A stretch of DNA of 64,000 nt, taken from Epiperipatus broadwayi (lineage: Eukaryota > Animalia > Onychophora). Positions 1-64,000 of this stretch are shown one piece after another (positions within the stretch are counted from its first letter, which is position 1; the number at the start of each line of letters is the position of its first letter). The notes below the pieces were generated by a model, which saw only the letters and a list, made by a program, of their open reading frames with translations, did no database searches and had not been told where the DNA came from. The position numbers and the translations under genes were made by a program. Where the stretch lies: positions 12,214,001 through 12,278,000 of the forward strand of contig JAQFVV010000005.1 in NCBI GenBank assembly GCA_028023455.1. The letters run 5' to 3'.

Positions 1-3000
1 TGGAGTATTTTAACATAGAATTTAAACCAATTTATTTCTCTGTTATATTGTTGTAAATGAAGACTAGCATTTGTTTATTCATAATGCCATTACAATATCA
101 AAAGTTTGATAAATGGAGGATAAAAAAATACTTTGAGAATATTAGAATTTAACAAATAGACATTGTTTGGATAACTGTTTATGATACTTTTAACTTGTTT
201 AGATTAAATTATAGCTCACAGAATAGACATTGGAACTGTTGTTTCTTTGAAAAGTGATGCAGGAGGACTGTGATCAGATTGCATGTTAACATATATTTTA
301 TTTATAATATTTTGTAAATATTATTCATTACTGTATTTTAAGTTTGTTAATTATTTGTTTTTATATATATGAAATAAAAAAAAGTTAAACTTAGTTTAGA
401 TTCGAATTTATATCCTAAATTTTAATGATTAAAACTTTGATTTGTTTATCTATTGACTGCTAATTACTTTCAGCTATACATGTTATAAATATTGAAAATC
501 TGAAAGGATTGTATTATAACAATTACTTGTTGATATTCTATTTGGAAAATAATGTGAATGGATAGACAAACTTATTATTATATTTTATTTTAATCAATTA
601 CTTTATTATGAATATTGTAGAATTATCATTAGCTTTCTTATATTTTAACATTTTTGTTGCACAGAAATTTTATATGTCATATATTAAACAGTGAATAGAT
701 TATTTTTTCTCTATAAGCACCTATTTTTATTAACATTAATTTAGATGAAGAATAGATTTCATGATATTTAATTAGAGTGGATGTCACAAATGTTTATTGT
801 CTATTTGTCGCTTCTTATATTTATTGTTAATAATTTTTTAATTCATTTAAAACAAATAAACTTGTTTTAGTGGTCATTTCAATTAATAATGCAAATCTAT
901 TGGCTAATAAAATTTTAATATATAGTAGTTAAAGTATAGATTTCCATTATATATTTTATAATTAATCATAAAATAGTCCAGGAATCAAATGATTGGATTG
1001 ATAAGTGTATGTATTATTATGTATCATTTTCTCTATTATAAATATAATATATTGTCTTTTGAGCTAAGTATACATATTATATGATAATAGATTAATTAAT
1101 TTGTTATAATTAGATGTTTAATAATTAATTAGAAGATCACCATAATTATTTTGACAGTTATAGTTATTTTGGATAAAAAATGTATATCTGAAGTAGTTCA
1201 GTAGTTTATAAAGTATAAGTATATTGGTTATTTATGGTAAGCAAGTCAGTGCATTCTTTTAAACTTATTTATTGAATGTATATTATAGTAACATATTATT
1301 TAGTTAGAAAGATAGTAATTTCATGATGTTATAAAATTAGTAATTGCGTACATTGAAACTGGTATTTGAATTACATTAAATAGAATGGTTTAGCATAGAT
1401 TTAAAGCTCATTAGGGTATATTATATATTTAATTTAGATATTAAGCTTTTAATGTTACCATTTTCCTATAATCAAGTACCACTAGTACTATGCATATTAG
1501 GATAATTATGATTTAGGGTTTAATAACTTAGCTTTATTGATTTGAAGAATAATTCATTGTGATTTGCTAATCATATTTATGTAAGTATCTAATAAAAGTC
1601 TTTTCTATATTTTATGTCATTATGATTTGGATATTGTAAATTGTCAGGCTATTTGAAGTATTGACTTTCATTTTATATCATTATAAAATGGCAAAAATGG
1701 GAAGGAATGATAGATAAGTTGTTTTTGCATATTGTGTTTTATTATAGTTTTAGTATTGTAAACATTTTATTCCATTATAATTTGATGTTGTAAATTTATG
1801 AGGTTTTAAAAGAATTTTTTTTATATATTTTATTAATGATAAGTTAATGTGGCATAAATCTGTAGAATGACAAAAGTCTTACCACCATTAAGTATTTTTA
1901 TCCTATTACAATTGGTTTACCCAACAAAGGCATATTAGTATTTATGAGATAGTGTTGCTCTGTTAACATTATTTTCATTTTATTCTGTTGCAATTGGCTC
2001 TCAAACTTGTGAATGAAATATTAGCTTCTTGTATTTTTATTCCCTTACAATTGGTGATTAACATTTGGGTTATACCTTAAGTCTGTTACAATTGCTGTCT
2101 CAAGTTCACAGGCTATATTGAAGTCCTTTTCTAATCTTATTATATTTTTATTTTGTTACAAATGCCACCCAAATCTGTGGGGTTATTAAATAAGAGCTTT
2201 TCACTATTTTTATTGTTATAATAGATATTGTATTGCAGTGCTTATTAAATCTCTATCCAGCATTTAATCTATGAGATTTATTAAAACTACAATCTGGCAT
2301 ATATTGATTACTAAATTTACATTATTTGGCACAAATATGATGATAAAAAAGAATTTGCTGCTTAACAGCATTGTGTAAGGAAGTGTAATATAATGTTTAA
2401 TTGGATTTATTCTAATCCTTCTATCTTTTATTTTTAAATTTTCAAACATCCCATACTTTTTTAAAGCTCTTGCATTTCAAGTTTTAGTTTTTTAGGGTTT
2501 TCACTGAATAATAATTGAGGAGGCTCTCAACATTTCCTTCTTTCAATAAGGAGGAGTCATATTCTAATAGTTTCAATTTTGAATATTCTTTCTTATTCTT
2601 CTGGGTTGAAAGCTCCAGAGTGGGTTCCTTAATCTGTTTCCATTCATCCACAGTAGTCTAGTTAGGCTAATGCTAGCAAGTATTAATTGTTGAGATTTTT
2701 CAACTCGACAGCATTGCCATTGCCATATGTTTATAAGCTAGCTGGAGACAAGACTGTAATTTACTAATGCAGCACTCACTACAATTCCAAAAGTGTAGGG
2801 TTCTTAGCCATTCATCATTAATATGGTTATCTGCTTTATTGCAAGAATACTTCTCAACGTTAATGCTTTTTGTAAAATGGCATGCATAATCTTACCCTTC
2901 TTCATCAGTAACATCTGAACATATATAACTTTTTAGAGCTAGTGTCACCAAAGGTAGTTCACTATGTTTAGTTAGTATGGGGGATATTGCCAGGAGTGCT

Positions 3001-3640
3001 TACTCATTAGATTTCTCTGGTTATACCGCAGATAATCTTCATATCTAGAAATTTTTCCATTACCTGCCCCTCTGTAAATCTGTTCAGTGATAGTTTTTCT
3101 AATGACATTCAGTCCTTAACTTAGATGTTAGCAATAGTCCAATATATAAGTACAAATATTAAGGTTTGTGTTATAAATAGACTTTTTTAAATTTTTTGCA
3201 TAGAAATCCAAAAATTTTAGTTACGCCATTGTTAGCATTATATTGACACCACCCTTATCCTTAATGACTCTTTCATATCAATTTTTCAAAAATTCTTAAG
3301 TTTCCCCTAATATTTTATTCATAATTTCTTGAATATTTCTCACAATTCTAAATTTAAAAAAAAAGACACTTTTTTACTGTTATATTTTTAATCATATATA
3401 ATGTGTATCCCACAATTTCATCATTTCTTAATCTTGACTAAAATTGACACACTCTAAAATTAAATGTTTGATTATTTTTAGTCCACATAAATCAGATAAT
3501 AAATTTAAATCATTTCCCCACTTTATCATTTATTCTTTTGTCTTTAGACTTTTTGCTCTAACTTTAAATAACAAATAATTTCTACTATTATCATAATTGT
3601 AAAATATTAAGGATTTTAAACTTCTCCCTCGATAATTTAA

Positions 3641-3969
3641 TATACAAATTAAAAAGCGTATGAAACACTTAAACGAGAAGCTATAAAGATTCCAAAAATT
3701 ATTATACGCTAAGCGCTTTCGAGGCCATTTGCCTCATATTCATAGCGGTAATGCGAGATGCAGAACGAGGAAATAGGCAAGGAAACAAACGTTGGACTAT
3801 CTAGCTCATTTGCATACCGCTTTGTTTCCTTGCCCTATTTCCTCGTTCTGCATCTCGCATTACCGCTATGAATATGAGGCAAATGGCCTCGAAAGCGCTT
3901 AGCTATAATAATTTTTGGAATCTTTATAGCTTCTCGTTCAAGTGTTTCATACGCTTTTTAATTTGTATA
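3641..3969. mobile_element. Fold-back MITE with ~150-bp near-perfect inverted arms and ~30-bp spacer
   Basis: Arm 3641-3790 (TATACAAATTAAAAAGCGTATG...GGAAACAAAC) is the reverse complement of 3821-3969 with only a few differences; TA at both ends (Tc1/mariner-type TSD possible); CpGs retained, so probably young. Confidence 0.9.
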
Positions 3970-4694
3970 CTATTATCATAAATATTTTCAAGTTCAATGC
4001 TGATCTTATTATTATGATATCATATCACTGGTTTTTATAACTGCATATTTTAAATTTTCATAACATTTTTTACTTATTAATTATGTATGCTATTATCTAT
4101 TTCCTAACACTCTATATTTTTAATATTCATTCTAAATTTTTTTATATGGTACATTGAATTTTCTTGTGTGCTTTACTACCTGCCTCAATCACTTTGTCTG
4201 ATAATCTTTCCAATGTATCAATTTAAAATTATTTTAGCAATTTTGTTTCCATCCATAAATTGTACAAATGTTTTTAATTTGCTTTTGACATTTCACTTAT
4301 GAAATAATGATTATCCCATTTTCTTTCATATAGCTTCTGCTGTCCTCATGGTTCTCTTAGTGCATATCTTCCCACTTGTTTTTGTATCTTATGATACACT
4401 GTAAATCATTCACTGACCAAGTTCAACCACCACATTCTATAATATTTTACTTTCAAAATATTTATTGTAATCTTATCTAATTTATTAAACTCTATTTTTC
4501 CCCTTCATTATTAAATTTATTGCACATTCTGACATACTTTTCATTTTAATACTATTTTTTATACTCTAAAAAATATATTACTCTACTTTTTCACTCATTT
4601 TTCTCATTTCTGATTTATTGATGATGAATATTTTAGATTATTTCTAAATTTAACATTCAATTTCTTTTTTTTTCTTCTATTTTCTTTTTATCAG

Positions 4695-4832
4695 TACCAA
4701 AGAAAATTATCTGTAACACATAATGCTGAAACCAGAAGTTTTCATTACACTAAATTAGGTATTTTATATTTCAGATTTATATCGATATTTTATTTTATAG
4801 GAGTTCCTCCAAACTCTAGGCATGCGCTCTAA
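4695..4832 (+). other. Candidate terminal coding exons (4695-4758 and 4801-4832) of an unidentified gene
   Basis: Pyrimidine tract plus AG at 4693-4694, 42-nt GT-AG intron 4759-4800, frame stays open across the splice: YQRKLSVTHNAETRSFHYTKL-GVPPNSRHAL*; no homology recognised. Confidence 0.25.
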
Positions 4833-5860
4833 AATAAATATGAAATCAAAAGCAGTAGAACATTAAGATAATTTGAATAAGAAGATAATTTGCCTACAAA
4901 TATGCTAGGCATAAACTTAATAGTGATCAACTTTTAGCTGGGAGTACAATTTTAAAATCAGTACTCAATTCAAGTTCAGAAAATGCTTTTATATTAATGA
5001 TCCAGCCGGAACCCGAAAGCTGGTTGTTTGCATGTTAATTCAAGATGCTGATTTTTTTTTTTAAAAAAAAATTTATTGTTTCAATAGTTCGTGATTTAAT
5101 CTTGCAACGGAGAAAATTTAATAATTAAGAAACTGTCAGAGACAACATCGTGGATGCTCTGAAATTTTTTAATGAATTCCATATTGATATTTTTTTATAA
5201 TTTTAAATTATATTTAAAATATTTTTTTTTCCTGTCATGAATATTAATTATTTTTTTTTAAGTAAAAAAACTTAGCTATTTTGTAAGCTTACAACAGGTA
5301 AAAATATTGCACAAAGATTTTGTCTCAATAATTTAATTTTGAATTCCCTTGAAAATAATATAAATAATATGCATGTCATAGAACAACTTACTTAAAACCT
5401 ATGTTACTTATTATTCTGTCATCTGATTGACAATTACCGAATTTATATATGAATATAATTTTTACTTATATAGCCATATTGCAGAAATAATAGCAAAGTT
5501 CCAGCGTTTCTAATAATTGTATTAATGAACATATTATCTCTTATTATTTATTTTGATTAAATGCTGTAATATAAATCAAAAATCAGAATTATAATAAAAA
5601 AAAGAAAATTTCAAATATTTTTTATAACGCATAAACTTACTGGCTTTTAATTCGTATTTATTCATTTAGAAGTAAATTATCGGAAGATAATGTATTAAGA
5701 TCTAGGAAATAATAATGTTAACTTATGACAAAAAACAATTGTATAAAATGAACAGCAATTTAATTTATGGACTTTTGTTATTTCATGATATAGTTTAAGA
5801 TAAAAGATATTAAAAGAAATTGTGTTAAGGGTGTGGAAAACGTTGACAAACTTTCATTGA

Positions 5861-5969
5861 TTTGTCAAGCGTTGGTGACCGAGTGGTTAGCACAGCTGCC
5901 TTACAAGGAATTGTCCCGGGGTTTGCTTCCCGGACGACGCTTTGACACACACATAAAAAAAAAAAAAAA
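5861..5969 (+). mobile_element. tRNA-Val(TAC)-derived SINE/retropseudogene, copy 1
   Basis: Acceptor stem GCGTTG/CGACGC, A-box TGACCGAGTGG, TTACAA anticodon loop, degenerate B-box GTTTGCTTC, poly(A) tail, TSD-like AAACTTTCATTGA (5848-5860) / AAACTTTTATTGA (5967-5979). Confidence 0.8.
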
Positions 5970-6924
5970 CTTTTATTGACTATAACTAAATGTTATTAAT
6001 GGCCCAGAGATTAGTACTTTGGCACCTAATTATCTCACTCTGCTTTCAGACAGATACTTTTATGTACCTACTTAATTCACAATTATCATTTTAGTTTTTA
6101 TTGTTAAAGGACTGCTTTTAATTAACAACTGATGTTTATGTAATAAACATTACGTAAAAAAGTAGTTTTTTTTGTCAACAAAAAAATATTCTGACATAAA
6201 ATTAGCAAATTTCTCAATAAATATAAAAATGGAATAATAGAAGGAGCACATATTTTAAATAAGCATAAATGAATATTTTGTATTTAAAGTATGATTCGGA
6301 ATGACTAGCATTCCGCAGATCGCGGATTATCTTTTGTACATTAAAAAAAGGATATTAACATATATATGTTGCTGCAGTTATTTAAAACAAGCTTTCACTT
6401 AAAAAAATACTTTTCTCCGCCTCAGAAAAATGATCAAATTATTACATTTGTTCTAATCAATATATTATTTAATCCATGTTTTAAACACCAAAAAAAATTG
6501 TACCTTTATTTATATGTTGTATAACATTGAAATATCTTATTTGTTGATGCTTTAAATTTGAAGTACTGCTATCATTTGATCATAGTATTCTATATCTAAA
6601 TTATGTCAATGCGTCTTAGAGTAGAGGATTTAGTGCATTAAACTTAAACTGAAAATACTTATTTTCTATATTGTAAAAATAAGTGCATTTTAGAAAATCA
6701 TAGATTTAATAAATATGATTATTGGTCTGTGGTGAATGCTTTTACTTTTTAAAATAATCTTTAAAAAAATCTATCTTCTTTAAATGTTTTACTTCTTACT
6801 TCTGAATCTGTTATATATAAGATTTTCTAAATAATTTTACTAGCCCAAAATGTTTTAACTTTTTCCGTTTCTATTAAAGTGATTTTTTAATATCATCATG
6901 CTAAAAAAAAAAAAAGAATGATGT

Positions 6925-7032
6925 TATTGTTTGGGAGTTCATAAGAAAATTTAGTGCTGAATGCCAAAATTAAAATAAATCTGAGGACCTTATGCTCCAG
7001 AGTTTGAAGCTCTATCCTTGCACTAAATAGAC
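6925..7032 (-). mobile_element. Second tRNA-derived SINE family, degenerate copy
   Basis: Minus strand TTTAGTGCAAGGATAGAG...ACTCTGGAGC...TCCTCAGATT plus a GGAGTTC (plus-strand) block in its 3' part, matching copies at 25.0 and 25.9 kb. Confidence 0.5.
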
Positions 7033-7581
7033 AGGCCAATGTGATTATAAAATTATTCTAAGAAATTTGTTTTAATGTATTTAACCTGTAAAAATTTACA
7101 AATTTTCTCCCCAAAGTATAAACAATTATAATTTAAATTTGAAAAATAATTTCTTATTTATTTCTATTATTGTTTTGTTCACATATTCTAATTACTAAAT
7201 AATTTAGTCCACAAAACCCAAATTTCTTGCATCACATATTTGACTGTACCCTCTTTATACAAATACATTAATGATTATTACATATGAAAAAAGAGTGATA
7301 GAATTGATTTAATGATAAGAATAGATATACTAATTTTTAAGTTTAAAGTTTATATCTGAAATAAAAGTGATGTAATTGCTAATAAATAATTTATGTTAAC
7401 AAATAGTTCTGACTTGTGTTTGAGAATTGAGAGGTCCATGTGATGTCATTATTCCATCTTATTGGCTGTCACGTAAGCATGTTAAGGCGTATCTGTTGAA
7501 AGTTTTAGCTTTCACGTTATTACAATATTATCTGTTTACGCTTAATAAATTTGATATATTTAAATTAAATTCTAGTAATTT

Positions 7582-7687
7582 GTCAAGCATTGGTGGTCGA
7601 GAGGTCAACGACAGCTGCTTTACAAGCAGTTGTCCAGGTTAGCGGATTCGCTTCCCCGCTGATGCTATGACACATGAGGAAAAAAAA
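7582..7687 (+). mobile_element. tRNA-Val(TAC)-derived SINE, copy 2
   Basis: Same body as copy 1 (CTGC-TTTACAA-GCAG anticodon arm), A tail, perfect 11-bp TSD TCTAGTAATTT at 7571-7581 and 7688-7698. Confidence 0.85.
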
Positions 7688-7802
7688 TCTAGTAATTTAA
7701 TATTGATAAATACTTCAAGAAAGATGTTGCTGTGTGAGGTTGTGATATGAACCAATCGATGACTGCTGGTTCAGCCAAAAATGCATCTTGAAAGTTACTT
7801 AC

Positions 7803-7877
7803 CTTTTTGTAGATGGGCTTTATTAATGTGGGTGCAATAAAATAAAAATTTAAGTTTATTACACATTCTTTAACCAA
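7803..7877 (-). other. Candidate 75-nt internal exon (LVKECVINLNFYFIAPTLIKPIYKK)
   Basis: TTTTTTAG acceptor and AAAAG|GTAAGT donor on the minus strand; length divisible by 3; only phase 0 is open. Confidence 0.35.
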
Positions 7878-8508
7878 CTAAAAAATGTAAACAATATCTC
7901 TATTTATACTTACCTTTTTTTTCTTTTTAATCTACTTTTTATTTTTAAATTAATTAATTAAATAAAACTAATATTATTTCTTCCTATATATAATAGTGGG
8001 TTTTTTTCTCTCTTAAAATTCTTTTTTTTTATTATCTTTTTAAAAACTTATTTAATTAATCATTTAATCTATTGTAATTATTTTAATGTTTTCTTATTAA
8101 TTAACCAAATACTTTTTTCTGGCAAACAAAACCAATTTACAATCTCTTTTATAACTACAAAATATTTAGATAGATCATATACAACTTCATTACTTTAAAT
8201 ATTGGAATAATTTATTTTTTTAAAATAATTTCAATTTTATCACCAAGTAAAAATCTGACATACAAACTTCACTCTTGAAAGATATCAAGTGCCCAAATCT
8301 CCACATCCATGTTGACAGTTCAAGGCATTGTGAGAGAGTATGGTCTGACTGCGTTGATGGATAAGTGCAAAACAATGGAGTTCAAATGAAGGATATACTT
8401 ATGGAAATCAAAAACCCTACAAATATGGTAATATTTATTGAAAGAAGTCATTTGATTCAAAACAAAATAAACATTTTTTCATAAAAAACAATTTTCATTA
8501 TCTGAATA

Positions 8509-8637
8509 AAATAGATATCCATAAGATGTGATATGTTGGACTATTTCCATCATTTATGAGTTAATTTATGAGTCCAACATATCACATCTTATAATATACC
8601 ATCATTACAAACCTTCAGACAAATAGATATCCATAAG
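8509..8637. repeat. 17-bp direct repeat enclosing a 22-bp perfect inverted repeat
   Basis: AAATAGATATCCATAAG at 8509-8525 and 8621-8637; ATAAGATGTGATATGTTGGACT (8521-8542) inverted at 8571-8592. Confidence 0.85.
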
Positions 8638-9374
8638 TCTGTTTACTTTGATTATTTCTTACTTTGAAAATACATCTTTAAAAATATAAATAAGGTTTTT
8701 TTGGCATCTGAGACTTTGAAAAATAAAAAAGGAGTATGATTATCTAATGGAGATTTATTCTCAAAAAGTTATAATCTGTTGTGTTAAGGCATAATTTTAG
8801 CAATAATTATTATTTTTTAATTCTCATTTTAATACTCCTAAGCATTCAACTCAAAATACTATTTTTAAATGAAAACCCTTAAAGTAATAATCTTCATTAG
8901 TACTAAATATGTCAGTGGAACATCAATAAGCCATTTAATAACTATTATTAAAAAGTGTGTTATATGTCAAACAAAAATCTGTATACTAATCAATGATATG
9001 TGATGAGATTAGAGAGGGAAGCAATTCATTTTTTCAGTGTGAATCAAAATAATAGATGAACTAGATATTTCAAGTAAGACATCTCTTTTAGATCATTTAA
9101 TAGTGTTTCATGGCTTTTTTGAGCTACAAACAAAATTTTAAATCATCAAAAACAGTTCAGTTCTTGTTTTGTATATATATCCTGTTAATCAAAACTTTAT
9201 GTCATAATGCCTAGTAATAAAATGCAAAATACAGATTTTGTTTCATTACTCTGGAAGTCACAGTTGATATAAGATATAAGCAAATTATTTTCTAAAATGT
9301 TTTATATGTAATGAATGCATACATTTAAAGTTTATACTTAGCTATACATTTGTATGGGAGTTATATTAAAATTA

Positions 9375-9564
9375 TACCATTTAAGCTGTCAGATACTAAC
9401 AATAGCTTGTACAAATAAATGCATTTACTATTTTATTGTCAATATGATTAAATCAGGTGCATAAATTGATTTTTATGAGATTAATATAGCCATCAGATTA
9501 ATCAATAAAATATTTCTGTAGTATTACTTAATGAAAATTTTCCAAAGTGACAGCTTAATTGGTA
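9375..9564. mobile_element. Small MITE with ~15-bp TIRs and TA flanks
   Basis: TA-CCATTTAAGCTGTCA ... TGACAGCTTAATTGG-TA. Confidence 0.6.
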
Positions 9565-9687
9565 TGATTCATCCTAAAATGCTGCATTAGTTTTTTTTTT
9601 TAGATATACTTCCTTATCTTAATAAGTGTGATAATGCTCAAGGATAAATGGGTTTGTAAGTAATCATTAAAAACCAGCCAATACAGG

Positions 9688-9888
9688 GATTGAAATTATT
9701 GATACAAAGAAGTTTAAATAATCTCTTTCAACAAGTAAATATAACCTAATCTGAATGTAGACTAATAAATAGTCAATCATAACATTATAAACTGCAATTA
9801 TAAATTGACTATTTATTAGTCTGCATTCAGAATATGTTATGTTTACCTATTTAAAGAGATTTATTTAAACTTCTTTGTAATTTCAATC
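9688..9888. mobile_element. Fold-back MITE with ~90-bp inverted arms
   Basis: GATTGAAATT...CAAAGAAGTTTAAATA...GACTAATAAATAGTCAAT mirrored at ~9802-9888. Confidence 0.8.
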
Positions 9889-10038
9889 TTTGTGGTCAAG
9901 CTGCAATCTTTAGTGTTTATTTAAGTATATTAAACATTAAAATAAAGTTGGAATTTTACATTTATTTTAAAAGGCGGTTGCCGTGACTACAGTTGGAAAT
10001 TGTTGATTGTATAGCAAAGTTATATACCAAATATCAAA

Positions 10039-11300
10039 TAATAAAGATGTATCAGATGATTGGAAGAATGCAGTATTAATATTTAAAAAGGTGATAAAGA
10101 AGATATTAGAAATTACAGAGCTATCAGCCTTTTATCACTTTTATACAAAATTTTTCCCAAGATAATTATAACTTGTCTACAGAGAACATTGTATTTCCAC
10201 CAACAAAGAGAACAAGCTGGATTTAAAAGTGGTTTTAGTATAGTAGATCATATCCATGTATTGAGAGAAGTTATAGAAAGAACAAATGAATATGAATTGC
10301 CATTATGCTTTGGATTTGTAGATTATGAAAAGGCATTTGTGTCTATAAACATTTCTTCAGTGATTAAAGCATTGGATCATCACGATGTAGATCCAGGATA
10401 TTGTCATATTTTAAAGAATATTTATAAAAATGCAACAGCAACAATTAGATTACATAATGATACTGAAAAAGTCAACATTGAGAAGGGTGTAAGACAGGGT
10501 GATTCCATATCTCCAAAACTTTTTACAGCAGTGCTGCAAGAAATATTTTGTGGATTAAAATGGGAAGCTAAAGGAGTGAAAGTAAATGAGATTATTTAAG
10601 TCATTTAGATTTTGCAGATGATATAGTTCTTTTTGCAAATAATGCTTTAGAGCTGCAGGAAATGTTGCAGGAATTATCAGATGAAAGTAGAATTAAAGAT
10701 AAATGTTAAAAAGACTAAAGTAATGTTTAATAGATTTTCTCAAAATATGAAAATAAAGGAGAAATTAACAGCTATGAATGCCTTGATCAGATTATTGATA
10801 CAGATGGAAACATAATGGATGAAATTAATCATAGAATTAAACTTGGTTGGAATGTTTTAGTAGAAATAACTTGATACTAAAAGGAAATATGCCTATGTGT
10901 TTGAAAAGAAAATTTTTTAATAAATGTGTTTTACCAGTTCTTACTTATTGATCTGAGACTTGGACACTTAATCGAAGAGCAATACAGAGACTTCAGACCA
11001 CTCAAAGAAGTATGGAAAGATGCATGTTGGGAGTAACAAGAGATCGAAAATGCAATATATGGGCAAGAGAACAAGCAGGTGTTACTGACCTCATTGAAAA
11101 AATTAAAAGACTGAAGTGAAGTTGGGCTGGACATATTGCTAGAAGAGATGATAATAGATGGACAATTGAAATCTTAAAGTGGATTCCAAGAGATTGTAAA
11201 AGACCCAGAAATAGACCACATGTAAGATGGATGGATGAAATAAGAAAGTGTGCAGGGGTGAGGTGGAGAAGCGAAGCTAAAGATCGGAGATGGATTGTCT
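10039..11300 (+). mobile_element. Decayed 5'-truncated RTE-like non-LTR retrotransposon (reverse transcriptase)
   Basis: Motifs KKGDKEDIRNYRAISLL, EQAGFKSGFSIVDH, FVDYEKAF, GVRQGDSISPKLF, FADDIVL, LKWSWAGHIARR, RWMDEIRK; stops and frameshifts present. Confidence 0.92.
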
Positions 11301-12349
11301 AAGTGTTGACTAGTTTTTAATGATTATATATCTTAAATATAATTGTCCCCCAATCTGAAATTTCATTTATCTTTTTTTCAAAAAAACTAGAATAAAAAAA
11401 TTAGAAAAAAAAAGTTAATTTTTTTAGTTCACAGTGCAATAAATGATACAGTCATAAAGTATCTTTTTCAGTAAAGTAATAATTTTTTCAGTACAGTTAG
11501 AATACTATTGAAACTTCCAGTTTCAGGGGTTTTCAGATTTCAACAATAGATTTTTTACTTCTTCAGTATAACTTTTCTGTTTTTCAAAATATCTGAATTT
11601 AATTAAAATATTCAATAAACATTAATTTTACTATATATATATATATGGGTAAATATACATATATTTTCTGTATAGGCTTATGTTTTACATTATTACAATT
11701 TTTTATGCAGTATTAATTAAACAATTATTTATATTTATTGATTAACTCCTTTTTGTTTCTTGTTAAAAATTCATGACCGTTTGTTTATTCATTGATTTAT
11801 TTTTCTTTTCGATTTAACACTTCAGTGAAATTTTTTAAAAACTAAGCCTTTCAAAAATTGGCTTTTAAAAAAAGATTTCCTCTCAACTTAGCATTTGCAA
11901 TCTTTTAAAAATTTAAAGGACTTTGAAAAATTCTTTATGTTCATATTTAATCCTTTCTGGTTAACAATTGGATATTTTTTAATGATTAATTACGTAAATA
12001 CATTAAAGCTATTAGACTAAAACAAAAATAAAATAGAAAGTTTACTGCAATTAAATGTATTAAATTCATAAGTATTTACTGATTTTTTTTAAATTAAGTA
12101 ATAAAATTGTATAGGTCTGTGCACTATTATATATATATAACACAAGGATAATAATTATTATATGTGTTGAAATGCATATTGTACACAATTTGCTACTAAG
12201 TGGAAGTTTTAGTATATATGCGAAGGCTTGAAACCAAATATTACAGGTATGGTGGAACTTTTATACAAAATTTCTCAAGTTGATGTGATGTAAAATAGAT
12301 TTCTTTTAAACAGAGAATTTGTATGCATAGGCTATACATTCAGAAACTC

Positions 12350-12800
12350 TACAAACCAAATTAGACATTCCCTCCATCAAAAACCTTTATATACCACAAA
12401 AAATATATTTCTTATTCATTACTACCCAATTGTATTTTCAGGCCAATTTTATATTTTTCCTTTTAATATTCCCATATTTCATTATAAAAACTTAAACAAA
12501 AAGTCATAAAATCATTACTTCTATCACACCCTTTACTATTATATTTTCCCCATTTTATATCATTTCATAACATCCTAGACTCAAAAAATGTTTAACACTC
12601 TCTCATATTCACCTAAGCTAAGTCTACAATTCAAATCCTTATTCCATTTTTGCCTTCTTTCCCTGATATATAAAACTACGGCCTTTGCATCAAATAGCAA
12701 TAAGCTTCCTTTATATAAAATCAAAACATTTTTTTTTTATTGTCATTTCTTTTCCATAACTTTACTTTTTGTTCTTTAACCAATTTATCTATCCTCTTTT
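12350..12800 (-). mobile_element. Highly decayed LINE endonuclease-like fragment
   Basis: Purine-rich minus strand with a GRSFIYQGKEGKNG-like segment; weak resemblance only. Confidence 0.3.
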
Positions 12801-13132
12801 CTCAATTTTTATAATTATATATCTAATAGACAGGGTATGAGCACAGACTTTCACATAACCCACCACTCTCCACACTATCTCATAACACTGATACACCCAA
12901 ACACACATATGTCGAAAAGATAAATAATCACCAATATACGTATTTCATGCTAAACCAGCAATCATCAGTTGTTCCAGATTACCATCTCTACACATATATG
13001 CTACAAGTGATACAAATTCTTTACACATTTATCCCATTTCTTGTATAAATACATGGAAGTAAAATGCCTATTTATTATCTTTGCATATTAATACATTGTA
13101 CAGGCTTAAACCTGCATTTATATATGTAATAT

Positions 13133-13195
13133 ATGCGGGATTCGAACTCAGACTTTCACCTGACCCACTACGCTCATGCCATCTCATATTGCATA
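13133..13195 (-). repeat. tRNA-derived fragment (B-box)
   Basis: Minus strand GAGTTCGAATCCCGCA is a canonical T-loop/B-box; the rest of the cloverleaf is not recoverable. Confidence 0.35.
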
Positions 13196-15788
13196 TTGTA
13201 AAACCTTTCTTTCCCAATGTGTGTACATTGTTCTGCCCATAAAATCTAATTGAACAGCATTATTATTAATATATTTTCATTACTACATCAAACCTTTTCA
13301 TTTTCCTTATTAAAAAGAAGTCCAATTCACTTCCCCTTGAATAACATTAAACTTTTACTTGATTGGAGAAGCTCCTTGCTAATGTTTATATGTCAAACTT
13401 ATCATGCTTTATACAAGATCAATCACATAATCATGAACAAATTAAATATATTGATCAAATCTTATTCAATCTACCATAGCGAAAATGACTACAAATATTT
13501 ACATGGCAACAGCTATTATATGTAGAGTTCTGTAAATAAAAATATAAATAAAACTATGGAAGTAAAATAATTTTATTAACCCTTCAAGTTTTACAAAATT
13601 ATTTTTAAAAATACAATAACTGATACATATCCATTTTACACATTATGTAATAAGATGAAATATACATGAAAACTTTAAGATAATTTAACTGTTAAAAAGG
13701 CATTATTGTAATATACTAAATTTAAAAATTAATACTCAAATTTTGCATACAGAGATGCCAATTTACAATACTATAATTTAACATGGTGCTGTTTTACAAA
13801 ACTTATAGATAAGATACAAATCTCAGTTAATTTGAAAAAATATTTAATTACATTATTAGTAAATATTTTAATAGAAATGAAACTGAGCATAGCTGAATTA
13901 AGTTTTATGGCATTTAAAAAAAGTAAAAAAAAATATTAAGCATGTAGTTAGTTGCTCAGATCATGTAATATTTTAGTACTGGTATTAAATTTAGCAATTC
14001 ACACTTTTCCAAACACTGTTTCTTTTTCTTATTACTCAGTTTTAAACCAATTCTGGAATTGTTAGTTTTGTATCTGCCACTCTATCAATGCACTCAATCA
14101 CACCCAGCAAAATATTTTTGAGACTCAAAGACCTGAACAATTGAAATTTAGTTTCTTATATTACAATGAATTTGTACTACAAATAAAATTAAAAGATTCT
14201 TTAGTGATTTAATATGTCATTAATATTTCACTTCTATTCTTTTTCATTATGACTACTAGCTGAAAAGAATTTTATAAAAACTATGATTGATTTCAAAACA
14301 GATCTCTGACCAACTTAAAATTGATGAGAGAAAATAAATTATCAATTCAGTAGTGGTTTTGTTTTCTATAATCAAGTATTGATCAACATTATCAATACAA
14401 AATAATATCATTGACACACTTAGATTATCTTTTTATGGCATTGTGTGTAAATCCAACATTGTAAAAGATATGTTCCATTGCAGACTTCAGTTAAAAATAA
14501 AGCAATCATAGTTTCATATTTTTTTCTTGCCTACATGCCATGATCTACTTTAAATCTTACTATAGACTAAGAAAAAAGAGCTCCAAACCATACTACAAGA
14601 AAGACTTTCCATATTTCTATTATCTAGAGCGCATGTTTAGTGCATAGCAGTCTCACAATTAAGTTTCATATCCTGGCAGATATAAACAATTACAAACTTC
14701 TCTCTAAATACTTTTGACCAATTTAACATCTCAATGAAGATTTAATTTCAATTATTGTTTTGAAAAGTACATCACAATTTGTTTTTCATGTAAAATTATA
14801 CATTTGTAATTTCAAAAATTTAAGTGAATAGAACATTATTGGTGTGTAATAACACATTAAGCAAACTGCAGAATCCAATGTGAGTTTACTATAATGTATT
14901 CAGTTTAATTTACATACACTGCTAATTATATGTTGACTAAGCATTTGATGAAAAGAGGGGAAAAAATTTTTTAAATGAGGGACTTGTAATAACAATGTCA
15001 TAAATACATAATCACAATTGATAACATAAAGTATGAGTGTTAACATATTTATTATTAACGGGTGATTTTCAAATCTTATGGCAATCATAATTATACAAAT
15101 GATTATAACATGTACATTCCTTCCCTACCCTACCAAAAAAAAAACTACAATATGTTATAACCTGCTTTTTGACAAAATGGGTGACAGTTGGATAGTTAAA
15201 AATTCAAATAAACTATTATCCTGGGAATCATTTGCAGTTGTGCTAAATGATCAGGATAGAATTACTATTGCATCATGTTTTAAGGATAATTTTCAAATTT
15301 AAAATTATTGTCTAAATTCATTCATGCCTTTATGATTTTTTATTTTATGTTTAACACAGATGACCATTCAACTTTTTGTAAGTTACTTTTTTAATTATTA
15401 AAATTCCTACAGTTAGCATAAAATCAAGATTATCAAACTGTATAGTTACTGATTTGGTATTACGTAACACAAGAAAATTTGTTTGGGTTGAAACTTAAGA
15501 GTTTTTTAAATAATATAAAAATTAAAGTCAGTTACTAGATGGATAAGTGCAATAGTTCTATCCATAAATCCTCAGTAATAAAGACAAAAGTAAAAAACTA
15601 TTTGAGGACTTAAATATAAAACACTATTCATTTAATATCCTTTGATTACTCAAGTTTACAATAGATGACTCTCAAGAAGAATGAAGACAACTAACTCCTT
15701 TTGGAAGCATAAGTTAAAAATAAGCTGAAAAAGTGATTTTTTTAACTATTTAGTTTAAATAGCAAACTATCTCAAATATGTTTTAAAC

Positions 15789-17591
15789 TTAAGTGAATCG
15801 TATGAGGATCTCAAGAGTGTCATGGTCAATAAAATGATTGGCTTCATGATTGTCTACTATATGTTTCTCTATATCTCTGTAATCACACAAACGACAATTA
15901 ACAATATCAGTACTATTGTGACAATTAGCTTGAGAACATTGTTTTTCACAGTTATCTAAATCTAACTCTAAAAGTGAGTTTTGAGAAACTTCATTATAAT
16001 CATTCAAGCTGCCATGGAAAGATATGACTCCTGTATGACACCTTTTATGTCTTTTTAAATTACTTTTTATACCAGTTTTGTAACTACATAAGTTGCATTG
16101 GAAAGGTTTCACTTTCATATGAATTAATTTGTGAACTGTCAAATTACTTTTTTGAACAGCCTTATAATCACATAAATTGCACTTAAAGGGTTTTTCTCCA
16201 GTATGACTTCGTTCGTGTATTTTTAAATGACTTTTCAAAATAGTTCTGTAATCACAAAAACTACACTGAAATGGTTTATCTTCTGTATGACTACTCTCAT
16301 GTGTTACTAAGGTGCTTCTTTGAGCAGCTTTGTAATCACATAAGCGGCACTGAAAAGGTTTTTCTCCTGTATGACTTCTTTCATGACGAATCACCCCACT
16401 TTTATATACTGCTTTATAATCACAAAAGTTACACTTGAAAAGTCTTTCTCCTGTAAGAGAATTTTCATCAGCTTTTAAATAATTTTCTGATGAAGTTCTC
16501 ACATCATGTAATATACTTGGGAAAGATTTTTCTGCATTATGATATCTTTCATGTATTTTTAAATGACTTTTTGACACAGTTCTATAATTACAGATACTGC
16601 ACTGGAAATGTTTAGTTTCAGTATGACTGTTTTCATGTGCTATTAGAATTTTTTTTTCACTAGATTTATAATCACATAAGCTGCACTGGAACAGTTTGTC
16701 TTCTGAATGTCTTATTTCATGACTTATTAAATCACTTTTGCACACAGCTTTGTAATCACAAAAGTTGCACTTCAAAAGTATTTCACCAATATGAGAGCTT
16801 TCATCCACTCTTAAGTGACTTTCTGCTAAAATTCTCAAATCACAAAATCTGCTTGGGAAAGATTTTTCTCCTGTATGAACACTATGATGCTTAATTAAAT
16901 TGCTTTTTTGTGTAGACTTGTAATCACAAAATTTACATTTGAAAGGTTTTTCTCCTGTATGGGTTATTTCATGCTTTTTTAAAGAACTTTTGGCAGCAGC
17001 CTTGTAATCACACAACTTACACTGGTAAGGTTTTTCTCCTGTATGACTTCTTTCATGGATAATTAAACCACTTTTATAAACTGTTTTGTAATCGCAAAAC
17101 TTGCACTTAAAAGGTTTTTCTCTAGCATGTGAATTTTCATGTATCTTCAAATAATATTTTGTAACAGTTCTAAAATCACAAATTCTACAAAGGAAATTTT
17201 TTTTTGTTGTAAGAATGCTTTCCTGTATTAATAAAACACTTTTTTGAGGAATTATGCAGTCATTTAAGACATGCTGTAAAGGTTTATCATGAATATGAGT
17301 TCTTTCCTGGTGCTTTAATTTATCTTTTGCATCAATCTCACAATCATATAAGCTGCAGTTGACAATTTCTCCTGTATGAGATTTTTTGTGTACTTTTAAA
17401 TTAATTTTTGTAATAGTCTGGTAATCACACAAGCTGCATTGAAAAACTTTTTCTTTTGCATTAACTGATTCATGAAATTTTAATTCATTTATATCAGAAA
17501 CATTAAAATCATACAATTGGTTCACAAATAATTTATCTTCTGTATTATATTTTTTAAACATTTTACTATATATTTTACTATGATATTCCAA
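15789..17591 (-). CDS. C2H2 zinc-finger protein: 13 canonical array fingers, several degenerate fingers and one terminal finger
   Basis: 600-codon ORF with repeated C-x2-C-x12-H-x3-H and HTGEKPF linkers; the called start is TTG (first ATG about 10 codons in), so a 5' exon may lie upstream. Confidence 0.93.
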   Translation of the reverse strand: MEYHSKIYSKMFKKYNTEDKLFVNQLYDFNVSDINELKFHESVNAKEKVFQCSLCDYQTITKINLKVHKKSHTGEIVNCSLYDCEIDAKDKLKHQERTHIHDKPLQHVLNDCIIPQKSVLLIQESILTTKKNFLCRICDFRTVTKYYLKIHENSHAREKPFKCKFCDYKTVYKSGLIIHERSHTGEKPYQCKLCDYKAAAKSSLKKHEITHTGEKPFKCKFCDYKSTQKSNLIKHHSVHTGEKSFPSRFCDLRILAESHLRVDESSHIGEILLKCNFCDYKAVCKSDLISHEIRHSEDKLFQCSLCDYKSSEKKILIAHENSHTETKHFQCSICNYRTVSKSHLKIHERYHNAEKSFPSILHDVRTSSENYLKADENSLTGERLFKCNFCDYKAVYKSGVIRHERSHTGEKPFQCRLCDYKAAQRSTLVTHESSHTEDKPFQCSFCDYRTILKSHLKIHERSHTGEKPFKCNLCDYKAVQKSNLTVHKLIHMKVKPFQCNLCSYKTGIKSNLKRHKRCHTGVISFHGSLNDYNEVSQNSLLELDLDNCEKQCSQANCHNSTDIVNCRLCDYRDIEKHIVDNHEANHFIDHDTLEILIRFT

Positions 17592-19529
17592 ATAAATTCT
17601 CTATATGAACTTGTTCTTGCAATAATAATTAAAGACTATATATAATAAATAAATTAGTCATATATTTTCCACTAATTAGCTGTTGCACTCAATAATCAAA
17701 TCGTTTTATTACTCAGGAACTCATAAGAAGTTTATTTCCTCAGGTACTGAGATAGTCTCAGTGAAATATTTTATATTTCAATGAATTTCAGTAAGAATTG
17801 ATTTTATATATGTGATCCTTTCTTATGGAATTCTACATACACTTTTTTATATTTATATACATAAGATTTGACTTCTGCAAACAGTTTTATGGACTTATCC
17901 TTTTACTGTAGGATAATTGTCGACAAATAGAAATTATTTTACAAATTAATATTTATTAATTAAAAATTGCCAGGAAAATGTCTTGGTATTTTCTCCTTTT
18001 TTAATATGGATTCCTTGATTAATTTATGCTAAAAATAAAATGTGAGAAAAATTAGTATCCATATGGACTAAAACCAATATTATTTCCATACAAAAATATT
18101 TTACATCTTTCTGTTTGAAAATAAGTTTGAAACAATTAGGCAATAGGATAGCATGATCTTGTAATAACATTTGTCCATTGTTTAAAATAGTTTGCCATAT
18201 TATGTCTACAATTTTCTAAATAAAAAAATCATAACTGAAAAAAAATTGCTTTATGATTAAGGATTCCAATTAACATGATACCTAAGACACAACAACAAAA
18301 AAAACATAACAATCTCTACAAAGTAAAAAAAAATTCGGAAAATACTAGCTGTATGAATTATTTTTAAAATATCTGGAAGCATTAATATATATTCCTTTCA
18401 ACAATATGTAAATAAAAAAATCATTTCATATTTCATGAAATGTATCTATTTTTCGATATTTAAAATAGACTGAGAAACTGCACCTTAGAACTTCTCATTT
18501 GAGAACATTTAAACACAACATGTCACAACCCTAGTTAATTATGCAAATTTGGGCATCTTCTTGCTAATACCCAGAAGACTTCTTTAAATTGAAAATGGCA
18601 ACTAGAACTGAATTGTATAAATTTCAGTATCCTTACCAATGTCAATGACTTTTTTAAACAACATTGATCCATCATAAGTTTTAATATCCATTTTCTAAAA
18701 GATTTCTTTTTACTCTAACGTGTGACCTCACTGTACGAAATCATTCTCCATACCATTTGTTTAATTACAATAATTTTATTGTTCAGTTATTAACAAAGCA
18801 TGGTGATATTCATTGTGTTCTAATTATAGTAATCAGTGAAGTCATTACTAGATAAGATGTGAAGTGATTAACTTTACATTGATAAATATTTTATTAGAGC
18901 AATGACCAATAATAAATTATAAATCATACTTTACACAAAGAATTATAAAAGTTGATAAATCCAAACTATATTCCATAGTGGAGTTGTGCAGCAGTCTTTG
19001 CTGTGAAATCATGTAGCTCACACACCGTTTATTTTTTCTCTAAAATTAAATTTGGTGTTTTTCAGATGTAATTTGTGGCCAGCCTAAACAAAAAAATATA
19101 TAAATAAATATATATGAACAATGGTTATAAAATAAAATTTTTAAAGTTGACATTTTTTCTGTATTATATTATTTTTTAAACAGAAAGCACTAGTAGTAAT
19201 ATAGCTGATTTTCTAAAATGAAAAAAATCTAATGTATTAAACAACCTCATTATATACATGGCAACCCTTGTGTTCTTGTTAAGAATCATGAATGCAGATA
19301 GAAATAAAATGATAAATTCTAACAATAACATCTTATGCTTCCAAGAGTAGTTATCTTAATTCTATTGCACAACTACTTACTGTAATTTTGAACATTTATA
19401 GAATAGGATGCAAATAACTGTTCTTGAAAGCATATGGGTACACATAGAAGATCATGTCATGTTATTGTTGATGTTATTATATTAATTTTCATAGATAAAG
19501 AGTTAAAGCTTCCAAATGTTATAGAATAG

Positions 19530-19666
19530 ATATAAGAGTTTAAGACGATATTTTAATTTCAATTTTTAATTTTTAAAGAAAGTTTTTAAATGCGAACTTT
19601 TTATTTTAACTTGTTTAATAATATATATAAAAAAAAACAATGTAACGAACGTCTGTGCTCGTTACA
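19530..19666 (+). repeat. 137-bp direct repeat, left copy, ending in hairpin TGTAACGA-N10-TCGTTACA
   Basis: No difference found by eye against 22539-22675; the terminal hairpin resembles a Helitron 3' end. Confidence 0.95.
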
Positions 19667-22538
19667 TATCAGTAAAGTTACTTAAAAAAAAAATGATCAA
19701 AAAAAAAAAATATTTTACTTAGGGTTAGTAATTACGGTATTAACAAAATTTACAAACATTCAGTTACTAATTTTACAAAAAACTATATACAAAAAGAAAA
19801 AGAAAATGCTGACCATCGCCTACCTAAGGACCATTTACGTTAACACCCCTCCCCCCGAGAATTCTATTTTATTTTATCCATTTGATTTCTACTTACGGCA
19901 TGACAAACAAATTATTTAACTTATTTAGGAAGGTTGCATTGAGATAAATATGTTCCAAGATAATGGATTTATACGTGTATATTTGCAGCACAATTATAAC
20001 TACCACCAACTTATTTATGACTGATTGAAATGCATAAATAGGATTACACTGACGTAAATTCCCAACGGTACTCATCGTAAGGTACCACATTTCGATCATA
20101 AACTTCCGTGGCTGTGCGCCTATACACGTTAACGCATAAATATATGTTAACAAAAAAAAGACATATCCAATGCAACCTTTTGATTTTCTTTTTAATTTAC
20201 AAAAATTAGTTTTAAAATTATTTATACTTTCTTTTATTTAATATATATGCGCAATTTCTTGCTGGCAGTGCTTTTATAAAATTTAAAAATATCCGACTTA
20301 TGTAAGCAGATAAAACATTCATTTTGATAAAATTTGCTCAGGGTATTTGTGGTTTATTAAAGATCGGAAATTTCAGCATTAATTCCCCTTCTCAGGGTCA
20401 ATCTCTGAGGTAAGGCCACACTTGGGACGCCAATTATAACGATCCAAACGAAGTGGTAGATCGCATCGCACCGCACCGCACTACCAAAGGGCGCCATCTA
20501 GGCATTTGAGCCTAGAAAAATTTATAGAGTAGGCAGATACGCGCTGTTAGGATTCCACTTTATTTACATATTTAGATCGTTAGCCCATTGTCACTAGCTC
20601 AGTGGAATAGCAGAGATTTAATAATATCATTTACTAGTATATAAAAGAATAAAGTAAGCCACTGCCAGTAATTATCATACAAACAGATTTATTTATGCAC
20701 ATATATATAAGGTTTAAAATTATTTTAGTGATTTACATTTAAACATTTAACATTATTTTTAACTTTGATTTTACTTTAATTTACATTGAGTTACTATTAT
20801 ATTATAAATTTACATTTTTAATCAAGTTCGCACAGATGGGCTTATAAACCTGTTTAATATGTTGCTATAGATCGGTTACATAGATTTCAACGGTCAAAAA
20901 CATTTCAAAGTAAACATAAACGATCAAAATACAAAATTATTGATTACTGACAATTGCATAGGGAATTATAAGAAACCCTCTAGTATTCATCGTAAGATAC
21001 TTGCATCGTCACCAATAACTTAAAAGACATCCGAATAAATACATTTTTAGATACTCACCGTAAGGTATCATTATTTATCGAATGTCTATATATTTTGATC
21101 AAATATGAAACGCAAAACATAGTTAACCGATAAACAATCCATGCAAGCGTCTATAAACAACTTAAATTTAATAGTTTTATTTAGGATCGAGCCTGAATCG
21201 ACTACATAGATTTGCATTTAAAAATAAAATATTCTATCCCTACTTAACCTTAGGCAACACATTTCGCAATCAACTGGCGCCAATCCATCTGATACATTCA
21301 TGTATTCAATGTAGCATGATACGACAACACAACAATATTGTCAGGGATGTACATCTGAACAATATGTAGAAATAGAACCGACATTGACTCTCCACCCACA
21401 GGGATGTGACATCTGTGGGCAAGTAGATCAATAAACTAAAAACTCCATAGGAATGGGCTGCGGTATTCTGCCGACTTACAAACCCATCCATAGGCAAACA
21501 GAGGGTGTGTGGCGTATATCTATAATCCTGCCCGTAGCGGATCTCATATTACACCTACTAATTACATAAATATATCCAATCCATTGAACCAATTCAACTA
21601 CGAAATGAACAACCCAAGATTACCCTCCCTTAATATATCTTTACAAATCGATACAGCCATTCACGCCCGACTTAAGTTTAACATTTTTATAATTAATTTA
21701 ACGGAAACAACAATCATAATAAAACTTAAAGAACAAAAAATAAATAAATGGAAATGATTTTACAAAATAAATAAGAAAAAAAATACATCAAATAACATTA
21801 TTAATTTAGTTTGGTCAGATAGGAAACTAATGCAATTATTTTAAATACGAAAAGTTTTTAACTTAATGTTCATTAATTGTAAAGTTCTTACGGTTTTAAA
21901 CAGTTCATCTTTATCTGTCGTTTGTAAGTTTGAACGGGAATTCCCACGCCGTCCTGAAGATATTGGTATACATTTAGCCGATGTTTTATTTATTCATTCG
22001 GAGGTTTTTTAATTTGGTTGGTCCTCAATGTAGGAAACGATAGTTCATTTCTCCCTTCTTTAACAGCTGAAAGAATTGACCGTGCGTCTGTCAATTCCTC
22101 CAACTCCGGACTACTACATATAGTCACATCGTAATAATCAATTTCCAGTCACTCACTACCTATGCTTTCCAAAACTTGTCCTTTTTATATTTTTGTCAAA
22201 GGATTGAATTAACATTGCGTCATGGATGTAATGATCCTTTCGCTGAGGTCCGATTTCCCAAATGGATTTCTTTCATTGGCTAATCCGTTTCTATTGTTTT
22301 CTTTCTATCTGACTGAAGTTATTTCATTTAAATGCTCAAGGCTGGTTTACATTTAACTAATTAACAATCATTTCCATTTCTAATTAATTACCCTGTTTTC
22401 CAAATCAAAAATATATTTAAAGACAGATTTAGAGATATAATTTTATCTCCAAATCTTTTTAAAATTTAGTTTTAAAAATACCTTTTTCTTTAATAAAAAT
22501 TTTATTTTAATAATTTTTTATTATCTGTGCGACTTAAT
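19667..22538. other. CpG-retaining cassette with decayed ORFs between the direct repeats
   Basis: CpG far more frequent than in the flanks; GC-richer modules alternate with AT-rich spacers; disrupted ORFs on both strands. Confidence 0.5.
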
Positions 22539-22675
22539 ATATAAGAGTTTAAGACGATATTTTAATTTCAATTTTTAATTTTTAAAGAAAGTTTTTAAAT
22601 GCGAACTTTTTATTTTAACTTGTTTAATAATATATATAAAAAAAAACAATGTAACGAACGTCTGTGCTCGTTACA
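22539..22675 (+). repeat. 137-bp direct repeat, right copy
   Basis: Identical by eye to 19530-19666; followed by CTAT. Confidence 0.95.
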
Positions 22676-22689
22676 CTATCAAATGTTTT

Positions 22690-23830
22690 TTTTTTTTCCA
22701 AATCCATAAAACATGTACGAATTCCTTTAACTTTTTCAATATATCTATCTACAGTTGTTCTAACAATACCAATAGCTTCTCATGTACTTTTCCTTCTCTG
22801 AAAACCAAACTATTCTTTATTATATTCTATCTTTCTATAAATTCTTTGAGTTAAAATTGTCCTTTATTCTTTACATTTAACTGCTTTCTTAGTAATTGGA
22901 ATCATTATAGTCCTCAAGAAATCTTTAGATCACACTCTACTATTATATATCAAATTGTATAGACCAATTATTTCCTTTGTAATAATTTCTCCTATTTCTT
23001 TCAAAAATTCTAGGTATTGTATCAAATTAGAGATTTACCATTTTTAATAATTTTATTTCATCTATCAATACATTCATATCTTTATAATCTACTTTCAAAT
23101 TCATAATTAATTGCATCATATCTTTTCAACATATCATTATTAGATCAGTTAATGTCTTTTTAGTCTTATCAACTCTCATTTGTTAACCATTTCTAATTCT
23201 ATTAAATACCAGATCTTTTCAACTGATGAAGTACTTCTATCTCTCTACATTCTTGCTCCAATCATTTTTCTTTAATGTGTCTCTCCTTAGTTCATTATCA
23301 GTTTTTCTATATATTATTTGCTCTTCTTTGGTATTAACATTCTTCCATCTTCTCTGTACTTCCACCTTGCAACTACAAATTTAGTTTCCTTACAATACCT
23401 CTTTCATTTTTTTTTTCCAATATCATAATTCCCAATAATTTTTCCTTCCTTACCTTTCCCCACAACAGCATTCCAATCATCCAATAGCAATATACACACA
23501 TTTTAACCCTCATGTTGATGAATTTCATTTTTTCATATTGCTCATTAATTTCAACATCATGATTGGTAATTGGAATAAAACTTGTATGAATATCAAATCC
23601 TAGGTATTGCAGTTATTCTGGTCATCATAAGTCTATCATCAATACAATCGATCTTTGTCACACTATTCAAAATTTTCTTTCTAATAGCAATACCAACTCC
23701 ATTTACCCACTCTATCATCACCAGAATAAAATAACATAACATCCCCACTATTTACTTTTCATTATCCTCTCACTTCACTTAATCCTATAACATCCAACAT
23801 TATTTTTCATTTCTCTTTTCAAATTTCCCA
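22690..23830 (-). mobile_element. Decayed APE endonuclease region of an RTE-like LINE
   Basis: Minus-strand motifs LKREM..LDVIGLSEVR, NGVGIAIRK, DRLMMTRI, DDWNAVVGKG, QFD; many disruptions. Confidence 0.75.
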
Positions 23831-25004
23831 GAATTTGCCGCAAATAATTTTTTTTTATTTTAAATATAATATAAAGTAAGCTAATGATAACAAAAAATAT
23901 ATATTATAGTAGTATATTAATTTTACATAATAAAATTACTGATTATATCAAATTATACGCTTATATAGATTATTGATATATTATAACTTTTTTCCTTTTT
24001 TAATATATTCTTTAATTTGATTTTTTTAAATTTCCCTATAATGTTTAAGTTTTTTAATTTAATAAGAAAATTCTTAAATAATTTACCAGCAATGACTTGA
24101 TCATTCTTGTGAATCTGTTTTTTTTAAAGAAATATTTCAAATTATTTTTAAAAAAGTTTTTTGAAAGTTTTATATATATATATAAAATTATAGATTGAAA
24201 TAGCTTATCAAATAATAAAATATTATATTTATGGCTAATTCTTTATTTATATATATAATTTTCTTGTATTAAATTCATTACTCTTTTTGAAAGAAATGTT
24301 AGTCTTTTAATATTAGAATACTTGCATGACCATAAACTGTTATTTCACATCTTAATAAAAATTCACACAAAACAGTAACAAGAACACTCAAAGAGAAAAC
24401 ATCATTGATTTTGATATAAAATATTTAAATGTATTAATTAGAATATTAGTATGATATTTCCAAAACATTTGATATCTGTTTCCTAGTTTAATTTTATATA
24501 ATTACTATCAATACATATTTTATTAATGTTAAATAAGTAATCAACAAATTTAAATGTTTATTAATACTTTTATATTTCATAAGAAAAGGACATATTAATA
24601 TATTTTGTTTTTCCTTCATTTACATAAATTTCTTTGCTAAAGTATCAATGGACAATTTTGTTAAAGCTTTCTTGACAATTGCTTTCTATAATATCAAAAT
24701 TAATATTCACACTCATGATTACAGCGCCATCTGCATATTGAAAAAGTAATCTTTTAATATTAATATTTCCTATGTCATTTATAAAAACAAGAAAAATAAC
24801 ACTGCACTACATGTAGAATCCTGATGATCTCCATATACATTTTATTTAATACATTCAATATTTTAGTTACATCATATTTGTTATTTAAATAATTTTTCTA
24901 ATAAGTTGAGTGATTTGCTTCTTATTCCACAATTTTCTAAACTATGAATTAATTGTTCATGTTCAGTGACATCAAAAATCTTATGAAAATATAAAAAAAA
25001 TATT

Positions 25005-25111
25005 ACTCAGGAGTTCCTAAAAAATTCAAATGTCAAAAGTATTAATACTGGAACTAATCTAAGGAACTTAAACCTCTAGTATCTGACATTCCACCACTGC
25101 ATTAAACTACA
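25005..25111 (-). mobile_element. Second tRNA-derived SINE family, degenerate copy
   Basis: Minus strand GTGTAGTTTAATGCAGTGGTGGAA... matches the 25.9-kb copy. Confidence 0.5.
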
Positions 25112-25879
25112 CAAGACTTTTATCATTTAATGCATTGTTGATTTTACCTGCAAAGTCCTCCATTGACCTAATAATCTTCTTGACTATAAAAATGACTTGG
25201 AGTTAATAATATGCTTAACAATGAAACAAACTTCTTTTATTTCTAGTTATAGAATTTAAATGTTAATCAAACTTTTAATATGATTTGAGTGCAAATTTTT
25301 TTATAGTTATGATTCTATTTTCATTTTTCAAAATGTACGGGGAGTTCACTGATCAAAGATAGGTAAAGTACCTAGGCAACAGAATATTATGATCAAGTAA
25401 CAATATCTGATTAGTGCTGATGATAGTTTACCATTGTTTTCTATTCTATTATTACAATTTATTTTAATATCTCAATTTTTGAATCACAGCACATGCTTTG
25501 ATAAACTCTTACCTTATTTTGATGCAAAGAATCACCAGAGAATTTCAGTTTCAAATATTCTTAACTTTAGTAAAATTCTTTCTAATATTTTAAATTAAAA
25601 ACACAATAACAAGACTTAAAAATTTAAATAGATTTTAAGCTTCAAGCGCCACCAAGTAACTTATTTGCAACTTATTTCTCCATTAACTGGAATTTTTCAT
25701 GGCGAACTATACATAGGCTCAACACTAATCAGAATTTTTATAAACTTATTAATGACACAAGACTTCAGGTTGTTTTTTTTTTAAATTCAAATTCATTTTA
25801 AATCCTTCTCTGTTCTCCTATAATCAAATTTTATGATTCTATAATAGCAAATAAGAAAATAATTGAATGGCTTTACTGC

Positions 25880-25985
25880 TCAAGAGTTCATAGGGAGTTC
25901 ATGAGCTGGAAGTATCAGGACTGGAATCAATCTGAGGATGTTGCACTCCAGAGTCTAGCCCTCTACCAACTGCACTAAACTACAC
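25880..25985 (-). mobile_element. Second tRNA-derived SINE family copy
   Basis: Minus strand GTGTAGTTTAGTGCAGTTGGTAGAGGGCTAGACTCTGGAG...TCAGATTGATTCC, with A-box- and B-box-like segments. Confidence 0.55.
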
Positions 25986-25999
25986 AGGAATAAATTAAT

Positions 26000-26075
26000 G
26001 TGCATTACCTGGGAATCAAATCCAGGTCCCAAGAAATAAGAATCTTGCATGGTAATATCACTACACCAGCAGCAT
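26000..26075 (-). pseudogene. Degenerate tRNA-like sequence
   Basis: Minus strand TGGTGTAGTG (A-box) ... GGATTTGATTCCCAGG (B-box); anticodon arm unrecognisable. Confidence 0.45.
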
Positions 26076-26835
26076 ATTTCTGTAATGTTGCAAATAGTTT
26101 TATCACGTGTGAAAATGATTTCTCCTTTAACAAAGTGTGTAGTTTCTATGCATAAGCTATATGTCCAAAGATCCTATTAACCAGTGAAATATTCCCAATC
26201 CCTTCATCATCTATTTCCTTATTACCCTTGCCCCATTTTCAATCACCAAATTATACTCCCAGCAGGAATAAAATGCTTTTTTTCTATTTTAATAAAAGCT
26301 AGTTCATTATTTCCACTAGCCCACATTCATATTTCCCATTCTTTTCATAAAAACCTTATAGAAATTTTTTTTAAAATATTTACAACTTTCACTCATTTCT
26401 CTATTATTTTTCCTCAACTCTCCGTTCATTTTTCCTGAACTTTTTTCAACACCCAATAGTTTGTTTTTTTCTAACACTCGAATAAAATTAATAAGATCGA
26501 TACTCTCTCTCAACACTATTACAAAAAAATAATATTTTTTTGCAATAAAGACATTTTATTAGTGTTCATTTATAATGAATTTCAACCACTGGCATTCAAT
26601 ACAAGCCTTCTAATCACTAATAAATTCACAATAGTCAGATACTACTCAGTAACCATGCTTATCAGGTGGTTGCGCTATCTTTTTTATTTGTAAGTCCAAT
26701 TAGAAGATAAATTCTCATAATATTGCAGAATTTATTTTTGACCAAATGTGTGATTCACATATTGATTGTTCATTTCTAAATATTAGCCATTGATACTTCT
26801 GAAATTGAATGTAATTTTGTTTTAGAATTTGAAAG

Positions 26836-27426
26836 TGTCATATCTGACCCTGCCTTCAGAAGTGGACTATTCCAGATTCCTTGCCTGATTGGCTAGGACC
26901 CAGTTGCTATCAACAGGATTAAAACCTTCACTAGGGTTCGCGCACTGAATCCACGTGTTTCCAGTAAGGTAGGGGATCTGCCTTTAAATATTCAGCCTTT
27001 TGGAAGCAGGGCAGAGAGCAATTACTTCTGTTAACCTGAACGACAGAACGTGCTCTCCATTAAACCTTCTGCCATCAGCAAAGATATTTATCTAGTCATT
27101 ATTGAGATGTCCACGCAGTAAGGCAAGTCCACCTACGGACTGGAAACTGCTACGTCTGAACTAGAGCCGACTCGAGGCAAGCTAACTACATAGCTGGAAG
27201 AGTCTTACCAGAACTCATGACGCAGGCTAATCATTAGCTGGAAGCGAGTTCCTTACTCCGCACAATTATCTCAGCAGTGAAGTCTATCAACTGTATTTGT
27301 ACATTTGTTTAACTAACGTGTGTATATATTTTGTACTAATAAATTGTACATATTAATTGCTGAATAGTTGTTCTTTTTGTATCTGTTGGTTTGGAAACGA
27401 ACCTGCAAGCCTAACCAAATACAATA
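26836..27426 (+). mobile_element. Probable solo LTR (591 bp)
   Basis: 5-bp TSD GAAAG (26831-26835, 27427-27431); starts TGTCAT, ends ACAATA; internal reverse CCAAT box, TATA-like TTTAAATA and AATAAA in the expected order. Confidence 0.7.
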
Positions 27427-27429
27427 GAA

Positions 27430-29350
27430 AGAAACGAAAAAAACTGACAATAATAGGGATAGATATTACCTTTTTTCCACCCAAGAATCACGATATAAGT
27501 TACTTTCTAAAATAACATTAAAATAAAATGAAAATAATGACTAGCCCTTTTTACAAAAACAAACGCTGCCTTACTCATGTGATAAAAAAGTTTCATCAGT
27601 AACGGTGACCCACGTCTATTATGCCTACACACTAACTTCGAGCTAGGTTCAAATAAACTTGAAATTTTTTCATTAGGCTTGGTGTTTTTCTTTTAGATAT
27701 CTGTCCGTAACCAATTCTGATAACCATACAATATTGGTTGATAAATTGAAATTTTAGACGAGGAATAAAATAAGGTAGGAAACGGCTCAAATTCTCACCA
27801 TTCTGCAAGACTAATGATTACTGTCTACTCCTTTATTGTTTTTCTGAATGGCTGTTGAGGACTTTGCCCACCAGATGGCTATTTAAAAATTGTTTTACTA
27901 CTTAACATATATACGGTCTCAGTCCATTAAATTTATATTGCTTTTTTTGTTGTTTTTAATTGGTTTACAATTAGCATTTTTTTGAGGGCTTATGTACAAA
28001 TATATTATCAGTCGTTACAAAAATATTGAGATTGCCAGTTTTTTTTTATTACTTTAAATGTTTAAATAACGCTCTATAGTAAAGCATAATAATTCACTTA
28101 ATAATAAAGCTTTAAAATATATTTTTAATTTATAAATACTTTTATTAAAACGTTACCGATTTCCGTAGACCTACTATATAAATTAATACTTTATACATAA
28201 AAGGTATAAATATATAACAAGTGTATGTTAAGCAGGCAATTAGAATCTTACCTAAATTTAAAAAGTATTTTCGCCTTTTTTGTTATTGTTTAAATTAAAG
28301 TTGAATTTTAGATTTAAAAGTTACTTTAAAATACTGTATTTATTTTAGGCCAAAGAAACTGGACATGTGGCGACATCTATTAACGAGTAAAGCACAGAAA
28401 TAATCATCTGCGATTCATTGTTAGAAAATGAAGCGAATTTGTGGATGGTTGGTTAGTAGAAAGCAATTATTTATAAATATGTATAAAGTCTGGATTCCAT
28501 CTCATAATTATGATTGTTCGTTTATATAGTTTTAAAGTCCAAAAGTACCTACCCAAAAAATAGATTAAATAAAATCAAATTACGAAATTCAATAATATTT
28601 ATAAAGACAGCCAATATTTGTCAGACAATTTATAAAGCTTTTACAAGATAAATATGCTCAAAATAATTAATTGCAATTATTATATTAAAAAATATGACCA
28701 AACTGCAGATTATATATATATATATCAGCCGTCTCGCAAATATATATATTTTTTCCAAAATAAATTCTTTTTATTTTCTAATTACAATTTCTGTTATTTA
28801 ACGATATTCGTACTATAGGTGTTTGCTGAAGTCTGAAGTGGTATAATTCTCGCAGATGTATTAATATATATGATCGATTAGAATTCTCGTATGAAACGTC
28901 GCATTGAACTTACAAAACATTCACATTCCTTTATTTTGAGTAATTTTATTCAAGTTTACTGTTTAAGTTAAGGAATTGAATAATTACTTATTAATTCTTA
29001 TTTCCGTCACAAAACTTTACTGCGAAATTTAACCAATCTCCGCTCCGAAAGAAAGAGTTCCCAGGAACCAAATATACATTTGCATACAATTAGTAGAAAA
29101 CACAATTTGATCACCTCGACTCAAATTCAGGCTTTCACTAATAGAACAGCATTCACAAAATATCTAATTTATTTTCGCGCCATCGAGGAATGAGCCATCT
29201 TATATAAGTACTTACATTTTAGATAGAAAGAAAGATCATTCATACGTAATTTTCCGAAATCAATTATTAAAACGTCAATTATGGTTTTGGGGTATGATAT
29301 CGAGATAATGTTAAGAACTTTTTTTTTACGATTTATGGAGGGGAAAAAAG
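27430..29350. promoter_or_regulatory. CpG-island-like region, likely promoter or insulator zone
   Basis: CpG retention in otherwise depleted DNA; CCAAT near 29022; CTCF-core-like motifs at 27868, 28370 and 29177; minus-strand GTAAGT donors near 28910 and 29210. Confidence 0.4.
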
Positions 29351-29699
29351 AATTCTGTGACCACCTTTCTATTTTTTATTATTTGCCTTTTTAAAAATTG
29401 GCCAATTTTAGCCAAAGAGATTTACAAAGTTTCCAGAAATTAAAATACAAAAACTAATCTTTGCTTATATCTAAGAAAAAAAGTTTGAATTTTAAAAGCA
29501 AATAATTAAATAACCTAAATCAATAGGCTGCTGTCATTATATTAGACTGAAGATATCAAGTTTTAAAATAAAAATGGTATATTGATCCAATATAAAAATA
29601 TTTGATGTACATGCTTATTAGAAGTTTATTAGAAAGAACTAAATATCATTATAAGAATATCTGCTAGTGTTTATAAATTTATCAATATTTTAGACCATA

Positions 29700-32430
29700 A
29701 TTAAAATCTCTCAAAATTTAATTCCCATTGTCCTGTCTAAACCTCTTTTCGTCATATCACGCAAGCACATTTTCTTATTTCAACTAAACATCTCACATGT
29801 AGCACTTTCTATATCTTTTACAATCTCTTGACATTCACTTTAAGACTTCTAGAAATATATTCAATCCAGCTTCATTTTAGTATCTTAATTATTTCAATGA
29901 TAGCTGTTTTGTTTTCTCACTTATGTATTTTACTTTGATATTTTTCTTGCTACTTCCAGCCTATATTTTTTTATATTTTGTTAAGTGGGCTGAAGTTTAT
30001 ATTGATCTTCTGTTAAATCCAAGTTTCTGATCTATATTTAAGAACTGATAAAATATATCTATTAAAATTTTGTCTTTTCAAATACATAGACATGCTTTCT
30101 TTTAATATTACATTTTTTCACCAAAAGCACTCCGTCCAAATTTAATTTTATGATCAACTTCATATGTTATGTTTTCATCGTATTAATAAACTAACCAAGG
30201 TATTCATAGTTAATTTCTAGTTTCTGATTGTTAATCTTAATTTTCTTTTTCCATGAAAATCCATTCAATATTAGTTTAGTCTTTTTAGCATTTATCTTTA
30301 ATTCTATATTCTTATTTTCATTTGATAATTCTTGCAATATTTTCTAAAGCTCTGATCATTATTGATTATAAAAACAATCATATCATCTGCAAAATTTTCA
30401 ACATTTAAATATGATTCATGTATGGTTTCCCTTAGTTACTCATTTTAATCCATAAAATAGTTCTTAATAAAAGCACTGTACAAAGTTTTGGAGATATGAA
30501 ATCAGCCTATCAATGTCATCATTCTTACTGTCACCATGTAATATAATTTTCTAGTAACACACTTTGATAAATATTCTTCAGAATATGAAAATATTCTGGA
30601 TCTATATGTTAAAGTTTTAATCACTGGAATGATTATAAAACCAAATGCTTTTTTTATAGCCTTCAAATTCAAAACATAATAGTAATTGATATTTACTGGT
30701 CCTTTCTATAATTTCATTTAATATTTGGAGCTAATCTACTGTGCTAAAATCTCTATTAAATTTAATTTGTTCATATTTGATTTAATTCTAAGATTTACTA
30801 TGGACTAATTATAATTATTTTGATAAAAAAAACTGATAAGTCAGTAATTGCTAATATCTTCTTTATCATCTTTCTTAAATATCAATGTTCTGTATTTTTG
30901 CAATCATCTGACACATCTTTAAAGATATTTTATATACAGTTTTGTTAACAATGTTTCCATTTCTTCATATGTTTCTTTTAAGATGTCAATAAAAATGCCA
31001 TATTTTCAGTTTTTTCTTCTTCATAGAGTTAATTGTACTTCTTTATTTATAATACTTAGAAATTTGGATGATGTTATAAATGTAGAGATTACTTGTTTTA
31101 TTTTTAGTATTACTACATAATCCTTTGCAAAACTTTGCCATACATTTTGTGATATTATATCTCTCTTTAGTAATAGTTCTTTCTTATTGCTGAAAGAAGT
31201 ATCCTTCTAATACTAAAATGTTTTTTATATGTATGAAACTTTTATCCACTCTATAGTTTTATTTATAATTCATAGTCATTATTTTGTTATATAATTATTA
31301 TCTCTTTCTGTATCACTTTACAGAATCAAGTATTCAGTTCTTAATGAATCTTTTTAATATTTTTAGATTCCTTAATTTCTTCATATACTGCCTTTTCTTC
31401 ATTGAAAATTTACTGGTGCATTGTGACTTTCTCGAATCAGCTAACTTTGACCCAGTTCTTAATAAAATATTAGTCATCTTTTTGTTGATATAATATTTCT
31501 TTAAAATATGTTAATAATTTTAAATTATATACAAGTTCTAGTTTATATTCATTGTAATGTTTCTGACAGTTAAGAATATTTACAGTTAATATTGTCTTTC
31601 TTATATAGATTTCATTTTAACTAGTTTTGCATTAATACATATGTCACTAATCAATGATTACTTTCCTGTATTGAATCTATTAAAAACATTAAAGATTTGA
31701 AATATATATTTTCTGTTAATAAAAATATAATCTAATTTTACTGTATCTTCATTTGGTTTCTTTCATGTCTATTTCCATATATTATTTTTTTAAAAGAAAA
31801 AAAAACCATATTTAATAAAATCAATAATAAGTTTTTGACAATTTTTTTTTCAACCCCATTATATGTATTTCTTAAAAATATTGAAAAAAAAAGTTTTTCT
31901 TTTTTTTTGTAAATTTAACAAGTCTATATACTCTCATTTTTGCCACAATAACCAGATTAACCTATAGCATTTGCATCTTTTAAGGGTTATCCAATTCTAT
32001 ACTACACTCTCGTCTGACAACTTTAAAATGTTGTTTGATGTGAGCGAAAGCATTTTGTATATTTACATAAAAAGATCTACTTCTTCTTCAATAAGAACTT
32101 GTTGAGGCATAAATCTAAATTATTTTCCATGAAGTTGAATAACAAATTTTGTCACTCTCTCTGATATTCCATTAATCTCTACAATGTTATTCTTCTATTT
32201 TTTTATTTGTAATAAATTTCACACCTCTTCTGTTCCAATATTTATATCATTATAATAAAATGTATGTTCACTTTTCAAATAAATTGTCTCTTCACCCTTT
32301 TATTCTAACTTCACAAAGTCTTTCTTCATTTGAAAGTGATCAATGTATCAACATCCTTTGCTTCAGTTGCCAACCACTTCTTTAGCCTGATGATTTATAG
32401 GCTTCTTGAAATAAGAATTATATTTTAGCT
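29700..32430 (-). mobile_element. Heavily decayed RTE-like LINE
   Basis: Minus-strand remnants of RQGD-SISPK (~30490), FADDMI (~30385), ETW (~30025) and a W-GH region; boundaries approximate. Confidence 0.55.
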
Positions 32431-33699
32431 TTATTCTTCATGTTTATAAATATTTAAAAAATATCATTCACATATACATTCATTCTACTTCAAAAAAAAA
32501 ACAATCAATGTTTCAGTTAAAAGGCAACTGAGAAGAACACTGCCTTTCTTAATCTTAACGCAAAACAAAAAGTCAGTAAACTCACCACATCGTCTGATAC
32601 AAGTAGGTAAGATTCCCACATATTTATTTGCCATATAAATAATTACATAGTAATAACAGCTGTAATAGTAAGAACATATATAGTAGACATTGGGAATTTG
32701 CCATAATCAATACCTTTAAAGACCCAAAGAGGAATCAAAGAGTCTCTTTTTAGTTAAGACTTTAGTTAAGATTAAAATCCTTTCTGCAACATCTACAAAC
32801 TAACTAGAAAATGAATAATTAAACAAATTATACAAAAGTATATGGAACCAATAACATAATTAATTTAAATTATATCTCATTTTCAAGAGTGTGCACTCAT
32901 TCCCAGTGCTATAAAACCAGTTTATTTGCAAAAATGCTTAATGCTAAGCATATATATTGTGAGATATTTTTTGATATCAATAAAGTGTTCCCAATATATA
33001 TATAAAGCAGAAATTAAAACAATATTAATACTGCTTTATATATTGAAAAAATGAATGTATTTTTTGTGCTGAATATCCTTGTCAAAGGCCACCGAAAATG
33101 CAAGAAGTTTATATTTAATGTATTTCCAAAACGGTACGAGTATTAATCTTTAGTACATTTTAGATCATCTTTTTTTTCAATAAGATTTAATGAAAGTCAA
33201 CTATCATGGTGTATCCATTATTAGCAGAAAATAGGCATTCTATGTTAAGGATTTTTAAAAATAAATTGTATTATAAGAGGAACCAGACCAGAACTTTTAA
33301 TAGTATAAAAATAAAATTTATTTATATATGGAAATATATATTTGTTTGTTCTGACTAAACATAATCATAAATAAAAATATACTATTTGTTTTAGAAAGTT
33401 TATTTCTTGTGTGTAAAATAGCTGCAACTTTACCATATAATATAACATTACATAAACAAATAATAACAAAAGAAAAGCTATTTATTTTGGAATACAGATA
33501 TGCTACATTTGGCAGGTTTGTAAAAAGTAGTCTTAAACCACTAAACATCACATGATCTCCATCTCTTATGCTAACACATAACTGTTATTAAACAGGCAAA
33601 CGTGACGTGATGTACTGTAGCTTCTCATTAAATGGAGTCAAGAATCTCTCAACAATTATGCCCAGAGAAACCTGTTAGCCACTTTATTTTCCATTCCCC

Positions 33700-35880
33700 A
33701 GTCTGAGTTTTCCCATATTCTGCTCCATCCCATTTTCCACAACATAATCTTTGTCAACTCTATGGCCTTTATATCTAAATCATCCTTATCTTTTCCCAAA
33801 CCCAGCATGAAAAACAATAATCCACTTTCTGTATAATCACTTTTTTCATATTCATTCTTCTAACTTCATTATATGGGCCCTTTCTCTTTTCAAGTATTTA
33901 CATTCAACTAACAGATGTCTAATATTTTCTATTCCTTCCTTACATAATTTACAGCCTAAATTACCCATATTTTTCCACTTACATTAAACAATAAACTGAG
34001 AGAGTGCAAACCTTTCAAGCACTTAGCTAATCAGATCGCAAATACTGAGACAGAGAATTTAACAAAAAAAGAGTGGTTCCACTCTCTTCTTTACATGTCT
34101 TTCTATATATCCAAGCTAGTCCAATTTCAATACTGTCTGCGCTTCGTAAAATAAATATTTACATATATTGCTGCAAGTTATAACATCGAAAAACTACTGT
34201 GTAGTAAATCGAAAGATTTCATCTGTAGGTTTATAATTAGAACTCGGTGAGTTGAGTGTGAAGATATTTAAGATTCACACTTTCAGATCTAAGTACTTTG
34301 GACTGGCTTGGATATATAGAAAGACAAGTGAAGAAGAGAGTGGAACCACTCTTTTCTTGTTAAATTCTCTGTCTCAGTACTTGCGATCTGATTGGCTAAG
34401 CACTCTCTCAGTTTAATTTCAATACCATCTGCGCTTTGTAAAATAAATATTATTTACATATATTGCTGCAAGTTATAACATCAAAAAACTACTGCATAGT
34501 AAATTAAAAGATTTCATGCTGTATTTTTATAATTAGAACTCGGTGAGTTGAGTGTGAAAATATTCAAGATTCACGCTTTCAGATCTAAGTACTTTGGACT
34601 GGCTTGGATATGTATAGAAAGACAAGTAAAGAAGAGAGTGAAACCACTCTTTTCTTGGTAAATTCTCTGTCTGAGTATTTGCAATCTGATTGGCTAAGTG
34701 CTTGAGAGGTTTTCACTCTCTCAGTTTAATTTCAATACCGTCTGTGCTTTGTAAAATAAATATTATTTACATATATTGCTGCAAGTTATAACATCGAAAA
34801 ACTACTGCATAGTAAATCGAAAGATTTCACACTGTATGTTTATAATTAGACCTCAGTGAGTTGAGTGTGAAGATATTTAAGATTCATGCTTTCAGATCTA
34901 AGTACTTTGGACTGGCTTGGATATGTATAGAAAGACAAGTAAAGAAGAGAGTGGAACCACTCTTTTCTGTTAAATTCTCTGTCTGAGTATTTGCGATCTG
35001 ATTGGCTAAGCGCTTGAGAGGTTTGCACTCTCAGTTTAATTTCAATATGGTCTGTGCTTTGTAAAATAAATATTATTTACATATATTGCTGCAAGTTATA
35101 ACATCGAAAAACTACTGCGTAGTAAATCGAAAGATTTCACGCTGTATGTTTATAATTAGAACTTAGTGAGTTGAGTATGAAGATATTTAAGATTCACGCT
35201 TTCAGATCTAAGTACTTTGGACTGGCTTGGATATATAGAAAGACAAGTAAAGAAGAGAGTGGAACCACTCTTTTCTTGTTAAATTCTCTGTCTCAGTATT
35301 TGCGATCTGATTGGCTAAGCGCTTGAGTAGTTTGCACTCTCTCAGTTTAATTTCAATATCGTCTGCGCTTTGTAAAATAAATATTATTAAACAATAAACT
35401 ACTTTCCTTACTATTATCATATATTAACTTGCACCTAATATTCTGTTTATTTCTATTTATATATATATTTAAACACTTTTTACTCTCCATACTAGTTCTC
35501 CATTTCTCCAACTCCCTATTCTTTATTAATAAATCCTATTCTTTTATCCCATTCCTTACCACTATAACACTCAACAATCCTCCTAATACAATCATCCCAT
35601 CTTTTGTACAAATATACTGATATAAATTCTTTATCCAAATCTTTTGCATACTGCATTACCTTTCTCACCCATCTTGTTACTCATAACCCAATTAAATATT
35701 ATTTTGGCTATTTTATTATCGATAAACTGTAATCTACCAAACATTTTTTTTTTCATGTGTCATAGCATCGGCTGGGAAGCAAATCCCATCTTGTTACCAG
35801 TCCTTTACTCATAACCCAATTAAATATTATTTTGGCTATTCTTTTATTATCGATAAACTGTAATCTACCAAACATTTTTT
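33700..35880 (-). mobile_element. Old LINE 3' region (RT C-terminus and CCHC finger) interrupted by the tandem-array insertion and a SINE
   Basis: RWVRKVMQYAKDL, KWRTSMESKKCLNIY, YDNSKESSLLFNVSG (continuous once the array and one TSD copy are removed), then after a frameshift CKLCKEGIENIRHLLVEC (C-x2-C-x8-H-x4-C). Confidence 0.75.
33998..35385 (+). mobile_element. Retrotransposed tandem array of a ~312-nt unit with 5' inversion
   Basis: Units start at 34125, 34417, 34730, 35040 and 35351 (partial); inverted partial unit at 33998-34124; 15-bp TSD ATTAAACAATAAACT at 33983-33997 and 35386-35400. Confidence 0.9.
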
Positions 35881-35915
35881 TTCATGCGTCATAGCATCGG
35901 CTGGGAAGCAAATCC
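35667..35915. repeat. Local ~130-bp tandem duplication including the SINE 3' half
   Basis: CCCATCTTGTTAC...TCATAACCCAATTAAATATT...CATAGCATCGGCTGGGAAGCAAATCC present twice. Confidence 0.85.
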
Positions 35916-35968
35916 ACTAAGCCAGGACAACTGCTTGTAAGGCATCTGCGCTGACCTCTCGACCACCA
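35874..35968 (-). mobile_element. tRNA-Val-derived SINE, copy 3
   Basis: Minus strand TGGTGGTCGAGAGGTCAGCGCAGATGCCTTACAAGCAGTTGTCC...CCGATGCTATGACGCATG-A8, close to copy 2. Confidence 0.8.
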
Positions 35969-36401
35969 CCTCTCATGCAAAACTCTCTCTCCATACAGTA
36001 GTCCCACCCTGTGCCAACTAGAGTATTCAATGGATGCCAGAAGGCTTGTGCATAAAATCTCTATCTAGTGTCTACTCATCCAATATCCCCAAACTAGTTT
36101 CTGGCTTGTGGCCTTTGAGCCTTGGATCTGAGAGCACTGCATCCCAAGATCTGCCCCTAAGTGCTCCTGTGCAAAAGTTTCGAATTTCGATTGCATTTGC
36201 GCATAAATGATATACATCACACATATGGGTCTGTTTTCTTTCTCTTTGCCATCTTTTTAGCTTTTTACATGTGTAAGAATTTTTTCTCTGCGATGAAAAC
36301 TCGATTTTTTATAGCTTTTTTTTGTAAAGTACATTTTAAAATTTTACAATTTTTTTTACCTTTTTAGATTTAGTAAAGGTATTATCAAATCTACAGGGAA
36401 A

Positions 36402-38231
36402 ATGGCTTCTTTCACTGAAAAATTTAATTATGATTCTGATATGGGCAACGGTTTTCCTATTGAAGATGTCTGCATGTCTGAGGCTTCATGTTTTTCTTAT
36501 TCTGCGAATTCCAGTGACACATCAGATGATTATTTGGATGATCGAGAAGCTGTGGTTTCAAAGAAAAGAAAAAAGATGCAGTGAAGTCATCTGTAAGGGT
36601 GCTGAGGAAGGCGACTGAGCTGACGCCGGGTCTTCATCTCGACCTGATTCAGATTCGTTTCTTGGTAATAAATCATGTGTAGCAATCGGAACATTTACTA
36701 AGTTTCCAGGACTAAATTTGCCCATTACCCATGAGTACTCATTTCTTTTATTTATGTTTTGATAGGAAATTGTTTGACCCCATTTGTACTGAAAGCAATA
36801 GATATGCTTCAGAGTGGAAGGCATTACCAAAGTGGGTCTATCTGTCACCCACTGAGTTGAATGCATTTTTTGGCATGGTAATTCATATTTGTAGTGTAAC
36901 ACGCATGACAAAACTCCAATATATTTGGTCTAAAGATGAATTTTTACATCAACCGGTATTTGTTAAAGTTATGACCCGAGATCGATTTTTTGGAATTCTA
37001 ATTAATTTGCATTTCAATAATAATAAAACCATGCTACCTAATTACTAGTAAAGAGCATGATAGGATTTATAAAATAAGGCCAATTATAGATCATTGTAAT
37101 ATTAACTTCAAGGCTGCATACTAGATGCATCAAGAAGTAGCAGTTGAAGCAATTACGAAATTCAAGGGTCGTAACACGATGAAACAGTGTGATTCCTCAA
37201 AACTGGTAAAGCAAGGTTTCAAATGGTGGGTCTGTGCAGATAGCCATAATGGATATGTGTACCACATGGAGTTGTATACAGGCAAAGATACAACTGAAGA
37301 TGCTGGCCTAAATCTGGGAACCTGAGCAGTGCTTTTGCCATATCTAGCTAAACAGAATCATATTGTTTTTTTGTGAGATATTTTACTAGTGTGCAATTAG
37401 CAGAAAAGCTGTCTGCAAGTAAAATCACTTGTTGTGGCACACTGAAAGCTGATAGGAAGGGTATTCCAGTTAGCATCCGTGAGAAAGCCAAAAATTTTAA
37501 AAGATATGCAGAGAGGAGACTTCTGTTCTGTATATGACAGTGGTCTTGAGTTTCTAGTATGGATGGATAAGAAGCCAATTATTATGCTCAATAATGCTTA
37601 TCCACCATCTGGAAGTGGTACTGCTATTAGAAAACACAAGGATGTACATGTCATACATATCCATGTCCAAATGCTATCAAAAAATACAACTACTTCATGG
37701 ATGGGGTTAGATTTAGCAAACCAGAAGCGAACTGCATACGTCTGGGATAGGAAGTCTAAGCATTGGCCTATGCATTTATTCTGGCATTGTTTTGATACAG
37801 CCATCAATAATTCCTACATTATATACAGACTTTACATGGCCCAAAAGAAAATGTGGCCTAAATCACACTTGGAATATAGAGTAGCTTTATCAGCCAGCCT
37901 TATGGGTGACTTCACAACCAGAAAAATGAAGCCTTCAGTCATACATCTGCATGCCATAAAATTGCTGATCTGTGCATTCGTAACAAGCCCATCAAAAAGG
38001 TGCAATGTATGCCTCAAAAACAAAGCACGACATGCATCTTACTTTAGCTGCGTAGAATGTGAATGTATCCCCCTGTGTAGGTGTGAAGAGAGAGGCTGCT
38101 TTGCTGCTTACCATGCCAGAAGCAGCACTACACAGCTACAACAGAAGCAGCACTACACAGCTACAACACCTATGGCACACATACAGGCTCAGAATCATAT
38201 CAATGCTGGTTTTCGAATAGGTAAGACATAA
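36402..38231 (+). pseudogene. piggyBac (DDE_Tnp_1_7 / PGBD-like) transposase pseudogene
   Basis: Acidic N-terminus, ELNAFFGM, MTRDRFFGIL..LHF, AITKFKGR, GFKWWVCADS..GYVY..ELYTGK, decayed catalytic motifs (AVE, DIFTS, MDGLDLANQ), C-terminal Cys-rich domain CNVC...CVEC...C...CFAAYH; several stops and frameshifts. Confidence 0.93.
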
Positions 38232-38654
38232 CATGATTTTATTTATATTGCTGTTTATTAGTTTGATGATTATAGTAACACTATATATTTTGTTGTAATT
38301 TTATAGTCACATGATTCAGCTCTTGCAACTCAAGCCACCCTGCTTTGTATGTTAACAAGGAACCATATCACCACTTGGTTCTGCAATAGATAAGATATAT
38401 CATGCTTTTATTTATATTGTACATTTATTGTATGATTATAGTAAGATTATATATTCATTTGTTGCAGATTTGTAGTCACATTTTGTTATCACACTGTACA
38501 ATTGCTCCAACCCCTGCAATTCAAGCCACCCTGCTTTATATGTTGACAAAGAATCATATCTTCGCTTGGTTCTGCAATAGGTAAGATATATCATGATTTT
38601 ATTTATATTGTACATTTGTTGCAATTTTGTAATTCTTGAATTTTTCATTTTTAG
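38190..38654 (+). repeat. Three ~170-190-bp tandem exon/intron-like units
   Basis: Each unit ends in a GAATCATATC...TGGT...AATAG-like block followed by GTAAG (ATAAG in unit 2) at 38220, 38389 and 38580. Confidence 0.8.
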
Positions 38655-38716
38655 GTGAGACAATTTCAACTTTACTTCAAGGTCTCGCATTACCTATGGT
38701 TTACAGCATGTATCTT

Positions 38717-39050
38717 CAATGTTATTTTTATCTTGATTTGCTTTATGTATTTATATTTTCAAGAATTTGAAAAGACGTTCAACTTCCCTCAATCCATTCA
38801 TTCTACCTTATACAACTGATATACATGACTGCACATGTGAAAAGGATAAATGACTCCCAATGTTGAATCAAGTCATCAGTTGGTCCACATCATCAGTGTT
38901 ATTTTTCTCTTGATTTTCTTCATGTATTTATATTTTCAAAAACTTGAAAAGACTTTGAACTTCCCTCTATGCATCCACTCTACCTCATACAATTGATATA
39001 CATGACTACACATGTGAAAAGGATAAATGACTCCCAATGCTGAATCAACA
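38717..39050. repeat. Two ~180-bp tandem repeats inside the piggyBac 3' region
   Basis: ...GATATACATGACT.CACATGTGAAAAGGATAAATGACTCCCAATG.TGAATCAA present twice. Confidence 0.85.
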
Positions 39051-39123
39051 ATCATCATCATCTCACATTCATATATAATCGTTGCTTGTAATTCCTTTTG
39101 GCTTATTTATTTTTGTTAATTTA

Positions 39124-39397
39124 TTTACTATGCTTTTATTCATTTTATTGTAGATAACTTTTTAATTGTTTGATATTATGCTTTGATTTTATACTTTGGT
39201 ATAAAATAATACATAATTTAGCTCGCCCCCCCCCCCAATTTTTCAATAATATAGTAAATTATTTTTTATCCCCATAACTTACAATTTATTATGCTTTTAT
39301 TCATTTTATTGTAGTTAACTTTTTAATTGTTTGATATCATACTTTGATATTACGCTTTGCTATAAAATAATACATAATTTAGTTTGCTCCCCCCCCC
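39124..39397. repeat. Two ~110-bp repeats ending in C-runs inside the piggyBac 3' region
   Basis: ATGCTTTTATTCATTTTATTGTAG.TAACTTTTTAATTG...ATAAAATAATACATAATTTAG...CCCCCCC present twice. Confidence 0.85.
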
Positions 39398-40599
39398 TCA
39401 TAACTTACACTTTACTAAAGTTATTACTGTTATTTTTTTGACCCTCACTAAAACCAAGCATTTCTAATAGAAATCCTGCATGGAAGGCCTAGGAGATACA
39501 CTGCTTGCAAAAGTGAGACATATAGGCTTGGAAGTAAAAAAAACTAAATAGATATTGTCTCCTTCTGCCACATTACACCAACAAAATGTAACTCAAGCAG
39601 GTCATGTTATATAGCTTTTTTTTCTGCATTTTATGACAAATATGATGAAGCTGTCTATGAAATTGTAATTTTAAATTATATCTTTCAAAATTGAGAATTT
39701 GTGAACCAATGTAAAAATAAACATGTTTAAAAATGTAAAAAGTCTTTTAATTTTTTTTTTTTTTTTGGTAATAGCTATTTTATCAGCTTTATTACATTCT
39801 TTCATATCTGCACTTTCTAAAAATGTATATATATATATTTATTGTAATAAATTAGAAATTTCATTTAAAATTATATGGCCTGTAATTTTTTTTTAAATTC
39901 AAAATGGCCGCTCAGGATTCAAAGAGTTAAAAAGAGACAAGAATGGCATTCCATCTAAAACTAATTAATTAATTACAATTAAAAAGTAGAAACGATTACT
40001 TATTTTCCAGATGTATTTACAGTTAAAAAATATATAAAACCTTGTCAACAGGATCTGAATGATCAACCAATTAGAAAAGGAATTCCAATGATTAATTAAA
40101 AAAGTGAGCACATGATCTGGAAAAAAAAACCAAGAGACTCTCTCATGGAACCTATGATAGTGCACATGGACTTTCAACACCATGGTGCTGGATATAATGT
40201 GTTATCTTAGCTTGAATTAAACAGTTCAGACTAATCATCATTATTTTAATATTTTTTGGGTCTATAAGTAGTTAAATTGTAAATAATATAACTTGTATAT
40301 GTAATACTAATAGTCTTATGTTTGCATTATTTATGTATTAAATCATAATCCCAAGTTGTTGCAGTATTCTTATTTTTACCAGGTGAAAATTTATATAAGC
40401 ATATGTTTGTTCTGAAGCATAGGGATTGCTCCCAGACATAGCATATACTAAAGATTTAAACAAATCAACATAAACATCTGTGTTAATTCTCTACTAAAGC
40501 ATTTGTGGTGTCTCCTTTAGATCTAAGATAGTAAATTATATAAAATCTCAAAAATATATTTCATCTTTGCTTGCACATTATTTCAATCATTATCATTGA

Positions 40600-40920
40600 T
40601 TCATTGTTAGATGAAGTTTCTCTGCCTCAATCCATTTTCTGTTTGATTTACAGCTTTTCTACCTTAAGATACTCCAGAAAACTTTCTTATAATATAATCT
40701 CTGTCTAAGTCTTTTTAAACTCTCTTGGTAGTCACTTCAAGATTTTAGCTGCCCATCTTTTACTATTTTTTATGACATGCCCAATCTAGATGAATTTTAG
40801 TATCTTAATTCTTTGAATGATGGCATGATTTGTTTATTCTCCTACTCTTCTTGTTGGTTTGATGCCTGTAATTTTGAGTAGTCAAGACTCAGTTCTGATA
40901 AAATATTATTTTCAAAGACC
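40600..40920 (-). mobile_element. Decayed RTE-like LINE 3' fragment
   Basis: Minus strand IIQRIKILKFI*IGHVIK..RWAAKILK*LPREFKR, parallel to the 3' end of the 10-11.3-kb element. Confidence 0.65.
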
Positions 40921-42589
40921 TAGTCAGATTTCATTTTAGTATTCAGTTAATATATCAAAAGTAGTCCATCTAAATTTAATTCTATTATTAAACTGAACCC
41001 ATTCTGTTATATGAATAATCTGACAAAGATATTTATAATTCTTAATTTCTGATCTAAAATTATGCATTAATTCTTGAAAAATAATTTGATTCGGTTTTTA
41101 TTGCTTAAAATTACTTCTACTGTATAGATATTATAACATTACTTCATTTCTATTTAGGAAAATTATTCTTAAATTGCGTTTTAAATTTTATAAAGATCAC
41201 ACACAGTAATTTATTTATTATCTTTATCGATTTATTTATTCAGTTGAGGCATTTGATTCAATTATCAAACAATCTTGTGGTAATGTCAAAAAGTAATTAT
41301 TTGTCCACAGATGTTTATTAGTATTGTACAGCTTCTACAAACTGAATTATAAGTACTATTACTGTTGATTACAAATCTGAAACACTTGAAATAAAAATAT
41401 GTTAAACAAGTATGTGCATTAACTCCAACTTTGTATTCCATAATGGTCTTTAGGATAGTGTGTAGATAGCTTCATAAAATAGATATCAAGATAGGAAGGT
41501 TTGATAAAGGAATTTTACTTTCAGCTGATTAAAAGAAAAACACTCAAAATGAGGGGGAAGTGTCTCGGCAACTTTCAGTCTAGTATAAATATCTTGTTAG
41601 CTTTTTAAATAAAAGACAGATTTGGATATTCTATTATTATACTGCATTTAACAAATTAAACGATCGAGTATTCACAGGGATAATAAATTAATTATAGAGA
41701 GTGTTTATTTTGAATCAATTTATTTATGGAAAGTAAGATTTGGATTTTTATCAATATAAAAAAAAAGACTTCAGAAAATTTTCATTTATGAACCACGTAA
41801 GATTTTAAATATAATATAGCAAGTCTGTAAGATCAATCAATATGTTTATTATTTATCTGGATGTAATAGTACAAAAACTACGACCATAAAGGCTAATTTT
41901 TTTTTTTTTTAGTTAGGAATGTAAAATGAATGAATAGTAACACATTAGAAATATTTTAGGTGATTGTGGTTTTATGGAAGAGGCAGATCTCATTTTCATT
42001 ACAAACATCTCAAAAATGCCCTGAACATTGCAGTATAGATTGTCCTCATTAAATATAGCTGAAGGTGAAATATAAATGGAGAATCATACTTAAGAAAAGT
42101 ATTAAAGTCTTTCAAAAAGTAAAGTTGATTGTAGATGAAGTTGAAGACAGCATCGAAGGATACTGAATAATCAATTCAAAATACTAGTATATAATACATA
42201 TGGTTTACAGATTGTTTTATATACTTGTAGAATAAATTTATCTCTAAGACCTTTTTCATCTGGAGTTAGAATTATCATAGGATTATAATCATTTTAAAGT
42301 GGCTGCTAACATTGATGATAATGCTGCTGCATATGTCTGAAGAAATTATTTTATTATCAAATATAGTCCAAATCCTTGTAAATTGAATTAAAATTTGAAG
42401 ATATATATATATAAACAAAATAAAGTATTCTGCTATCTCTTAATATGACCACATTTTGTATTCATTTATTAAAATTGGATGTGTATATATATATATTTGT
42501 AAAGATTGGATAAAGGGGGAAAGAGATGAAAGAACGCAGAAATGATTTCTTCACTATTTGTAAGGTTCTGAATTATTTATTATCAAGGA

Positions 42590-43204
42590 TAAACATAAAC
42601 AAAGAGCTTAGCCAATTGCTCAACAAGCTTTGTGATAAATGCTTAGCTAGAGAAAGCATTTAAAATATCTCTATCAGAAACCACACTCAAACCTCTGACC
42701 AATGGTTTCATGCTTTGGCACTCCTCAGAGAAGTGCTAGGATAGTTTCAGACACTAGATCTACAAATACCAACCCAAAACCAGCATTTATCTAAGAGTTA
42801 ACCATTGAGTAGAAAATCTGAAAATGTTCAGACACTTAAATGTTTTCAAACCCAGCTATTTAACTCAAATAGCTATATGGGGCTGAGAGATCTTCAGCTA
42901 AACCATATATTTGTTGTCTTAGCAGTATAACATCACTTAAGACTTAAAGCAAAGACTAAATAGTCAATAAGTCATATATCACATGATCTCATTTCTTTTT
43001 TAAGTTTGTAATGGCTATGGTTTGGTATTTTTAGATCTAGTGTCTGAAACTATCTTAGTATCTCTCTGAAGGAGTGCCAAAGCATGAAACCATTGGTCAG
43101 AGGTTTGGGTGTGGTTTCTGATAGATATTTTAAATGCTCTCTCTAGCTAAGCATTTATCACAAAGTTTGTGGAGCAATTAGCTAAGCTCTTTGTTTATAT
43201 TTTA
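42590..43204. mobile_element. MITE with ~180-bp TIRs
   Basis: ATAAACAAAGAGCTTAGCCAATTGCTC...CAGACACTAGATCTA..AATACCAA mirrored at ~43020-43200. Confidence 0.88.
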
Positions 43205-45984
43205 CAAGCTGATAAAAGAAATGGGGTGATGCAGTATATGACTCTATTTTTATTCTTTATTGACTATTTAAAGGATTAACATGTTTTGATCAGTTGGATA
43301 TTTATTTATTTATATGTTAAACATTTGATGCATGTTGCAATCTTTTAATATATGTGTGTATTAAACGTTTACATTTTTACTCATCTTAACTTTTATTATT
43401 ATTTTTTGACACTTCTAAGGTTAATATTTTATTTAGGGTCATTGAGGATGCAATAGTAATAATGAATAAAGAAAGGATAAATAAAGGAATTATCTTAAAA
43501 TTATATTAGGAATAATGTTAATATGATGAATTAAAAGTATACGTGGATTTTTTTGTAAAATAAAAAAAAAAAAGGGGGGGGGGTTGTGATTTATATACTG
43601 TACATATACTGTACATGTATTTTTACTTTTTATATAATTTAAATGTTCTTTATATTTTTTAAATTATCTGTCTTATTTTTTTGTCAATCTCAAAGTTGAG
43701 AGAATTTTTCTCACTAGTGCATGAATTTAATAATAAGCAATAAGAGTAAAACAGAAAATTCTTCAAGTAACTGTAAATCTAAAGGCACTATGGAGATCAT
43801 TTGTGTAATATAAGAAAAGGCATGTAAAGGTCATAAAGATACTATTATTACTCTGTCAGCATATATGGTCAGCTAGTAATATTTTGTTCTTATTAATTTT
43901 GCCATATTCATCTGAAAAAAAATCAATTTAAACTGGGCATGGATGTGTGAGTAAATAAGCGAACTATCTCAGGGTTTTACTCCCCCTTGCTTGTATCTGC
44001 TGGTTTTATATCAAATGGAAGATCATTAGCAAGCATAAATATATGAAGGAACATCATATTAAACAACTAACTATCCTTGCCATGAGAAAGGATCTAACAC
44101 TACAATTCAAGAAACATTTCCAAAAACTTTGATTAATCTTCTCAGTCCATCCTGTTACAGTTTACAGAAATAATACTAACTAAAATCATTCTAAAGTCAC
44201 ACATTCTACAACAAAAGATTCCATCAGCCACTTTAACAAAGAGCAGGCATCAAGATTGAAGCAGAGACTTTTAAAATAACTATCTTATTAGAAAATTATA
44301 AGAGATCGATCAATTATAATTGAGGTTTAAACTGATGTGTACACACTTTTGTCATTTTTTTTGTTATAAGTATATTTTTATTCCTTTAGTATATATCCAT
44401 GAAAATAGTGAAGTACATTAACAAGTATTGATTTTTTATAACTATCAAATGATTTATAACTTATATTTATTATATAGTATAAATGCATTAGATAAAATCT
44501 ATTGGCATTTATATAAAAATGAAGACTATTTTAAATGAAAAAAAAAAATGATTTTATTATTATTACCAATGAGGTATATATTTTTTACTATAACTTAGAA
44601 GCATTCATTAATCACGAGATACATTTGAAGGTAGATTTGCTTTTACAGCATTTCATTTTTTTTATATATATATCAGATAGTCATATTAAGCACTTATTAT
44701 GAAGAAGTATTTATTAATACTATTGTAATATTATCTATAAAATTCCTACTAGACTTCGTAACTTTAAGCATTGTACAGATACATTAGTGCTTTTGCCATA
44801 TTTAAAGAATTATTGTTAAATATAGAGATTATTCCCAAATGCAACTTATGCTTAGGTATCTCATAAAGATAAATGTAGTTGAGGGGAACAGATACCTGAT
44901 ACAATTCTGAAGAAAAAAATTTTTTTTTGGTTTGAAGTTAGTTTTATTCTACCCAAAGAATGAATCTCTGATTTCAAATTACTTGGGTATTAAATAAGTA
45001 CAATTATTACTATTATGCCTTGTTTAATCATATGATATAGATAGTCTTCATTTTGGATATAAATACAATTTCAACAAATGCTCAATAACAAATATTACTC
45101 AACATAAGCTTTATGAATCAATTAAGAAACATGTGATGAAATGAATATTATTGCTGCTATTTTATTTCATTGTTGCCATTCTCAGATATATCATAAATAA
45201 AAGATGAAACAGTTGTTTTATTTAATGCTTGATTTCATGTATTTTTTTATTATTTAAAACTACATCATTTATCTATATATACATGGGTCATAGTGCAATA
45301 TTTGATTTTATTAATTTAACTATTTTACCCTAAGAATATTGAAATACTATTTTGATTGCTTATGTAAGCCCTAATGAACACTTATATTAGGAATATTAGT
45401 AAATTGAGATATTAAATTCTTTATATTTAGTTGTTTTTTAATATAGTGTAGATTCAATAAAATATTTCCTTTGTTTATATACTATATTCAACAGATGATT
45501 GTAAGTCTCGTTAGTGTATTTTAATGTTAAACCCTGAAATTAGAGATTTACAGTATAAAATGATAATAAACTTGGATGTAATCATTTTCATTATTATTAG
45601 GAATTTGGATTGCTTATTTGTGAGATACTGTTGTAAGAGGTAGCTTATTCACATGTTAATTATCATTAGAATTTGATATAAAATGATATAGTTTCTCTTT
45701 CTTCATTTGTTTGTCTAATTTAAAAGCCTCCTTTTGTACTGTTGTAATTTTGACATTGCAAACCTGTCTGCAATGAGTTGGTATACCAAAAATTTCATAC
45801 TGTTACAATATATAATCAGATTTGTGATAAACATCATGATGTATATGTAAAATGAAAGAAATTGGTCTGAAAAATTTTACATAGTGATAGTTTAAGTCAT
45901 TAGATATTTGGAGAAACACATAAAAAATTTGAAGATTTGCTTGATTTACACACACACATATATAAATAAATATTATATCAACCT

Positions 45985-46560
45985 ATGTGTACATTATCCA
46001 GCTTCACCTGGAAGAATGTAAATTATGGAAGCACTTCCAAACTCTAGCCCTTCACCAAACTGATAACATGGACTCTGGCAATGTGCTGTTCAAATCAGCC
46101 TTTCAGAAGGGACACTTTGGACAGATCCGGCTAGCTATCTTTGTAAACTTTGCCATCTGGTCTGTCCGATGCAAGATTACATTTAAAAAATGAAACAATT
46201 GTTCCATTGAAGAACGTTTTAATAAAACCCTACACAACATCAATGAAGATGATAAGCGGACTTTGTCAACCTTGGCTGGCTGATCAGACTTGGGGCCAGA
46301 TCAGGCTTTAGTTTGATTCACCCTCACCATAAAAGATCATAGTTATATATCTTCGTATTTATCTGTTAACTTTTATTTGTAATCCTAACCAAACAGACTT
46401 GGAGCCAGACCTGATTTTAGCTTGTCCCTTCTGGATCACACAAATATAGTTATTCCCTCTTGTTGATCCTAGTGCCTTGTCACCCGGCTCTAAAATATAA
46501 CCTTTATATATCTCAATTAATCATTATATTACTTATAATTTATTTCATTTAATCATTATA
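45985..46560 (+). mobile_element. Possible L1/Tx1-like LINE 3' fragment
   Basis: H...ECKLWKHF...AIWSVRCKITFK resembles the C...W...IW..R...F C-terminal region of L1/Tx1 ORF2. Confidence 0.45.
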
Positions 46561-49500
46561 TATTCCTGTTACATTTTTCCTATGTTTTGCCTAATATGAA
46601 TGTGAATAAAATTTGCTTTTAAAAGTAGTTTACAAAGCCTCATTTTTTTCTTGTTTGTAAAAGATTTTGTAAACTAGTTACTTTATTCAAAAAATATCCA
46701 GTTTAGCATTATACATATTTTTTATTAATAATTCTCATTAATTTATCTCACATATGTATAATAATGTATTGTGAAGGTACCAACTTCACTACACATATAT
46801 TATGATGCCATCATTCCCATATATATATATATATATATATACCTTATTTATGCATCTTGAAGTCACTTGTCTTTTTCAGATATCTATTTATGTGATTAGT
46901 ATATAAGTAATAAAACTAAAGGTATATATTATAGTAGTGACCCAGCATACATAGTTGATATAGAAAGCATGTGTTGGGTAATCAAAATTATTTAAAATTC
47001 TTTTAAATTTAAACTATTATTATTTTTTTAAATGCGAATGCATGCGTGAAATACAGTATAAAAAAGCACTTTAAACAAATAAAGGTAACAAACACTTATA
47101 ACATTTATTAAAATAAATTTTAATGGAAATTGATGTAAGATCACTTAAATTAAAACAAGAGCTTGAAATAATTTTTTAAAAGAAAGTTAATTTGGTTAGA
47201 CTTATAGATAACAAAAAATGAATCTATAAATCTGGTTAGTCTCCAATTTATTATGTAGTTTTAATTACTGATCTATAGTGTATTTATAATTAGGAAAAAA
47301 TGTAAAAGAATTCATAAGAGATTAAAAGGTTACATATTCTTCATTAGTACTGGACTAGGGACTAAAAAAAACATTATAGCTCTGATTTTAGAAAAGAACC
47401 GTAAAAACTTTTATTTTGTGAACTATAATGTGGCTGAAAAATATATTGCTGGGATTTATAAAATATTAATCATTCTTGCTAGGAACAGAACATTTGTTTT
47501 ATGGATTACAAGTATTATTTGTTAATGCAGCCAGAGAATATGCCTTGCTAATTATCTTTAAGTGTTCCAGTTCACTATAAATTATGTGGCCATGTTTAAA
47601 AACTACCTGAGCTCAAATTTAATATCATAAACCTGGATTAACTAAAATGCTGATGAAGAATGTGTGCCCCTATTTTTTTTTTTTTTTTGGAAAATAAAAC
47701 AAGTTTAAAGAGAAATATCACAAGTCTTCACCCCATGCTGATCAATAACGGAAACTTTAAAAAAACAATATACAGAAAAGACTTAGTAAGTCAGTATAAT
47801 CTGATTACTTTATTAGAATATATTTCATATGTAATAGTTGCTAAGTTACTTTTATCTATTTATTTTTTATATGCTTAGCTAATGTATTTTAAAGTAATTA
47901 TTTTTAACTTGTAAATGTGTATTAATTCTAACTATTAAATAAATTATTAGTTTTCAAAATTCAAGTTGTTATTGCGATATTATATAGCAGCTTTCATTTC
48001 AAATGTTCACATTAGTACTTAACAGTTACATGTTAACCAAAAGGGTAAAAACAGAATTTAAATTAGAGAAAATGTTTAATCACTGAGCAAATGCTGAATG
48101 TTATCATGAATTGAGGGATAGTATTTGAAAATGGTAAAGGCTGAAAATGTATGCCTCTTTATTTAAGTTAAATATTTTCTGAGTGGTAACTAGTATTGTT
48201 TTGTGGAAATGATTATGAAATAAAACTTGTTTTGAGTTCAATCATCTTTATTCTTATCTACTTTATATATGACACTATGAAAGTTGCATTAATTAGTCAT
48301 ATCTAAAGATAGTCCCTCCAGGTTACTGGTGCAATATAGATAAAATTAAGTACAGTGTTTTCCCAATGCTGTCTAAAGTAATATTTTATTAAAAAGAAAA
48401 ATCTGAAATATAAATAAAATACTGATTTATAAAATGTATTTATTATTTTATTTTTGATCTTTAATTTATAGAACAAACTAATTTTTGAAACTGAATGCAT
48501 TATTATGCATTCTAGAACAAAAAGAATAATAAAAAGCTTTGAATTATTAAACTTACATAAAAAATTGTTTTTTTAGAATTGATGAAAATAAAAATATTTT
48601 TATTTGGTTATTGATAAATAGGATGGCTGGCTAAAAAGGAGCAAAGAGAGTGCGTGTGTGAGAAAGAACTGAATAGTTTAATTTGAACCCTCCTTTTCTC
48701 ATAACTGCTCTGTCAAATCTTTAATTGGCAAAATAATTCAAAACCATTAGAAATCATGATCAAAGCAATGCTATTGAATTGATTAAATAATATCATTGAT
48801 GCATCACCTGAGAATCCTGAATGTTGAACCAAAAGACAAAGAATTCTCATAATGGAAAATACAGCGAACAATATAACCCAAACAGTAACACAGTTCCAGT
48901 TTAATGTTATAATTGTAGGGGGAAATGTACTTTATTTAGCTTAATGGTTTATAAAAAAGAAAAAGAAACTAATTTCAAAAATAACATTTTACATCTTAAA
49001 TTAAGGGAAACCACTTTTGCACAATATATCTGTATGATAAAATAATTAAATATAAACATTCTTATTTGAGTGCATTAGATTGATAGTATTATTAATATTT
49101 CTTAATATAAGCAATGATATAAAAAAAGCACAACTATAAATATTAATTATCTCTGATATATTTTAATGTATTTTTAAGAGAATACGTAATATCCGAATTA
49201 TAAATGTTAAATATAAACTCAAAATAATTAGGATCAAGTTTCAATCTTTTAAATATAAACCTTTTAAAAACAAAATAGCTGTCATTTATTTCTTCTTTAG
49301 CCAATAAACATCACATGATCATGTATAGAGTTTTATCTGTTTACTTCTTTTTGAGAAATATTAAATTTTTCTTATGAGATAATATACTTTCACAAGTTCC
49401 ATGTCTATCTGAAATGAACATTGTTCTGCATTTTCACCAGAATTATTTAAAGTAGTCCAAGAATTCCAGTTAAATATATAGTAGCTATGGTTTTCCTTTC

Positions 49501-52500
49501 TTTTACTTCTATTCACTAACCATAGTGAAGAATTAATAAATCTAAATGAAAGAATTCAGTCTGATTGAATAAGAAAAGCTTTTATATAAATCAAGTTGTT
49601 CTTTCCTTTTAAAAAAACAAAAACAAATTTATCACTTTGATTGTTTAGAAAAAAAAATTTTTCTATTATTAAAATGAATAAAAAGATTGTTCATTTCAAT
49701 ATAAGCTAAAAATGTGAATAATGTATGCTGTATTTTTTTTTTTTTTTTTGATTATAAATAACTAAAATAGACATAAAGGTTGTAGGTATGGTGGGAATAC
49801 TATAATAAAATAAAGATGCATTTAAATAAAATTCCTTAAATTGTTTTTTTTTTTTTTTATAAGAATAATCTAATTTTCCCAGTGATACTATTCATGGAAA
49901 TGTCTTCATTTTGCAGTTATTATAGTCTGATAATAAATGAAACAATTTCAAAACAACTAATAATAAAATTCTTGTCTTTTTTTTTACAAATAATAACATT
50001 TTTTAATTTCATTATAGCATACAGTTTTCATAATTAAACATCTAAAAATTTAATTTATTTCAGAAGATTTATATCTTAATTGATAGTGGTTTAAAGAAAT
50101 TAAGAATTATTGCTTTTTTATATACATTAATTCTGTTTTTAGAGTCTAAATCATTGGAACTTTTCATATCACTGAAAATAATTGTACTGGATGGTAATGA
50201 AAAAAAAATGTAGGTAACTCCCAGAGAGTGTTTGCTTTTTATAATACTATGGGATAAAGAAATATTCTTTTTTCAATTAAAACATTTAATAATGGAAGTT
50301 GGTCATTATTTATTACTTCCATAGTAAATTTTATGTTATTGTTTAAAAGAGTTTAAGAAATTAAAAATTCATCAAAAGCATGAGGCCAAACCATAAAGGT
50401 AGCATCCACACACCTGTTATACAGGTGGTCTTTTAACTAATAATGTCAAAATTTTCTTTTCCAAGTTCTTAAAAATAGAAGCCAATGCTGGGACAAATAG
50501 CTAATCCTGATGTTTATTTATACATCTGACCATCAAAAACAAAGAATATATTCAATAAGCAATATTCAATCAAACTACAATAAAATCAAAGCTATTGAAT
50601 ATTTTTCAAAATTTCAATACCTTCCTTTAGGTACATTCGTAAAAAAGTGAAACAATATCAAAACTTATCAAAATATCATTCTTAATTAAATATCTCAGAT
50701 AAGCTTAAGAAAATGATTCACAATTTTAACATATTTCTATTAAATGTGGCCATAAAAAAGATAGAAAAGAGCTAGTGTCTGTGAACCAACTGCACTTACA
50801 ATTGGACTCAATGGAATATAGTTTGTGGATTGTTGGCAAACCATATAACATTGAATAAAAATATTTTTCTCTAGGTATAAGATAGATCTTTGTTTTTAAA
50901 TCTAGAGCAGTAACAAATTAATGCTTTCATTTTCTTTTCAAGATAGGGTCATAGGATCTCTATAAATTCTTTTATAAATATCATTTAATAAATTATGTAT
51001 TTTTAAAAAAATAATTACTAGTATTCAAAATTACTGTATTATCTTAATCTGCTGGAAGGATAGTAATCCATTTATCATTTTTTAACATAAGCAAAGCTTT
51101 TCTTTTAATATCAGGTACATTAGTTTTAGGTGGTTTTGCTTTATTTAGAATATATATTTTCCCTCTTATTATGTTTGTCTCCCCATAAAGTATTTTTGAG
51201 AACATACTTTCCATTTTACAAACATTTCAAACAGCGAATTTTGATGGTTAAATAGCAAAATAAAAATCTTTATTAAGAACTCTCAGTACAGAATCAGATA
51301 ATTTTCGATCTGATAAATTTTTGATGGCTTGTATATTTATATATATGCAAAATATTATCATAATGGACATATAATAATAATAATAGGAATTTTAAGCAAC
51401 AATGAAGTAAAAAATTGTTACACAAATTGTATGATAAATCCTACAGTATGGTAATCAGTGAAATGATTAGCTTCACTAGTTTCCAAAACATATTTTTCTG
51501 AATCTTTGAAATCACAGAAATAACATTTGAAAGGTTTAGAAACAAGTCAGTTTTTCCAAGATTTATTTTATTTTCATCAAATGATAATTTTTTTATAATA
51601 TACTTTCTATTATTAATCACATTTTTTTTTCAACGTGTCCTATCATGCTTTATTAACCTATATTTTACTGCAGTCTTGTAATTACACAAACTCCTTTAAA
51701 TATTGTCTTGTATGTAATTTTAAATTTGCTTTCTAGTCATTTTTGTAGTCATAATATCTATCTAGTAGTAACTATTTTATTTCACCTTTATTTTGTAATT
51801 AATAACATGCTGATGCATTGGGGTGAAACTTTTTTATATAATTTCTGTAGGTTTTCAATATCATAATTTCTATCTAGGAAACTTTTTCGCCTTTATGAAT
51901 TCTTCCTTCATGTCTTTCTAAACTATTATTGCAAGCAATGCTACAATAACAAAAACCATATTGCAATGAATTTTTTCTGTGTTATTTTGTGTAATTTTAA
52001 TGTTATTTCTAAACAAGTTTTATAATCACATAAATTGCACTACAAAGGTTTTTTACCTATATGCATTATTTCATTTTGTCTTGGTTTAGTTTTTACATTA
52101 GTCTTGTAATCAAAGCTACTATGAATATACTTGTCTGTGACACAAGTTCTTTCAGATATTTATGAGCTATTTACAAGTTTTAGAATGATACAAGCAGCAG
52201 TGGAAAGATTTTTCTTCTAAGTTTTCTGTCATGTTTCACTAAACTAATCACAAAGACTACAATGGAACGATTTTTCTCCTATATGTATTCTTGTGTGGAT
52301 TTTTAAGTTTGCAATGTATGCCCACCTGTAATCACAATAGCTGCATTGGAACGGTTTATGTATGGTTGTGTACATTTAAACTTCTGTTATCAACAGTCTT
52401 GTAATCACAATAGATGTAATAGAAAGGATGTTTTCCTGTGTTCTTTCAGGGCTTAGCTAAAATACTTTTAACAGCAGTCTTAAGAGTCACAAAATTTGCA

Positions 52501-52576
52501 CTGAATGAATTTTTTCCTACATGTTCTTTAATGTGTTATTAAATTATTTTTGACAACTGCCCTATAATCACAAAAA

Positions 52577-53812
52577 GGTACTGTTCTATTAGCATGTTGA
52601 AACTGCTTGATGGCATTGATCCCATCCAAATGCATATAAATGCTGTTTAGTGGGCCACAGTCAAACCAAATAGCCACTTTTTTTTCTGTTGTAACTAATG
52701 GCTTGTTTTGTCTTGCAGTTTGTGCAAGTGCACACAATATTATCTTTTAGCAATGTTAACATTTCACTACCGTACCATTTCAGAGTGGGTGGATTTAAAG
52801 TTTGCAGAACTATTGCAATCTGCATTCAAAAGTAATTGTGGTACAACTTACCTACCATAATATTAAAAAGTAATAGTTATAAGCCCATTACCCCACTTCT
52901 GAAACCAACATGTGAGATGTAAATAATTAGAAAAGATTACGGGAAACCACAATTTCACTGTTCTGCCAAAAAAAGTCACAGTTTGCGAGAACATCTACGA
53001 GAATTAAAATGTCTGACTAAAATTTCTTGTAATTATATCCAGAGACAAAAAGAAATTGTAAAAAGAATACATTTCTTAATTGTAAAAAAAAAAAAAAAAA
53101 ATAGAGTTAGAAAATTATTAATCGTTATTAATAGGTGTGCCATTAATGTTATCCACCATACTTTAGTCACATATTCTTTCAAAGATAGCTATTGGAGTAA
53201 ATAGAGATTAATTTTCCTTTTCAAAAATTACCAAAAAAGAGTCAAATACAGTTCAGTAATTAAAGCATTCTCATTTCTTCCATCACGGTGTAGTTAGTTA
53301 TCTGTCAAGCAATGATAGTAGACTTTTTAAAGTTTGCAAGGAGGGGGGTTCCCAGCACGAACCACTGGCATACACGGGGAATTCTACTAGAATAGAATAT
53401 TTGCAATAACATCTCTTAATTGATGTTTTAATTCTTGCAGATGTGAAAAGGCATACCACCTCCACCCCCACCAACACTGCAGAACTAAGATGAAATTTGT
53501 AGGCACTTGTTAAAGGTTTAAATTTATTATCATAAAATTGTTAATCAAATAAATTTGACAGTAATTTATTAAGAAAATCAATCAATGAATTTATCTGAAT
53601 GTCAAAAATTTACTAGTAGTTATATCTAGAGACAAAAAGAAATTGTAAAAAGAATTACAGTAATTTATTAAGGAAAATAAATGAATTACGTTAATCTATA
53701 TGATTATTACTATTTCACAAATAAGGTGGTGGGCCCAGTAATGTTATATTTATGTGCATTTTCATAGAAACAATGCCATCAAGCAGTTTCAACACACTAA
53801 TAGAATAGTACC
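52577..53812. mobile_element. Non-autonomous TIR transposon with 8-bp TSD (Merlin-like GG..CC ends)
   Basis: 42-bp TIR GGTACTGTTCTATTAGCATGTTGAAACTGCTTGATGGCATTG (39/42 match); TSD CACAAAAA at 52569-52576 and 53813-53820; removing it restores a zinc-finger repeat. Confidence 0.88.
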
Positions 53813-54160
53813 CACAAAAATTGTACTAGAATGGTTTTTCTTCTGTGAATATTCAATTACTTGTGCTTTCTGCACTGTAATCACAAAAACTGCACTTGAC
53901 TAATTTTTCCTTAGTTTTTTCACTTTACCAGAAGTCTTGTAGTAACACGCATTGCATTGGTATCTTTTTCCTTCTGTATTTTTTTTTTTCAGTTTTAATC
54001 TGCTTTGTTCATTAATCTATAATCACATATCTTACACTGAATATATCTGCTTGTAACAGTGAAATTAATTGTTTGTGTTTTAGTTTATATTTTTTGGCTA
54101 GTTTGGTTGAATTGTGAATTTGTGGTAATTTTGATTTTATTGACTAGTTTAGCTTTAGAT

Positions 54161-54303
54161 TTAATGGGTGGAATTATCCATTTATAAGTACTTAATTAGA
54201 AAGCGCTTAACCTAGAACAAATTGCCCCAGGGCCGAGGGCTTGTGAAACTGATAGTCTTATGCAAATAATTAAGTACTTATAAATGGATAACTCCACCAT
54301 TAA
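54161..54303. mobile_element. Tiny MITE with ~38-bp TIRs and TTAA at both ends
   Basis: TTAATGGGTGGAATTATCCATTTATAAGTACTTAATTA versus the inverted copy at ~54267-54303. Confidence 0.8.
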
Positions 54304-54519
54304 AGATTTCCATATATATATTTCTCCTATATAAATTCTTTCACTTCTTCTAAAAATATTTTATTTGCAGTTATTTTGTAATAATTGGTTGCACTAAAAA
54401 AGTTTTTCACTAGTAAGTGTTCTTCAGTACATTTAAATTATTTAATTTGCAGTAGTCTTATAACCACATAAGCAAATGGAATAGTTTTTGTTTTCACAAT
54501 AATTTTATAACCAGAAAAC

Positions 54520-57500
54520 TTTTAATATTGGAAATATTTTTCTTATATATAAATTATTTTATATAAACTTATTTTTTTCTGCAATTTTCCTACTTATACA
54601 AATGGCCAAAAAGTTAATTTTTCATTCATTTTAAACATGAAATAATAGAAGGGTGCATATTCATATAATCATTTATTTTTGCATGGATTTATTTACAAAA
54701 TGATAAAGCACTTAACATCTGCATTCCTTGCCAAAATCTTTACTAAAAAGTCTATTTTTATCTTTATATGAAATTATTCACAAATTTTGTAATATAATTG
54801 CAATGAGTAAACAAATTTTTGCCAAGATATAGATCCTATTGTGAATCATATAAAAATATAATTATAGTATTATATCAAATTGACAATTGAAAAGATAGGT
54901 GGAGGTTTTAGTAATGTATTATGTGTAGTTTTTTAATAAAGTACTTACTGAAAAAATTATAAATGTATAAGATCACAGAAGTAAAAAAAAAACATAGGTG
55001 AGAAACAAACAATCAACTATGAGCAGTCATCAAAATTGATGTAAAGGATCTACATATTAGCATTCTTTCCCAGCAGTCTCTTTATCTTATAAGCAAAAAA
55101 ATAAATTGTTTTCATTTATATAAAATTGCTTATTTCTCAACTTTTTTATCAGAAGTGCTAGATAACTGCAGTTATAATTTCTGTTATGGGGTATTAGATA
55201 ATACTTCAAATTTAATTATTAAATCACATAATCTACATTTAATAAAACATTTAAGATACTTTTTCCAATGGTTGATTTATCAATACACAGGTCAGACACA
55301 TTTTTTAACTTTTTTCACAAACTATCCTTTCACTTTAACAATAAACTGTTCACAATATTGTAAACAATGATAATCGAATATTAAAGTCAAAGATTTTGCT
55401 ACTGGACTTTTTTTTCCAAGTTGTATTGTTAATGTTGAATTTTACTGATAAAATTTTTTAATACTATTTGAAAAATATTTAGAATTAAAAAGCAATATAT
55501 TAAGTCATTGTTTTTCAAATGAAATCTTAAAAAACAATCAACAACAATTAAAGGAATTGGTAACATTTAGTAAAAAAAATATTTCTATGTAAAATCTTAC
55601 AAATCACCGCAAGTAAACGAAATTATCATTGGAAATTAATGACAATTATTCTTGCAAGTAATAATTGAAGCATAATATTTATTTAGAATAAAAACATTAT
55701 TTTAGTTTCATTGTCTTTAAACGAAGCTTCTTGGAAAAACACTCCACAGCAACAAAAAGAAAACAGGCCATTTAAAAGAAGGTGATCCTGCCATATAATG
55801 TATTCTGTAATAAACAATTATTAGTCAATCACATTCAGGTTAACAGATTATCTTCCTGTAGGTGGCCATATTTTCCATAATAGATTATAGTGCCTCAAAT
55901 AACCCCATTTGTTTTATAGTCTTTCACAACAACGATCACATGAAGCTTATTTTAAGTGCAAGTTTTTGGATATGTGTTCCTTCCTCTTAACCTAAACAAA
56001 AAATATTTATAATGCTAAGAAATGGTGGGATGTAATATATATATATTCTGAATATTTGCATGTGTGCATATATATAAATAAGCAATAGCTCATTTTTTCT
56101 AAATCTTTGTTTATAAATTTTCTTTAAATATCTAAAACAATATTACACATACTTTAAGTTATACTGTTTAGCTTATGGAATTAATTCACACATAAGTATT
56201 ATGTGTTGCAAAATATATAATTTGAATCAGTTAATGCTAAAGCCAAAGAACATTAGAAAAACGTCTTAATACAGTTTTTGAAATAAGTAAGATTTTCAGT
56301 TACATCAACACATAAAATTGTTTTAAAAAATCAAAAAATATGCATATCATATTAGCAAGGGTTTTACATATCTACATATATTATTTTATTTATAATATTC
56401 ATAACATACGACAACTATAAAATTAAAACATAACTAAATGAAAACTGAGAATCCTGCAATTAAAAGAACAAGCATCATAGTTATTCAGACTAAAAAACTG
56501 TGCATTTTTAATAGTAATCTTCAAAAGTTGACAATGTCATGCCTATATGCCATGATGTTCCACATTCTTAGCCACAAGTGAAATACTTACAAAATCAAAT
56601 CCTTTAGTGTAATCTAAAAAGCTACTGCAACTTATTTGCAAGGTTCTTTTTTTAAACTGCTTACTTTTGTATAATTATGTTTGTAATCCCATTATATTTT
56701 GCTAAGGAATGCATTCTGTATGATTCAATGTCAAAATCAAATTATACATAAATTTAGTAAACATTTAATAATTTGTGTAATGAGAATGCAAACAAAGTGT
56801 GATCTAACAATCAATTTTAATTCATATGAATATACTAAATTAGGGCTAATAATTTCTTTAATGGCATCCATTATGATAAAATAAATTGACTGTACATTAC
56901 AAATAATGAAAATCAATGATTTATGGCATGAATTGTATACAAGAATTCATTATATATATATACAAGAAACTGAAACAAAATTCATTATAAAGAATTAGTT
57001 ATGCATGATTTATTATAATAAACAAACTACAACTTTGAAAACAATAAAAATACAATTATAAGAACAAACATATATATATATATTAAAAAATAAGCTCATG
57101 TGCTTCTCTTCCAATATATATATAAAATTAAGATTTACCTGAATTGGGCACAATGACACCAGTTGCAAAACAAAAAATGGACAGCAATCTTAAACTATTA
57201 AATCTAACTTGAAACTTTTTTCCATGTTCCAAGTAGTCTTTCCAAATAGGCTGCCATAGACAATACAATATATCACGAAATTACTAGTTAGTAAATGGCT
57301 ATGTAACTTTTCTTGGCCTAAGCATAAAATAAAAAGTAAAAACATGAGCAGGTGCTTTTGAGAAAGCTACTCAAATTATTCAAGATTTTATAAAATGATG
57401 AAACAAATAGTGAGCTCTTCCATGAGAAAGTGTGAAACAAATAATCATTAGATATAAAATTATTTCTCCAATATAGTGGCAATTTAATGTAGACATTTTC

Positions 57501-60500
57501 AATTATTAACTGATAGTATCTGGGAATTGCGTGTTTATTATTTTTTGTTTTGATACATCCATCCTAATTCTTATTTCATTATCTTTGTAATTCTTAAAAT
57601 GAGATAGCTTCAATTTGTTTAGTGATGCTAATAATATAGTTTACTTTGAAGAGTAAAAAAATATTAAATTTACATTCTTCAATCTCTGGGGAAACAACAG
57701 ACTTTCATTTCACCATTACTGTTATTTTATTCTAGAAGTAAATAATTAACAGGATTTTTAATGGTAAATTACCTTTCTAGATAACTTGTACTCACTTTAT
57801 CAATGTTTTCTGTTTAAGTAGCATAGTTTCCAGTGTGAAGTAAAGTATTCTCATTGTTTAAATAAAATTCAAACCCTGGGTGATATTTTTTCCAATTATT
57901 TTGAAACAGATATTTCATAAAAATATATTAATTCTCCATTTAGCTTATTTTAGGGCATAATATAGACATATGTAATAGAAAACAGATTTATTATTGTTTT
58001 AAAATCAATTATCTAAATGCACATATTAGAGTCTGGATTTTGGGTAAGATTTTGGCAAAATTTAATCATATGAATCATATCGTACAAGAAATGCAATTGT
58101 GTCATAATCTGTGAAATGATTAGCTTCATGAATTTCTATAACAGATTTCTTTGAATCTTTAAAATCACATAAATGACATTTAAAAATTTCACTATTATAA
58201 CAGTCTTGTTTATATTTTCTTTCTGGATTACTTTGATCAAATGTTACAGGTTTATGTGAGTATAATTTTTATAATTTATGACAGTGTTTTGTGTAAATGC
58301 TTTGTGATCACATAAGCTACAACTGAATAGCTGTTGTCCAATGTGTATTCTGTTATCCTTCATTAAACAATATATTTTAACAGACTTGTAATCACAATAG
58401 CTACAGTGAAAAGGTTTTTCTCCTGTATGTTTTCTTTCATGTCTTTCTAAAGATTTTTTGGCATCAGCTGTAAAATCATAAAATTTACATTGGAATGTTT
58501 CTTCTCTTGTATGTAGCTTTTCATGTAGTTTTAATCTGTGATTTACACTGCACTTGTAACCACAAAATCTGCAATGGTAAGGCTTTTCTCCTGTATGCAT
58601 TCTTAAATGCTTTTTTAAAGTACATTGACTAGTACTCCTATAATCACAAAATTTACATTGAAATGTTTTTCTCCTGCGTTTCCTTTCATGCCGTTTCATA
58701 AACTGTTTGCCCGCTGCCTTATAATCACAATAGTTGCATTTGAACGGTTTTTCTCCTGTGTGTGTGTTCTTTTATGAATCTGTAAGCTAGCATTATCAGC
58801 AGTCTTATAATCACAATATGTGCAATGGAATGGTTGTTCTCCTGTGTGTGATCTTTCATGGCTTGTCAAAATATTTCTGAAAGCAGTCCTGTAATCACAA
58901 AATTTACACTCGTATAATTTTTCTCCTGTATGTGTTCTTTCATGAGTTATTAAATTATTTTTGCCTGCTGCTCTATATTCATAGAACTTAAACTGAAGTG
59001 GCTTGTCATATCTTCTTGTTTGTATATATTTAAATATATTTTTGCCCAAATTTGGTATCCATATAACACATATACCTATGTTCTTTGACTATCTTCATTC
59101 TTTAATATATTTAATCTGCTTTTCCAATTAATCTGAAATTACACAAATCAATATTTTTGGCTGATGAGTTTTTGTATTTATTACAACTAATTTTGTAATG
59201 ATAGAAGCTGCAATTGAAAGGGTTTTTCTCTGCTATGTTATTTCAAGCACTTTTTAATCTTTATTTATAGTATTTTTATAAGTACATAAAACACTATTAT
59301 ATAGTTTTTCTCCAGCGTTAGATTTCATGATTTCCATATAATCTATGTGATTTTTCCTACAATTTTTCGAATTATACAAATAGCTACCAAATTAACTTTT
59401 GATCCATATGAATATTTATTTCTAATCATTATAAAACACATTAAAAATAGATGTTCTTTATACTCATAAAAATATTTGATTGTGTAAACATTTATTTATA
59501 AGGTAATAAAACCCTTCACATGGAAGCAACCTCACTAAAATCTGTATTGAAATTTTTACTTTTATCCTTATATAAATTATTCATTCAATTGCATTGGCTA
59601 AACAAAGTTTTAATAGATAAAAAAAATCATTTTGTGAATCAATAAGAAATAAAGTTGACTGTGATCTTCTATCAAACTGAAATTTTGAACAACAGAAGAA
59701 GATATAACTGGAGGGTTTTAATAGCATATATTTGGAAAAAATAACTTAAATGTTAATAATATAATTTTTTAAGAGTATTGATAGATCATTCAAAAAGTAG
59801 ATCAAGTAACAAAGTGTAGAGGTGGTCATTTTTGATAGAATCACATTTTAAGTCTTTTGTAAAAAATTCACGAGCCTTTCAATCATATAAGCAGAAACAC
59901 AAATCGTTTTTATTTATATAAATTCATTTATTCCTGTTTCATATCCGAAGTGAAATAAGTGATAGCTACTTTAATTAGTATTATAGGCTGCTAGCATTTA
60001 ATCTGTATTTAATTTTTTCCCAATGGAATATTTATCAGAGCATTGATCAGATACATTATTTTATTTTTCAAAATTACACTTTCATTTTAAAAATAAACTT
60101 TTTATAGGATTGTAAACAATAATGGTGTATTAAAGTCAAAGTTTTTATACTGTTTTTCAAATAATATTGTTGATGTCACATTTTACTGCTCAATAATTTT
60201 AACAATAACTAAAACACAAAATCTATTTACAATTAAAAGATTATCTTAGCATCACTGTCACTACATGAAACTTTTTTTTAAAAATGATAAAAATAGAACA
60301 ACTGATAGTGTTTAGTTAAAAGTATCAAACTCCTACAAATCACCAATAAATGTCTTTTTTATAATTAAAATGTCTTTCATGAAACATTGAATAATTTGTT
60401 GATCATTGATGTATTCCAAATAATTTTAATAAGTTTATGATATAACTATATTAACTTAATTTTCAATATAAATTTACTTTCAACATAGTGTTCAAATATT

Positions 60501-62990
60501 CAGATTTTCTTTGCCATGGAATTTAACAAATTTCAAAATAATTCAGTTTTCAATACACTTCATATCACATTTTTAATCATATATTTTGAATAACAATTAG
60601 CAATCATTATATTCCTGCTATTTTTTCCCCAGAAAATGTAATTTTCTATACAAAATTAATTCATTTCATCCAATGTGTATATATTTTTTAAATTGTGATT
60701 ATTTAAAAATTCCAAATCTATATTTTTTTAAAATAAAGTAATATGGTTTAACAATTGTCATTTATAGTCCATCTTTCACATTTATCTTAATTACAGCTAT
60801 GTTGTTTCTTAAAATATACTGCAATGAATTCTTTGATCCTGATAATTTCCCACTACCATAAGAAAACAAAATTATCATTGAATATTAACAATTATTAATG
60901 TAAATGATAAATTATTTTATTGATTAATTAAAAACACAATTTTGAACAAAGCACTGTTTGTAAACAAGATGTGGCTATTACTCTGTGGCTGCATAATTCA
61001 CATAATACATTATCATCACTCAAAACATGTTTAATTTATATTCTCTCATAAATCTGTCACAATAATCACATGAAATTTTTGTCTTAACTGCAGGTTTTTA
61101 GATGGATAAAAATAAATAAGTATTTGCAATGTTAAGCAATGATCATATATATATTCCAAATATATACATGTGTGTGCATATATATATAAATAAACAATAC
61201 TTCAAATTTTCTCTTTCGTACTTATCTTTTATAAGATTATTCCTTTTACCAACTGATAAAATTGTTTTCTTTTAACATGTAAGCAATGCTAACATATTTT
61301 AAAATATACTTAATAATTTCAAAGATAGATGAACACAGTTCTTGCAAAATAAATAAACTGAAATCAGAAAATGTTAAAGCCAAAGATCATTAGAAAAGTT
61401 TTAATGATTTTTGAGATAAAGTAAGACTTTCAATTACATCACCAATATAAAATTATTTAAGAAAATCATGAAAAATTAAAACATGAAAAAAAAAGCATCT
61501 TATATTAGAAAGTGCTTTACATATCTACATATACTATTTTACTTATAATATTCAAAATATACAATGGCCATCAAATGAATTCTATCAAATTTATTACTAA
61601 AAGTCTTGCAATTATAAAATCAAGCATCTCAGTTATTCAGACTAAAAAAACTCTAAGCATTTTCAAAGATAATCTTAAAGACTTTTTACAATATTGTGTT
61701 TATATGTTAAAATATTGCACAGATTTAACCACAGCTGAAATCTTTATAAAGTCAAATGCCTTTTAAATAATTTATAAATCCACTCCAGTTTATGTTAAAG
61801 TTATTTCTTTTAATTTCTTACCTTTAATTAATTATAATGCAAATCTTATAGTATTTTGCTAATGAATATCACTCACATGATTCAACATCTGCCTGTTGAT
61901 TAATAGTCAATGTTAAGATCAATTATGCATAACATTTATTAAACATTTAACAATTTATGTAATAAGAATGCAAATAAAATAAAAAAATCAACATTTTTTA
62001 ACACAATATATTAAATTAGTGAATATGTTTTTACTGACATCCATTATGATAAAACAAGTAGATTATATAAAATCAAATCAAATTACAACAGACACAATTC
62101 ATAATATCCAAAATAAAAAATAGTTACATATAAAAATCTAGTCACATATATTTTGTTGTGATGACATTAAAATTTTGAAAAGTTACAATTAAAAGAGCAA
62201 ATACATCAACATCAGGAAAAAAATCAAACTAAAAACAAATGAACAATTCATGTAGAAAACCATATTACTCATCACAATCTCACCTATCCCTCAAAAAAAG
62301 CCTATAAAAACTGAACATATTGATATCAATTGCAGAAATGAGAAAAAAAAATCGCAAATATTTAACTTGAAAATTGTTCAGATTTCAAACAGGCTTAAGA
62401 TTTTTTTCTAGATAGACTTACCATCATGAGTCCAGTGTGCCACACAATTATTGTTTTTATATAAGAGTATGTAGTTTTTCTTGGCTATAATATAAAACAA
62501 AAAATGAAAACATGATCAGATTCACATTCTTTTTTCCGGTTTGTTTTCATGAACAGTTATCCATGTTTTCCAAAAAAAAACACACAGTGAGCTATTATTT
62601 GAGAAATGAAAAGTATTTCTGTAATAAAGTAAAAACGCACAGAGATTTTCAATTAAAATTGAAAGTAATAGAAAACTATGTCCAAAACATTTTTCATAAA
62701 AGTTTATTACTTTTATTTCCATATATCCATCAAAACTCCTATTTCATTAATTCATGTTATTCTTAAAACAAAATCAAACAAGCAAGATTTTGGTTTATTA
62801 TTATTAATACTGCATTTCTATGGTAAATTCTCTTTCTAGAAAACATGTACTCAATTTTACTTTATCAGACTGTTTTTTTACTTATTTTATCATATTATAT
62901 ATATGTTGTAGAAGATATAATTATCATTATTTTAAGACCATTTTTACTATAATTTTAGATAACAGACATTAACACAATTTCTCAAAATTA
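54520..62990 (-). repeat. Old tandem segmental duplication: spacer 54520-58060 is homologous to 59400-62990
   Basis: Collinear shared blocks, e.g. TAAAGTCAAAG (55382/60130), ATGTGTGCATATATAT (56060/61168), AAAGCCAAAGA.CATTAGAAAA (56239/61376), GTTATTCAGACTAAAAAA (56480/61631), TGGTAAATT...TTTCTAGA (57762/62821). Confidence 0.8.
58062..59330 (-). pseudogene. C2H2 zinc-finger pseudogene B, frameshifted and collinear with the 63-kb gene
   Basis: Two ORF pieces joined by a 2-bp dinucleotide insertion near 58760; second frameshift and stop before the tail FKCHLCDFKDSKKSVIEIHEANHFTDYDTIAFLVRY; lost Cys/His in two fingers. Confidence 0.88.
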
Positions 62991-62993
62991 TAA

Positions 62994-64000
62994 TCATATA
63001 AATTGTATGAAAAATCCAATAGTGTCATAATCTGTGAAATGACTAGCTTCATGAATTTCTAGAACAGATTTCTTTGAATCTTTAAAGTCACACAAAAGAC
63101 ATTTAAAAACTTCAGAATCATAACAATTCTGAGTGGATTTTTCTTGCTTATTTTGAATTAATGTCAAGGAATGTTGTTTTATATGAGAACAATCTTTATA
63201 ATTTATCACACTACTTTGTGTAAATATTTTGTGAGCACATATGCTACAATCAAAAGATTTTTCTCCAATATGTATTCTGTTATGCTTCATCAACCTATAC
63301 TTTTTAACAGTTTTATAGTCACAGTAGCTGCAATGAAAAGGTTTTTCTCCTGTGTGTTTTCTTTCATGTCTTTCTAAACATTTTATAAAAGCAGTCCTGA
63401 AATCACAAAATGTGCATTGCAATGGCTGCTCTCTTGTATGTGTTTTCTCATGTAGTTTTAGACTGTGTTTGATACTAGTCTTGTAATCACAAAATCCACA
63501 ATGGAAAGGCTTTTCTCCTGTATGGGTTCTCTCATGCTTTCTTAAAGTACAACTGCTACTAGTCCTATAGTCACAAAAATTGCATTGGAAGGGCTTTTCT
63601 CCTGTATGTTTTCTTTCGTGCAATTTCAATAAGTATTTTTCAGTAGTCTTGTAATCACAATGTTTACAGTGAAATGGTTTTACTCCTGTATGTGATTTTT
63701 TGTGTATTTTTAGGCTTCCATTGTCAAAAGTGCTATAATCACAATCAGTGCAGAAGAAAGGCTTTTCTCCTGTATGTTTTCTTTCATGTCTACCTAAAGT
63801 ATTTTTGAAAGCCGTTCTATAATCACAAAATTTGCACTGGAATGGCTTTTCTCCTGTGTGTGTTCTTTCATGTGTTATTAAATTGTTTTTGACAGCTACC
63901 CTATACTCACAAAATTTGCACTGGAATGGCTTTTCACCTGTATGTTTCCTTTCGTGTATTTTTAATCTCATTTTGATATAAGACTGGTAATCACACAAAT
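62994..64000 (-). CDS. C2H2 zinc-finger protein A (5' part outside the window)
   Basis: Open frame to the window edge; 9 canonical fingers, 1 degenerate finger and terminal finger CLLCDFKDSKKSVLEIHEASHFTDYDTIGFFIQFI*. Confidence 0.92.
   Translation of the reverse strand, partial: LCDYQSYIKMRLKIHERKHTGEKPFQCKFCEYRVAVKNNLITHERTHTGEKPFQCKFCDYRTAFKNTLGRHERKHTGEKPFFCTDCDYSTFDNGSLKIHKKSHTGVKPFHCKHCDYKTTEKYLLKLHERKHTGEKPFQCNFCDYRTSSSCTLRKHERTHTGEKPFHCGFCDYKTSIKHSLKLHEKTHTREQPLQCTFCDFRTAFIKCLERHERKHTGEKPFHCSYCDYKTVKKYRLMKHNRIHIGEKSFDCSICAHKIFTQSSVINYKDCSHIKQHSLTLIQNKQEKSTQNCYDSEVFKCLLCDFKDSKKSVLEIHEASHFTDYDTIGFFIQFI

Follow-up and report, generated by a model that had tools for sequence, protein, structure and literature searches.

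A hammerhead-less tandem array of a 310-nt non-coding repeat in the onychophoran Epiperipatus broadwayi, probably inserted in trans by a Penelope-like element (PLE) enzyme

Within the 64,000-nt stretch of the Epiperipatus broadwayi genome that we analysed (hereafter the window; GCA_028023455.1, contig JAQFVV010000005.1, positions 12,214,001 to 12,278,000 of the forward strand), a 1.4-kb block of ~310-nt repeats sits within a dead LINE and occupies positions 33992-35388. An exact 15-nt direct repeat, ATTAAACAATAAACT, is found at 33983-33997 and again at 35386-35400, with no further occurrence in the 64-kb window. The parts of the block (Table 1) were delimited by BLAST against a concatemer of a reference unit, unit 3, which is 310 nt long, ends in ...AAATAAATATTATT and is the source of all unit coordinates given below. 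The BLAST mapping, together with TRF, which returned an array period of ~313 nt, bears out the arrangement proposed in an earlier, sequence-only reading of this DNA, namely an inverted piece, a partial unit and four ~310-nt units held between direct repeats. The inverted arm measures 133 nt, and its first 6 nt (TAAACT) are common to the arm and to the end of the left target-site duplication (TSD) copy; the forward part begins at the unit position adjoining the inverted-arm end (both at unit 271), so that unit mapping agrees with the earlier reading on these two details as well. The window insertion carries a tail at its right end only.

Table 1. Features of the array and of its host LINE in the window (TSD copies, arms, units and flanks)
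Feature	Position	Strand	Evidence or remark
Host: decayed LINE ORF2 C-terminal region, left flank	33700..33983	-	91-95% identity to thousands of paralogues
Left TSD copy TTAAACAATAAACT	33984..33997	+	Single occurrence in six paralogous LINE copies; the 15-nt repeat begins one base earlier, at 33983
Inverted tail-less arm, unit 271 down to 140	33992..34124	-	BLAST against unit concatemer, 91% identity; inverted repeats I1-I3
Start of forward (tail) arm: partial unit 271-307, 37 nt	34123..34159	+	BLAST
Unit 1, 295 nt	34160..34454	+	~15-nt deletion in the hairpin region directly before AGTTTAA
Unit 2	34455..34767	+	Private variants GATATGTATAG and GTCTGAGT
Unit 3 (310 nt, reference)	34768..35077	+	Private variants GATATGTATAG and GTCTGAGT, as in unit 2
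Unit 4, ending ...AAATATTATT (tail-type 3' end)	35078..35388	+	
'Tail', 39 nt from start site 1 (after AGTTTA) to start site 2 (...ATATTATT)	35350..35388	+	Two 3'-end families in 40 loci
Right TSD copy	35387..35400	+	First 2-3 nt overlap the element end (microhomology)
Host LINE, right flank	35401..35680	-	92-96% identity to paralogues; match begins at base 2 of the right TSD copy

The host was called a LINE because of its copy number, with thousands of copies in the family (2,371 and 3,060 first-look candidates for the two flanks), and because a C-x2-C...H-x4-C knuckle of the CCHC type is visible in the translation of the left flank; a Pfam search gave no match in the ORFs of the host flanks. 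For an empty-site comparison, six paralogous copies of the host LINE (L068-L073) were set against the window. In all six, TTAAACAATAAACT occurs once (with a small variant in L070), with a C before it and the right flank of the window after it. The single occurrence in every paralogue indicates that the duplication arose with the insertion, and the preceding C means that only 13-14 nt of the repeat are target-derived, the 15th base being a chance match. The 15-bp TSD of the sequence-only reading is thus an exact 15-nt repeat of which 13-14 nt are a true TSD. In five of the six paralogues, 35-36 nt lie between ...CTTACAT and the TSD sequence, and this stretch, within which L070 has an independent 31-nt deletion, is missing from the window exactly at the left TSD edge (33983/33984). 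Because of this loss, excising the array together with one repeat leaves a sequence that differs from that of the family, and the LINE motif YDNSKESSLLFNVSG, which had been called 'continuous' and offered as confirmation of the empty site, spans the deletion instead. The 35-36 nt may have been lost before the insertion or simultaneously with it.

The sequence-only reading had also suggested that the unit be searched genome-wide and that other loci be scored for TSDs, and both were done. When the 5.6-Gb genome was queried with two units, more than 4,234 first-look candidates emerged, which amounts to thousands of copies, and 40 distinct loci were mapped against the unit concatemer. Flanking direct repeats scoring at least 10 were present at 29 of these 40 loci, as compared with 20 of 310 mismatched left/right flank pairs (6%; Fisher p ~1e-20). 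The TSDs are AT-rich and ~10-19 nt long across loci, overlaps with the element ends included. Units measure 310-313 nt with a GC content of 33% and are non-coding, having ORFs of a few codons at most and stops in all frames; an ORF for the reverse transcriptase and GIY-YIG endonuclease of a Penelope-like element (PLE) is absent from the unit, there is neither poly(A) nor a simple-repeat tail at the element end, and no similarity was found between the unit and LINEs or any other sequence of the 64-kb window. The family is also contained in four small public runs with two organism labels, which points to its being shared by a related species; the runs were seen as contigs only, their RNA status is a guess and they may be low-coverage DNA. 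In X5 and X8 of these data a dip lies over the AT-rich tail region, where the depth itself possibly stems from low-coverage DNA. A loose-end sequence that follows CAGTTTAAT in six contigs turned out to be a mixture of different flanks, with no genomic match at two or fewer mismatches.

Mapping of the arms revealed a highly regular architecture. Thirty of the 40 loci, the window among them, are two-armed, with the arms head to head and their sense 3' ends pointing outward, and in 28 of these 30 one arm ends at unit 271-282 (...CUCUCAGUUUAAUUUCAAUA) and the other between unit 302 and ~14 of the next unit (...AAAUAAAUAUUAUU), the two sites lying 30-40 nt apart. Such one-of-each pairing has a binomial p = 4e-7 under independent choice of ends. 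The ten single-armed copies comprise four with tail ends and six with tail-less ends. Inner junctions are variable across the 40 loci, consistent with 5' truncation, and the arms span 0.09-4.08 units with a median of 1.95. At both start sites, microhomology to the TSD edges is frequent. At the tail-less end it extends over 6 nt in the window copy and 9 nt in L029, and L009 and L054 each show 8 nt with a single mismatch. The outward 3' ends, variable TSDs, 5' truncation and microhomology at both junctions sustain two central proposals of the sequence-only reading: RNA-mediated, target-primed insertion of a multimeric ~310-nt unit, and dual priming by the two nicked target strands.

Comparison of units between and within insertions bears on the template and on what befell the copies afterwards. 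At non-CpG sites, units of one insertion diverge by 2.8% and units of different insertions by 5.3%, which argues for a fairly uniform template behind each insertion, be it a young source array or a single unit copied in rolling fashion. Conservation along the unit is flat except for CpG decay, with 27% of CpG positions changed as opposed to 2.9% of the others. In the window, unit comparison confirmed that units 2 and 3 have the variant pair GATATGTATAG/GTCTGAGT in common, and this pair occurs in 0 of 61 full-length units at other loci. The variants are therefore private to the window locus, in keeping with the caveat of the earlier reading that a later duplication or conversion would be needed, and the simplest reading is that local duplication or conversion after insertion spread them.

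Searches for a ribozyme were negative throughout. Rfam returned no ribozyme for the window copy (E <= 10) or for 15 other copies (E <= 5), with hammerhead, HDV-like, twister, pistol, hatchet and hairpin classes all absent and only chance miRNA-like matches recorded. A manual search for the hammerhead core, defined as N-UGA-N-N-A with any Watson-Crick 3-8 pair (A3-U8 and U3-A8 included) followed by a helix II hairpin and GAAA, gave 0 matches on both strands of 65 units, bare cores being sporadic only. The unit does form predicted structure: the sense strand, its polarity set by the 3' ends, has a more stable fold than the antisense strand, and it also exceeds shuffled sequences in stability (z = -1.9 as a linear molecule; -2.0 to -4.6 as a circle in eight copies). 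A small hairpin, GAGAG-GUUUGCA-CUCUC, adjoins unit ~271-277, and start site 1 is located just 3' of it.

PLEs are abundant in the same genome, with more than 10,243 GIY-YIG candidates, many of them in close inverted or tandem pairs. Two bounded PLE insertions (L064/L065 and L066) combine tandem and head-to-head copies flanked by 10-11-nt TSDs, and their outer ends fall, in PLE coordinates, at ~847/986 and 988/928, respectively, 60-140 nt apart. From this layout it follows that in this genome bona fide PLEs share the footprint of the 310-nt family. When the unit was compared by blastn and nhmmer with 24 PLE loci, among them 20 GIY-YIG loci and three long PLE loci, no match fell below E = 4.8; these 24 loci are a sample from more than 10,000 GIY-YIG candidates and cover a minority of the PLE families. 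A 16-nt match to unit 295-310 in L032 and L038 was discarded as low-complexity sequence inside conserved coding sequence, and a 3-kb cassette at 19530-22675 of the window proved not to be a copy of the L064 PLE family.

We consider it likely that the window array is one old copy of a high-copy, non-coding, hammerhead-less and non-autonomous tandem retroelement that was inserted by the reverse transcriptase-endonuclease of a PLE acting in trans. In such an event, the PLE enzyme would bind multimeric sense RNA and nick both strands of an AT-rich target ~10-17 bp apart, and reverse transcription would then start from each 3'-OH at either of two fixed positions within the RNA: site 1 at AGUUUAAUUUCAAUA (unit 271-282), just 3' of the small hairpin, and site 2 at ...AAAUAAAUAUUAUU, 30-40 nt downstream (unit 302 to ~14 of the next unit). 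Microhomology of 2-9 nt may aid priming. Both cDNAs would run toward the RNA 5' end, stop variably and be joined head to head, a step that the mapped junctions display in part. In the window, the strand ending ...TAAACT would have been primed at site 1, giving the 133-nt inverted arm, and the other strand at site 2, giving 4.1 units; CpG decay followed, together with the local duplication or conversion that may account for the private variants of units 2 and 3. The insertion and its TSD, the two start sites with their one-of-each pairing, the shared footprint of PLEs in this genome and the lack of known ribozymes are all observed; that a PLE enzyme acted is inferred, and the template may have been linear or circular.

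The sequence-only reading had instead ascribed the array to a LINE, for example an RTE-like one, that took a ~312-nt RNA, multimeric or circular, as the template for target-primed reverse transcription, with the inverted arm produced by twin priming at a chance microhomology. LINE twin priming places the inversion wherever microhomology happens to occur, so that its position varies between insertions, and it leaves inverted and sense parts that adjoin each other in the RNA. The window copy taken by itself conforms to this, since its inverted arm ends and its forward arm starts at unit 271, as the one-RNA model predicts, with 6 nt of microhomology at the inversion junction; variable TSDs and 5' truncation fit LINEs too. 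Across the family, adjacency of the two arms in unit coordinates is confined to ~4 of 33 tail arms, those that start at unit 271-273 (L001, L015, L061 and the single-armed L063), a group to which the window copy belongs. A one-off inversion is not supported: among 30 two-armed copies, 28 have the start of the second arm within 271-282 irrespective of the target sequence, always in combination with the other site, 30-40 nt downstream. The AGTTTA left end of the window copy is therefore a fixed start site of the family. Absence of poly(A) and of a simple-repeat tail, lack of similarity between the unit and any LINE of the window, and a 'tail' signature that is specific to PLEs (PMC8557442, PMC11167929) likewise speak against a LINE as mobiliser, and we regard LINE twin priming as quite unlikely; a LINE with two preferred start sites could conceivably be the mobiliser. 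Far less credible, indeed hardly tenable, is a DNA-level origin as a foldback-type or cut-and-paste transposon with subrepeat arms, or as a satellite spread via extrachromosomal circles. Head-to-head arms of tandem subrepeats do look superficially foldback-like, but TSD length varies over ~10-19 nt, the two termini differ by the tail, the arms are not equal and meet at variable inner junctions, a quarter of the copies have a single, 5'-truncated arm, and no terminal inverted repeats occur apart from the units. Variable TSDs, variable 5' truncation and single-armed copies together favour target-primed reverse transcription over a DNA transposon. We also rejected a snap-back or hairpin origin of the two arms, symmetric inner junctions being no commoner than chance (8 of 28 within 40 nt versus 26% expected, by hand count).

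A retrozyme-type cycle would likewise involve a PLE enzyme: an unrecognised motif would cut the transcript near unit 271-277 and circularise it, and rolling-circle reverse transcription by the PLE would regenerate multimers. Several observations are in its favour. Of 68 arms, 8 have their 5' end at unit 271-277, where ~1.5 would be expected (Poisson p = 2e-4); these ends coincide in position with the tail-less 3' ends, and four tail-less arms (L011, L012, L014 and L018) consist of exact whole numbers of units. Units of one insertion are closer to each other than to those of other insertions, the sense RNA is structured as far as predicted folds tell, and a 5'-truncated family would need some regeneration of multimers. 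Against it stand the Rfam searches and the empty hammerhead screen of 65 units described above, and the concentration at 271-277 is explained equally well by a collision with the second primer or by a stop of the reverse transcriptase at the adjacent hairpin, so that these, or a defined RNA end, could each underlie it. Moreover, the templates of PLEs are believed to arise by read-through transcription of tandem copies (PMC11167929). We therefore hold the cycle to be unlikely, and the narrower proposition, that the RNA acquires a sharp end at ~271-277 through a new self-cleaving or protein-guided motif and supplies unit-length, possibly circular templates for PLE rolling-circle copying, to be more doubtful still. 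If true, it would amount to a ribozyme-less 'retrozyme' or one with a new ribozyme. As no hammerhead or other known ribozyme was found, the unit is not a retrozyme in the strict sense, and the label 'retrozyme-like' given to it earlier holds for its architecture alone.

Insertion in trans by a PLE thus remains the reading that we favour, with these observations counting against it: a PLE partner sharing unit sequence was not found among the 24 PLE loci sampled, the hammerhead is missing, and microhomology is frequent, unlike in the anole PLE in vitro, whose start sites have no homology to the target (PMC11167929). Should it be correct, the thousands of copies of the family offer a large natural collection in which to study the step of PLE retrotransposition that is least understood, namely the extension of both nicked strands from two fixed sites within the RNA, nearly always one of each. 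This pairing rule is visible in published diagrams, where it comes without a mechanistic explanation. The family further indicates that in an animal genome a non-coding RNA devoid of a hammerhead can reach thousands of copies with a PLE-type footprint, and its amplification without a hammerhead fits the in vitro result that hammerhead cleavage is unnecessary for insertion, as hammerhead-dead PLE templates still insert (PMC11167929). Such arrays also call for caution in annotation. They are easily mistaken for satellites, foldback elements or LINE twin-priming events.

With respect to known systems, L1-type twin priming, reportedly described by Ostertag and Kazazian in 2001, is said to involve priming of both nicked strands on the RNA and to leave a 5' inverted segment, TSDs and microhomology. 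The window copy resembles its products in that the two arms abut in RNA coordinates; the 310-nt family differs in having a second priming site that is fixed family-wide and paired with the other, and in lacking poly(A) and homology to LINEs of the 64-kb window. Metazoan non-LTR retrozymes are tandem arrays of 150-450-bp units with low GC content, a TSD of more than 4 bp and a type I hammerhead in each unit, and PLEs, with which they co-exist in the genome, are their proposed mobilisers (Cervera & de la Pena 2020, PMC7229834; Li et al. 2026, bioRxiv 10.64898/2026.07.22.740005). The family is like them in its 310-313-nt units, its GC content of 33%, the 13-14-nt TSD of the window copy, its thousands of dispersed copies and its co-existence with PLEs, and unlike them in having no type I hammerhead, with either a canonical or a swapped 3-8 core, on either strand.

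The closest match is with PLEs themselves. Their insertions are characterised by partial tandems, often directly adjoining an inverted 5'-truncated copy, and by a 30-40-bp tail that is often present at one end only, hallmarks that, according to the same source, LINE target-primed reverse transcription does not produce (Craig et al. 2021, PMC8557442). Purified PLE protein cleaves and extends both target strands at AT-rich DNA, and the enzyme initiates reverse transcription at two adjacent internal RNA sites, the interval between which constitutes the tail (Frangieh et al. 2024, PMC11167929). The differences are that the 310-nt family has no ORF, no similarity to the 24 sampled PLE loci and frequent microhomology at both start sites, and that a hammerhead, usual in canonical PLEs with a C-terminal endonuclease as well as in animal retrozymes, was not found in it. 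Non-autonomous, hammerhead-less, multicopy head-to-tail derivatives have nonetheless been described for Chlamys PLEs, and the family is alike in all of these respects. Shared by PLE insertions and the 310-nt family are multimers in head-to-tail order, the head-to-head junction to an inverted 5'-truncated copy, a tail of 30-40 nt confined to one end, two adjacent internal start sites of reverse transcription, AT-rich targets and variable TSDs. Every structural feature by which a PLE-type footprint is recognised is accordingly present in the family, and since this footprint is already known from PLEs, neither LINE twin priming nor a new class of element is needed to account for it.

In the LINE that hosts the window's family copy, 35-36 nt that are present in five of six paralogous copies (L068-L073) are missing precisely where the target-site duplication (TSD) begins on the left (33983/33984). 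Because the sixth paralogue, L070, has independently lost 31 nt there, this part of the LINE may be prone to deletion, or the loss may be connected with the insertion. On the right flank, the LINE sequence contains a direct duplication of ~110 nt (window 35677-35786 and 35805-35915, 95% identity), and the paralogue alignments end at about 35680.

The pairing of one tail-less end with one tail-type end in two-armed family copies was broken at two loci. At L061 (2519-2627) both sides have tail-type ends, and the left arm, at only 74% identity, may represent an older, separate insertion. At L018 (983-1502), which is flanked by a clean 10-nt TSD, one arm ends at unit position 109. When window 34723-35122 was compared with sequencing runs, summed contig depth in X5 and X8 was 20-50-fold lower over the tail itself (unit ~278-305) than over unit 26-180, while runs X6 and X7 showed no such drop; the decrease could stem from AT bias, from the type of library or from processing of the RNA.

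Neighbouring and comparison features
Feature	Location	Strand	Detail
tRNA-like match	L009 778-850	-	37.5 bits
tRNA-like match	L009 2374-2445	+	26.4 bits
Two ORF fragments	window 36731-38231	+	DDE_Tnp_1_7 (PF13843), piggyBac-type transposase domain
Young Penelope-like (PLE) array	L064 = G000:C12394:20940500-20950499, and L065		3,135-bp tandem copies

The tRNA-like matches lie on either side of the family copy in L009 and may be tRNA-derived SINEs. Within the window, the PF13843 matches (E = 5.5e-18 and 4.5e-6) identify a decayed DNA transposon adjoining the LINE.

The PLE array, whose tandem copies share 98-100% identity, also includes an inverted 5'-truncated copy and is bounded by a 10-nt TSD; the intact ORFs encode 875 and 877 aa. 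Pfam hmmscan assigned the ORF to no family, even at E <= 1, probably owing to the composition-bias filter, as the protein is very K/N/I-rich; YVDD and GIY..YIG motifs are visible in it.
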